The notes under the pieces: model-generated | Database searches by the model: none | Told to the model about the DNA's origin: nothing | What the model saw: only the letters and a program-made list of their open reading frames with translations | Position numbers and translations under genes: made by a program | Shown here: positions 1 to 64,000 of the stretch, in pieces | Numbering within the stretch: the first letter of the stretch is position 1 | How the letters are laid out: each line of letters begins with the position of its first letter | Source: Octopus bimaculoides | Lineage: Eukaryota | Assembly (NCBI RefSeq): GCF_001194135.2 | Contig: NC_068986.1 | Coordinates: 70,644,550 to 70,708,549, forward strand | DNA length: 64,000 bases | Direction: 5' to 3'

Positions 1-660
1 GATCCTCACTCATATGCATCACATAACAAAACCAATGCAGCTGTCTCTCTTGCACATTACATCTCATTCCTCTTATACCCCATTCACCTCAACACACCTG
101 TATTTTGTCATCCATGCACACTGACAGTGCACATCCAGCAGAGAATGCTTCCTTCATTTCTGTTCGCAAAGTTTTTGCGAGTCCTTTGCATTAAAGGCCC
201 ATATCTCACTACCATGTAGCATTGTAGTTTGTATACAAGATCTCAGCCATTCTGCCTTTCAAACTGAGATAAAAATCATTTGCTACCAACAGAGGTAATA
301 GCTCCCTCAACCTTCTGCACCCTGTTCTTATTCTACCTACGATACTTTGAGAACATCTACCACTGCTAATTAGGCCACCTACATAACAGAAGCTATCTAC
401 TACCTCTAAGGAACCTAAGGGCATTTGAAAGCATCTATCTCTTACGTGATCTTTGTGTTTATTTCTTGTACACAACAGCCACATAGAAATTCTGCTTTCT
501 CTGTTAACCTGCCTCTGATTCCAGTTTTATATTCTAGCAGCTACAACCCATGGAGCAGCCCTCTTAATCCAAAACCACCTTGTGGCTTTCTCAATAACTT
601 GACTTGCAGACTGAATGGTCCTTTTCTTTTCCACCACTGCAAAGCCTAATCAGTTGAGGA
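1..660 (-). mobile_element. RTE-clade LINE, degenerate RT C-terminal fragment
   Basis: The minus strand gives LEVVDSFCYVGGLISSGRCSQSIVGRIRTGCRRLRELLPLL, homologous to the RTE copy at 12960-15837. Confidence 0.85.
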
Positions 661-904
661 CTTTGCAAAGTGAACATCTGTAAAGCTTCTTCAGTCCACC
701 TCTATAGGTTCATATTGTGTTTTTAAACTTCTGCTCCTGGTAATTTGCATATTTCGTTTCATTGATTTCATAAATATGCTCTTTGCAGTGCACTGTAAAT
801 TAATAACATGATCAGTGGTTTTGTTGCTTCAGAGATGTCTGACAAGAAATTGTTAATTACATATATGCTATTTACTCAAATCAACATGCATATACATAGG
901 TACA

Positions 905-1068
905 GCTGTGGCTGTGTGGTTAAGAGGCTGGTTACTTAACCATGTGCTCTTAGGTTCAATCCCACTGTGACACTTTGGGTCAGTGTCTTCTACAATAGAT
1001 CTGGGCCAACCAAAGCCTTATGAATGGATTTGGTAGGAAGAAATTGGAAGCTCATCATATATACATGC
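905..1068 (+). mobile_element. tRNA-derived SINE, family A (GGCTGTGTGGTAAGAAG... head)
   Basis: It has A/B-box-like head ggctgtgtggttaag...ggttcaatccc and shares its body with copies near 18085, 22825, 31100, 46936, 51075 and 53020. Confidence 0.8.
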
Positions 1069-1154
1069 ATAATGTATGTAAGATGGATGAAAAGCAGAGA
1101 GAAGTCAAAAGGTAGATAGAAGACAGTACAATGGGTTACATGAAATATAGGGTT

Positions 1155-1359
1155 GGCAGAACACACACACACACATATATATATGTGCATATGTGTATAT
1201 ATATATATATTCACACACACAACAAATACCTATATACACAGATATAACTTCATACATAAGTTAATAACACTCAGATAAGTATGTGTGCACACACACACCA
1301 TTATATATACATACATGTATTGCACCCTGACAGACCCACATTCACAACCTATATACACC

Positions 1360-1410
<51 letters not shown>

Positions 1411-1680
1411 CATACATACATATATACACACCATTATTTATACATGTATATGCATATATATATGTTTGTTTATAGATGCATATGTATGTGTATATATAAA
1501 AAAAACTACATTAACACACATTATATAGATAGATCTGACAAATACATATAGATAATATAAATATATATTAATATACTATATACATTCATATATGCATACA
1601 CACATATAAATGCATGTATATAATATGTGCATGCAGTTATTTATGCATATAGCTCCATACACACATCCCTTTACATACAG
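1155..1680. repeat. (CA)n/(TA)n microsatellite-rich low-complexity region
   Basis: Runs of acac/atat are directly visible. Confidence 0.9.
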
Positions 1681-2399
1681 AAATGATAGGGAGGCTTTAG
1701 TTACAATAAAAGATATCTATATATCCTTACATTCTTTAATAGCCAATTACAGTAATGGTGAATCTATATAAAGTATATCTATTTAATTCCGTCCAAAAAA
1801 AACTTATTACATAAGACCACAACGCAATGGTGACAGAACATAATTATGTGTGTACATTGAAAATGTCTCTATGTCATTGAAATAAAGTGACATTAAGAAT
1901 TTCTTTTCCTTTTACCTAAGAGAAATACACTCTTGGAAATATTTTCTTTCAAGTCTTCAAGATCAATCTTGAGTATAAACAGTACTCATCTTAAAACCAG
2001 TCAGAATCGATAACTGCTTTCCTTTAAAAGCATAACTACAATATCCTAAAATGTATCCTGAACAGCTTTTAGTTGTGCACCTTAATATGAAGTAAAAAAT
2101 ATATTTTTATATATAATCTATTTACTAATTGCTGTGTTTTTGCAATTTCGGCAGTAGTTATTTATTCATTCATCTTCGATAGAACTGGTTAGTATCAATA
2201 TTTTATAAAATAACAATAATGAACTTATTGTATGCAATGTTCAAGTGCACTACAACTCATCAGAAAAACTAGCCAAAACTGCAGGAACGGTACAGAGAGT
2301 ATGCACAGAAAGCCAACAGTGAATATAAGTTGTTAAAAAAAGGAGGCAGGGTATCAGTTGTACTGTTGGCAAATTTCAGCAGGCATGGAAGTTTTGAAA

Positions 2400-3060
2400 G
2401 ATGTAGTATCCTGACAGCTACCAAATGATGCGGGTAGTTTTCCGTGCTTCAGTAATTTTGAGTGTGAAAAATTGTTTCGCAAAGTTATGGGTGCTGTGTT
2501 GTTTTTTGATTCTGAAAACATATCCACAGGTGTTTACAAAAAGATGTCCAAGGTGGTTGTTGTTGTTAGAAAGATGGTGAATAATCTTGTGAGTGTCTGC
2601 CAAGTCAGTTGCCAGACATCTAAACTTTAATGTGTCCATGCCCAGGGATGCAATACGTTCAAAGTACTGTAGATGCCAGACGGCTGGTATTCATTTGGTT
2701 GCACGTTTCTGAACAATTTCCAGGAGATTGATATATTGTGCAAGATAGGGGTTCCAGACTGGTGATGCGAACTTTAAATAGATAGCTGGAGAGCAGCTGA
2801 CAAAGGCTTTTCTGAGTGACACTAAAACACCCTCAGTCTTCTTGACCATTTTAGAGATGTGGTTTGTCCAATGCAAATTGTTGTCAACAATAATGCCCAG
2901 GTCATGTTCACTAGCAGACATCCTAGGACTGGTGTTGTAGAGGGAGTATGTAAAAGTCCGGTTTTTCCTCCCAAAATGCATGGTGGCGCACTTGTCCACA
3001 GCCAGCTTCAGTTGCCAGTCAGTAATTTCTGCATTGTGTTGAAGTCTGATTGCAAGAAAG
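2400..3060 (-). mobile_element. CR1/L2-type LINE 3' fragment
   Basis: KCATMHFGRKN...EHDLGIIVDNNLHWTNHISKMVKK...FASPVWNPYLAQYINLLEIVQKRATK is the typical post-RT C-terminus of CR1/L2 ORF2. Confidence 0.85.
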
Positions 3061-3773
3061 ACCTATAGAGCTTAGGATCTGTTCTTTTTATTTCAAAGTT
3101 TGATGTGAGCTGTGTATTTCAACACTAACTTCTTTCACATCCCTGCTAGCACAGTCTAAAAAAACTTCCCAAAGTACTTTTTCATAACTTTCATTATAAA
3201 TTTACGGAGTTATTGCAATTATCACAATAAATCATGATTTTAGTTCTATACAGCATTTTGATAAAAATAAAGAACCAAGACTGTCAACAACAGTATGTAA
3301 AAGTTTTGTATTTTTTCCTAGACATCTAAACTGCCTCTTTTGCAACCTTTCTCCTATTATCAAGTAATGTAAATCAATTACTAAAAGTATATGATTACAA
3401 AAACACAGCTTTTTGTACAGCAGATTGACTGTGAGATAAGGTGGTGAGCATAGTGATTGCAATGTATTGTACTATTACGCCTAACACAGATGAATAAATA
3501 GTGCTTATAATAGGGAAGAGACTGATGTAACTGTAGATGCTCCAACAATTCGAGTTTTTCTAAACCTTGCATGAGCAAAGTGGATAAATACCTGCAAAAT
3601 TTTATATCAACTTTTCTAAATAAGTAGAAGTTGAATATATTTTGAAAACTTGAGCTATCATAATGAATTGTTGGTGGGATTGTTCTACAACTAGACATTC
3701 TTTCTTCCTATTGCCAGCCTCTAAATAATAAAGTAGAACAGATATCTCTATTCAGCAGGGTAGCTGCTTCCAT

Positions 3774-4130
3774 TTATTGCCTCCGCCTTAGCAAAGGTAT
3801 TGTTTTCAGTCGTGTTTGTTTGTTTGTCCATTGACAAGGTATCTCAAGAACTGCTGGATGGATTTGGATGAAACTTTCAGAGATGTTTGGCCTTGTGACT
3901 GGCACAAACAGATTAGATTTTGGGATCAATCCGGTAATAGACAAGGATTCTAGATTATTTTTCCTGTTTTTTTTTTTTAATTTTTGAGAGCGGTCAGGTT
4001 CATTTTTAGTATTCTCGTTTGTGAGAGCAGTCGAGTTTATTTCAGATATTCTCATTTTAAAAATCATCTCTGGCTAATCGTTGAGAGGACGTTGGTGTTG
4101 TCTTGGTGAAGGTTTGCGCTCTGAGTGCTC
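3774..4130 (+). mobile_element. Non-autonomous HINE/DINE-1-like (Helentron-associated) element
   Basis: It has a 5' cctccgcc and a degenerate 3' complement, an internal (GTTT)n microsatellite and a 3' short hairpin. The same family recurs at 23549-23730 and 24330-24525. The superfamily assignment is an inference. Confidence 0.6.
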
Positions 4131-7100
4131 GTTTCATTTGCTTTTATTTTTTTTGTTAATAACTTAATTACAATATTGTTAAATTTCATAATGCATTATC
4201 TTATAACCTCATAACACTTTCTTTTATTATCAATATAGTCTTTCATTAAAATTTAAATACAAAACATGTAAGGTAATTAAACTATGCAATATTTCAGATT
4301 AAAATTCAAGAATTTGACCTAACATTTAAATACACTGAGAGTCAATCTATCGTAAAAATAAAATCTCGCAAAATGATGTTTAGGTTATGACACCAACTAC
4401 CAAAATATGATAGATTAGCACAACGACTGCTACACTTAACTGCAACTTGAGTTTTGTAATATTAGTCGAAACTAATTTAGCATCAAATGATATCAGATTT
4501 TTTTCTTAACAATTATAAGAATTTAAGGAATAAGCATTTCTCGTGTACACATTAATTTATACAATTTTTCTTTCACAGATATCTATGAAATGCAGCCTCC
4601 CTATCACTTAATTACAATTTCAAAACTTTTACCTTGTGTGTATTTATCAAAGTTACTTTTAAGAACATTTAAAAAACAGTACATACTAAATTTAAACAAG
4701 AATGTAATATTATTACATGCAGAAATTGAAGACAATGACAAAAAGTGGCAAAGTTGCCATGACATACTGAAAACCATGGGACCAATGGCAGACAGACGCT
4801 TGGAAGCCATGATCAGGGCGGTGGGATTGGCGGCTCCACCACCTCATGGACAGATGAATATGTTCACAATGGACATGGTCACATGGTAATGGTCAGGTAA
4901 GCATGGTCAGGAATTGGAACTGGCAAGGGAGACCATGGGAACATGGTTAATACCAAAGGCGAAACAGGCCTGGCTATCGGATCATGCTCGGTCTCAAACC
5001 GGATCAGGCTTTTCTGCGGCATTTGGCTAGTCTGCTAGTTTACCACAAATGAAATGTATTAAATGCACATGCAAAAACTATTTTAAAAACAACCTTAAAA
5101 CAGTCACTAGAATTACAATATGTTTATAACATCAAATTGTAAGAAGAGGCGGGCACAAATGAGGAAATAATGTACTAGTTTACTAATAAAAATTTATTAA
5201 AAACAAATAAAAAGGAAATCAAGACATTTTTACTTTTAAAAATGTCATTATTAGATATTGCTTTAATCTTATATTCTTTCAACTAATTCATTATGCTAAA
5301 GATGCAATTAAAATCAATGTAATTGAACTCATTATGATTGAAAATTTTCAAAAATGGTTTAATGTGAAAACTAACAATATTTTTATCTTAGATATTATTT
5401 TTATCTTACATATTTATGAAAGGGTGGTTTGAACTTAAAATCATAATTTCATCATCATTAAAAACTTATAAATATGTATATTATATAAAAATAAAAAGAA
5501 ATAAACATAAAACAAATGATAAAGTTCATTTTAACTGCAATAACAGTCTGTTACTAATATATCATAGTTCAAGAGAGTACAATCTAAAATTATTTTTCTT
5601 TTAAAAAGTTTAATACTATATTAATAAGTAAACAACTATCTTGTAAAAAGGTAGTCAAACCTAAGAAGCATAGTACAACAATGAAACAAGAAATTAGAGA
5701 TGGCTTTCTTTCAAGAAAATCATTCTAAAATTTTTACACCTGAAAATAAAAAATATTTCATTAAAATAGTCCTACAAGAACATAATTTGGGCTAGTGACT
5801 AAATCTGTCTACAGTATTTATTAAATTGAAATGAATTTGTGAAATTATTACACAAATGAAAACAATATCTACAAATTATTAAAAGCTGAAGTACAACTTT
5901 ATTTTTTCATTAGTGAAACTATATTAAAATTAACCCACAGAATATCAAGTTAGCTGGTTACCATTCTGCACCATTTAGTTTACAAATAGATAGAAGTTGT
6001 ATCTCACACTTAATGTTTTCTTTTTTGCTTTGTTTTGGGTTGTCTTTACCTTCCCTCTGGAGTTGGCAGGTAAAATGAAAAAGCAGAAACTTCAGATTTA
6101 TGTGCCCTAATTACCTTGCTAAATGCCATCCAGACTACACAACAGACCCTGCTTCACAACACTATCTAACAGAAATAGTCTGTGAGAGAATAAAGATTAT
6201 ACTATAATTAAATCAGAGGTGAAAAGCAGCACCCATGACCCTTTTCAGGGCAGATGAGATTTGTAAGAGGAGGTTAGTCTCAGACCAGAGAGCTGGCCTA
6301 TAATTAACCAATAGTTACTGTAATTATCCACTTCTAATAAATGAATAGATCTTTGACAGGTATACAATATAAATTCCATAGAACTTTCAATAAATGGAGA
6401 GTAATCATTAATAGCTTGTAAATAATTATTTGCTATTTTTGTACAATTTCTGACCCAAGCTAATGAAAACTTGTCTTCATAGAAAACTTGTCTGATATAA
6501 AATCAAACAATTGGGGAAAATAATGTAATATTCTATTAAGATCCAAAATTATATATAGGAGTGTAAAGGTAGGGTTTAATATCTAAAATTTTACCATTAA
6601 ACATTATTGTAAATAACCATAATGCTTCCTTTCATAAAATACTAAAATTCTTTCAATGCACAGAGTTAAACAGCCAGCTGCTATAGTTATTTTCTTAAAA
6701 ACTCCACACCAAATTAGTATTACTATAATTGGTTTTTATAATTATATCATTAAGTTGTCAATTTTCCACAAGGACTTTTACTTAAAGATTACAAGTTAAA
6801 TTCCATTATTTGTTTCCAGTTTAAGCTGTTTCACATAAATATGAGAAATCTTTCTGGCTAATCATTTTCTTAGCAAAAGAGCAATTTTGTCTTCCATTTT
6901 ACATTGATAGTTTCATGTAAAAAGTTCCCTGTAAGTATGTTATATTCTAAATTATTCTTAAAGTAGATTTTTAAAAACTGATTTTTGAAACCAACAGTTC
7001 AGCTATGAAGTTGCAGGGGCAGACTGAAAAGCAAGTCAGGTAGTTTGTCTGTGCAAGTAGAAACGTTTAACTTCTATACTTAAATAAATAACATAGGATA

Positions 7101-10100
7101 TATATTTTTTTTCCTCAATAAATAGTAAATAAACAGATTTATTACAAAAATTTTATTTCAAGGACACATTTAAAATTTTTTTTTTTTGATTAAATCTTAA
7201 AAGACGGATTTTTTTATTTCCATTTTTCTTTTCAAAACTTACATATTTATTTGGGTATCAATGGTTTCAAAATTATAATCTACAAAATCCTCTGAGACTA
7301 AAAAGTGGATAATATCAGTTATATTTTTCAGTAAATATTGTACAAAATTTAGATCTTCACAGATAATCATTCACATATATTTATATGTATATGTATTTGC
7401 ATGTGCATTTGTAGATAACTATAAAAATTAAATCCAAAGTAGTTTCATGTAGACATCCACACAGACTCTAGCAATATTAAATGGATGTGAAGCAGAGATA
7501 TAGAAAGACCTGGTAGATAGGTGCTGGTCATGTGATGTATGACAAGCTAGATGCATTGTTGGCAACACAGCCAAACTTTTGGTTGATCAGTTATGATATC
7601 CATTAGAGCCAGAAAGGAAGACATTGGATCTAATCTTCAATTTAGGTTTACAAAATTTCTCCACCAAACATATATATATAATCATTTTGAAAACATCTAT
7701 GACCTAGTTTACTGAATACAAAACAACCAAGCAAGAGGCTGGTGCTTTATATGTTACTGGTGCTGTGTTGTTTCCATGGTCAATGCACTTCAACTCACAA
7801 TGTCAGAGCACACCTAGCTCTAAAGAGGTCCTGAAGAGTTGTGTACTTCATCACTACAAGAAGCAGCTCCACTGAAAAATTAACAAATGATTCATTGACT
7901 TGCAGTTTTGAATTTAATTCTTCCACAGGAAAAGTTACCTGCAATAAACTGGCATCCTATTTAGTGGGAGGTTTGAACAGATGAGAAATAAGTACCAGAC
8001 TGGTAACCCACGAAGAAACACATTCATTTCAACATGTTTTTTTCAATGCTCATATGGTTAAACCAGACATATCTATTTAACATTTGTCACTATAACATTT
8101 AGAGTACTTGAACATGCACAAACGAGGCAGAATATGGGGGTTGTGGCTCTGCAAACATCATATCCTTTATCACATCAATTTAATCTTACCCACTCTCTTT
8201 CTCTCACACATACCTTCCCAATAATTATATGCACAGAAATAAATTTGACATGAGCACTATAAGCACCAGCAATAAGAAAACTAGGTGTGGACCAAATTCA
8301 CAAATTTTCAAAACAATGTGAATTGTTCTTTAGTTATAATGGAAATTCCTATTTAAATGCTATCATTCTCTGTAAATCATGCATCAAGCTTATATTATGA
8401 AGGTAATATTCATAAATATCAGAGAATTTTGAAGAACACACATTTATGTAAAAATATTTCATTATCTTTATTATATATTTCTAAATTTATATAGACTCTG
8501 TATACAAATGCATGAGTTCCATATAATTAAACATGCTTGGTTCATATGTAGTGTGTATGTATTTTACAAAACAACACACTTCTCGAATTTGGAAAGATGA
8601 TTTAACTTACATCTAAAACAGAATTTGAAGACTGTATACATGTTCTTCAACATTACAATAATCATAACCTCATAAAGTCAGATATATCATGAAACAAATA
8701 TACCAACATCACTTAGAAACTCTTAAAAATATTGCTGAATAACACTGTAATTCACTGCTTGATTGAGTCAATTACATTGGTAAATGTTATTTAAAATGTA
8801 AATGAACTGTATACTTGAGCTTCACACATCCAGCAATATTTATATAATTGACTAATAAAGCCTACAGCACTAATGGGATACACCAAATTCTTATCAAGGG
8901 ATGAGTTTTAATGCTTGGTTCACACATGAAAGAATCACACCCACCAATAGGGGAGAATTTTTTTGTTAGTGAATAAACTACTAAAATTAAAATGGACTGC
9001 AATAATAAATCATTCTCAGTTTTATGAATAAATTATAGATATAGTTACATTAGTTGCATATCAGAAAAACTATACACCACTACATTGAGAGAAAGAGTGT
9101 ATGTTTGTGTGTGTTTGTAGATGTGTGTGTGTGTGTGGCAACAAATAGGTTTGCTGAAACAGAGTACTGAAATTTCAGATCTGAAGTGCTTCCTCACATA
9201 CAGTTAATATTTGCTGAAGAAAGAATTTCACATATTAGTTCTCAAGCTTTTCACTACTTTAGTTGTCATTTCTGAGAGTGAAAAACACCACTGAAGTAGA
9301 CTATAAATTTACCTACCTCCATGGAATTTGCCAACTCAATGAAAACTGCAGCTACATTAGACAGGTGTCCATGCCCTTATATTGATGCCTAATCATTCCC
9401 TTGGAGAGTGGAAGAATATATGCGGATTTCTTCAAACATAATAGAAATAAGATAGAAAACACTAAACACTACATAAGATAACACAAAAACTACATACTGG
9501 TCCCTTATTCTCTAAACATCTCTTAAATCAATTGATTTTTATCTGGCTCTATCCACAAAAGAGCAACCAGTAGAAGAACTATATTGTAATAATAAAATAT
9601 ATGTTATTATATCAAACTGTGTAAATAAAGCTAAATATATATTTTTTTTAAATAAAAAGTACCATAATCTATCTGATCTTATTCTATAAAAAAAATTTCT
9701 ACATAATTCAGAGAGTATTAAATTATAACAGTTCTTAAGAAGTTACATTTCAAACTGACACAAAACAGATTTATTTTCTTGAATATTTTAAGGTTTTGAA
9801 TATTTATAGCAATTCTTTTTTTCAGATGCAATAAAAAAAAAAAATGAACCTACGGTGTCAAAATTGCAATAAGCTTTAAACTAACCCTTCTATGCAGGTC
9901 ATGGACATTGGTGTTGCTGTTTTCGTTGAGCAAGTAGCCGTTATTGAAATGTTTTCAAACTAAAACAAAAATCTCAGGAGTCAATTAATATTTGATATAA
10001 AGAAAGAACTTATTTACATAACCACAATCCAAAATCTTTAATAATTTTGGGTCATTTTTTTTTCTATTACTTTTCTTTACTTCATTTAAAAGATTAAAGT

Positions 10101-10219
10101 ATTATTAAATAGAATGTAATTAATATTACATTAAAACATTACGTTAAAAAAAAACCTTCAAAACAGTTTTACAAGTAAAACATAAATATTATTCAGTAAG
10201 ACATTCCTAGAAAACATAC

Positions 10220-10260
10220 CTCGGCATCTCGGCGGTCTTCATAGTCAACAAAAGCATAAG
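10220..10260 (-). CDS. SR-type splicing factor, coding exon 3 (RNP1 region)
   Basis: The reverse strand reads tatatttcag|CT TAT GCT TTT GTT GAC TAT GAA GAC CGC CGA GAT GCC GAG|gtatgt = (A)YAFVDYEDRRDAE. This is an RNP1-like motif plus the DAE helix motif typical of SR RRMs (41 nt, ends in phase 0). Confidence 0.9.
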
Positions 10261-12058
10261 CTGAAATATAGTACAAAACAAAAAGTAAATTTGTTTCTTA
10301 AAAACATCAGAGAGCATAACTGTCCATTGACCAATATTTATAATTAGAATGACACAATTACGAATATCTCAAAAGTATATTTTGTTGAGGTTTTTTTTAT
10401 ACACAATATAAAAGAGTATACATAAAATACTACTATTCTTTACACTTATGTGTGTTTGCATTTGAATCCACTTCCATTATATCTAGCTGTTTTTGATAAA
10501 TTTGACAGAAGAGTGACACTTTTGGAATATATATATACACCTGATTCCAAATTTCTTCATTACCCAAAACATAATTTTGCTATAATGATAATATTTTAAG
10601 TGCAACTGACTTCTTCAGCTGATTGACTGAATATCTATTTTCCAGGTGGTCACAAAATTTATTATTCTCTTCAGTTGCAGTACAGGCAAAGTTAGCTTTA
10701 TTCCAGGGCTCAACCAAATAACATGGTCTAAATATTGTAACCTCACTTTCCTTGTTTTGGCTTCACAAATATTCATATCTGAAAATGTAGCACATTTCTG
10801 GCAAACACTATTTACTATTGCAATGGAAACATATTTGGTGATTCTGCAACATGTTAAATCAGTAATTGGATACAAATTGTTACTCTTCTCTTTATATGTA
10901 TCATGCCTGCAAATGCCAGCAATTATGGATTTCCATACCAAAGTCTGGAGATTCGTGATTTTTCTCAGGTTAGATACAGCAGTGGTTTCCTACTACCCTC
11001 TGCTGGCTTATTAACAGTTTACTCTACTAGTCCCCCGCTCTCGAGATTAGCTATGGGGCACAGGGCCTATTTAACATTTCAGCAGAGAGACTGGTTCATA
11101 TAAGGGCATGTCCACTCACTAGTGAGCCTGTATAACACATCTAGGGACCAGTACTCTTCTGAGTCCTGTATATCTTAACAAGACCATTCATCTGCTATTT
11201 AATTTACAGTTGGGGCCCTTGACAGGCACTGCCACTCAAGCCAGGGCAGTTTTGAGTATAGTGGTGACCATACACTCCTGAACAGAAGTCTCACCACCAG
11301 ATGCAGCTTAATGCTTCATCCAGGACATAGAGGTCAGTATAGAAAACATGAAAATGATAACTCAAATCTCATATATGCCTAGACAAAATTTTATAGGCAA
11401 AATGCAGCAAATATAATAAAGAACATTAGGAACCTGCACAGAATTACCAGTTACTGAAGCACAAATGAACCCCTTTGGAAACATCAATGTTTCATGACCT
11501 CAGTATTCAAATGTACATAACACTAGAAATATATCAGTAAATGAGGAAAAACATAAGTCCTTTATACAATAAGACCCCTCCTTAACATTGAACAAAGGAC
11601 ATTTAAGCTATATTACCAAGCAGGAGAAAAACTGATCATTAACAAAGAGATGGAAGGATATAAAGGTCAGACATATTCCCAGAAATATGTATCAGGCAAA
11701 CCCAAAAAATAGAGTGTGATGGTGTGAAAGATTTGTGAAATGAGCAGTGGAACTGTTATGATTTTAATTTTCATATGAGAATAAAAGACAGTGATGTCAG
11801 TTAGCATGGCTTGGGGTGTGATGTAGTCTGGAAATTATCACTGTCATAGCATAAATAAAGCCATGTGTTATTTTTTAAGCAGTATTTCAGTTCAGTTAGT
11901 TCCACAATAAACTTAGAGCTGTGACAATATACAGAATTTTTACAATAGTTAAAAATCAAACATGTAAAAGACAATGTATAAAATTTTAAAAAAAAAGCAA
12001 AATTAAAAACGTTTATGTTGCAAGATTCCTGATGTGAAACCATGTGTTAAAATAGATA

Positions 12059-12435
12059 TTGCTGTATCTCAGGATGGTCATTTTTTTTTTCCCAAATAAA
12101 CACGCGCACTATATATATGTTCTTCACTCGTTTATTACTGTTCTTATTTTAACTCGTGTCCATTGTCCAGAAATCTTTCGTCACACATCTGTGACCTCTT
12201 CAGTGACACTTTCTGTCTTCATGTGCGTTCCTGCTCCACTTAGTCACTTCTAAGCAGAGTAGGAGCACACATGAGGATGGAAACTGTCGCTGAAGAGGTC
12301 ACAAATGTGTGATGAAAGATTTCTGGACAATGGACATGAGTTAAAATAAGAACAGTAATAAACAAGTGAAAAACAAATATGTAGCGCATGTGTTTATTTG
12401 GAAAAAAAAAAAATTACCATCCTGAAATACAACAA
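12059..12435. mobile_element. Palindromic (foldback) MITE-like element
   Basis: The left half (ttgctgtatctcaggatggtca...) is the reverse complement of the right half (...taccatcctgaaatacaacaa). The centre is cttag-tcactt-ctaag at about 12239-12254. Confidence 0.85.
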
Positions 12436-12546
12436 AATTAAAAAGAAAAAGTGAAATAATCCTATGACAGAAATGAAATCTCTCACAACTTCACAGAGAG
12501 ACAAGCAAAATTCATTTTCAATCTATTTCTGCTCAACCACATAGAG

Positions 12547-12960
12547 ATGAAAAGGGCAAACTGTTTGCAACTATCAATTACAAAAGCTACTTCTAGATAC
12601 AGTTATCCTCATCTGTACACATCAAATGTCTGTACCAACACAATCTTCTCTCTTGCATACTACATCAGATTCCTCTTATACCCAATTTCTCTCTCAGCAC
12701 ATTGTACTAATGTCTTTCATGCACACTTAGATTTTATATTTAAAGCAGCATGCTTGCTTCATTTATTTCTAGTTTTCTCAAGTTCTCCAGGCCCATGTCC
12801 AACTATCTAGACTTTTAAATTCTAAGTTTAGCTTCCATATCTGGAATTTCCTCAATAGATTCAGCTATGACAACTATACCATCAGCATGTAGGACTTCCC
12901 ATAGACAACTAGTTTTAAAATCCTGTTTATAGCCTGAAGGACTATAATGAATAAGAGATG
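12547..12960 (-). mobile_element. RTE LINE degenerate fragment
   Basis: Homologous to the RT C-terminal/3' region of the adjacent RTE (e.g. tacatcagattcctcttataccc, also seen near position 60). Confidence 0.6.
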
Positions 12961-15837
12961 CAAATGATCTTATGGTTTCTAATACTAACTTCAGAAAACC
13001 TGCCAGCTACCTATTCACCTACCAATCTGGTGGACACACTTGTCAAATTGATTACATCCTCAACAGGAAAAGGGAAAGATGGCTACTTATAAATGCCAAA
13101 ACCTTCCCAGGTGAAGAATGCACCCCACAACATAGATTAGTAGTTAGCGACTTCAGGATCAGGGCTAAATGGATGACCAGAAGACGGCCAGCATGGGGAA
13201 GAAGGGTCTGGAAGCTTAAGGATCCTGCGAATGGACAGAGATTTAGAGATGTATTACTCGAAGCTTTTGACAAAATAGAGGGGGATATAACATGATGTGG
13301 AAGACAACTGGAGGTTTCTATGGGACAACCTGTTGCAGGCTACTGACCAGATGTGTAGATGGTGCAAAGTCCCCTCTTGACCCAAGGTAACATGGTGGTG
13401 GAACAATGTAGTTGATAGGGCCATTAGGGAAAAGAAATAGGCATGGAAGGACTGGAAGAACGGCAGAAGCAGGGAATTGCATCAGATTGCCAGAAGGGAA
13501 GCTAGGAGACAGGTTTACTTAGTCAGAGGGAAAGCAGATAAGAAAAAATTTGCCAATGTTCTGCGTCATGAGGACCAAAGACTTGAAGTGTTTTGTGTTG
13601 CAAGACAATGTGTGAGAGAGAATCGTGATATCACAGAAAAGAAATGTGTCCACATGGATGATGGCTCACTTGCATTTAATGAGGCTGCAAGGAGACTTGG
13701 AGATGCCACAATGAAAGGTTGCTAAATGAAGAGAATGAATGGGAGAGAGTCTGCTGAATGTTGACCCAACAGAGGGACCAGCTATCCGAATTGACAGTAC
13801 CTTGGTAGATAAAGCAATTAAGGGTATGAAGACAGGAAAAGCCCCCGGCCCATCAGAAATCACCGCAGAAATGCTTAAAATATCTGGCGGTGTTGATTAT
13901 AGTCTAGTCACCCGTATAGTCAATAAGGTGATACATGGAGGAGTCATACCCAATGACTGGTGTAGCAGCACCATAATCAACTGCTACAAAGGTAAAGGTG
14001 ATGCATTAGATACAAATAATTACAGAGGTATCAATTTGTTAGATCAGGTAATGAAAGTCACAGAGAGGGTCACAGCCCAATTAATTAGGGAGAGAGTCAG
14101 TCTAGACGAGATGCAGTTTGGGTTTGTGCCAGGGAAAAACACCACTAATGCTATATTTCTGGTAAGACAGCTGCAGGAGAAACCTCTGTGCCTGGCTTTC
14201 GTTGACATGGAAAAAGCCTATGACAGGGTCCCCCAATCCCTTATCTGATGGTCAATGCAGAAACTAGGGATAGATGAGTGGTTAGTGAGAGCTGTACAAG
14301 CTATGTACAGGGACACTGTCAGTAAGGTAAGGGTTGGCAATGAGTACAGTGAAGAATTCCGGGTAGGGGTCCACCAAAGATCAGTCTTCAGCCCCTTCTT
14401 ATTCATCATAGTCCTCCAGAGAAATTGAAGACAGCATGCCTCTGGGAGCTTCTCTATGCTGATGACTTTGCTCTAATAGCTGAGTCACTATCAGAACTAG
14501 AGAAGTTTCAGATGTGGAAGCAAGGTCTAGAATTGAAGGGCTTTAGAGTCAATCTAGCAAAAACCAAAGTCTTAGTAAGTAGGAAGGTAGACAAACCACA
14601 AATCCCTTCAGGTCGATGGTCCTGCTTGATCTGTAGAAAAGGTGTAGATAGAAACTCCACAAAATGCACCCAGTGTAAGCTATGGACAACATAAGAGGTG
14701 CAGCAATATCAAAGGAGGGTTAATGCTCAGGAGCAGTAAACACTGAAAATGTGCAGAAAACAACTTCCGTCATATTCCAGGGGGAAAAACTACAAGTAGT
14801 TGATAGCTTCCATTACCTAGGTGACCAAGTCAGGAGCGGGGGTGGTTGCTCTGAGAGTGTAGCTGCTAGAATAAGAATAGCCTGGGCAAAGTTCTGAGAG
14901 CTCCTACTTCTGCTGGTGACAAAGGGCCTCTCGCTCAGAGTAAAAGGTAGACTGTATGATGCATGTGTGTGAACATGCCATGCTATATGGCAGTGAAACA
15001 TGGGCCATGACTGCTAAGGACATGCGTAAGCTTGCAAGGAATGAAGCTAGTATGCTCTGCTGGATGTGTAATGTCAGTGTGTATACACAACAGAGTGTAA
15101 GCGCCCTGAGAGAAAAGTTGGACATAAGAAGGATCAGATGTAGTGTGCAAGAGAGATGACTGTGCTGGTATGGTCATGTGTTGCATACGGATGAGGACAG
15201 CTGTTGAAAAAGTGTGAAACCCTAGCAGTAGAGGGAACCTGTGGAAAAGGTAGACCAAGGAAGACTTGGGATGAGGTGTTGAGGCATGACCTTCGAACAT
15301 TGGGCCTCACCAAGGTGATGACAAGTGACCGAGACCTTTGGAGGTATGCTATGCTTGAGAAGACCCGGCAAGCCAAGTGAGACCATAACCGTGACCTATG
15401 CCAGTGTAGCATAACCAGCCCATTTAAGAGTATTCTTCAATCATTGAGCAATAAACTGCACTTGCGAAGACCGATTGAGGCAAGGAAAGTCGTTGTCGTG
15501 GCCAATGACAGTACCGCCTGATTGGCATGTAAAAAGCACCATTCAAGCGTGGTCATTGCCAGTGCCGCCTGACTGGCTCCAGTGCTGGTGACACATAAAA
15601 AGCACCATTCAAGCGTGGCCAGTACCAGTACCGTCTGACTGGCCTTTGTGCTGGTGGCAGTAAAAAGCACCCACTACACTCTCAGAGTGGTTGGCATTAG
15701 AAAGAGCATTCAGCTGTAGAAACTCTGCCAGATCAGATTGGAGCCTAGTGCAGCCTTCTGGCTTGCCAGCCCTCAGCCAAACCATCCAACTTATGCCAGC
15801 ATGGAAAGCAGATGTTAAACGATGATAATGATGATGA
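12960..15837 (+). mobile_element. RTE-clade LINE, 5'-truncated, frameshifted ORF2 plus 3' UTR with (GAT)n tail
   Basis: Broken ORFs include QIDYIL, KAPGPSEITAEMLK, NYRGINLLDQVMKV, LAFVDMEKAYDRVP and LWELLYADDFAL. The 3' UTR has about 3 internal tandem units and ends in aaacgatgataatgatgatg. Confidence 0.95.
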
Positions 15838-15949
15838 GATTGAGGACTGAGCCTTGATGGACTCCAACTATCATCATCATTTAATGTCCATTTTTGCTAA
15901 ATTCACTGAAATCCTTGTTGACTCACTTTACTTACTGCATCTTGGTTTA

Positions 15950-17500
15950 TGGCTTGTTCAACTCTTACAAGCCATTTGTCAATGCTTAGTTTCCTTAGTG
16001 ACCACCAAATTACCATACATGGTATCCTGTCAAAGGCCTTCTCCAAGTCAGGAGTAATGGTTTATTCTTAGCTTGGTGTTTCTCCTGCATCATCTGGACA
16101 TGAAGCAAAATTGTATTGCAACTCCCTCCATACCCTTCATAACCTGATCCAGTCATTAGATTCTTCGATAGCTGCTTCTCTCTAAGGCATCTCCTTTGCC
16201 TTTGCAGCAGTTTACAATGATACTGCTATGCCAGTCATTAGGTATGACTCTTTCTTGTATAACTTGATTAACTAACTGGGTGATAATCATGTCACTCTAC
16301 CTCACCAGATATTTTGAGCATCTCCACAACCATCCCGGATGGACCTGCGACTATCCTTCTAATACATCCTTGATGGTTTTATTTACCTCACTGCTGTGAA
16401 CTTGAATTGCTGGTTGTTCTGCAGAGTCAGCAAGTGGTAGCCCTACTTTATCCCTATACATTCTCCACATTCAGTGGCCTCCCATAATAGCACTTCCATG
16501 TCACTCATTTTTTTCTTCTACATCCATGGCAAGTATGCCTTTATCCTTCTAAATAAACTTCCTCTCAATGACATCTTAAATCTCTATCATAAACTGTCTT
16601 GTAATCCTGACATGTGCGAACTTCCTCTTTGCCTCACCCATAGCCAAGTATACCTATCACCTAGCAACCCTTCTAGTGATTTGATAATGCTGACACCTTC
16701 CTTTCAGGCTTTCCAAGTCTGTCACATAGCCTTTACTGCCCTATCAACTGCATTATTTCACCACCATATTACTTTCAGATCCGCTGAGACTTTGCCCCAG
16801 TCACATGTCTGATTTGTAGCCCTAGGCATGCTATTTTGCAGAAGTTCCTGGTTTCCATCTATGCTACAAGGTCTTCTTTTCTATTGCCAAAATCTGTTCC
16901 CATTTACAAGACCTTTTAGTTTCCATATCTTCCTTCCCTATGTCACATTTTGTTTCTGTGTCAACCTAGCTCTGATTCTGAAGTCACTAGCCACTAATCT
17001 ATGTTGTATGGTGCTTTCTTTGCCAAGAAAGGCTTTATATTTACAGTAACTCCTCTGTCCATTTTCTTGGTGAGAATGTAATTTATCTGATTTGTGTGTA
17101 CGCCAGATTGATAGGTGATGGGGTGGTTAGCCAGTTTCCTAGTGGTGTGTGTTGCAAATTGTTAGATCAGTCGCATCACAGAACTTCAGGAGCTGTACAC
17201 CCTCCTCATTTCTTGCACCATAGCCATAACCTCCATGTATGTCATGGAAATCATTATCATATTGGCCAACATGACTACCGAAGTTGTCAGTCACAATGAA
17301 GTAACTGTCAACCAGCATTGAATTAGTCTACAAAAGGGTTTCATAGAAGCAGCCCATCTGTTCTTCTGTGCATCTTTCCTGTGAGGCATATGCAGAGATA
17401 ACCATCACTTTTGAGTTGCCTTTAATTTGTCTCTTAATTATCCTATTGCATACCCTGGCTACCTGAAATACATTTTTTTATCCTTTTCTCAGCTAACAGT
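15950..17500 (-). mobile_element. RTE LINE fragment (APE endonuclease to pre-RT region), inverted relative to the 12960 copy
   Basis: The minus strand gives GVGILLAEKR...VISAYASQ (APE-like) near 17400-17500, and segments homologous to 13100-13900. Confidence 0.8.
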
Positions 17501-18084
17501 ATGCCTACTCTACCCCTGCTGTCGCTATTATCCACAAGAATTTATATTGCTGTTTTGTGCTTGTGAGGAGTTTGGTAAAGGATCAGTTCCACCTTACTTC
17601 TTGTACACATCACATATCCATTCATCTCTACTCTAGCATTTTCACAATTTCACCAGACCTTGTGTACATGTGTGTGTTTGTATGTGTGTAAATATATATA
17701 TGACTTTACACACTCATGTGTATTTATGAGTAATTCTACTAAGGTAGAAAGGTGAGCATAATAAATTACATCTAGATCAATAGTATAATACAATTTTGCA
17801 CCAAAAGATCTTTAAAGGAAATTTTCTTATTGCGATGAACAGGTAAGATACAGTCAAGAATAACAGTATGCACCACATCAAAATCAGTGCTCGACTCAAC
17901 TTTTGGTCTTTTTTCATGACTTAGTCTGTACCCATGATTTTAAGAGCTTTTGTAACTGGTGGCAGGAAGGGAAGAAGTTATACTCACACCAGAAGGCTTA
18001 CCTGAACGCTTGCAAGAGTGGACTCCTGTAAAGGTACCCAAAAGCCAAGTGGTGGTGTTAAACTTGGTGTTGGATTAAGTCTTT

Positions 18085-18250
18085 TACCACAAATTAGGAC
18101 AGGCTTACTAATTTCCACAGTTTCTGTTGACCAAATTTCACTCACAAAGCATTGGTTGACCTGAGGTTATGGTAGAAAACACTTACTCAAGACAGTGGGA
18201 CTGAACATGGAACCACACTGCCATGAAGAGAACTTCTGGACTACAGAGCC
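18085..18250 (-). mobile_element. tRNA-derived SINE, family A
   Basis: Reverse complement of the 905-1068 family. Confidence 0.7.
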
Positions 18251-18658
18251 AAGCTTGCCTGAGACCATTCATGAGATACTTTCTTACTCTATAATTGAAT
18301 TGTTAACAATAAGACAGGCATGCAACTTTAAATCATTTGCTCCAACAAAAAAAAAAATGTTCCAACTATGAATAGAAGAACAAAGCTATTGAAAAATAAT
18401 GAACCTAAGTTATAAAAACCTGCAATTCTATGCTTGTAACTACCAAACTGCTCACACTGGAAACCTATATTCCAATAGTGTTGAAGTAATTCCAAATACT
18501 GATGTAAAACAAGATGTAACTTTGACACATTTTACCATGATTTAAATGCTTAGTAAAGTTGAGATCAAATAATTTTATATATTTTCATACAAGTTCATAT
18601 AATCCTTTTTTGAGAAATAGAAGAAAAGAAATCATTAAATTTTAAGAGAATTACTTAC

Positions 18659-18670
18659 CCATTTCAGCAC
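18659..18670 (-). CDS. SR-type splicing factor, 12-nt microexon (G-A-E-M)
   Basis: The reverse strand reads tttatttttcag|GTGCTGAAATGG|gtaagt, with a consensus acceptor and donor and phase 1 at both ends. It joins exon 1 and exon 3 in frame, giving ...CEIKYGAEMAYAFVDY. Confidence 0.8.
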
Positions 18671-19258
18671 CTGAAAAATAAATTTAGAAGTTTTAAATAT
18701 TTGATAATTTTTGCTTTAATATTTTTATTTTAGTTATATTTTAAGAAAAAATTGTTAGTAATAAAAATATTGAATCACAAAAAATTAAATTACATTATTA
18801 CACTATCCATGAATATATTTTATATTAAAATCATAAAATCATTAAAGCTTTTACTCCACCTGAAACAAAACAAATTCAATGTGAATAAACACTAAAATAA
18901 AGTTGCTTTAATTTCAATTCATAGAAGCCACTGAAAAGTAAATATTACACAAATGTAACAATAAACATCACTGAACGAAAGAGTGGCTCAAAATATGGAT
19001 ATATCTTGCCTGTCTCTCTACGACAGGTTCCTCTTCCCAGCAGCTAAGACGCTTCGCTTCACCACAGCAATATATTTAATTAATGAGCTCGACTTAATTG
19101 AACCACAAATCTTTTAAAAATTACAAAATCTTGCAATTTTACTTACACAAGCTTTTAAAATCTCATAGAAAAAAAAGAATACAAGTTATTCTTCCCAATC
19201 TGAAATAATTTTGAAATCTTAGTATCCAAAAGAACTTTTAGTCATCAGAGACTACCAT

Positions 19259-19440
19259 TAACCATTTACTATTCAGGTTACTGCTAAATGTAATACTTAT
19301 TTATTCACATTGTTTTGAAGTAATCATACTTTGAGATTTCAATGATGTGACTGTTTTATTTTTACAATGACATTGTAGAGTAGGTGTGAGGAGTCAGATC
19401 TGGCAAGTAAAAACATAAAACAGGTACAATATTTGGGCTG
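19259..19440 (+). mobile_element. piggyBac-type MITE, partial copy
   Basis: Homologous to the complete TTAA-flanked copy at 50665-50883. Confidence 0.6.
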
Positions 19441-19481
19441 ACAGAATCATCATCACCTGCTGATGGCTATTATCTATGACA

Positions 19482-20409
19482 GATCTTTTCCCTTTGAACA
19501 GCAGATCGAGAAATTAATTTTCAAACTTCGGACACTGGTAGAATGTGTCATATAAAACATCTTTTACTCTTAGTGTTTTTTTTTTTCTATAGTTTCAGCT
19601 CAGAGCTGCAGCCATGCTGATGCTGGCTATGCTGATGCTGGAGTTTATATTTTCAAAGTTATTTCGTGTTTAAGTAGTAGTATTTTGGTAATTTCAACCA
19701 ATCAATGACGTGTATTCAGCTGAATAAAATTACTGCTGTTGTTTATCAGCAGTATATATTTCGTTTGTCACTGTTATTTATGACATCGTTTGTGTGTTTG
19801 TACTGGTTTTAGCTATGGGGGGTTAGTGTTGTTTTAGGGTTAGGGTTTTAGGGTTAGGGTTTTAGGGTTATGGTTTTAGAGTTAAGGTTAGGGTGAAGGT
19901 TTTAGGGTTACGGTTAGGGTTGGGGTTTTAGGGTTAGGATTGGGATTTTAGGATTAGAGTTATGGAAAAAAGTGAAAAATGAAGAAATTGGAGGAGGAGA
20001 GGGGGCAAAAAAGTCTTTACGAAAATAGTAGCTGAAAAACAGGAAAAAATAACTAAAAAACTAAGTAGAAATGCATGAACGATTGTGGTGGTGCCATGAA
20101 GTAAACATGCTTCAGATACACTCATTTATTCATACAAACGTAACAGAGATGAAATATATCATAAATAACAGTGACAAACAAAATATACACCGCCGGAAGT
20201 TGTTGTTGACAAACAACAGCAGTAATTTTATTCAGCTGAATACACATCATTAATTACCAAAATACAACTTTAACACAAAATAACTTTGAAAATACAAACT
20301 TTTCTAGTAAAAGATGTTTTATATGACACATTCTACCAGTGTCCGAAGTTTGAAAGTGTTTAGTTACAAAAAATTAATTTCTCAATCTGCCATTCAAAGG
20401 GTAAAGATC
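19482..20409. mobile_element. Foldback/MULE-like non-autonomous DNA element with long TIRs
   Basis: The arm at 19482-~19787 is the reverse complement of the arm at ~20156-20409 (termini gatcttttccctttgaa / ttcaaagggtaaagatc). Flanks ctatgaca / ctataaga may be a decayed 8-bp TSD. Confidence 0.8.
19834..19960 (+). repeat. Interstitial telomere-like (TTAGGG/TTTTAGGG)n array
   Basis: ttagggttagggttttagggttagggttttaggg... degenerating rightwards. Confidence 0.9.
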
Positions 20410-20659
20410 CTATAAGACTTATATATCAGAATATCAGAAAACTAAACTATTTGACAAAAGAGATGACCAAGCTTTTCTAAAAGCAAATAAACTGACATCA
20501 GCTGACATAAATCAATCAACCTTTCAAAACAAAATGCTATCACACCAAATAAACTTCAAAGGTGAGTGAGGAAAGAGAAAGTCACAATTCTCAAATTATC
20601 TCAAAATGAGGAAATACATGTTAAAAGATCATCAAAATGACATGCATCATAATGCAATT

Positions 20660-21577
20660 GTAGAAATGGTCTAGAAATAATACACTGACAAACTAAGACC
20701 TTGCCATAACATCTTTCAGCTGAAATTCAACAGCACAACACAGAATACACATACTTACATATCTACAAGACGATTGACTATAAATCAAATAATCAATACT
20801 ATACGCATATCCCATAAGAAAGCTGAGAATATTCAGCACAATGAATTTGGCATGACAAAGGTTTCTGCTCAGTGAGTGCCATGTCTTCCGACACCTGATC
20901 AAAAGCACACCAGGCTGATCACATCACAGGAAGACCTGACATTGTTTCAGGCAGATCCAGCTGGTTTCCTTGAATGTTTCTTAACACACAGGATAATTGT
21001 TGATTATCTTTGAACCAGAGACAAAGAGACAATCCATGCAATGGAAACATTCCCTCCTCACCTGTTCCAAAGAAGGCCAATATTGTTTCATCTGCAGGGA
21101 AGGTTGATGGGCCTCAATTTTTTGGGATGCAAGCGGCATTGTATTTACTGATTACCTTCAGTAAACATTGATAGTGTAGAAGGGCTACAATGGGGAGTAC
21201 TATACCAACTTGCTGAGACAGTTACAAAAGGAAATCAAAACCAACTGCCCAGGAAAACTGACAAAAGGTGTCTTGTTTCATCAGAACAATGCTCTAGCAC
21301 ACAAGCCCTTCGTTTCAATAGCAGTTGTGTGAGACTGACTTTGAACTGGTTGGTCACCCTCCTGATGTGGCCTCATCTGACTATCATTTGTTCCCCAACG
21401 TGAAAAAACACTTGGCTTGGAACCAACAGGATGAAAGCTTCTTCACCAATGGAATCCAAGCAAAACTGATAGAAGTATGTGGACTGCAAGAGAGACTACA
21501 TTGAAAAGTAAACCTCATTTAGTCACATTCCATGAGAGTATTTTGATCAAGCTATGAACTTTTTAGCCAACCCTCAT
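20660..21577 (+). mobile_element. Degenerate mariner transposon (irritans-like)
   Basis: Broken frames give FEPETKRQSMQWKH, FWDASGI, VLFHQNNA and SSDYHLFPNVKKHL. The right end ctatgaactttttagccaaccctc is TIR-like. Confidence 0.8.
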
Positions 21578-21952
21578 ATCATTTGTAATCTAAAATATTT
21601 CAGGAACAAGAAACAAAAAAAAAGAGTATAACAAACAAAAAGAAGAAAAGTATTTTTAGCATGGATGTTGCATGTTTAAATAGTAAACTGACTAAAACTG
21701 TTAAGACAGCAATTAAAATGCTAATTAAATCTTGTGGTCCTGCACCACAGATAACAACAGCTATTGCTGAATCCAGAACCACATGTAACCATATTTCAGT
21801 GTTGTTGTTTGGGGCCAAAAGACAAACTAAGCTATCTTGTGTGTGTGAAACAAAGTTTAGCATCACTGTTATGATGATTTAAATAGCTGATGTGGTATTG
21901 ATTAATTTGTGGTATTCTACTCACTTGAATAGCATTATTTTTCCCTATTATT

Positions 21953-22120
21953 AAGGCAACGAGCTGGCAAAATTCTTAGCACACCAGACAAAATACTTAG
22001 AGGCATTCCTTCTGGTTTTATGCTTTGAGTTCAAATTTCACCAATGTCGAATTTGCCTTCCATGCTTTCGGGGTTGATAGTACCAGTTGAGCACTGAGGA
22101 TCTGTGTAATTGACTAGCCA
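21953..22120 (+). mobile_element. tRNA-derived SINE, family B (GAGCTGGCAGAATCGTTAGCAC... head)
   Basis: Shares head and body with 24564-24770, 29960-30140 and 44735-44880. Confidence 0.7.
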
Positions 22121-22824
22121 ATAAAATTTTGCATATGTAATGCTTTACCAATATTGTAGTCAGACTTGACTATGTGTATGAACTAAGTGTACAGTCTGTT
22201 AGCATCATTATGGATATATATACAAATACAAATGAAATATATCTATGTGTTTTTGTCAACAAGTATGTGTCACTGGTGTTCTTTAACTCAGTCATCTGTT
22301 AATAGCTATATTCGTTATGCAATGCTTCATGTGTGTATAAAGTTTGGCCTGTGTTTGAGATTGGATAAATGTATTCTCTGTGTGTATATTTTTGTGTTGG
22401 CAGTAGTATCTGTTTGGAGTGTACATGTCTGTGTGACACTAAGTTTATATCAAAAGTTCACTGGATGCTTTAAACTTTATAGTGACACATTTGGGGTCAT
22501 TTGTCTGCCCTAATTACTATAATTCAGTAGCAGATTGACTGTTCCTGGTTTTCTCACTAATTGTATCTGTATAATGTTATCGCTGTATCCTATCTACAAT
22601 ATATCTCTACACCCAAGCACCAACAAGCCTTTGGTTTTATTTTATTTCGTCTTTTATTTCATTTTTTTTTTAATATTTTATTCGTTATCATTTGATTGAA
22701 ACCTTTTTTTAGAGGAACATCATTTTCCTTATCTTGTACTTGCATTTTTATTTTTAACTTTGTTCTGTTCTTGATTTCTGCATTTTTAAAATTCATCTTT
22801 TATCTTTAAATCATTTGTCATTCG

Positions 22825-23190
22825 ACAGCAGCCATGCTGGAGCACTGCATTGAAGGGTTTGGTAAAGCAAATCAACTCCAGTACTTAAATTTTTTTGTTT
22901 TTTTTTTCAAGTTTGGAACTTATTCTATCAGTTTTTTCTGCTATGTAACAGGGACATAAACAAACCAACACTGGTTATCAAGCAGCAGTGTGGGACAAAT
23001 AAAAATACAAAGACACATGCGTGTGTGTGTGTGATAGGTTTCTTTCAGTTTCCATCTTCAAAATCTACTCACAAGGCTTTGGTCAGCCCAGGGCTATAGT
23101 AGCAGATACTTACCAAAGGTAACCCCCAGTGGGACTGAATCCAGGATCACATGGTTGGTAAGCAAGCTTCTCAACCATACAGCCATGCTT
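22825..23190 (-). mobile_element. tRNA-derived SINE, family A, near full length
   Basis: Head at about 23190, central (TG)n, and tail cagccatgctggagcactgc. Confidence 0.75.
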
Positions 23191-23548
23191 GTATTGCTTT
23201 AATTTTTGGATTTTTAGCTCTAATCACTCCAACTATTCTTATGCTTTATAAATTATTTATATTTGTATCTTTACTTACACATTGATTCTAGGGTGTATAA
23301 GGGCAATATATTCAACCTGGTAATTATATTTGGAAATCTTCACTTTTTCTCATGTTATAGCCTATATTCAAATATATACTTGTTTTATACACCTAAGTGT
23401 ATAATATAGGAATACAGGAGTTTAATATAGTTTAAATATTGAACCATAATCCATACAGTAGCTTGCCATGCACTACAGCACATCATAAAGTGTGTGTGTG
23501 AATATGCATATAATACACATATTATTATTATTAAAAAGAAATCATTAT

Positions 23549-24525
23549 TATTACCTCTGCCTTAGCGAAGGCAGAGGTATTGTTTTCAGTCATGTTTGTT
23601 TGTTTGTCCATGGACAGAACCACTGGATGGACTTGAATGAAACTTTCAGGGATGTTTGGCCTTGTGACTGGCATGAACTGATTAGATTTGAGGATTGATC
23701 TGGTACCTGACAAGGATTCTGGATTATTTGTTATATTTACTTTACATGAAGTATTACGATCTTACATTGACTTTCCATGTAAGTTATGGCAGTGATGCTG
23801 TTTCCAAAGTTTTATTTTTGCTTCTCTATTATTAATTTTACTCGCGTCTCTATCTTAGTAGAAACTGATGGATAAAGAAATCAAACTACATAAACAAACG
23901 GCAGCAAAACCGTTCAGAAATTAAATAACACTAACATATTCAGTGACAATAATAAATTTATCCTCAACAATTTTTAGTTTTACCAATTTTGATTACATCG
24001 CTCCTGTTCAAAACCTCTTACCTACTTGACAATTGCATTTCTAGCTCTGCCTTGAAGGAAGCTTTACTTCTTGGTTTCAAGTTTTTGTGTGCAATGATGT
24101 TGTTAAAACTCCCTTAACAGCACCGTATGCAGGTCCTTTCCATTTTCTTTCATGCACAGATAAATTTTTTACTATAGACCTTTAAGGTCGTAAAGACACT
24201 ATATCAGTGAATAGACTAAAAAAGGCCTTCATAGAGAAAATTGTCCCTGTTCCCACTGCAGACAACACACACACACACAGAGAATTACAAACACAGCCCA
24301 CACACTCACCTTCACATTCCATGACTACCATTGGGATCGATCAGGTACTGGACAAGGATTCTGGATTATTTTTGTTTTTTTGAGAGCGGTTGGGTTCATT
24401 TTTAGTATTCTTGTTTGTGAGAGCAGTCGAGTTTATTCCAGATATTCTTATTTTAAAAATCATCTCCAGCTAATCGTTGAGAGGATGGTGGTGCTGCCTT
24501 GGCAGGTTTACACTCTCTGAGTGCT
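23549..24525 (+). mobile_element. HINE-like element in two parts (23549-23730 and 24330-24525)
   Basis: Both parts align with 3774-4130. The segment gatc..gtac..gacaaggattctggattattt is present in both, with about 600 bp of unrelated DNA between them. Confidence 0.6.
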
Positions 24526-24563
24526 CTTGTTATTATTATCATTATTATTATTATTATTATATA

Positions 24564-24770
24564 AAGGCAGCAAGTTGGCAGAATCGTTAGCACGCTGGTT
24601 GAAATGCTTAGCGGTATTTCGCCCGTTACTATGTTCTGAGTTCAAATTCCACCGATGTTGACTGTGCCTTGCATCCTTTCGGGATCAATTAAATAAGTAC
24701 CAGTCATGCACTGGGGTCGATGTAATCAATCCCCTTCTCCCAAGCTGCTTTTGTGGCAAAACTTTGAAAT
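24564..24770 (+). mobile_element. tRNA-derived SINE, family B
   Basis: ggcagcaagttggcagaatcgttagcacg...gagttcaaattcc head, following an (ATT)n run. Confidence 0.8.
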
Positions 24771-25039
24771 TATTATTATACATAATATTATAATCTCATG
24801 ACAGCCAGTGAATGTTACCAAATGGTTTGTTTTATACTAGAACCCTTCCAGCAATAGAGAGATAAAATTAACAATCATTGGACATGACTGAATGGAAAAG
24901 TATGGCTTGGGCTATTTGCTATTGGAGACCTTAAAACACATCCAGTTCTTGGATCTCAGAGTTGTACAAATTCCAAACAAAAAACATGGTTGAAAGAATA
25001 CAGCCAAAACAGAAAACACAAAAGACAATGTTGAGTGTG

Positions 25040-26060
25040 TGACCATTTGCTCATTTTGAAAATGATAAGGCCTGGTGTGGATCAAAGCTAGTTGAGAGGA
25101 ATTTCTTACTAACTATATCAAGAATAAAAAGGCCTTATGGTCACATACATCAGCATTGTCAAACACTCCTATCACTACACAGAAGAAGCTGTCTGGGTGA
25201 GTCCACTTTACCCAGATCAAACCCTTGTCAAATAGTTTTCCTGATGTGCATGATGATGTCAATACCATTGTCACAAATTTTAGTACAACTCCTAGCAAAG
25301 TTGAGTGCACTATATAAAAAATTGAGAGGGGATAAATGGTCACACATTCTATAAGCTCAGGAAGGGATTAACTTATGCCCTTAATTCCCTTGGGGTCAAG
25401 TCACAACAGAGACCAACTTGAAAATACTTGATTGCCTAGACTCAAACACAAGTGCCTATAAACTTTTCCAGTAACCAAATGAGAAGCTGACGTATATTAA
25501 CACAGATTCTTGCCATCCAGCCATGTGAGCACATGAATTTCTAACTTATCTTCAAATAAGGAAACCTTTAATGCCACAGCCCTATATTATAACAAGGCTG
25601 CTAGTGATTTCAAAGAAGGATAGATTATATATCCAACCATAACCCCACCAAAAGAAAACACTACTATAAGGTCACATGGTTTTCACCTCCATTTTCTCTT
25701 AATGTTAAAACTTGTCTTGGTAGGATTTTCCTTAATCTAGTAAAAAAACATTTTCGACAGACACAGAGGTACACGAAAATTTTTAATAGGCATATTTTGA
25801 GGTCTTTTAGATGCACAACTAGCATAAAGAAAATTTTAGTAAATAGATGCAAACAGTGCTGAGGCAAGCTTCTCATGTAGAGATAATGCCACATGCCTGC
25901 TAAATAGTCAATGCAGTACAGAAACAATCATTTATGAGGTGGAAATAATCTCAAATGATCCCAATGGGGCAACAAATGTGTAGAAACATGTTGGTGCTGT
26001 GAACAGCCTCTCAAGATCAGACTCAACAACCCAAGTCCTCATTTAATATCCAGGGGAGAT
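25040..26060 (+). mobile_element. Penelope-like retroelement fragment (RT C-terminus, linker, GIY-YIG start)
   Basis: Broken + frames give KLTYINTDSCHP, LSSNKETFNATALYYNKA, VTWFSPPFSLNVKTCLGRIFLNLVKKHF and IIYEV...HVGAVEQPLKIRLNN, matching PLE motifs. Confidence 0.8.
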
Positions 26061-26089
26061 GTAATGTCACAAGATTAGCAAGATATAGA

Positions 26090-26572
26090 GTACCTTATCT
26101 TCATTGGACACTAAACTCCGCTTGCAAAAACTTTTTGAGGCAAGTGAAATTGAAATTGAACTAAATTCGACGACTGGCACCCATGCCAACATCGTCTCCT
26201 TCATTGGACACGAAACTCAGCTTGCGAAGACTTATTGAGGCAAGAGAAAGCGAAATCGGGATGGAATCTGTGCCCGTGACATGTGTAAGGATTTTCGAGC
26301 GAGATCGTTACCAGTGCCCCTGGACTGGCTCTTGTGCGGGTGGCACATAAAATACACTATTTTGAGCGTGGCCGTTGCCAGTACCACCTGACTGGCCTTT
26401 GTGCGGGTGACATGTAAAAGTACCCACTAGACTCTCTGAGTGGTTGGCGTTAGGAAGGGCATCCAGCTGTAGAAACTCTGCCAAATCAGATTGGAGCCTG
26501 GTGTCCTCAGTCAAATCGTCCAACCCATGCTAGCATGGAAAGCGGACGTTAAACGATGATGATGATGATGAT
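26090..26572 (+). mobile_element. RTE 3'-UTR-derived element (short truncated LINE/SINE-like copy)
   Basis: Highly similar to 15430-15837 and ends in cgttaaacgatgatgatgatgatg. Other copies lie at 30720-30915 (+), 49820-50150 (-), 56890-57130 (-), 57720-57915 (+) and 63230-63275 (-). Confidence 0.85.
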
Positions 26573-27479
26573 AGATGGATACTGAAAGAAAATGCTGCAT
26601 AATATAACATGAAGTAGAGACTGCTAGAAAAAGGCAGGCTTTACCTCAACAGCAATAAGAGAAGCAGATTTTGTTAGGTATTATCTCCCTCTAGCTACAC
26701 AACAAAGCTCTTTAGTTGTAATCATTGTTACTAGGTAAATGTAAATTTTTGTTAAATATTTACCTTGTTATAGCTGCTATGTAAATAAGTATCTACATAT
26801 AACTTGCATTATATAAAAATTCACTACAATGACTGTTACCAAAACACAGAAGTACTTGTGTAAATACAAAAACAAATAAAAAATGCGACAATCCAGTTAT
26901 GCTGGAGTTTCACTGAATGATTGAATGAAATGAGTGATTGACTGATAAGACTTGATAGACATCCACTGGGTGGATAAATAGACAAGTGGGTGGATATATT
27001 TGACAGACAGATAATCTAAGAGTTAATATTTATTGTTTATACTAAATGTATAAATATTTAGCCCTTGATCAGACAAGATCAAGTGGATACATGATCAAAA
27101 ATTTTTTAATCATGATCATCTCATTTTTTGGGGGTGGGTGGGGGAGACAATATTTCAAATACTACATTGAGCGTTTACACTTGGATATTTGAACACATGC
27201 AAGCAAACATTTACATAACCCTTTCAACAACCCACTCACTTTTCCTATCAAGTATAAAACTTCCAGAGCTGCCAAAATCAATGTAGGTATAATGGAAGGT
27301 AGGTCTGGAGTGATTGTTAAATGCTGGAGCTGAGACATGTAGACACCATATGGGTAAAGGTATAAATTTTTCTGGGTAGGCAGTATGTTAGTGGAGTAAG
27401 CATACTACTAACAGAGAAACTGCTAAAGTGATTGAGATAGAGTATGGAGTGGAATCATTAAACTTAGAGTAGCTTTAAT

Positions 27480-29810
27480 TAATGTCACAGCAACATTTAT
27501 CTCTGCATATGCTCTACAATCTGAATTGGAAAATGGACAGAAGGACCAATCCCATGAAACCCTCTTGCAGACTACCTTGATGATGAATATCATGATTGGA
27601 AGCATGGAGGTTAGTTCAAGGAATGAAGAGAGAACAAGGTTGCTGGAGTGCTGAAACACTAATGATTTCATAATTTGCAAAACTTTAGAAAACCATCTAG
27701 CTACCTGATGACCTATCAATCTGGTGAACACACAAGCTAGAGAGACTTCATACTCTCTAGAAAATAAGATAGACAAATAAATGTAAATGTTAAGTCTTTC
27801 TTAACACAGGTCAGTGGTTAGTGACTTCAAATTTAGAGCTAAACAAATTCAGAGACACAAATCAGTTTGGCAAAAAGTATGGAAACTTAAAGTTCCATTG
27901 AACAGTTAGGAATTTAAAAAAAGTACTAATTGAAATATTTGATAATAGGAAGAAAGAAATAAAAGACTTGAGCATAGAAGACAACTAGCATTTCCTACAG
28001 TATGACCTGTTGAGGGTTACAGACTAAGCTTGTAGCTGGTACAAGGTTCCTAAAAGACTGAAGGTAACATGGTAGTAGAACAATGGGACAAACAAAGCTA
28101 CAATAGCAAAGAGACAGACTTAGAAAGGCATGAAGAAAAGCAGCAGGGAACTATAGCAGGTAGCTAGAAGAGAAACTAGGCAACAGGTATACATAACAAT
28201 GCGAAAAACAGAATATAAGAGGTTTGCCAATGTTTAACAGAATGAGGATCATAGGTGTGAAGCATTTTGGATTGCATGGCAGTGTACCAGAGAAAATCAA
28301 AACATTGTGGGTGAGAAGTGGGTACCAAATGCTATTTAAAAAAAGGCTACTAAATGTGAAGAATGCATGAGAGAAACAATGTCTTCCCAGCATAGACCCA
28401 AGAGACAGCAGTGTGAGAAAAAAAATGGAAGGATATGAAGTTGGTCCATCAGGAACTATTGCTGAAATACTCAAAATATCTGGCAGAGTAGTGCTAAAGA
28501 ATGCATGAGAAAAACAATGTCTTCCCAGCATAGAGCCAAGAGAGGAACCAACAATTCTAATAGACAGCAGTGAGAAAAAAATGGAAGAGTATGAAGTTGG
28601 TCCATCAGGAATTACTGCTGAAATACTCAAAATATCTGGCAGAGTAGTGCCCTATACAGTTAATCAGATTGTGCAGGAAGGTGTCTTACCTAATGACTGG
28701 CACAGTAGCATCATATTCAGCTGTTACAAGGATAAAGGCAATACCGTAGAAAGAGATAATTACAGAGGTACCAAATTGCTGAACCAGATCATGAAAGTTA
28801 CGGAAAGAGTTAGCCTAGATGAGATGCAGTTCACCTTGTGCCAGGAAGAAGTATTACTGATGCCATCTTCCTAATGACCTCATCCTTATAACTGAATCTG
28901 TAATAAGATTAGAGAAATGCCAGTTGTGGAAGAAAAACCTGAAATCAAAGAGTCTCAAAGTTAACTTACCAAAAACTGTATTACTAAGTAAGAAAACAGA
29001 CAGGACTCTACTTCCAGCAGGGAAATGGCCTTGCTCAATACGTAGAAAATGAGTAGACATAAATTCCATATGATGAACCCAGGGCAAACTATGGACACAC
29101 AAGAAGTACAGTGGAAGTATAGGCAGGTTGACAGAGAAAGTAGACTTTGTATGTGGTAGATACTCATGAGCAACAAGCACTAATAGTGATTGGCTATTAG
29201 ATACTCTTAAATGTACGAGGGAATTCCTGAAAATAGTAGATAGCTGCTGTTACCTAAGTGATCTAACTGACAGTGATTAAGGATGTTCTGAAATTATAGT
29301 AGCTAGAGTAAGAGCAGGTTAAAGAAAGTTCAGAGAGCTACTACTATTGCTGATAACAAAAGATTTCTCTCTCAGAGTAAAAAGCAGACTGTATAATGCT
29401 TGGGTACAAAACACAATGCTACATGGTAGTGAGACATGAGCACTGAATGCCAAGAACCTGCGAAAACTAGAAAGAAAAGAAGCATCTTCTGCTGGAAGTG
29501 CAATGCCAGTATGAATGAATGACAAATTACAAATGTGTACAAGGGAAATCAGATGTAGTGTGCAAGAAAAGATTGCATTGGTATGAACATATGATACATA
29601 CAGATGAGCACAGCAATATAAAGAGGTGATAATTTGCAGTGGCTGGGACCTGGAAGAAAGATACTCAGAAAAATACAAGACAACGTGAAGATTGATCTAT
29701 CTTAGGATAGTGAGCCTATCAGAGATAATAAAAGACCAAAGATAATTGAAGACGCACATTGCTTGAGGAAACCTAGTGACTTATGCAACAAGCATGGTGA
29801 AACTGATGCT
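27480..29810 (+). mobile_element. RTE LINE, degenerate ORF2
   Basis: GPSGITAEILKISG, NYRGTKLLNQIMKV and MLHGSETWAL in broken frames. It contains an internal ~135-bp tandem duplication at 28360-28650. Confidence 0.85.
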
Positions 29811-29959
29811 AAAATGAGTGGGAGAAGTTAGAGATGGAGGCTGGAAGCTTAATGCATATGCACATATCTGGGTCGCTATGTTCTTGTGAAGTTTACATCC
29901 CACTGTCCCTCTTCTGTATAATTCTGTTGTTGTAATTAATAATAACAGAGCCCATTACT

Positions 29960-30140
29960 ACAAATATTGATTTCAAATTTTGGTACAAGGTCAGCAATTT
30001 TGGGAGAGGAGATAAGCCGATTACATTGACACTTCCCCAGTTTTCAACTGATACTTATTTTATCGACCCCAAAAGGATGAAAGGCAAAGTTAACCTCGGC
30101 AGAATTTGAACTCACAATGTCAAGATGGATGAGATGCCCC
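29960..30140 (-). mobile_element. tRNA-derived SINE, family B
   Basis: Reverse complement of the 24564 family. Confidence 0.7.
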
Positions 30141-31099
30141 ATTACTACATATATTATCACCCTTTCTGTTCTGCCACTCATCACTCCTTACTTCCTGGGC
30201 CACTTCTTACTGTCCTCCATCCTTCATTCTTCTTACTGTCACCCACTAGCTCACCAATGACCACTTTCATCCCTATCTACCTATGACTATTTCTATCCAT
30301 CACTCACTCCAGCTTACTCTGGCAAACTTTACCCATCCTTCTTGATTCTTCTGGCCCCACATTCTTTCCAATTTGCTTACATGAACATGTTACCTAAGGT
30401 AACCCTCAGCACCAACATCTTTCGTTCTTTTCTCTAGCATCATACCCTCATCCCACTCAAATATATTGTGGGGTAAGAGGAGGTAAGTCCTAAATTTGCT
30501 CCTACTTAATCCACTCCACTGTCCTTTTTATCACTCACCGACTCATTCTCACTAACTATGTCACTACTTTTTCTCTTCAATTAATCCTTTCCCTAACGCT
30601 CTAAATTTCTCAACTAACACTCTACCAACAATAAGCCTGCTCCTCCAATCATACTTTAACTTCTCAATACCTTACCTAAAGTCACCACTCTTTCTCCTAT
30701 TCTCCTTCTCTGACAAAGACTTTAGTCTTGCAAGTTACAATCCAACCTCACTAATGCTGGTACCACAAAAAAGCACTCCATACACTGTAAAGTGATTGGC
30801 ATTAGGAAGTCATAGAAACCATGCCAAAAAAAGATCAAGACAATATCCACAGACCCATTGGATCCTGCCAAAGTGTTCAACCTATGCCAGTGTGGAAAAT
30901 GGGTATAAAATGATGACTTTAGTTAATGTCTTTCTGTTTTTTAACAAAGTAGGATGTGATTTGAGTGAGATTGGAAGCAATTTCTTGTAGATACCTGTGC
31001 CCCTTTTTTTTTAAAGTTTGGTAAAGTTACCAAACGTGTGTATATTGTTGCTACATCACTTCCATTTTGTATCAGTGAACAAACATTCAAATACATACA

Positions 31100-31480
31100 A
31101 GTTCAACTTAATTTCCTTCCCCCAACTACATGGTCTCAGGTTCAGTCCCACTGCATAGCACCTTGGACAACTATCTTCTACTACAGCACTGAGTGAATTT
31201 AGCAAACTGAAAGAAGGCCGTCGTGTGTGTGTTACTCTCTCTTTGCCATGACATCGCAATACAGTTTTTAAATGACTATAACTATTATGCAAGCAGTGTC
31301 CTTTGTTTTCAATCTTCTATGAAAAAATATCTGGTCTCGGAAAATACTTTAATTAGAAATAGGTGATGGTTGGCGACAGGATTAGTAAGTATCCAGCCAC
31401 AGAAAATCTACCTCAACAAATTCCATCTGACCAATGCAGGCATGGAAAAGTACACGTTAAATTGTGATGATGACAATGAT
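31100..31480 (+). mobile_element. SINE family A variant with RTE-like 3' tail
   Basis: Family A head followed by ...gcatggaaaagtacacgttaaattgtgatgatgac. A similar copy lies at 53020-53420. Confidence 0.7.
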
Positions 31481-31799
31481 ACATGACATTCCTAGTGTAT
31501 CAAAAACATTCTTTGGATGTGATATTTTTAAGTATATTAAATTGCAATTTTGCAAAAAAAAAATTTTTTAATTGGCTGCGTACCTCTCCCCACTTCTGTA
31601 CATTTTCAGTTTTGACTTAAGAAAATTTTTGCAGATTGATGTTTTGAACATCTGAAGTTGTGATTCTTCACAAACATGCATAATAAACATCCGGAAAAAA
31701 TTTTCCAAACGTCAAAACTGAATAATTTCGAAAAATAATTTCGCCGCGTATGTGTATACACGTTTTAGCCTGGTTTTCATGCCGTTTAAAAGCGATATG

Positions 31800-31995
31800 A
31801 GAGTACAAGACAGCCCCCATTCCTGAACGGCATGCCAGTTTTTCGCTGGAGTAGCTCCCCAGCTATCGCTAATTGTCATTTCTATCACGAGATGAAAGCG
31901 CCTTCTTCAAGGACTCAATACGTCATGCGATTCGAGAATCGAACCCACACCTAGCGATTGTGAGCCCAACATCCAAGCCACTATGCCACGTGCCT
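31800..31995 (-). mobile_element. tRNA-derived SINE (other family)
   Basis: The minus strand has tggcttggatgttgggctcacaatcgctaggtgtgggttcgattctc (A/B-box-like) followed by a non-tRNA body. Confidence 0.55.
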
Positions 31996-33171
31996 TCACA
32001 TTGTGTCTATATGTGTGTTAGTGCATGTAACTATAAACGTGCCTGTACATACATGTACATTCATAACATGTACGTGTGGGTGTGCGTGAATATTTAAAGC
32101 TAAATAATTTACCGAAATAAAACGAAAAAAAAATCACCCAAAAAAGCTTATTTGAAATCGATATTTTTATATTTTTCGAAAATAAAAAATATAACCTTAA
32201 AAATTAATTTTCTACATACTTTTTTTAATGAATTCGGCACAGGGGAAACATTTTTTGTCTTCTTAAATCGGTAATTAACATGCGGTAATTGTTAATTGCT
32301 AAATGCTTCATAATGGAAATTAGAAACATTTACGTTAAGAATATTATAAAAGCTGAAATTTTTCAGCAACTACCTTCGACAAGCTCAGCCACCCATTTCG
32401 ACGATGTCAGGAAATTACTACTGCGAAATGATGGAATTAGCGGCATAAAAAGTTAATCGATCTGTGGGGAATGTTTTAACCGTTTAAATAGAACAACACA
32501 CGTGTTAGAGAAAAGGGAAAATGAGAATATAAATAATAATGATTAACTTATAAGGAAACTTATATTGTCAACCCTAAAATAGAAGCTTATTTACATGATG
32601 TTGCATGAAGGAGTTAATCGTTCCAGCCAGCGCTGAGATAAATCAAGGGCGGGGAGACTTAAACACCGCTTAAAATAACATCAAAGTAACATATGTATCA
32701 TCAATTAAGATAAAAACTCAAGAATTCTTGGCTTAAAACCAAATAATAAACCAAAACCAAAGGATTTTCATAAAAGACCGATTTTAAATCAAGCATGTAA
32801 ATTAAAAATACACATAAGAAATAAACACGTAAATAATTTACGAATATCAATTATCTTTCTTAGGTGTGATTTGTGGATGAATATTTTGGCAGGTATGTAC
32901 ACCACAATATTATATCTTACTGGATCTGGTCGCGGTTTGATAAATTATTGCTGTACATATGCGTACGAACGAACGCAAATACGACTTGTAATAAGATAGT
33001 GGACACGTAGAGGATATAACATAAATCAACAGAGAAAAAAAATGTTATTTTATGACTCTGTGATAATATTACGATCTACTTATGAGCTATTAGATTTAGC
33101 CTTGAATAAATTTACAAACTTTTAAGTAACATATCTTAATTTGACAGCTAATATAAAATATTACATAGTAA

Positions 33172-33632
33172 AAATGGCGATCGCACTTGAGGAGGTAGAA
33201 GTTATAAGAAACTAAATGAATTTACCCTTACTCTGGCAAGAAAAAGTATCAGAAATATACTGACCATACTTAATTTCGCATCTTTGCATACGACCATAAG
33301 GTTCGAATATTTCTTCCAAGTCTCTTTGTCGCGTATTTTTGCTCAATCTTCCTATGAAAAGCTGACCCTCCGCTCTCCGTGACATGATGGCTGCTACACC
33401 GTTGAATTACGTGTGAAAGTTGCAACACAAAAAGTGGAATTAAATATTAGAAGAATTATTTTTAGCCGCATTTAACTTTTAGTAAACCGTTTAAATGAGT
33501 ATAATAAATAAGAATTGATGACAACAATTAATGCTACTTGGATATTTCATTTTGGTTATTTATCACTTTTTTTCACTAAAGATCACAGTATTTGATATAG
33601 TTACACAAATCCTTCCAAACAGAAGATGGCGG
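33172..33632. promoter_or_regulatory. Putative promoter/first-exon region of the SR gene with YY1-type motifs
   Basis: AAGATGGCGG at 33623-33632 and AAAATGGCG near 33172-33180 flank exon 1 and match the YY1/Pho consensus. CpG is visibly retained from about 31.7 to 33.7 kb. Confidence 0.45.
33265..33385 (-). CDS. SR-type RRM splicing factor (SRSF4/5/6-like RRM N-terminus), coding exon 1
   Basis: The reverse strand reads ATG TCA CGG ... AAG TAT G|gtcagt = MSRRAEGQLFIGRLSKNTRQRDLEEIFEPYGRMQRCEIKY+G (121 nt, phase 1). It has an RNP2-like LFIGRL motif resembling SRSF4/5/6 RRM1. The exact orthologue was not assigned. Confidence 0.9.
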
Positions 33633-34689
33633 TCTTGATGGTGATATCTCCACTAAGAAATATTGATTTTTATTTTATTTTGTTTTATTTTTATTTTTTG
33701 CATTTTCATCAGTTATATACAGTTTTTTTTTTTCGTTACTTATTCAAAAATATATTCTTATAAAAAAAAAGATCAGATAACGGAGTTTGGTATTCTGAAT
33801 AGGCTGGAAAAATAACTTTATTATAAAATCATTTTCGAAAATGACAAATTTGAAGTAAAAATTAAACAAACAATTATTTTTCTTGCTCCTTACAACATTT
33901 GAATATTCAGAAAAATAAAATGTAATTATAATTAACTTCCAAATTTGTTGCTCATTTGCTTGCTCAGAATCCAAGCTCATGTTTTGTGTCATTCATTAAA
34001 AATAGATAGTAGAGAATACAAGATTTAACAACTTCCACAATTGTTTTATAATTTCAATTTTGTTTTGAAAGCTGATGCAAAAGGAACCAAATATGAAATG
34101 TATTATGCTTTTCTGATGAACTGTGTCAATAACTCAGATTGTTCACAAATATCAGTTGTTCAAAATTACCCCTATGAACTTATATATTTTGTACTTCATT
34201 TGTCTTTCAGTGTGTAAAGTTTTTATCTTGAAATTTTGTATTTAATTTTTATTCAAGTCATATAAAATACATCCAATAATATCAAATATATCAAAAGCAG
34301 AAGAATATTAGATACCTAGATTAGTCTATTTAAGCATAAGTGGCATGAAAATATTACTAAATGCATTATGAAACATCAATTGTTTTCATTCATTGTCTTT
34401 ATTATTGGTTCAACTTTCTATTTTCTGTTAAAATGGATTAGAACATATAATGTAGTATCAGAGAGAATGGTCAAAATTTTAACATCAAGTTAACTTGTGT
34501 TGTGTGTTTGATAGATATAGAGGTAAATTGGGTTTTGCTGTAACGTGAGACAGCTATTACGCCAATAATAAACACACACACTAGTTCAATTTCACTTCTT
34601 TATTATTAGTCAACTAGGTCATTGCCTGCCGTTATGCTACCTGTAAAAATATTTGTTAATCATGCACATACGTTCATAAATTGTTCAAA

Positions 34690-35215
34690 ATGAAAGTCTT
34701 TTTTTTTAGTCTGTGTTGTCTAAATGTTGAAAGACATAGAAATACACACACACACACAAACAAACAAACAATCCCAAAAAGATAAAAACTATATATATTA
34801 TATACGTACATACAACCTTTCTTTGAAGTTGGTGTTGTGCTGTGTTGACAGACTTGCACTTAAAATTCCTGTATTTTTAATCAGAACTTGTTAGTTACTA
34901 TAGTAACAACACTACTTATCGATCTATCTTTCACACACACACTCTTTCTCTCACTGTATTTCTCAATAACAACTTTTTCTGCTCTCTATCTTCTACTCAA
35001 AGGTCTTTTTTCAAAGTCTGTCTCTACATTGACAGAGAAACACCCTCTCACACACACACAAACAACCAAAAAAGATATCCATATATATTTTATAAATTCA
35101 TACATACAGTTTTTTTATGTGTGTTGCATTGTGTTGACAGATTTGCACTTGTTAGTTACAAAATTTGTTAATTACTATAATGACAACACTACCATTTTAT
35201 CTCTCCTTCACACAA

Positions 35216-35268
<53 letters not shown>

Positions 35269-35400
35269 GTATTTCTCTCTTGACAACAACTTTTTCTCTT
35301 TTCCTTCTTCTAATCAAAGTGAAAGTCTTATTTTTTTAACCTGTTGCATTGTCTATATGTTGAAAGATACAGAAACACACATGCACACAAATAACAAAAT
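34690..35400. repeat. Degenerate ~320-bp tandem repeat (about 2.3 units) with embedded (CA)n/(CT)n
   Basis: The motifs gttgaaaga(c/t)a(t/c)agaaa, tgtgttgacaga(c/t)ttgcactt and acaactttttct recur with roughly 310-330 bp spacing. Confidence 0.6.
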
Positions 35401-35408
35401 ATAACTAT

Positions 35409-35468
35409 AGATAGATAGATAGATAGATAGATAAATAGATAGACTGACAGACAGACAGACAGACAGAC
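35409..35468. repeat. (GATA)n/(GACA)n compound microsatellite
   Basis: Directly visible. Confidence 0.9.
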
Positions 35469-36136
35469 ATAAGATGAATCAATGAAAGAGTCAGTACATA
35501 GTCACATGATCTACTGAAAATACTAAGCTAAATCTCTCTTAAATCACATCATACTACCTTGCAAAAAGGAAAGGGCACATTGAACAAAGTAGAACCTGAT
35601 ATATAAAAATAACAGATTGGTCATGACTGGAATGTTTTTGAACATGTCACATATTTGTTTTCCTGATCTATCCAAGTACCACCTGCATTAGAAACCATAT
35701 GTATATTCTCTGACAGTATCATTCAAGATGTATTCAGCAATTTTGCCATGTTAATGCTCTTTAACAGATTGAATAAACCATCACATTTAAACCTACTGGG
35801 TTTTCTCATTCTTCCTTTATCTACACACACACATATATTGGAACTCAAACCAACTTAATTAATGCATGCACCTCATTAAAATTCTATTTCCTCATTTAGA
35901 TTCTTACTTCTTTCTCCTTTTCACCCTAGTTCATCTTTCACAGATGCCTTCTCTTCTGCCGCTCTATTTGTTACATTGCCCCATAGAAAAAGACACAACA
36001 TAAAGTGAAGGTAAGGAAGAAAGTACTCTTTTTGTCTTGCAGAGTACAAGGCAACTTCACTAATGCTGGCACCAAAATAAAATACACCTAATACACTCTG
36101 TCAAGTGGTTTGTGAACTAGTAAAGATAAGTAGGGT

Positions 36137-38347
36137 CAGGGTTGGATTTATAGTGGTGCAGAGGGGGCAATTGCCCCAGGCATCTAGATATTGGAGGAAC
36201 CCTGCTAGGAAGGGTATGCAGCACTCAATACAGGAGGTTGCCTCCCCCACCTCCCAGCAATCAGACATGAAGAGGCTCTCTTTCAATATACAAAGGTATC
36301 TTGATGTCTTAAAAAATGTAATGGATTCTTTTTTTATGCTAGCCACCTTAGAGACACCAAATAATTTAATTAAAATCACTAAAGCACCTGGGACAACAGA
36401 GAAAAGGAAAACAACAGAACACTCCTGAAAATGTAGGTATTTATGAATGTATGAAAGTGTGTGTGTGTGTAAGTATGAATGTATATAAAGATAAAGAGAT
36501 TGATAGAAAAATGTTATTGTCTCTAGGCCAAATCTCGAGCTTGACCTTGGCTTCACTAATAGCAGTTAAAGGCACACGCACACGCACACACACACTCATT
36601 TCTACTTCTAAATTTATTTCAGTGAGGCTTTGAAAACCAGTCTTATTTTATAAAGTAAGTAAAGAAAACTTTTGAATTTAGTTTTAATTTTAAGATTATA
36701 TCTCTCAACAGTTAAAAGCATTCTTTTTCAGCTTTAGAATGATTGCATATATATTCAAATGTTTCATTAAATCAAACCTTTTTTCTTTCTTATTTTTTCA
36801 TATATTTTTTGTCATTCTGTCAAACACTTGGAATTACTATATGAAAGTGGGACAAAATTGGTAACTGGGGCAAAATGAATAATGATTTCTTGTTATTTTC
36901 TCTAATTTTGTACCATTGCATCATCTTTGGCAGTAAAATTTGGTCAGTATAGATTATGTAGTTGGGAGTAAAAATTGGTTGGTATAGTTTACATAGTTGT
37001 TGTTGAAGTTGAGAGTTTGAAACTTAAGTGACAGGTAATATTTTCAAGAAATTTTTCCTCAAATTTGACCCAGTTGTAATTGAAGTAGCTAATAAAATAT
37101 CTGAATAATTTTTGGAGAAGAAGCTATAGTGAAGAAACTATAAAGAATATTTTTATGTTGGGTTTTTAGATTTAGTTGAGTTTCATTAATTTCTTATTAT
37201 GTGCTATTTTTCAATAATCTTCTTTCATTTCACCAAGATATTTTAAATTCTATTGCATTTCTGATGTCTAAGGATGGATGTTTATGTGTATGACTCTTTT
37301 CAAATTTAATTCTGGAGAACTGAAAGGGCAAATTTATCTTATTTTGTCTTACCTATTTTACCCCGCCTAAATTTGTCTTTTATTCGCTCAAAGAGAACAG
37401 TGATAATTTTTTTGAAACAGTGTTCTAAATATGTTATAGGTTTTACAGCATTTAGAGAAAGTCTTTACTTCCCTGATATAGTTTTGACAACGTAGTGAAG
37501 ATTTGTAAAAAATATAGTCTCTTCAAAGTCAAAAATGCAGTAAATATTACTCATAGTGCCTCACCTGCTCTTACTGGATTACTGGAAACTGGAAGAGCAG
37601 ACTTCCCCCATTTTCGTCAAGGGTTCCAGTTGATCCGATCAATGGAACAGCCTGCTCGTGAAATTAACATGCAAGTGGCTGAGCACTTCACAGACACGTG
37701 TACCCTTAACGTAGTTCTCGGGGATATTCAGCATGACACAGTGTGACAAGGCTGACCCTTTGAATTACAGGCAGAACAGAAACAGGAAGTAAGAGTGAGA
37801 GAAAGTTGTGGTGAAAGAGTACAGCAGGGTTCGCCACCATCCCCTGCCAGAGCCTCGTGGAGCTTTAGGTGTTTTCGCTCAATAAACACTCACAACGCCC
37901 GGTCTGGGAATCGAAACTGCGATTCTATGACCACGAGTCCGCTGCCCTAACCACTGGGCCATTGCACCTCCACCCTTTGGAACAGCAACAACAGCATAAC
38001 TTGCTGTCATTTTATCTTATTCTACATTCTGAAACATATGTAACTCACATTAAAAGAAGAAAATCTAATCTCATGCTTGCCTCCTTCATTGTACTTTTCA
38101 CAATGAAAGAAAAGTCAAACACTGCAAGTGGATGTGTAAAAAGCAAAACTTGAATTTTGAAAAAGTGTATCTATAAAGCAACATGTTCAGTCATTTAAAC
38201 TTTCTCTGTTAACTCATCAAATTCAATTATTTGAAACAGATGGGTTTTGAGATTTAAATTTGGTAATTTTCTAAGATTTTAATTCTTGTGTATAAGGGGC
38301 CCACCAAACTTGAAGTACCCCCCCCCCATTGTTTAAATCCAGTCCTG
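36137..38347. mobile_element. Non-autonomous hAT-type DNA transposon
   Basis: TIRs cagggttggattta / taaatccagtcctg, with a perfect 8-bp TSD agtagggt at 36129-36136 and 38348-38355. No intact transposase ORF. Confidence 0.85.
37612..37971 (-). mobile_element. tRNA-derived SINE, family C, nested in the hAT element
   Basis: The minus-strand head is ggaggtgcaatggcccagtggttagggcagcggactc...gtttcgattcccag, closely similar to 59258-59644. Confidence 0.85.
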
Positions 38348-39441
38348 AGTAGGGTCATGAGTGCTCTTAATCTGGTCTTATCAAGAACATGATAACCTCT
38401 CTAGTGATGGTGCCATTATAAATTGTCCTCAGTATTTCTCTGTTGCATGTTTGGTGTTAAGAAAGGTATCCAGCCTTAGAAACTATGCCAACATAAAATG
38501 TATAAGTGAGACATGTCCCTTCCCGCCACTCCAACCACAGAGAACTCAGTTTGGTAGTAATACATAATTGTAAAAGAAACCAAAACATTCACTGCTCTCA
38601 TTGCCAAACTGAAAAGTCACAATGATGAATAATCTAACCCCGCCACACCAACATTTAATGAAAACTCTAGCAGTCATTGTAATACTTTCATACAATAATT
38701 ATCATATGAGTTTCTCAAAATTTATCCAGTAGAATTATAATACAGAACAATTAGACAAATCATGACTCTAGGTATCTTGTGTTGTACCCCAGCCTTTGGT
38801 CCCCATATCCTTGAAAAACATGAGTATCTCTGGCTAGGAGTCCCTACACTATAAATGCAAGGACCCTTGTCTAACCAATTGCACGATACAATTAATGGAA
38901 CACTGAGAGAACCTGACATTGAGCACATATTTTTGATGTATGTGTTATCCAATAATGTAGTTTTGTCAAGTATACAAACAGACAGCTGTTGTCAGCTTGG
39001 GTCAGCAGCTGTCCACTGCCTGTTCACTGTCTGTCTGCTGTCTCTCAAAACTCTCTACTAAGTCATTATCTATCCACCTCTCCATCTCCCTAGGTTCACA
39101 TCCACTTTAGTTCTATTAGCTGCTAGCATATAGCCATTTACCCATGCACTGCATTGATTCCTGAAGGACCCAGTAGAATGACCATAATGTCTTCTAGAGT
39201 TTGTTATGGCATTATTTTGCTCCAACTTAAGTAGAGTATCCAAAAGGCTCAAATTTTAGAATCTATTATAATAATAGGCTTGTTAGTAAGTTTGTCCAAA
39301 ATCATGCAATGCTGAAGTAGCAGTGTAAGAGTAAAAAAAGAGAAGAGACAAAATGGTAATAACAATCAGAGAGGGAGTGGTATCAAACAGCGCCTCTCAC
39401 TCTCTCAACAAAGACCTTTCCACTTAATTGATGAACACTGC

Positions 39442-39472
<31 letters not shown>

Positions 39473-40049
39473 AATAACAACATTTTCATTTGATGAGTGC
39501 TGATTTTTTTCTGGTAAACACTAATAACAATATATAAGATAACTAAATAAGAGTTTAGCACCTCAAAATTATTTTTTCTGTATCTCTATGGAAGTTTGAT
39601 TGTTCTGGAAGATTTTCTGCTTAAAAAGTTGCAAAGTTAATAGAATATAAGATAAGTAAATAAGTTGGAATTTTTAAGTCATAGAATTAAAATATTGTCT
39701 ATTGAAAGAAAGTTTGATAATATTGTCTGTTTAAAGAAAGCTAAATATACAATGAAGGTAATTATAAATATTTATAAATACTTGCCGATACAGTGATGTT
39801 TGTAAATATTCATGAATGAAGAATTTTGCCAAGGCGGTAAACAGAGACAGAGAACATGTAGACATTGCTGGAAAAAAAAAAAGTCTCTGTGTGTAAGCCG
39901 TTAATGTAATCCTGTGTAATTTTGGACTTTGCATGGTTACGTATAGAAATATAAACAAACTAATGTACACACACATACACACACACAAATATACTCATTT
40001 GTTTTGAAGTTTGTGTTCCAATGTATTAAATATACTCATCCACCTGCTA

Positions 40050-40320
40050 TGGAGAATGAATCAGATAAAAGGTGACGGTTAGCCAGAGAGACAAAGGCGA
40101 AGAACAGCCAGTTTCACTCAAGAAGAACTAGACACAAGAAGATTAAACAATACATTAAGGTTATTAAATCAGTCACAAGAAGTGAGACAAGAGAGATGAC
40201 TGCAAGAAGACAGGCTCAAAGACGTCAAAATGAAAAGGAGCACCTAATTGCACAAAGGAGAGATATCCAAAGAGAGAGAGCAGCACAAAAGCGCCAAGAT
40301 GAAACAGAAGAACAACCAGA
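40050..40320 (+). mobile_element. Possible Helitron N-terminal low-complexity coding relic
   Basis: Charged repeats such as RQAQRRQNEKEHLIAQRRDIQRERAAQKRQDETEEQ resemble Helitron Rep N-terminal repeats. No Rep or helicase motif is seen. Confidence 0.3.
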
Positions 40321-40559
40321 CAAAGGGATTAAGTCAATTACATCGACCCCAGTGCGTAACTGGTACTTACGCCGTTGGCCACCTTCTTTCTGTTAAGCAA
40401 ACCTTTATTTAGAAGACTTTTTTTTTCCAACCTTTTCTGCTTCACTATGCAGTGCAAGCTTTTATATCCTATTTTTTGACAACTAAAACATTTCCGAATT
40501 TTAAATGGACAAGCTTTCTTAAAATGTAGACCTCCACGCCCATAGCATGGAATTGGCCG

Positions 40560-41567
40560 TAATATTCTTTTTTGTTTATTTATTCCTGGTCAACATGCCT
40601 GTACTTGAGAGAAATTTTTTCTCCAATTTTCTTCACATCCTATCACAAGTTGATAATTCTTTGACATTCCTCTGCTACTGCCTGCAGGGTTAAATTCTGG
40701 TCCTCCTGTTCTAGTTTTGTAAGAATCTGTGCATGTGTTTCTGCATCTTTGTTTACAATCAAACCTTTGTTTACCAAAGATGAGGCATTTAAACATGTCT
40801 GAAGATAATTCCTTCAATTAAAATTTTTTGCACATTTTATTTACAATTCCAGCATAAGTGACAAAATTTTTGCCCTCTTCTAAGTTCAAACATTCTTAAC
40901 AAGTGTTAAACAGGGAACTCATCGCTGAACATTTTGGATAGCAATTCAATTGTTTCCTCAAAACAAATTTCACTTGTAGTCTCACTTTCTTATCATCTGT
41001 CCAACAATTGCATTCTCCGTTGCAGATTTCTTCATATCTTCTGAAGTACGCCAAAAAAATTTATATCCTCTTCTGGGTTATAACTAAATTCAGTTATAGC
41101 ATTTGCTATACCGTCTGGTGAAAACAAACTTGCAGTGTTTCCCAACTTCAATATCAGTTCCGGCAACTTATTGTGTTGTAGTTGTTGGTACAAGTCTTGT
41201 TGCTGTTGTTGTGGTTGCTTTTGCAACTGTAATCTGCCAGCTAATAGGTCTTCCATAATTAACGAATTTTTTGTATCCTAAAGAATTGCTAATGACCACC
41301 ATAAGCTTTGAATCAACTCGTCACCACTTTTATAACATGGCTTCTGTATATGTCACCTTAGTGCTCTTCACTAATGCAGTGTGATATATGGTACCATGGA
41401 ACAGGGTAGACACCAACTGTCTCCACTTGATGTATTCCCAAATACTCTGCCAACAGCTGTAACCAATCCAAAACAACTCTCAACAATTTCCTGTGACTTC
41501 ACAAACTCACAAACGACACCTTTCAACTCCCTGTGATTTCTCCTCTCAGTCAAACACACTGCTACTT
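40560..41567 (-). mobile_element. Gypsy-type LTR retrotransposon relic (putative 5' LTR remnant, PBS, gag)
   Basis: The minus strand gives FSPDGIANAITEFSYNPEE... and LKELSSDMFKCLIF, gag-like motifs. The PBS-like TGGTGACGAG is at about 41326-41317. Confidence 0.65.
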
Positions 41568-42030
41568 AATGTCCTCTTTCTTTCTTCTATATGTACTAAC
41601 TTTCTAATTACTGCTGTAGAAACTGGAGGTGTTGAAGAGTATCCTATTCGAATTAGAGACATGGTAAAGGTGTTTCGTGTTTTCAGATTACCTCGCCGTA
41701 ATGATGTTCAGATATCACAGAAATGGAAGTGGCTAGCATCATTCTAAAGGAATATGGGGCAGTGACGAGCAAAAACTAACCTGAATAAGTCAGAGTCTTT
41801 GAGGCTCAACAGCCTGAGATGCAAATGCATGCTGCTGGCTAGCATCATAATGCTGATGGTTGGTGTTTGTTTGGTCTGGACCTCCAGTTGGATGAGACTA
41901 CATGTAAAATGACCAGGCTCACCTGGAAATGGGTTGAGAGGAAACCATCCCAGAAAAGTCAGGTAGATGTAATGAACATGTACATCACTTCTTTCCCTTT
42001 ACCATCGTCTCTCACCTCAGTTTACATCTG
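41568..42030 (+). mobile_element. L1-Tx1 clade LINE RT fragment
   Basis: Broken frames give ILKEYGAVT / AKTNLNKSESLRL / DETTCKMTRLTWKWVERKPSQKSQVDVMNMYI, matching the Tx1 post-YADD region. Confidence 0.7.
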
Positions 42031-42199
42031 ACCAGATTAGTGTATTTGTTGTTTCACTTTTTGTGGATAGGACATATTCCATTGGTTGGACAGTTCATCC
42101 AAGACTTTCTTCATTCTCCATTCTCACAGGGTGTGTCATGATTCTCACCATAGCATGAACATAAACAGGAAGAGTATTTTGGCTAGATATGGTCAGCTT

Positions 42200-44170
42200 A
42201 AATGCTAAAGTTTTAAACAATGATCATAATATAAAACCATCTAAAAGAAAGATAATGAGAAAATAGGAAATAAAGTCAGAACACCAATTTGCTGAAGTAG
42301 TGGAGAATATAAAACATAAAGCGCAGGCCAAATCTACACATATATGCCACTTCAAAAAATGATCCCAGTTCTTCAAAGATAACAGCATGTTTAAAGATAA
42401 TCCAAAGAAATTCTTTTGGCATACTGGAAATAGTATCATCAAAATAGAAATCCCCAAAGAGCATGAAATACTGGAGTTCTGGAGGAAAAGTTTGGCAGAT
42501 GTAAAGGAGTATAACTGTGATGTTTCATGGATTAATAAACAAAAAAAGGACACCGAGCTTATAGAAGAGCAAATATGGAGAAATTAGTGTAGAAAATATC
42601 AGACTTGCATTGAAAAAGTCACCTGGTATGGATAAGATCCCAAACTATTGACTCAATATGTTTACAAACTTACAGAAGGAACTAACATGTTACAATGCAA
42701 TTAATGGTATCACTTTTTTGCCCCCCAAAAATGATGAAACAAAAACCCTAAGGATTATAGACCCATAATGTGCCCTAAAACAATGTACAAAATCTTTACA
42801 TCTTTCCTAATGGAACACATATATGCTTTTCTCAATAACAACATCTACCCTGATGAACAAAAAGTATGTAAACATAGTTCTTACAGATGCAGAGATCAAC
42901 TGTTAATTAAAAGAATAATCTTTGAAGATTGTCACAACATGGTAAAACTTCTCTGAGTGGCCTGGGTAGACTACAAGAAGACCTTTGATAGTCTTCCTTG
43001 CAACTGGATAAAGGAATGCTTGGAGATGTTCAAAATTTTGCCAGTAATCAAGAATTTTGTATTTTACACCATGAAGCTCAACACTGGTGCTTCAAATATA
43101 AACACTGGACAACTCAATATTATGAGATGGTTTCAAAATGTTCCTGGACTAGTTATGTTTAGTAAAAAAATAACTTATTTACCTGATTTTTAACATCATC
43201 TCCTTCAGAATAGTTGCCATGCACAGCAATACACTGGTCCCAGCATTCCTGCCACTTTTGGAATCCAGCCTGGAAGTTGTTTTCCATAAGCGAGTTGAGG
43301 ATCTTCTGCAATTCACTCTTAATCTTGACAACAGTGTTCAAACAGCAATCTTTGAGCTGCAATTTCATCTTGAGGAAGAGATGGTAGTCTGCAGGTGCTA
43401 AATCTGTCTCGTGAAGGTCACTGCTAGCTCTTACTGTGCACACAAACCATATGCTGCCATCAGTTGTTGTGCTACAGAACTAGTCTAGGAACTTTTGATA
43501 CCACATTGTAATTGTAGAATCTTTCATTATCTCCTTTGTTATTCTACTTAGCATTATTTTCTTGAATGAAACAAATTATGGATATCAAGTGTATGGAAAA
43601 AACAGTTAATCATCTCCTCTATATGGATGACTTGAAACTATTCACAAAAAGTGACCAACAACTACAAGCACTCCTACACACAGCCAAAGAATTTAGTGAT
43701 AGCATCAAAATGGCATTTGAGCTTGACAAATGCACCAAGGCTGCAATTACCAAGGGAAAACTATCAAACACATATGTCACCCTAGATAGAGACACTGAGA
43801 TAAGAGAATTTGAACATCAGAGTAGTTATAAGTATCTAGGAGTATATGAAGGAAATGGGTTTAAACACTCATTAATGAGAAAAAAGACAAGAAGGCATGA
43901 CAATGTTGGTAAAATGATTCACTGGGAACTACGTAACAAGTTTGGATTGGAAAAGAGGGGAAAATGGTATAAAAATGTGCCAAAGAAAAGGATGTGGAAG
44001 AAAATGACAGAGTAAAGGTACAATAGGACTTCATAATCCAATGTGATTATAAGATTGAACACCAGAAACTTGATATTGGATTGATAGACAAGGGAGAAAA
44101 ATCATGTCTTGATCATAGACAGAAAAAACTGATGAGATATGAAATCCTAAAAAGACAAAACAAAAAGCTT
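42200..44170 (+). mobile_element. R4/Dong-clade (RLE) non-LTR retrotransposon, degenerate
   Basis: CPKTMYKIFTS, AWVDYKKTFDSLP, NHLLYMDDLKLF, SYKYLGV, RHDNVGKMIHWEL and DFIIQCDYKIEHQKLDI in broken frames. Confidence 0.85.
43123..43508 (-). mobile_element. Short internally deleted mariner inserted in the R4 element
   Basis: TA at both ends and imperfect TIRs. It encodes DLAPADYHLFLKMKLQLK...FQKWQECWDQCIAVHGNY. Removing it restores the R4 LNINCRIF motif. Confidence 0.85.
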
Positions 44171-44245
44171 TAGTCAATTAAAAAGGTATTATATTGTGTC
44201 CATAACTGTTGATGACCTAGATGCAGTGAGCAAAGAAATTAAGAG

Positions 44246-44560
44246 TCATCTAATTGGAGGTCCAGACCAAACCAGCATTATGATGCTAGCCAGCAGCATG
44301 CATTTGCATCTCAGGCTGTTGAGCCTCAAAGACTCTGACTTATTCAGGTTAGTTTTTGCTCGTCACTGCCCCATATTCCTTTAGAATGATGCTAGCCACT
44401 TCCATTTCTGTGATATCTGAACATCATTACGGCGAGGTAATCCGAAAAGACGAAACACCTTTACCATGTCTCTAATTCGAATAGGATACCCTTCAACACC
44501 TCCAGTTTCTACAGCAGTAATTAGAGAATTAGTACATATAGAAGGAAGAAAGAGGACATT
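44246..44560 (-). repeat. Inverted duplicate of the Tx1 fragment at 41568-41895
   Basis: Near-identical reverse complement with a handful of substitutions and one ~13-nt indel. Confidence 0.9.
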
Positions 44561-44734
44561 CAATTATAAGCCTTTTCTTTTATTTTCTACAAGAGGGACA
44601 GATGAAAAAACAAATTGCGATAATGGCAGGGAATTACGCAAAATTAAAAAACAACTAAAACCAAGTCCTAGAAAGCAAGTTTACAAAAGTTATGAAACGA
44701 TTATTATTACCCACATAGGAGTAATGATTGTTTC

Positions 44735-44880
44735 TAATTTAGGCCAGCAATTTTAAGGGGAGAGGGTGAATAGAATATATCACTTGATGAGCATTTTATT
44801 TTATTAACTACAAAGGGATGAAAGACAAAGTTAACCCCGACGGGATTTGAACCCGTAAAAAGTCGGAACAAATACTGCGA
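44735..44880 (-). mobile_element. tRNA-derived SINE, family B, degenerate
   Basis: aagggatgaaagacaaagttaaccccgacgggatttgaaccc matches the reverse complement of family B. Confidence 0.55.
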
Positions 44881-44899
44881 AGCATTTTTATCGAAATTT

Positions 44900-45405
44900 T
44901 AATGATTTTTGCCGGCTCACCGCTTTGTAGGAATTTAATAATGATTTTTTTTTTCATTGCTTATTATAAACACAGTAAAGAAAAGGGTTATAACAATTTT
45001 TTTTCTCATATTGTTATAAGGGCGACGAATGAAGGAACAAACGTGATGAGATTTGGATCATGTATAGAAAGCAGTCTTGGAAATAAAACAATATAAATAT
45101 ATATGACATGGACTGTTCCAACAGAGTCTCATCTACTTGAGATCAATCAGAAAACCCCTCGCATTTGCTGTCTCTCCCCAAATTTCTAACAATGTCCGAA
45201 TAAATCTGGATTAGATTATGTCAATTCGTGCCTTCCATCTGCACAATTTGCAAATCATCAGCAACTGACAACAAATAAGATTCATGCGCAGTGACAATTT
45301 TAGTTATGCGAGAACTATGATGTGGCAAGGGTAGTGTTGCCTTGAGGATTGCCAGCACTACTTTTATTCAGTACAACAACAATACCTTAGTATTTATTTT
45401 TTAAA
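44900..45405 (+). promoter_or_regulatory. Putative ARL1 promoter/5' UTR
   Basis: Repeat-free, CpG-retaining segment immediately upstream of the ARL1 ATG. It contains CATGCGCA (NRF1-like half site) at about 45283-45290. The TSS cannot be determined. Confidence 0.4.
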
Positions 45406-45409
45406 ATGG
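45406..45409 (+). CDS. ARL1: ADP-ribosylation factor-like 1, coding exon 1 (ATG G)
   Basis: ttaaaATGG|gtaagt supplies Met and the first base of Gly2 needed by the phase-1 exon at 52656. It sits in a CpG-retaining promoter-like region. Confidence 0.75.
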
Positions 45410-46935
45410 GTAAGTTTTCAATTGAATGTATTTAAGTTGAACATTTTTTTTTTCTTTGTAGTTCAATAGAAATGAAGTAAGAAAACACCATCAATCTAAA
45501 TTGATGTAACAAGTTCCATACCTAAATGTGTGGGGTTTTTTCGTGTGTGAATCCTTAGGTAGAAGTAGTCTATAAAATTATTTAATTTAGTTTTACTTTT
45601 ATTTCGTATTTTTAACTATCATTTTAATTTACTTCGTGATAGCCATGAAAGTGAAAAAGTAAGCGGAAATCTTCTAATTGTAGGCTGGGTTATTGGAGGT
45701 GTAATTATAGACTTATGAAAAACAACATGGATATTAACCCAAAGAAAGTAAATTCCCTGTATATTAGTTGTTTTATTTATATTCAAGATTGATAATAGCA
45801 GTTAATATACAACGCTATTGTTTTTAGTCAAGTCTTCTAAAATGTTAGTTCGTCTAAAGTCGTATTTTATTTAATGTCTTTATATCTTGACAACCCATCC
45901 TAGCTGTTATAATACACGTATGTTGAGAAAGTCTGTTGCCGTCTTCTATCCCATTTCTAATTAGGTAACAGCTGAGGTGTTCGTAGATTTGTTCTTGATA
46001 CTAACGTTTCTTTGGGTTTTGAGTTCAGATCTCACTGGATTCAATATAGCCTTTTATCCTTTTGGGTTCGATAGAATAGAGTGGTGTCACTCAAGTACTG
46101 TATGTATCCTCCCCCAACATGTGTAACCTTGTGTCTATATTAGAAATTAATAATTAAATTTATTGACCGAGTAATCTAACACTACTAATATATTTCAAGT
46201 AGTCGTTTAGTTATATAAAAAAATATGTTGCCTTGTCAGTGTTATTGAACTGTCAATCTACGATCCAAGTTTTTATTCCAAACTGCAACCGATTCACTTA
46301 TGTCCCAGCATGTTGTTATATCTCGTGCCGAAGTAAGAAAGTGGTTTTATAGTATCATTATACTTAATTGTTTCTGCACGAAGAGAGTTTAACAATCACA
46401 ATATTTATAGATAAGTGTGAAAGATCAAAGTATAGCCAAACATTTTAGTGTTTCCATATGTATAATATAGTGAGCAGTGAATAATTGAAAATATTTTATG
46501 CGGTGAGGAAAAGACAAAATTAGCACAATGAATAACATTTTAGGGATGAGGTCTAAGACTGAATCGTGCTTGGAGTTGTTTCCCGTATTTGCCGAAAAAA
46601 TTAAAATTTAAATATGCTAACACTAACATAACTATAGATTTTTGTGCGGTTGGTACCGCTTTGTAATCAACCTCATTGATTTGTAGTCGACATGTATAAT
46701 ATAGTGAGTTGAAAAGCTTTTAACTGAGATAATTTTTGCAATTAATAGACAAAAATCCTCCTTGAGGTCTAAAAAACCTAGAAACATTAAGCAAGGTAGG
46801 TAACTCCATTAATATCAGCTCACCCAAATTTTTGAAAATTCAATTCGCTAGACTACATATGTTAAATTATTGCTCAGATATTTTCTTCTGCCCTATTGTT
46901 GATACTCGTAATCGGCATCACAACTCTCTCATATA

Positions 46936-47060
46936 GGCGTGGGTTCAGCCCCACTGCATGGCACCTTGGGCAAATGTCTTCTACGATAGCCTCCGGCTGA
47001 CTAAAGCCTTGTGAGTGAGTTCGGTGAACGAAAACTGAAAGAATCCTGTCGTGTATATGT
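46936..47060 (+). mobile_element. tRNA-derived SINE, family A
   Basis: gggttcagccccactgcatggcaccttgggcaaatgtcttctacgatagcc... Confidence 0.7.
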
Positions 47061-47676
47061 CTATATATATCTTGTCAATGTTTCATATCCAGAAAAGAAG
47101 CACTCCCTAAGGCATAGAGCAGTAATGTATTAAAAGTAATTAAGTTTGTGACTGGACATAAACTTAATTACTTTTAATATACGTGTCTGTATCCCCACCA
47201 CTGCTTCGTAACATATTCCAGTAACTTCGTGCTTCGGCAAAAGAAGCTGATGGAATAATTACCAAGATTTAAAAAAAAATACTGGGGTTGATTTGCTCGA
47301 CTAGAATACTTCATGGCGGTACCCTATCATGGCTGCAGTCTAATGGCAGAAACAAGTAAAAGATATATATATATGTGTGTGTGCAGGCATGGCCATGTGC
47401 TAAGAAGCTTGCTTCCCAATTACATGGTTCAGGGTTCATTCCCACTGCGTGACACCTTTGAGCGACCAAAGCTTTGTGAGTGTAAATATATATCAGGTCA
47501 TCCCATAAGTTGTGTCCGGTTTTACCTTTTTTAAAATTGAATGAAATTTAATAGTATTTTAGAATGTCTAATGGTATCAAAAATTATTTTTATGCATTTG
47601 TGTACATTTAAACTAATTAAATATTATTTTACAGAATAATAGAATTAAAATTTCTTTGATTAAAACCCTTTCTAAC

Positions 47677-48666
47677 ATGGAAATATCCAAAGAGCATTTA
47701 AGGCACATAATGCTTTATGAGTACAGAAAAGGAAACTCTGCCGCCGAAGCGACTCGAAACATACACTCAGTTTATGGGAAAGAATGCTTGAATGAAAGAA
47801 CTTGCAGAAGATGGTTTGCAAAATTCAGAAGTGGAGATTTCAGCCTTGAAGATGAAGATCGAAGAGGGCGTCCAGTTGAGTTTGATGATAANNNNNNNNN
47901 NNNNNNNNNNNNNNNNNNNNNNNNNNNNNNNNNNNNNNNNNNNNNNNNNNNNNNNNNNNNNNNNNNNNNNNNNNNNNNNNNNNNNNNNNNNNNNNNNNNN
48001 NNNNNNNNNNNNNNNNNNNNNNNNNNNNNNNNNNNNNNNNNNNNNNNNNNNNNNNNNNNNNNNNNNNNNNNNNNNNNNNNNNNNNNNNNNNNNNNNNNNN
48101 NNNNNNNNNNNNNNNNNNNNNNNNNNNNNNNNNNNNNNNNNNNNNNNNNNNNNNNNNNNNNNNNNNNNNNNNNNNNNNNNNNNNNNNNNNNNNNNNNNNN
48201 NNNNNNNNNNNNNNNNNNNNNNNNNNNNNNNNNNNNNNNNNNNNNNNNNNNNNNNNNNNNNNNNNNNNNNNNNNNNNNNNNNNNNNNNNNNNNNNNNNNN
48301 NNNNNNNNNNNNNNNNNNNNNNNNNNNNNNNNNNNNNNNNNNNNNNNNNNNNNNNNNNNNNNNNNNNNNNNNNNNNNNNNNNNNNNNNNNNNNNNNNNNN
48401 NNNNNNNNNNNNNNNNNNNNNNNNNNNNNNNNNNNNNNNNNNNNNNNNNNNNNNNNNNNNNNNNNNNNNNNNNNNNNNNNNNNNNNNNNNNNNNNNNNNN
48501 NNNNNNNNNNNNNNNNNNNNNNNNNNNNNNNNNNNNNNNNNNNNNNNNNNNNNNNNNNNNNNNNNNNNNNNNNNNNNNNNNNNNNNNNNNNNNNGATGGG
48601 ATTAAAAAGCTTGTAAATAGATGGAAGGAAGTCATAGATAATCAGGGAAAGTTCATTGATGATTAA
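47677..48666 (+). CDS. Mariner transposase (N- and C-termini visible, middle in N gap)
   Basis: MEISKEHLRHIMLYEYRKGNSAAEATRNIHSVYGKECLNERTCRRWFAKFRSGDFSLEDEDRRGRP ... DGIKKLVNRWKEVIDNQGKFIDD*. No stop codon in the sequenced parts; intactness is unknown. Confidence 0.65.
   Translation: MEISKEHLRHIMLYEYRKGNSAAEATRNIHSVYGKECLNERTCRRWFAKFRSGDFSLEDEDRRGRPVEFDDXXXXXXXXXXXXXXXXXXXXXXXXXXXXXXXXXXXXXXXXXXXXXXXXXXXXXXXXXXXXXXXXXXXXXXXXXXXXXXXXXXXXXXXXXXXXXXXXXXXXXXXXXXXXXXXXXXXXXXXXXXXXXXXXXXXXXXXXXXXXXXXXXXXXXXXXXXXXXXXXXXXXXXXXXXXXXXXXXXXXXXXXXXXXXXXXXXXXXXXXXXXXXXXXXXXXXXXXXXXXXXXXXXXXXXXXXXXDGIKKLVNRWKEVIDNQGKFIDD
47892..48594. other. Assembly gap (703 N)
   Basis: Run of N. Confidence 1.
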
Positions 48667-48755
48667 ATTTCAATGAAATATAACATTTGATCACTTGTTT
48701 TCTTTATTAAAAATTCGGACAGAACTTATGGGATGACCTGATATATAGATGTGTG

Positions 48756-48798
<43 letters not shown>

Positions 48799-50664
48799 GT
48801 GTGTGTGTCTTTGTATCGGTGTTTGTTCCCCTCCCCACTACTGGTGTTGGTGTGTTTACATACCCGTTATGTAGCGGTTTGTCAAAGGAAACTGATAGAA
48901 AAAAAAGAAAAATACTGGGATCAATTTGTTTGACTAAAAATTCTTCAAGGCAATGCCCCAGCATAGCCACAGTTTAATGACTGAAACAAAAGAAAGAAGA
49001 TATATACACACACCTGTGTGAACAGGTGTGTGTATAGTTAAGGGAGATCCCAAGTAATGGCACTCTCTGGTATGACATTGGCCTACTTTTCATACCAGTC
49101 CTCCTGATGAGCTCTCTGATTGGGTTCTCCTACCTTCTGTACAGAACCAAGTGGGAAGATTGGTTGAATTGGCTCTGTAATACCATATTTTATTAATATT
49201 GATCTCCACTCTTGACATAAATTCGAGTGCCTGCTTTTTCTGATTTATGGATTTTTAGATAACTACAATATATAATATATTTCTTTTATCTCTTACTTGT
49301 TTCAGTCCGTAGACTGTGGCTTTGCTGGGGCACCACCTTGAAGAATTTTAGTCAAGTGACTCAACCCCAGTACTTTTTTTTATTTATAGCCTGCACCCAT
49401 ATATATACGATTATTATTCTTAAAAAATACATGTTTACCATGGAGTTCTGGTAATACATTTAGCTGCAGCATACCTACACATGTTCCAGAGTTAGCTGCA
49501 GTATACCTACACATATGTGCCCCAACGATTTTCTTTCCTCATAACTTTCAGAAAAACTTTCGGAATTTTTTCTCACAACCAATATTAATATAATTGGAAT
49601 CTACATCTGAAGTGTGTTTGTATATTATTTCAGTGAAACAAATATCCATTTTTCTGGAACTCATGAGTAAATAAAGTTGGTGGGGTACATTTGTGTATTT
49701 ATACCCATAGCTTTAACATAAGTAGTACTAAGATTATATTGTTATTATATATATCTACATATCGGCTTGCTTTGCTTCACTTTCATTTTGTATTTAACTA
49801 TTTAATTATCGGACTGCATCAACATCGTTTAACGTCCGCTTTCCATGCTGGCATGGGTTAGATGGTTTGACTGAGGACTGGCGAGCCAGATGGCTGCACC
49901 AGGCTCCAATCTGATCTGGCAGAGTTTCTACTGCTGGATGCCCTTCCTAATGCCAACCACTCCAAGAATGTAGTGAGTGCTTTTATGTGCCACCAGCACA
50001 GGGGCCATTCAGGCAGTTCTGGCGATGCCCATGCTCAAATGGTGCTTTTTATGTGCCACCGGCATGAGAGCCAGTCAGCAGCCCTGGCAACAATCACGCT
50101 AGGATGGTGCTTTTAACAATCCACTGGCACGGGTGCTGTCATCAGCCATGTCAGCAAATTTGATTGTTCAGTTTGCATCAAACTGGTCACAATAATGTGA
50201 ATGAGATGGGCTCAATTTTTTCACTACACATAAACCTAAATAGGATAACAGTATTTACAATGATAATTGTTTTCAATAATGAATACTAACTGCATTAAAA
50301 ATATATTGTTTTGTGCGTGTGTGTGTGTGTGTGTGTGGGTGCATGTATAAAATTTATTGGCAGTATTTAGGTAGTAATTATTCATTGCTTTATAAATGCA
50401 TGTTCTTTTGACATAATTGCATTTCATCACATTGCTATACATTACATTTTCCATTTTTTATGTTAGAGCTTATTCATGTTGCATATTTTTCTAGCATTCT
50501 TCCTACATGCATGACATGTATATACTTACACCTGTGCTACAGGAATATACGACACAATGATATCAAGCCACTGTAAAACATGTTATTTTGAAGATGGATT
50601 GTTAGCTTGAGTATATATACATAGAAAATATATAAAAATGAAGTTATATTTTGAATGCATTTAA

Positions 50665-50883
50665 CCCTTTAGCATTCAGATTACTCTGTCGAATGTAATG
50701 CTTATTTATTCACATTGCTTTTAATCATTCATGCATCATCTGATAGCTTTAAGATTTTGATGAAATGATGGTATATATTCAAAATGTCATTGTAGGATAG
50801 ATGTGAGAAACCATATCTGGCTAGTTTGAACATAAAAGGGTAAAATATTTGGGCCAGATATGGCTGATTTAAATACTAAAGGG
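50665..50883. mobile_element. piggyBac-type MITE
   Basis: TTAA|ccctttagcatt ... aatactaaaggg|TTAA: TTAA TSD with CCCT/AGGG termini, 219 bp. Confidence 0.85.
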
Positions 50884-51027
50884 TTAATATGTACGTATGT
50901 TTCAGTTAATTGCGCAATAGTAAAAAATATTTCATCTCTTATGCAAAATCTTTCTTGTCTTAACTGAGGAAGATTGTACATAGATGAAATTCCCTTTACA
51001 TAATTATCTGAAATGTATGTATTAAAT

Positions 51028-51074
<47 letters not shown>

Positions 51075-51077
<3 letters not shown>

Positions 51078-51230
51078 CAGGCTTCTTTCATTTTCTGTTT
51101 ACCAAATCCTCTCAAGGCTTTGGTTGGTTCAAGACTATAGTAGAAGACACTTCCCCAAATTACCATGCAGTGGGATTGAACCCAGAATTATGCAGTTGGG
51201 AAGCAAACCTCTTGCCACACCTGCACCTAG
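51075..51230 (-). mobile_element. tRNA-derived SINE, family A
   Basis: Reverse complement of the family head next to (TA)n. Confidence 0.7.
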
Positions 51231-52615
51231 TTGATATTATTGGAATTATGTCTTTTATTTACTGTTAGATTTTAAACAATCCAAGAGGGAGTTTTTGTTT
51301 TTTAACTTTAAGGATAATGTAGTTAAAGATTTATCAGCTTGCTGTATATGTGTCCTTATAGTGTGGAACACTTTCAAGGTATTTTCCCTCAGCTGATATT
51401 CATTAGATTGTATATCTTTTTGTTAGTTGTACATTTTGTCTGTCAGTCTGTGTACGTCCATTTAATCAAAGCAAAGAAAACAATCATCTACATTTATGCC
51501 AATTTTGCCTGAAGTGGGCTTCAGACTAAAACAGTAAAACATGATATAATCCTGCTAGCTGAGTAAGCTGTAAGATGCACTGGGAAAATAGCATTGCAGC
51601 TGTCATTTATGTTTTATATAAGAAGATAGCACTTCAGCTGTTATTTATATACTAAGCACCCTTGAATAAGCTTTGCAATTTCTTTCCTGAAAATTATAAA
51701 TGTCATTGATGCTTTTACACTAAAAATTAAAGGGGGAGGGGACAGGGTTGTTGGTGCAATTGGTAGGGAGCCAAATTAATTATAAACTATCTAATTATAT
51801 TTGAGTCAGTAAGATCTTAACATTATAGAAATATGCTAAGGTTGATTAAAGTGACCAATCTTCTGTGTTCATAGCTTAGCATTGGGTACTATGTGTGAAG
51901 TTTATACCTAATCCTTTACTGCATGTTGATCAGTACCAGGGTCTTTTTTTTTTTACTTTCTAACGTCTTAGCTTTGTTTTCTTTGAGGCCTTTCAGTTTT
52001 AGGTTTTATTTTCATACCTGAACTGTTTTTTTCCATTTCAGTATAAATTCAGCTATGAGAACTAGACTATTGGCATATGGAAGTTCCTACAGACACCTTG
52101 TCTTAAGCTTTTCTATAATGGTCTGTCAGATTATGATGAATAGTTCTATAAGCCATCTCAGAGACATTTAAGACCAGCTGTCCATAGGAACTTCTAGACA
52201 GAAATCACAAATATATATAAGATTTCAGTAGTAGTATGCTCTTGTTTATCATGTCAACTTTTACAGGAAAATTTTCTAAATTTCTAAAAATCAAGTTAAT
52301 ATCAATTTCTATCATCATTTATAGTAATAGGTAACTATTATTATGTTCAAGGGAACCTAATAGTAAAATTATAAATTATAGTGAAAGACATAACATTGTA
52401 ACTGAATATTTCTCTATTGAACACATTCACTAACATCTACTGCAATTTAATCAGTAGTATCTTGTTAAAACATCACAAATGTCTATATGTATCACTTACA
52501 TGCCAGTGATAAGATATTTATAATTCATGACTGAAGTCTGTTATAACACAAAGCTGTAATACTATCACGAAAATATATACATATACACACACATGTATGT
52601 ACATACACACGTTAA

Positions 52616-52801
<186 letters not shown>

Positions 52802-53019
52802 TAATTTTACTTATATTCCATTTGCTGCTAACCCTATTTTTGTATTTGTTCTGTACTGGTTCTTTAACCATTGGAAAGAGAATGAAATTGTAAAAATACT
52901 TGAAGTCAGTAGTTTTACAATCAAATTCAATAATTGAAATCTTCAAACAAATTTTTTTATATGTCCTACTGATTTGAAAAGATAAATGTAAAATACTTGC
53001 TCAATTATTGTTTTCATAG

Positions 53020-53420
53020 GCACTGACATGGCTGTGTGGTAAGAAGTTTCCTTCTCAACTACATTTCCAGGTTCAGTCACACTGTGTGGTGCCTTGAGGA
53101 AGTGTTTTCTATTTGTAGCCCCAGGTCATCCAAAGTGTTAGTGGATTCGGTCAACAAGAGTTGAGAGAAGCCCGTTGTATGTATATGTATGTGTCATGTA
53201 CTCTCCTTGCTAAAACATGTCATAGTTGTAAGAGTATCACCTTGTGCAAATGATGTTCTTCATTCCCCATCTTTCTTGAAAACATGTCTAGCTATGGGGA
53301 AATATTACCTTCCTTGGAAATAGGTGAGGGTTGACAAAAGCAAAATCTCTCCCAACAAAATTCCATATGAGAATTCCATATGACTTTTGAGCATAGAAAA
53401 ACGGCCATTAAAACAATGAC
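53020..53420 (+). mobile_element. SINE family A variant
   Basis: ggctgtgtggtaagaagtttcc... head with the tail shared with 31100-31480. Confidence 0.7.
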
Positions 53421-53599
53421 AAATTCATGTTGGGCCAAGTGTTGATAAAAACAAAAGAAATAGAGTACTGATTTATCTTTCATAACATTTCAGAGAAGCT
53501 ACAATTCTGCTTACAATGTTTTAAACACCTTAATGAAAAACTCATAACAGAATTATTGTTTTGTTGCTAAAGGAAAGCAGAGTTGTCATGAAATAACAA

Positions 53600-53920
53600 T
53601 TTGATGCTTAGTGTCGTAGAGTTATCTAGAAAATAAGAAAATAATGCTTTATAAAGGCTCTTGAACAGTAAATGATGATGATTATGAAATAGATTTTGAA
53701 ATGAAACCTGTTCAAAACTTGTGGAGTTGCAGAAATTTGAATATTTGTAATCTTGCATAATTAGTGGAAGATGGGCTACTTTACGATTTGTTTCAGAATT
53801 TGTATTTGTTTGGTAGATGTACTTGCAAATTTGTGAGCAGTATTCTAGTGTAGGAATATTGTTCGTTTTATAGGTCAGCAGCAAAAATATCTGGTCCTGA
53901 AGATGAATTCCAGTGTTTGT
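53600..53920 (-). mobile_element. CR1/L2-type LINE 3' relic
   Basis: LLTYKTNNIPTLEYCSQI resembles the LYK..VRP.LEYCS.IW motif. Confidence 0.5.
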
Positions 53921-54408
53921 GACATTGTCTTTGCTGTGTTGTATATATGTTGGTCACCACGGATAGATATTGTAAAGTTCCTAAATTGTGAGAATATATT
54001 TTTATGGTTAGGTTCAATCAGTTTTATTTTTGCTATTTATGCAGTAATTTTGTACAACTAATTTTGAAATCTTTCAGAAAGCTATAAATGTTCATACTGT
54101 GTTAGGCAAGTAATAAAAAGAAAGGGAAGGAATTTGAAACCAGTTATACCAGTTTTGGTTCATATTTACTCAAAACTTTGAGACTAAGTACAAGGCATTT
54201 GTCTAATGGTATCTGTTCAGTTAACTGTGTTGTTCCATTACAAGTTTGTATTTTTGTACTAGTGTAAAAATGTTGGCTTTATAATTGGTGTTTATATAAC
54301 ACCCTATATTATTAAATTATAAAACATTTTTTATATATTCTTGACTATATGAACATTTTCATCAAAACTTGACATGGGAAATTAAAACAACTTTTATTTT
54401 TATCACAG

Positions 54409-54490
54409 CTATTGGTTTTAATGTGGAGACTGTTCAGTATAAAAATCTGAAGTTCCAAGTGTGGGATCTTGGTGGCCAAACAAGTATTAG
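54409..54490 (+). CDS. ARL1: ADP-ribosylation factor-like 1, coding exon 3
   Basis: tatcacag|CT ATT GGT ... AGT ATT AG|gtaagt = (T)[26 protein letters not shown](R), covering switch I/II (82 nt). Confidence 0.97.
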
Positions 54491-54584
54491 GTAAGTAATG
54501 TATGTCAGTTTTTAATATCTTTTTCCCTTTAAATGGTAAAGTATAGAAAGTATATATACAAAAAAATTTTCTATGACATATAAG

Positions 54585-54870
54585 ATGCATGGCTCAGTGG
54601 TTAGAGCATTGAGTTTACAATTGTGTCACTATGAGTTTGATTCCCAGATCAGGCTGTGTGTTGTGTTCTTGAGCAAAACACCTTTTCACGTTGTTCTGGT
54701 TCACTCCGCTGTAAAAATGGATTGCAATGTCATTGGTCCGAAGGTGTATTGGCCTTTGTCATTCTCTTGGACAACATCGGCAGCATGGAGAAAGGAGACT
54801 TGTATGCATGGGCGACTGCTGCTCTCCTACAAAACAACTTTGTTTTTTCATTTAAGTATGACGGCTTAAC
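54585..54870 (+). mobile_element. tRNA-derived SINE
   Basis: tggctcagtggttagagcattg...gagtttgattcccag A/B-box head with a non-tRNA body. Confidence 0.6.
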
Positions 54871-54959
54871 CAAGGCGATACTTGTTAGCCTAAGGCTATA
54901 GGGAAACTGTCATTAAGGACAATTGTTTCTTTAATGTATTGGTCATATGAGGTGAGCAG

Positions 54960-55804
54960 TACAAAATTTTAAAATCATGGATTGGATTTAACCTCCAAGG
55001 CTTTGTGAACTGGGAAATTTATTGCAGACGTGTGCCGAATATTTCTTGAAAAATCCTCTTTAATTGGGTGGAGAAGGAATGTATGTAGAAATAGATGAAT
55101 CAGCTTTTGTCTGATGAAAGTTTCATGTTGGTCACCAAGTGAAAACTCAATGGGTATTCAGTGGTATTGAATTAGGGCAAGGAGGAAAGTGCTTTTTGGT
55201 TGCAGTTCCAGACAGATCAGCTGAAACATTATTACCAAATAATTCAATATATATGCCCTGGAACAACAATAATATCCGATTTATGGAAGGCTTATAACAC
55301 CATTGCAAGCCTTGGTTACAATCACCTCACTGTCAATCACTCAGTTAATTACATCGATCCTATTTCACATGCTTCAACCAATTATGTAGAGGCAATGTGG
55401 AACAGTGCTAAAAGATGGAATAATAAAAAAATTGGAACAGTAAGGACATGTCTTAATAGTTACTTACTTGAATTCATATGGTGATATCAATTTAATGATG
55501 GTCGGTTCCAGAATCTTTTGATTGGTGTGAAAGATGTTTATAATCCATAATTTTTTTAAAATAAAATGTTTTGTTAGTATTTTTGTTTTAATTTTCATTT
55601 CTTATTAAATATATTTTAGCTGTCATGCTTAAACGAAAAATATTTCAGCTGTCACGCAAAACTTCCTGTGTACATGTGTGTATATTTAATCAGCTGTCAC
55701 GCAAAATCTTCTGTGTACATGTATGCATGCTGAAACAAAAAAGCAAGCTGTCCTGCTTAAACGAAACAAAAAAGCAAGCTGTCACAGTTAAATGAAAAAG
55801 TGCC
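54960..55804 (+). mobile_element. Merlin (IS1595/ISXO2-like) DNA transposon relic
   Basis: Broken frames give IGGEGMYVEIDES, QWVFSGIE, FLVAVPDRSAETLL, ICPGTTIISDLWKAY, HLTVNHSVNYIDP, STNYVEAMW and SYLLEFIW. The right end reads ...gtgcc (GGCAC on the minus strand). Confidence 0.85.
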
Positions 55805-58149
55805 TGAAAATTATTTATACAAAATAATTTAATCATTCCAAACATTTTTTTTTTCTAAACAAAACAATGTGCATGGCCAGCAGAATAACTTATTAAGCAT
55901 AGCACTACCAGCTAACCATTTTTTCTTTTCATACAAATTAACCTGAAATTGTCTCGTGAATTTCTTATGGTTTCGCAAATCAGGTAATTTCGGTGTTCAT
56001 GGATCACGAATTATAATTGCTTCCCTTTAATGTCTTTTTTTTTTAAAAACTATTTTTCAAAATTTTTTCTAGGACACATATTTAAGTCATTTGGACAAAT
56101 ATTTCGAAAATTCTAGAGATCTTATGAAAGTAATAGTGCACATGTGAGTGTGTGTGTGAATTGTAAATCAGTTTCAACAAAATGAAATGATAATTTTAGT
56201 AAATTAATGAAGGATTAATTAACTATTTCTGAAATCAGAAATATATAGATTATATTTCTGATTTCAGAATTTTTGAAAATTTGTTCATACAAAAGGATGG
56301 TTAATGATAATAACTTTCAAAACTTACGACAGAGCGAAATAGATATTCCAAACATTTGGGCTCACTAATTAAGAATTATGGAATTGTTGATATATTTTGG
56401 TCAGAGTTTTTACGGGTCAAAAAGTCAAACCCTATTAGTGACATCAGTTACAAAGAATTGTTGACAAAGACAAACTGATAGAAAGGGAAGGGAGAGTAAA
56501 GCTAACATTTGCTTTCATCAAAGCATGACTTCCACAGTTATTTTGTCATGGTAAGAATCTTATAGGCATTGACTTTACATATAGGCAGAAGAGAAATGAT
56601 AGTCATTGAAAGATAGGAGGGTGGGGGACAAAAGATTTCATGTTTGATTTTCTTTAAGCATGCCTTGAGGAAGCAAAATGGGAATACAGCAAAGTATGTT
56701 TGGACAGGTTTCCTTTGAAACAAAGTAACTATTTTAGCTCAGTTTCCATTGATTTGGACAACTTTTCAATGTCTTTATAAATAAATTACATTCCTAAATT
56801 AATTTTTGAGTCATATAAAAAATCAACAGGCATGAAGTGCATGACTACCATGTCTTGACTGCACGCCACTGACATATATATATGTTTCATTGTTTAATGT
56901 TCACCTTCCATGTTGGGTGGTTTGTCAAGCAGAAAACTGCACCAGACTTGTCTGTTTTGGCATGGTTTTTACAGCTGGATGCCCTTCCAAATACCAACCA
57001 TTTTACAGTTTGGACTGGATGCATTTTGCATGGCACTGGCACTGACAGGGTTACCAAGTAACTTGCAAGACAAGGAATCTTTGAGAGGGGAGGAGGCATT
57101 GGAAGAGGTGATCTTGAGTCAGGTAATGAAAGGTTAGAGTGTGACATACTCCTTTACTCTACATAGTCTAAGGACTGTAGCCAAACTGGAATAGATACAT
57201 TGTATCCCTGCATGCTGTAAGAAGAGATTAAGAGTTTGTATGAGAAGGGCATCTGTCTGTAAAACACTCTATGTTTGTTCAACACATACCAGCATGGAAA
57301 GGGAAACATTAAAAACAGTGAGGTTTAGCTACAAAATCTTGATTTCTTCATTATTGTTTCCTTGTGACTTCTATAATATTACTTATACAGTTTTTTTTTT
57401 TTTTTTTTTTTTTTTTGTAATTTTCTTTATCACTTCTCTATTGCCCCAAGCTAAAATTCTATTATTAAAATGTGCTGAGTCAGTTTTAATGTTTACATTA
57501 AATTGTGCAGAGAGGATCTTTCGGCACATGTCAATATTTTAGGAACTTTACTAAATTAATGAGTTCTTTCAATTTCATTTTATAAGAAGAAAAACAAACA
57601 AACAAAAAAATGATGTCTCAACACGACAAGGAAGTTACATGTAGGTACTGTGATAGTGAATTCAGTGAGATAACCAGAAAATAATAAAATATTTTTTGAA
57701 TATCTTGTGCCAGTGTCACACTCAGGCTAGTGTCACATTAAAAGCACTCAACACATACTGTGAAGTGGTTGGCATTATGAACAGCATCCAGCTGTAGAAA
57801 CCAAGCCAGATCAGACTGGAATCTGCTGCAGCTGTCTTGCTTGCCAACTCTGGTCAAATCATCTAACCCATGCCAGCATGGAAAATGGACATGAAAGGAT
57901 GTTGATGATGATGATTTTGCAAAGAAAGATAGAACTGAGAAGAAAGATAAGTATAAATGGTTGGGTAGGCTCTATTAATCCTTTAGTATTCACTTGTCTC
58001 TCATTAATCTGCTTCTTTGAATCTTTCTAAATAATTTTAAGGTTAAGGCATGACTCAACTTCTGAAGGGCAGTATTTTACAATCTTTACATCTGTCATGT
58101 TTTATGCCTATAATTTATATTTGTTGAGCTAGAACAGTTATGAGTACCT

Positions 58150-58440
58150 TGTGGCACACCTAGCAAGAAATTACTTTTAATCTCTGTACTAGTGCAGCCT
58201 GTCTGATGATGATCAATATCTCATATGGTCCACTTCTTTGAAAAGATTGACTATGCTTTATCCAGAGAATGTCTTTAACAGAATTTTATGCATTGTAATC
58301 TTGTGGACTAAAGAGGTTAGCTACATACGAATGCCTTACTGTTATTCTTCTTGTGGCTCTTACACAAGTTTTCAGAACTCTTTTGGGAGATGAGGACTGT
58401 TATATGCTGATGACCTGAATCTTACCGTAGAAGGTGTTAC
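58150..58440 (+). mobile_element. RTE RT relic
   Basis: ctgttatatgctgatgacctg = LLYADDL in otherwise degenerate sequence. Confidence 0.5.
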
Positions 58441-58448
58441 ATAATTGC

Positions 58449-58492
<44 letters not shown>

Positions 58493-59257
58493 TTGACAAC
58501 TACCAGTTCCTCCCCACCAAAATTAGTGCAGTTTTCCCCTCTCTCCTTTCTTAATGAAAAGACAAAATAACTTGCATCCATATAATTTTTTATTTTGTAT
58601 GGTGTTGAACAAGTTCAAAAAGTTTCCAACCATCTTAATTTGATTAAATACAGCAGTTTATTCACACCATTTTCAATCTTTTAGCTGTCCCACTACAGAG
58701 CATGTTCACCCTATTATGAAGAAACACTGGCCTAAAAGATTATCTAATTGATTGTCAAATATTCAATCATGTACATGCTGTAACTCCTTAGCTGTCACTT
58801 GCCATTGAGTATGACTTAGTAGCAGAAGGAAAAGTTATATTATTTTTGACATGGTGAAGGGAACTGCAACAACGAAGTTTTGTTATTTTGTGGGATTGCA
58901 AACCAAACGTATTTACACATTTTGCAGAATATTGTTGATAATCTGGTCCTGGTGAATTAGATCTTTCTTTTTCTCTCTGTTTTTTCTTATTTAGTGTGAT
59001 CCTGTGACAGTAACAATTTATAAATACCACATATACAAATGCTCATAGTGCATGTAACTTATTAGAAAAAATACATTTTCACTTTGTCATAGTTTACATT
59101 CAAAAAGTATAAAAATTGTATTTAAAATTATTCTCCGTGTTGACTTTATATTATGGAAGTTCACTCACACACCCTCATCCTCTCTGTCTGTCTGTCTCTC
59201 TTTCTCGTTCACACACTAGGTATTGATGGTTGTTTTAGAAAAAAATAGTGATCTGTT

Positions 59258-59644
59258 GTTGTTGTTGACACTCCGTCACTTACGATGTTGAGGGTTCCAG
59301 TTGATCCGATGAAAGGAACAGCCTGCTCGTGAAATTAACGTGCAAGTGGCTGAGCACTCCACAGACACATGTACCCTTAATGTAGTTCTTGGGGATATTC
59401 AGCGTGACACAGTGTGACAAGGCTGACCCTTTGAATTACAGGCACAACAGAAACCGGAAGTAAGAATGAGAGAAAGTTGTGGTGAAAGAGTACAGCAGGG
59501 TTCACCACCATCCCCTGCCGGAGCCTCGTGGAACTTTAGGTGTTTTTGCTCAATAAACACACACAACGCTCGGTCTGGGAATCGAAACCGGGATCTTACG
59601 ACCGCGAGTCCACTGCTCTAACCACTGGGCCATTGTGCCTCCAC
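59258..59644 (-). mobile_element. tRNA-derived SINE, family C, full length with TSD
   Basis: 10-bp direct repeat agtgatctgt at 59248-59257 and 59645-59654, with a (CAA)n tail on the minus strand and a tRNA-like head. Confidence 0.9.
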
Positions 59645-60036
59645 AGTGATCTGTAAGAATATATAACTCTGATATTGATAAAGAAACAATGAAACCAGGA
59701 ATAAACCTTATCTTTTGAGTCAATGAAACAAATAAATGTTTAAACATTTACTTATTTCACTTATTAAACATCAGTATTGTAGATTTCTGTTTTTGTTCCA
59801 TGATTTTAATTCATAAAGGTGGCCTCATAAAAATGACATTTGTTATAAATGCAAATATACATGTAAAAATAATTGCAAATTAGCAAATCTTTTCAAATTT
59901 CTAATTGAAATATCCATAAATAAATGCAAAAAAATAATAACAGTAATTGTTTTGACAAATGTTTTTAGAAGCTATGAAGAATTTATAAAGTATTTAAAAA
60001 AAAATTTTCTAACATTTTAATTTTTATTTTTTGCAG

Positions 60037-60148
60037 ACCATACTGGAGATGTTATTATTCCAACACTGATGCAGTCATTTTTGTTGTTGACAGTATGGAC
60101 AGAGAACGAATAGAAATATCAAAACGAGAGTTAATGTCTATGCTTGAG
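60037..60148 (+). CDS. ARL1: ADP-ribosylation factor-like 1, coding exon 4
   Basis: ttttgcag|A CCA TAC TGG ... ATG CTT GAG|gtaaaa = (R)[37 protein letters not shown] (112 nt). Downstream exons were not found before 64000. Confidence 0.97.
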
Positions 60149-61489
60149 GTAAAAATTTGAGCTGTTTCCTATTGTATTATCAAGGTATTTTGTAATTATT
60201 ATTTTGCCATTCACAGAGCTGAGACCTGGTGAAGAAGCATTTGTTCACAGTTTGGTATCTTTTTTTTAGTTATAATTTTTGGTTTTTCATGTGAAGTAAG
60301 TTTGTAATAGTTTGCACTTGTTTTTTTTTTAATTAAATGCTTGAAAGTGGTGTCACCACTATTAATGACCAAATTCTTAAACACATTTTTATGAGAACAA
60401 CTGTTATTAAGTAATTCAAATCAGTCCAGTTGAAATCAACATAGGATGCACAATTCCAGACCTTAGATTGTAAACAATGCAAAACACTAGCATGTCAAAT
60501 ATGCTATGCTTCAGTATTGTGTGGGTTCATAGTATTCATTGCATATATACTTGTTGATGTATCCAATGTTCTAACAGAACAGTTTTTCTTAACTTTTTTT
60601 GCTTATGGACCCCGTTGGTTCTCATTTTACTTTACTGGACCCCCTTTGTCATTTGATGTTTAAAAAATCCTAAGGAATTGCATAAAACAATATGAACAAT
60701 TTATTGCACATAAATTCGAACAACAAAATCTTATATTGACTCTGGTTGAAAACCACTCTTATAGAAAATGCAAATTCAGCAGAGTTATTCCTTTTATGCG
60801 TAGTTTTTTTCACAGCACATTTATAGTGTGTAACGGTTATATATAATTGTTAATGTTGTGCTTCATTTGCGATATTGATAGATTAAAGTTCAATTCTCAG
60901 TTGTTACCAAGTGTGTAATGGATTTGATTTAAAGGCGTTCATGGAATAAATGACAAAAGAAAGATAATAGTTGAAATGCCCTTTATTTTACTGTTACAAT
61001 ATGTTGTATGCAGATTAGTTGAATTTCAGTTGTCCATTTTTTATAAGTAGTTTTGTTCATCTGCATGGCTACTAGGGGATGGAAGGAAAAAGAAGGAAGA
61101 TTAAGAGAATTTAACTCTCTTGATTGACAAGAAGAGAGGGTAAAAGTTGTATAGCCCCTCCGGCAATAAGCTGGAGGTGTTCTCAGTGCCAGGTGAAAGA
61201 CAGAGATGCTCTTTGGGTAAGATGTCAAGTGAAAGAGGAAAGACTGAATTTGAATTTCAGTCCTGTTATATTTTCCTGCCTAAATTAGGTCAGGCTAAAC
61301 TAAGGATTTTTTATCTGTAATCTGGTCACCTTGGTATTTTCAGGAAACACTAGGACCTATCTAAATATGACAATTAACTTTCATAAATTTCTTAGTACAA
61401 ATACTTAGAACAATAGAAAGGGACTTGAAGAAAAATCTAGACTCGGTTTCAAATCTAGGAAGCAATTCGCTCACTTATTGCACATATAA

Positions 61490-62720
61490 CAGAGCATGCT
61501 TGCTTCATTTCTTTCCAGTTTTCTCATGTTCTCTGCATTCATGGTTCATGTCTCACTACCATGCAGTATTGCAATTCTAATACAAGCATCATACAATCTG
61601 CCCTTCAGTCTGAGGGAAAAGACTGCCATTGCCAAATGCAATTGTAGTTGCTTGAACTTTCTCCAATCTATTGTTACTCTGGCTGTTATACGAGGGGAAG
61701 TCAAAAATTATCTGCACTTTCACCATAACATATTATCACACTGCTTTCTGCATATGCGTGCTCATAGTTGGTATTATTGTGGTCACTTGATCGATGTTTG
61801 AGTCTGATTGTGCCATTTTTATTTTCTTTCTGGCTTTTTCAATGTAAGCATGGCTGCTCCTCTAACAATGTGCACCAAAGAAGAACAAAAGGTAGTAATC
61901 AGATTTCTCTGATTGAAAGATGTGTCAGGTGCTGAAATTCGTCAGAGGTTTTTTGCATAATACGGGGACAGTGTGCTACCACGTAGAAGTATGTATGGGT
62001 GGATCAAGAAGTTTAAAAATGGCCAGTCAAACGTGACACACAAAGAGGGAGCAGGACACCCGTCAGCCTCCACCACTGGCTAGAAGATTCAGCAAGCTTG
62101 AGAGATGGTAATGGTGAACCAGTACACTATTTCCATCACTCAGATCACTGCTCTTTGTTCTTCTTTGGTGCACATTGCTAGTGGAGTGGCCATGCTTACA
62201 CTGTAAAGCCAGAAAGAAAATGGTGCAATCGGGCTCAAACTTCGATCGCATGACCACACTAGTACCATCTATAAGCGCACATGTGCAGAACGCAGTGTCA
62301 TGATGATAAAGATATGTTATGGTGAAAGTGCGGATGGTTTTTAACTTCATACTTTTGGGGCAATTACCTCAGTTTGCTGATCACATCTTTTATGTAGTTA
62401 CAGCTGTCAACTACTTCTAGTGAGCCATCCAGGCATTCAAAAGAGTCTGTTTCCACTGAGTGTACTTCTCCAGTGCATTTATCACTTTCAAAGCTTATTT
62501 ATGTCCACTGCTAGTCTGCTTGTAATTCTGATACATCTCTTGTGTTCATAGTTTACGTTGGGTACAATGTATAGAATTTATACCTCATCCATTACTGCAT
62601 ATTGAGCAAGACCACTTTTCCTGAAGGCACCAGGATCTGGTATTCTTTCCTACTCACTAAACCCATCAGTTTGACTAAGTTGACCTTAAGACCACTTGAT
62701 TCTGGGTTTGGCTTCTATAC
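61490..62720 (-). mobile_element. RTE LINE fragment interrupted by a mariner
   Basis: GLKVNLVK, WSCSIC and LEVVDSCNY lie on one side and ITARVTIDWRKF on the other. The reading is continuous once 61691-62349 and one TA are removed. Confidence 0.8.
61691..62349 (+). mobile_element. Internally deleted mariner
   Basis: TA flanks and TIR core gcactttcaccataacatat on both ends. It encodes MAAPLTMCTKEEQKVVIRFL...YGDSVLPRRSMYGWIKKFKNG. Confidence 0.85.
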
Positions 62721-63339
62721 CTGGAATTTCCTCTCTAATTCCCCACAAAACTTTGGAATAAATAAAGTTATAATGAATATTAGACTTTACAGTTGTCTAA
62801 TATGTACCAATTAATGTTAATGTGTATGGACGTATATAATTTTGATTTGTATATAGTAAATTATTGTATCTTTACATCAGTTGAAGGAATATAACTCTCT
62901 GGAAGGAAAGTGAACTCAATGGATTCAGTAAATAGAAATAGATAAAATGAATATTGACTACTGGGGTTAGTCAATATCATTGACTAAAAAGTCTTACAAA
63001 TTTAGCCACAATGCCCTGTATGTCAGTGACTGAGACATAAAACCCTTAACTCTTTTACTGCAGAAATTAGATATAACCACTCAATTTATCATTAACTGTA
63101 GAAAGCAGTTTTATATACCAGATTTGAAACTATTTTTTGTCGAGGTATGTGAAGTTTATTGAGGCAAAATGACTTGCAGAAAAGACTAATTTTACTTTTT
63201 GATAGATTTTTATTGTTTTTATTGGAATCGTCGTCGTCGTTGTCGTTTAACGTCCGCTTTCCATGCTAGCATGGGAGGGTTAAACGGTTCCATGTTTTTA
63301 GAGCTTTATATTTGAAATTCATTGAAAAATATATACATG

Positions 63340-63720
63340 ATGTTCAATCCCACACATAGTAATCCATGGGATTACAATCGGGAAATGAGGAAGCCAGAAA
63401 TTGGGGCTGGTAAAGTTGTACCAATTCTCCAACAATCACTTCTGACTCTTTCTAGAGGTATGGCAAAGAACTTAATTCTGCTGCCACACACATGGCCTTT
63501 GAACAGCAAATCTCTCTGGCTAAGGTTTGGCCATTTTCAGTCAAAGGCCCTGTTCAAAGATGTGGTGTAGCATGATGTCTTTCTTACTGGGGACACATCC
63601 AAAGACCATCACAGTTTCGAGAACTCTGTTTTCCTGATGTTCATCTCATGTCTTACAGCTTTTATGGTGCTCAGAGTAATTGAGCAGCAGTTATGATGTT
63701 GGCATTTTGATACCAGTGCA
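63340..63720 (-). mobile_element. maT (DD37D-type) Tc1/mariner transposase relic
   Basis: The minus strand gives VMVFGCV...IMLHHIFEQGL, VWQQ...CHTSRKSQK and FPDCNPMDYYVW in broken frames. Confidence 0.7.
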
Positions 63721-63909
63721 AATCATCATGATGCAGGTAACTCTTTTCCAATATTCAGGTGGCTTTGAGTCCTCCATATTAGCTAACTTTTTCTCAGCTA
63801 TAATTTTAATTTTATGTTCTCCAACACCATTAACTGTTCACCAATATATCAAGCTATTCTTGAAAGAAAAAGACATAACAAAATCAAGTTTATCTCACAC
63901 ACTCTGTAG

Positions 63910-63920
63910 TTGTATGTGTG

Positions 63921-63959
<39 letters not shown>

Positions 63960-63963
63960 ATAA

Positions 63964-63997
<34 letters not shown>

Positions 63998-64000
63998 ATA
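63910..64000. repeat. (TA)n/(TG)n microsatellite
   Basis: Directly visible. Confidence 0.9.

Follow-up and report, generated by a model that had tools for sequence, protein, structure and literature searches.

A conserved candidate poison exon downstream of the RNP1 mini-exon in a zinc-knuckle SR-type gene of Octopus bimaculoides

The window analyzed here is a stretch of 64,000 nucleotides from Octopus bimaculoides (contig NC_068986.1, positions 70,644,550 to 70,708,549). Its minus strand carries the first exons of a gene whose predicted product is a single-RRM, zinc-knuckle SR-type splicing factor. Three coding exons lie within the window:

33265-33385, minus strand: coding exon 1 of the SR-type gene (MSRRAEGQLFIGRLSKNTRQRDLEEIFEPYGRMQRCEIKY + G), with the phase 1 donor TATG/GTCAGT
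18659-18670, minus strand: 12-nt microexon 2, found by a pattern search (GTGCTGAAATGG, translated as G-A-E-M)
10220-10260, minus strand: exon 3, the RNP1 mini-exon ((A)YAFVDYEDRRDAE), ending in phase 0 at the donor GAG/GTATGT

Together these exons match the Pfam family RRM_1 (E = 2.8e-11), and the closest solved structure to the RRM is SRSF6 RRM1. Exon 1 is 66-83% identical to its orthologs. Microexon 2 is bordered by ttatttttcag on one side and by gtaagtaa on the other, and it agrees with a spliced cDNA-like contig (L008) that reads KYGAEMAYAFVDYEDRRDAEDAIRYENG. The next coding exon (DAIRYENG...) lies outside the window, and the intron after exon 3 extends past the window start. Also outside it are the exons of this gene copy that encode the zinc knuckle and the RS region; both domains are read from the orthologs P0002 and L006, which have an RRM, a CCHC zinc knuckle and RS repeats.

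In the intron after exon 3, a first-pass annotation had singled out a GC-rich island as a candidate poison exon in an AT-rich background. The contrast in composition is real, with a GC fraction of 0.505 at 4735-5035 versus 0.28-0.34 elsewhere in the intron. The intron had also been called repeat-free, which is incorrect: positions 3-523, 909-1080 and 3774-4138 have matches elsewhere in the window at 68-81%. The island itself, for which a multi-copy repeat had been named as the finding that would count against an exon, has no second copy within the 64-kb window. Its features are given below, where comparisons are to L005, a 1194-nt Logan contig (SRR11869391) from a close relative that is collinear with 4288-5408.

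4633-5034, minus strand: candidate poison cassette exon at its maximal extent of 402 nt (3 x 134), or 399 nt if it starts at 5031
4879-4881, minus strand: first in-frame stop codon, TGA, identical in L005
5035-5122, minus strand: conserved upstream intronic flank, with 0 differences from L005 in 88 nt and the nearest one at 5123
4581-4632, minus strand: conserved downstream flank, beginning with the donor GTAAAAG, with 0 differences from L005 in 52 nt
4735-4946, minus strand: CCAU(G)-rich cluster with 16 YCAY tetramers (10 CCAU, 4 UCAU and 2 CCAC)
4894-4902, minus strand: GCUUACCUG, resembling the 5' end of U1 snRNA, whose complement is the plus-strand consensus donor CAG/GTAAGC

The candidate exon has a core (5034-4735) that is both GC-rich and pyrimidine-rich, followed by an AT-rich 3' portion (4735-4633). 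It begins at a tandem acceptor, TAG/CAG, in which TAG occupies 5037-5035 and CAG occupies 5034-5032, giving 5034 or 5031 as the first exon base. Its donor is ACACAAG/GTAAAAG, with 4633 as the last exon base, and ATG/GTTTTC and TCA/GTATGT provide alternative ends at 4775 and 4768, respectively. All three positions are candidates for the 3' end. By rough PWMs, the acceptors at 5034 and 5031 rank at the 42nd-60th percentile among intronic AGs and have a poor pyrimidine tract, whereas the donor at 4632 ranks at the 93rd percentile. The AG (5036/5033) and GT (4632, 4767 and 4774) dinucleotides are all present and all kept in L005. The upstream flank includes a candidate branch point, UUAAU, ~26 nt upstream of the acceptor with no AG between, as well as a UGCAUG at 5073-5068. 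Counted against an exon at this site are the weak acceptor, the ambiguous donor and the presence, inside the island but on the opposite strand, of the best consensus donor within 10 kb.

Joined in phase 0 to exon 3, the candidate exon reads 51 codons (QTSQMPQKSL...LTITM) before the TGA at 4881-4879. This reading, along with the exon coordinates, the tandem acceptor and the donor at 4633/4632, had been put forward in the first-pass annotation and was verified on the minus strand. The stop had been placed about 245 nt before the donor, and the measured distance is 246 nt; it is 107 or 100 nt if the exon ends at 4775 or 4768. There are four phase-0 stops within 5034-4633, three of them beyond the first TGA. 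The first stop is therefore more than ~50 nt upstream of a later exon junction, given that the downstream coding exons are present in the orthologs.

A protein-coding role for the conserved block was considered and rejected. No frame is open across the block, and the island frames have no Pfam match. When the six frames of the island were compared with 1.84 billion representative sequences by phmmer, just two were recovered, namely P0009, the sibling ORF, and P0010, a bacterial repeat protein that matched by chance; a second search of the island frames gave P0009 as the only match. One further search, with a concatenated island query, came back empty; as it failed to recover even the sibling ORF, this negative result is unreliable. 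The protein predicted from joining exon 3 to the island is absent among 5.8 billion proteins. A known or structured RNA was rejected as well. Rfam searches of 3500-6500 (E <= 1) and of the whole window (gathering threshold) produced only a chance miRNA-like match outside the island, ARAGORN found no tRNA, and the MFE folding z-scores of the island are only -1.67 and -1.51.

The candidate exon and the sequence next to it are strongly constrained. Between the window and L005, the block at 4581-5122 has 2 substitutions in 542 nt (99.6% identity), both of them within the 402 nt of 5034-4633, at positions 4861 and 4942. The left flank has 53 differences in 295 nt (82% identity), with divergence resuming at 4580, and the right flank has 18 differences in 279 nt (93.5% identity). 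In this comparison with one close relative, the block differs from both flanks with a Fisher p of 4e-18 and from the right flank alone with a p of 1e-6. Conservation is thus above that of the surrounding intron and reaches beyond the exon, since the block encloses both proposed splice sites, the plausible branch point and ~50-90 nt of flanking intron. At the start of L005, 65 nt have no alignment to the window; they bear a weak resemblance to sequence near the mariner-like element. This unaligned start fits a genomic insertion difference and not a splice junction.

The first-pass annotation had also proposed examining the orthologous introns of other species, and equivalent islands were located in four other invertebrates. 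The orthologous genes on these host contigs (L006, L014, L035 and L044) have the same exon structure, and in each the intron after the RNP1 mini-exon contains a GC-rich (49-61% GC), pyrimidine-rich island, of 338, 329, 446 and 462 nt, respectively. The island is the sole part of the intron that can be aligned, with 72% identity over 421 nt between L006 and L014 and 70% over 645 nt between L035 and L044. Exactly at the island edges, both species pairs keep a GT donor (CAG/GT[TG]GTAG...) and an AG accompanied by a pyrimidine tract. Phase-0 stops occur at codons 82, 27, 23 and 26 in the four islands, and some of the indels between paired islands are not multiples of three. All five islands, including that of the window, are pyrimidine-rich on the gene strand and enriched in CCAU and GCCA.

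The window island has no detectable sequence similarity to the orthologous islands. A blastn search between them gave no match, 46 of 300 shuffles scored as high as the real sequence in local alignment, and nhmmer profiles made from the two species pairs match neither the window nor each other. The homology of the window island to those of the four distant species would therefore be positional only. Five cDNA-like ortholog contigs (L008, L027, L031, L032 and L036) have the productive junction only. Exact look-ups with the window ORFs and a Mya arenaria protein returned no contigs.

Because the tetramer YCAY is recognized by Nova and Pasilla proteins, the first-pass annotation had interpreted the cluster at 4735-4946 as a possible site of repression by Nova. 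Its counts of 16 YCAY and 7 CCAUG are correct, and the cluster also holds 3 UGACCAU; no other minus-strand stretch of the window is as dense in YCAY (16 versus a mean of 3.5). However, the expected number of about 3 applies only under uniform composition. The base composition of the island predicts 4.6, and dinucleotide-preserving shuffles predict 11.1-12.1 (11.8 +/- 1.9 in one run), such that the enrichment has a p value of ~0.025-0.08. CCATG fares better, with 7 observed versus 1.4-1.8 in shuffled sequences (p ~0.001 or less). All 16 YCAY are retained in L005, within a block where nearly everything is retained. In L006, L014, L035 and L044, the p values are 0.11, 0.06, 0.21 and 0.04 for YCAY and 0.04, 0.10, 0.016 and 0.0045 for CCAT. 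Dinucleotide content accounts for most of the YCAY enrichment, and the case for Nova is weak. The true recurring word is CCAU(G); CCAU and GCCA are modestly enriched in the orthologous islands too.

The conserved block, the splice sites, the in-frame stop and the positional equivalents in other invertebrates suggest that 4581-5122 is probably a conserved PTC-bearing cassette exon with regulatory intronic flanks. Thus, the proposal of a poison exon in the SR gene survives insofar as the element is constrained, exon-like and non-coding and has a premature stop on the gene strand, while the part concerning Nova and YCAY does not gain comparable support. If the exon is spliced between exon 3 (10260-10220) and the next RRM exon, the frame would meet the TGA at 4881-4879. 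The resulting message would encode only a broken RRM and is expected to undergo NMD or, failing that, to be unproductive. Inclusion would probably depend on proteins that recognize the CCAU(G) and GCCA words repeated in the pyrimidine-rich exon body and that either drive or block it. Judging from other SR genes, inclusion would most likely serve negative feedback, exerted by the SR protein or by factors related to it. The sequence features, the strong constraint and the positional equivalents in orthologs are observed; the inclusion of the exon in RNA, its coupling to NMD, its binding factor and its choice of donor (4633, 4768 or 4775) are inferred. Most likely, the element would limit the amount of the splicing factor and be an ordinary, well-supported case of a known mechanism.

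Other functions could produce some of the same signals. If the block were an intronic regulatory element that never enters mature mRNA, such as a decoy exon, a splicing silencer (intron detention) or a transcriptional enhancer, then a weak acceptor and cDNA-like ortholog contigs with productive junctions only would be natural, and the conservation, which shows constraint and not splicing, would also fit. We nevertheless consider such an element unlikely, given that AG and GT are kept with their contexts exactly at the gene-strand edges of the islands in two independent species pairs; for the enhancer version, strand-consistent pyrimidine richness in five species is not expected either. The strand of these conserved sites also bears on whether the block might be an exon, perhaps the first, of an antisense non-coding transcript that uses the plus-strand donor CAG/GTAAGC. 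This donor is present at 4896/4897, as the first-pass annotation had stated, and by the rough PWM it ranks top of 501 plus-strand GT sites between 1 and 10.2 kb. The plus strand is purine-rich, and a gene finder called a 99-aa plus-strand ORF (4590-4889) in the relative. However, the orthologous islands lack the U1-like/donor motif CUUACCUG, and their conserved splice sites belong to the gene strand. The plus strand offers only poor acceptors (at or below the 75th percentile), and the conserved block extends 226 nt beyond the donor at 4897. The 99-aa ORF, which has no Pfam match and no homolog beyond the sibling copy, is altered in its protein by one of the two substitutions. An antisense exon is accordingly quite improbable.

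The same exon could be included to make a truncated protein, consisting of the N-terminal half of the RRM and a 51-aa tail, and not to trigger decay. Truncated or split-ORF products have been described for some SR genes, the 402-nt length is a multiple of three, and the 51-codon tail is open with one residue changed in L005. Yet no homolog of the tail was recovered, a half-length RRM would probably not fold, and the ortholog stops at codons 23 to 82, together with the non-triplet indels, mean that no peptide is conserved; this reading receives a slightly lower probability than the antisense exon. Very remote is the chance that the island is a retroposon relic (for example, a tRNA-derived SINE) or a neutral insertion with chance splice-like strings, since the block is far better conserved than its flanks, unlike a neutral relic. 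It is GC-rich, as are the LINE fragments of the window, weak strings resembling A and B boxes occur near 5030 and 5000, and 4715-4725 and 5067-5077 form a 10/11 direct repeat (ACATGCAGAAA and ACATGCAAAAA). However, by our own estimate such a repeat is expected ~0.4 times by chance in flanks this AT-rich, and the A/B-box strings are also at chance level. Neither the dispersed copies nor the flank-level conservation of an interspersed repeat was found, the copy search covering the 64-kb window; there is no tRNA or Rfam match, and across the very large protein collections searched the sibling copy is the only translated match.

The preferred reading, a poison exon, can be compared with established systems. 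Poison exons are the main known form of dosage control for SR splicing factors. To our knowledge, their occurrence has been mapped thoroughly in vertebrates, flies, worms and plants, but scarcely in molluscs and related groups. Lareau et al. in 2007 and Ni et al. in 2007 reportedly described unproductive splicing of SR genes that is coupled to NMD. Highly conserved PTC-bearing exons are in use in every human SR gene and in many of the invertebrate ones, and such exons arise repeatedly (PMC4379411). Vertebrate SR poison cassette exons include SRSF3 exon 4, SRSF7 exon 3a, the SRSF4/SRSF6 intron-2 exon and TRA2B exon 2 (PMC4379411). Like these, the octopus candidate would be a long (300-460 nt) non-coding exon in an SR gene, with an in-frame stop well upstream of later junctions, suboptimal splice sites, conservation that is above that of the neighbouring intron and reaches the flanks, and repeated short exonic words that are potential binding sites of a regulating protein. 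It differs in that the host belongs to another subfamily, with one RRM that is closest to SRSF6 RRM1 and a CCHC zinc knuckle, and in that its intron splits the RRM right after RNP1 instead of following the RRM. Sequence similarity between the vertebrate poison exons and the octopus island is not expected. The candidate leaves the current understanding of poison-exon mechanism unchanged. A poison exon kept at one intron of a single-RRM, zinc-knuckle SR gene across several distant invertebrates would add data on how regulation persists by position while sequence changes, and the CCAU(G)/GCCA words would give a concrete handle for finding the regulating protein.

Exonic YCAY position predicts repression by Nova, and exons regulated by Nova and Pasilla are said to carry YCAY clusters (the RNA map of Ule et al. 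in 2006 and the work of Brooks et al. in 2011). With 16 YCAY in 212 nt, the octopus cluster satisfies a simple density definition of a YCAY cluster. Unlike in those exons, the enrichment is mainly of a single word, CCAU(G), and not of UCAY; it is weak relative to dinucleotide-preserving shuffles, and in most of the orthologous islands YCAY as a class shows no significant enrichment.

A poison exon or retained intron in SRSF5/B52 is ancient, being conserved across animals and fungi (PMC4379411). There, as would be the case for the octopus gene, the position of unproductive splicing is kept across distant lineages while the sequence turns over, and the RRM of the octopus gene is of the SRSF4/5/6 type. 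The octopus gene differs in having one RRM plus a zinc knuckle and in the location of the site, the intron after RNP1. The evidence for SRSF5 comprises ESTs and NMD-deficient strains, whereas the octopus exon is predicted from sequence. It is conceivable, though in our judgment rather doubtful, that the post-RNP1 intron has held a poison exon since before the sampled lineages diverged, with its sequence replaced almost entirely and a short CCAU/GCCA word code kept. If so, this would be a second deeply conserved site of unproductive splicing in the SR superfamily, besides SRSF5 intron 5, and the reader of the word code might be the SR protein or else a Nova-like KH protein through which SR dosage is set in a tissue-specific way.

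The GC-rich island at about 4735-5035, in intron 3 of the SR splicing-factor gene, is best read as a conserved cassette (poison) exon that carries a premature stop codon (PTC), and we consider this reading of the sequence probable. Elements of this kind are already well known, and the most interesting aspect is the recurrence of the island at the same position in distant invertebrates. The host gene appears to be of the RRM-zinc-knuckle type. Its exons in the window match Pfam RRM_1, the nearest solved structure is SRSF6 RRM1, and an RRM, a CCHC zinc knuckle and RS repeats are found in full-length relatives (protein P0002, the exon ECFKCGRPGHYARDC of genomic ortholog contig L006, and an RSZ32-like protein of Mya arenaria). 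The relevant exons are as follows.

33385-33265, minus strand: exon 1, MSRRAEGQLFIGRLSKNTRQRDLEEIFEPYGRMQRCEIKY, phase 1
18670-18659, minus strand: 12-nt microexon between exon 1 and the RNP1 mini-exon, ttatttttcag/GTGCTGAAATGG/gtaagtaa, giving GAEM, with strong splice sites
10260-10220, minus strand: exon 3 (RNP1 mini-exon), tatatttcag/CTTATGCTTTTGTTGACTATGAAGACCGCCGAGATGCCGAG/gtatgt, encoding (A)YAFVDYEDRRDAE with a complete last codon

The microexon explains why the first-pass annotation numbered 10260-10220 as exon 3. Its GAEM residues also occur in a spliced, cDNA-like ortholog contig (L008), which reads KYGAEMAYAFVDYEDRRDAEDAIRYENG. They are absent from the predicted Mya arenaria protein P0001, whose gene model probably missed the microexon. 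Upstream of the first coding exon, at about 35200-35300 (minus strand), lies a (GA)n-type microsatellite that translates as ERERER.

Intron 3 extends past the window edge, and the next coding exon is not in the window. The intron had been called repeat-free. This is true of the island, which is single-copy in the window, but not of the intron as a whole, because 3-523, 909-1080 and 3774-4138 match elsewhere in the window. These segments, with 12951-15400, 16000-17400 and 27400-29700, contain the RT-like reading frames and repeat copies of the SR-gene introns. The copies match one another at 68-81%, have GC above that of unique intron, and are CpG-poor (observed/expected about 0.2).

The island has a GC fraction of 0.505, versus 0.28-0.34 across the remaining intron, and is 58% pyrimidine on the gene strand. 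The minus-strand acceptor region reads ...ggtaaacTAG/CAG/ACTAGCCAAATGCCGCAG..., a tandem acceptor (TAG 5037-5035, CAG 5034-5032) that would start the exon at 5034 or 5031. The donor ACACAAG/GTAAAAG closes an AT-rich stretch beyond the island, with 4633 as the last exon base. As first proposed, exon 3 joined to 5034 stays open for 51 codons (QTSQMPQKSL...LTITM) before it meets the TGA of 4881-4879, 246 nt upstream of the donor (previously about 245). Four phase-0 stops fall within the 402-nt candidate exon. By a rough position-weight score, which is indicative only, acceptors 5036/5033 rank in the 42nd-60th percentile among the intron's 553 AGs and donor 4632 in the 93rd among 606 GTs. An internal acceptor at 4921, CCCTTGCCAG/TTCC, is stronger than 5036/5033, and a stop follows within nine codons there too. 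In the orthologs, the GC-rich portion is followed directly by the donor; by analogy, ATG/GTTTTC (4775/4774) and TCA/GTATGT (4768/4767) are possible alternatives to 4633. The TGA is kept whichever exon end is used.

Cross-species conservation of the island is evident in L005, a 1194-nt Logan contig of a close relative that was reached through P0009, the sibling of a plus-strand ORF in the window. L005 is collinear with 4288-5408, unspliced and 93.7% identical, with differences clustered very unevenly.

4288-4582: left flank, 295 nt, 53 differences from L005, 82% identity
4581-5122: block, 542 nt, 2 differences from L005 (4861, 4942), 99.6% identity
5130-5408: right flank, 279 nt, 18 differences from L005, 93.5% identity

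The contrast is significant for the block versus both flanks (Fisher p 4e-18) and versus the better-conserved flank alone (1e-6). The block spans the entire candidate exon, 52 nt past the 4633 donor, and ~88 nt of intron before the acceptor, where a UUAAU branch-point candidate and UGCAUG at 5073-5068 are found. For the unchanged AT-rich stretch 4735-4581, either an exonic or a downstream intronic role fits. Regulated alternative exons, SR poison exons especially, are typically conserved along with their flanking intron (PMC4379411). Positions 1-65 of L005 do not align to the window and weakly resemble 49283-49304 and 47349-47365, near a mariner-like element, which points to a difference in transposon insertion immediately to the left of 4288. 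A mariner-type transposase frame (MEISKEHLRHIMLYEYRKGNSAAEATRNIHSVYG...) at 47656-48666 is broken by an N run, an assembly gap of ~0.7 kb.

Metagenome contigs scanned with the peptide of exon 1 yielded 41 host-derived loci, and in four genomic loci (L006, L014, L035 and L044) the RNP1 mini-exon and the exon after it are both present. All four have a GC-rich island within the otherwise AT-rich intron that follows the mini-exon. In both species pairs only the island can be aligned, and the rest of the intron cannot.

L006 5036-5431 and L014 2585-2972: islands, 72% identity, 421 nt, E 2e-52
L035 3896-4500 and L044 2087-2719: islands, 70% identity, 645 nt, E 3e-66

By contrast with the islands, L006 and L014 share 84% and 76.5% identity in the flanking coding exons. 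The 5' island edge is a conserved pyrimidine tract plus AG, ...TGTTGTG(T)TTTTGYAG/TGCCAGCTTTCTTTCACTA for one pair, ...TTGTGTTAATYTGTTTCAG/TTAGCCA for the other, and the 3' edge is a donor alike in all four, CAG/GT[TG]GTAG[TC]T(T)AT. The resulting AG-to-GT units are 338, 329, 446 and 462 nt, with phase-0 stops at codons 82, 27, 23 and 26, respectively. Some indels between paired islands have lengths not divisible by three, which points to non-coding, cassette-like exons. The ortholog islands, too, are rich in pyrimidines (53-60% of the gene strand). Sequence similarity between the window island and the ortholog islands, or between the pairs, was not statistically supported. The islands correspond in position and architecture and not through alignable homology.

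Other explanations were weighed against the same data. An intronic regulatory or decoy element that is never spliced in is rather unlikely. Five cDNA-like ortholog contigs contain the productive junction only and none from mini-exon to island; this is expected were the inclusion isoform degraded, and is not positive evidence. An exon that makes a truncated-protein isoform is a slim prospect. No open frame runs through the island. Pfam and homolog searches in any frame found no protein family or homolog except P0009, the sibling copy of a 99-aa ORF on the plus strand that is itself spurious. One further negative homolog search is not relied on; it missed this known copy. A match of bacterial repeat protein P0010 to the phase-0 peptide (FETEH..PVSP..L..F, E = 1e-4) was judged to be chance similarity to a repeated motif. 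The island matches no Rfam family or tRNA, and its folding is ordinary on both strands. A repeat relic is highly improbable, because a neutral transposon relic would not show such block-over-flank conservation, and the island has no second copy in the window.

The antisense exon suggested earlier would use CAG/GTAAGC at 4896/4897, which scores top of 501 plus-strand GTs within 10 kb. However, the plus strand offers poor acceptors upstream, the conserved block continues 226 nt past this donor, and the 99-aa ORF lacks relatives other than its sibling. The motif is also missing from the ortholog islands, in which it is the gene strand that carries the conserved splice signals. We therefore regard this reading as improbable. 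On the gene strand, 4894-4902 reads GCUUACCUG, the complement of the plus-strand donor, and resembles the U1 snRNA 5' end; no function is attached to it.

The first-pass annotation also raised the possibility that Nova represses the exon in neurons through YCAY words. Its counts in 4735-4946 were reproduced (16 YCAY, 7 CCATG), and no other minus-strand stretch in the window is as dense in YCAY. Its expectation of about 3 assumed uniform composition; the dinucleotide-preserving value is 11.8 +/- 1.9 (p about 0.025). The truly over-represented word is CCATG (7 versus 1.8 expected). The 16 YCAY comprise CCAU (10), UCAU (4) and CCAC (2), and the cluster includes four ACCAUG and three UGACCAU.

Word enrichment p values from dinucleotide-preserving shuffles
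YCAY (class): window exon 0.04-0.08; L006 0.11; L014 0.06; L035 0.21; L044 0.04
CCAT: window exon 0.0005-0.0075; L006 0.04; L014 0.10; L035 0.016; L044 0.0045

GCCA is enriched in five of five islands (p from under 0.0005 to 0.07), and UGCC in L006 5070-5407 (19 copies) and L014 2620-2948 (12), versus 5-7 expected. These tests indicate that a CCAU/GCCA-rich, pyrimidine-rich body is a shared property of the five islands. Such a body falls partly within the YCAY definition without singling out Nova. The SR protein, binding its own exon in the usual feedback logic, or a different C-rich-binding protein would be an at least equally likely reader. In L006 and L014, CCAUGCC(G/A)UGCC adjoins the conserved weak donor CAG/GU[UG]GUAG and is a candidate binding code. 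The plus-strand YCAY maximum of the window (30109-30320, 17 in 212 nt) is C/T-rich and of low complexity, which shows that composition alone can yield such counts.
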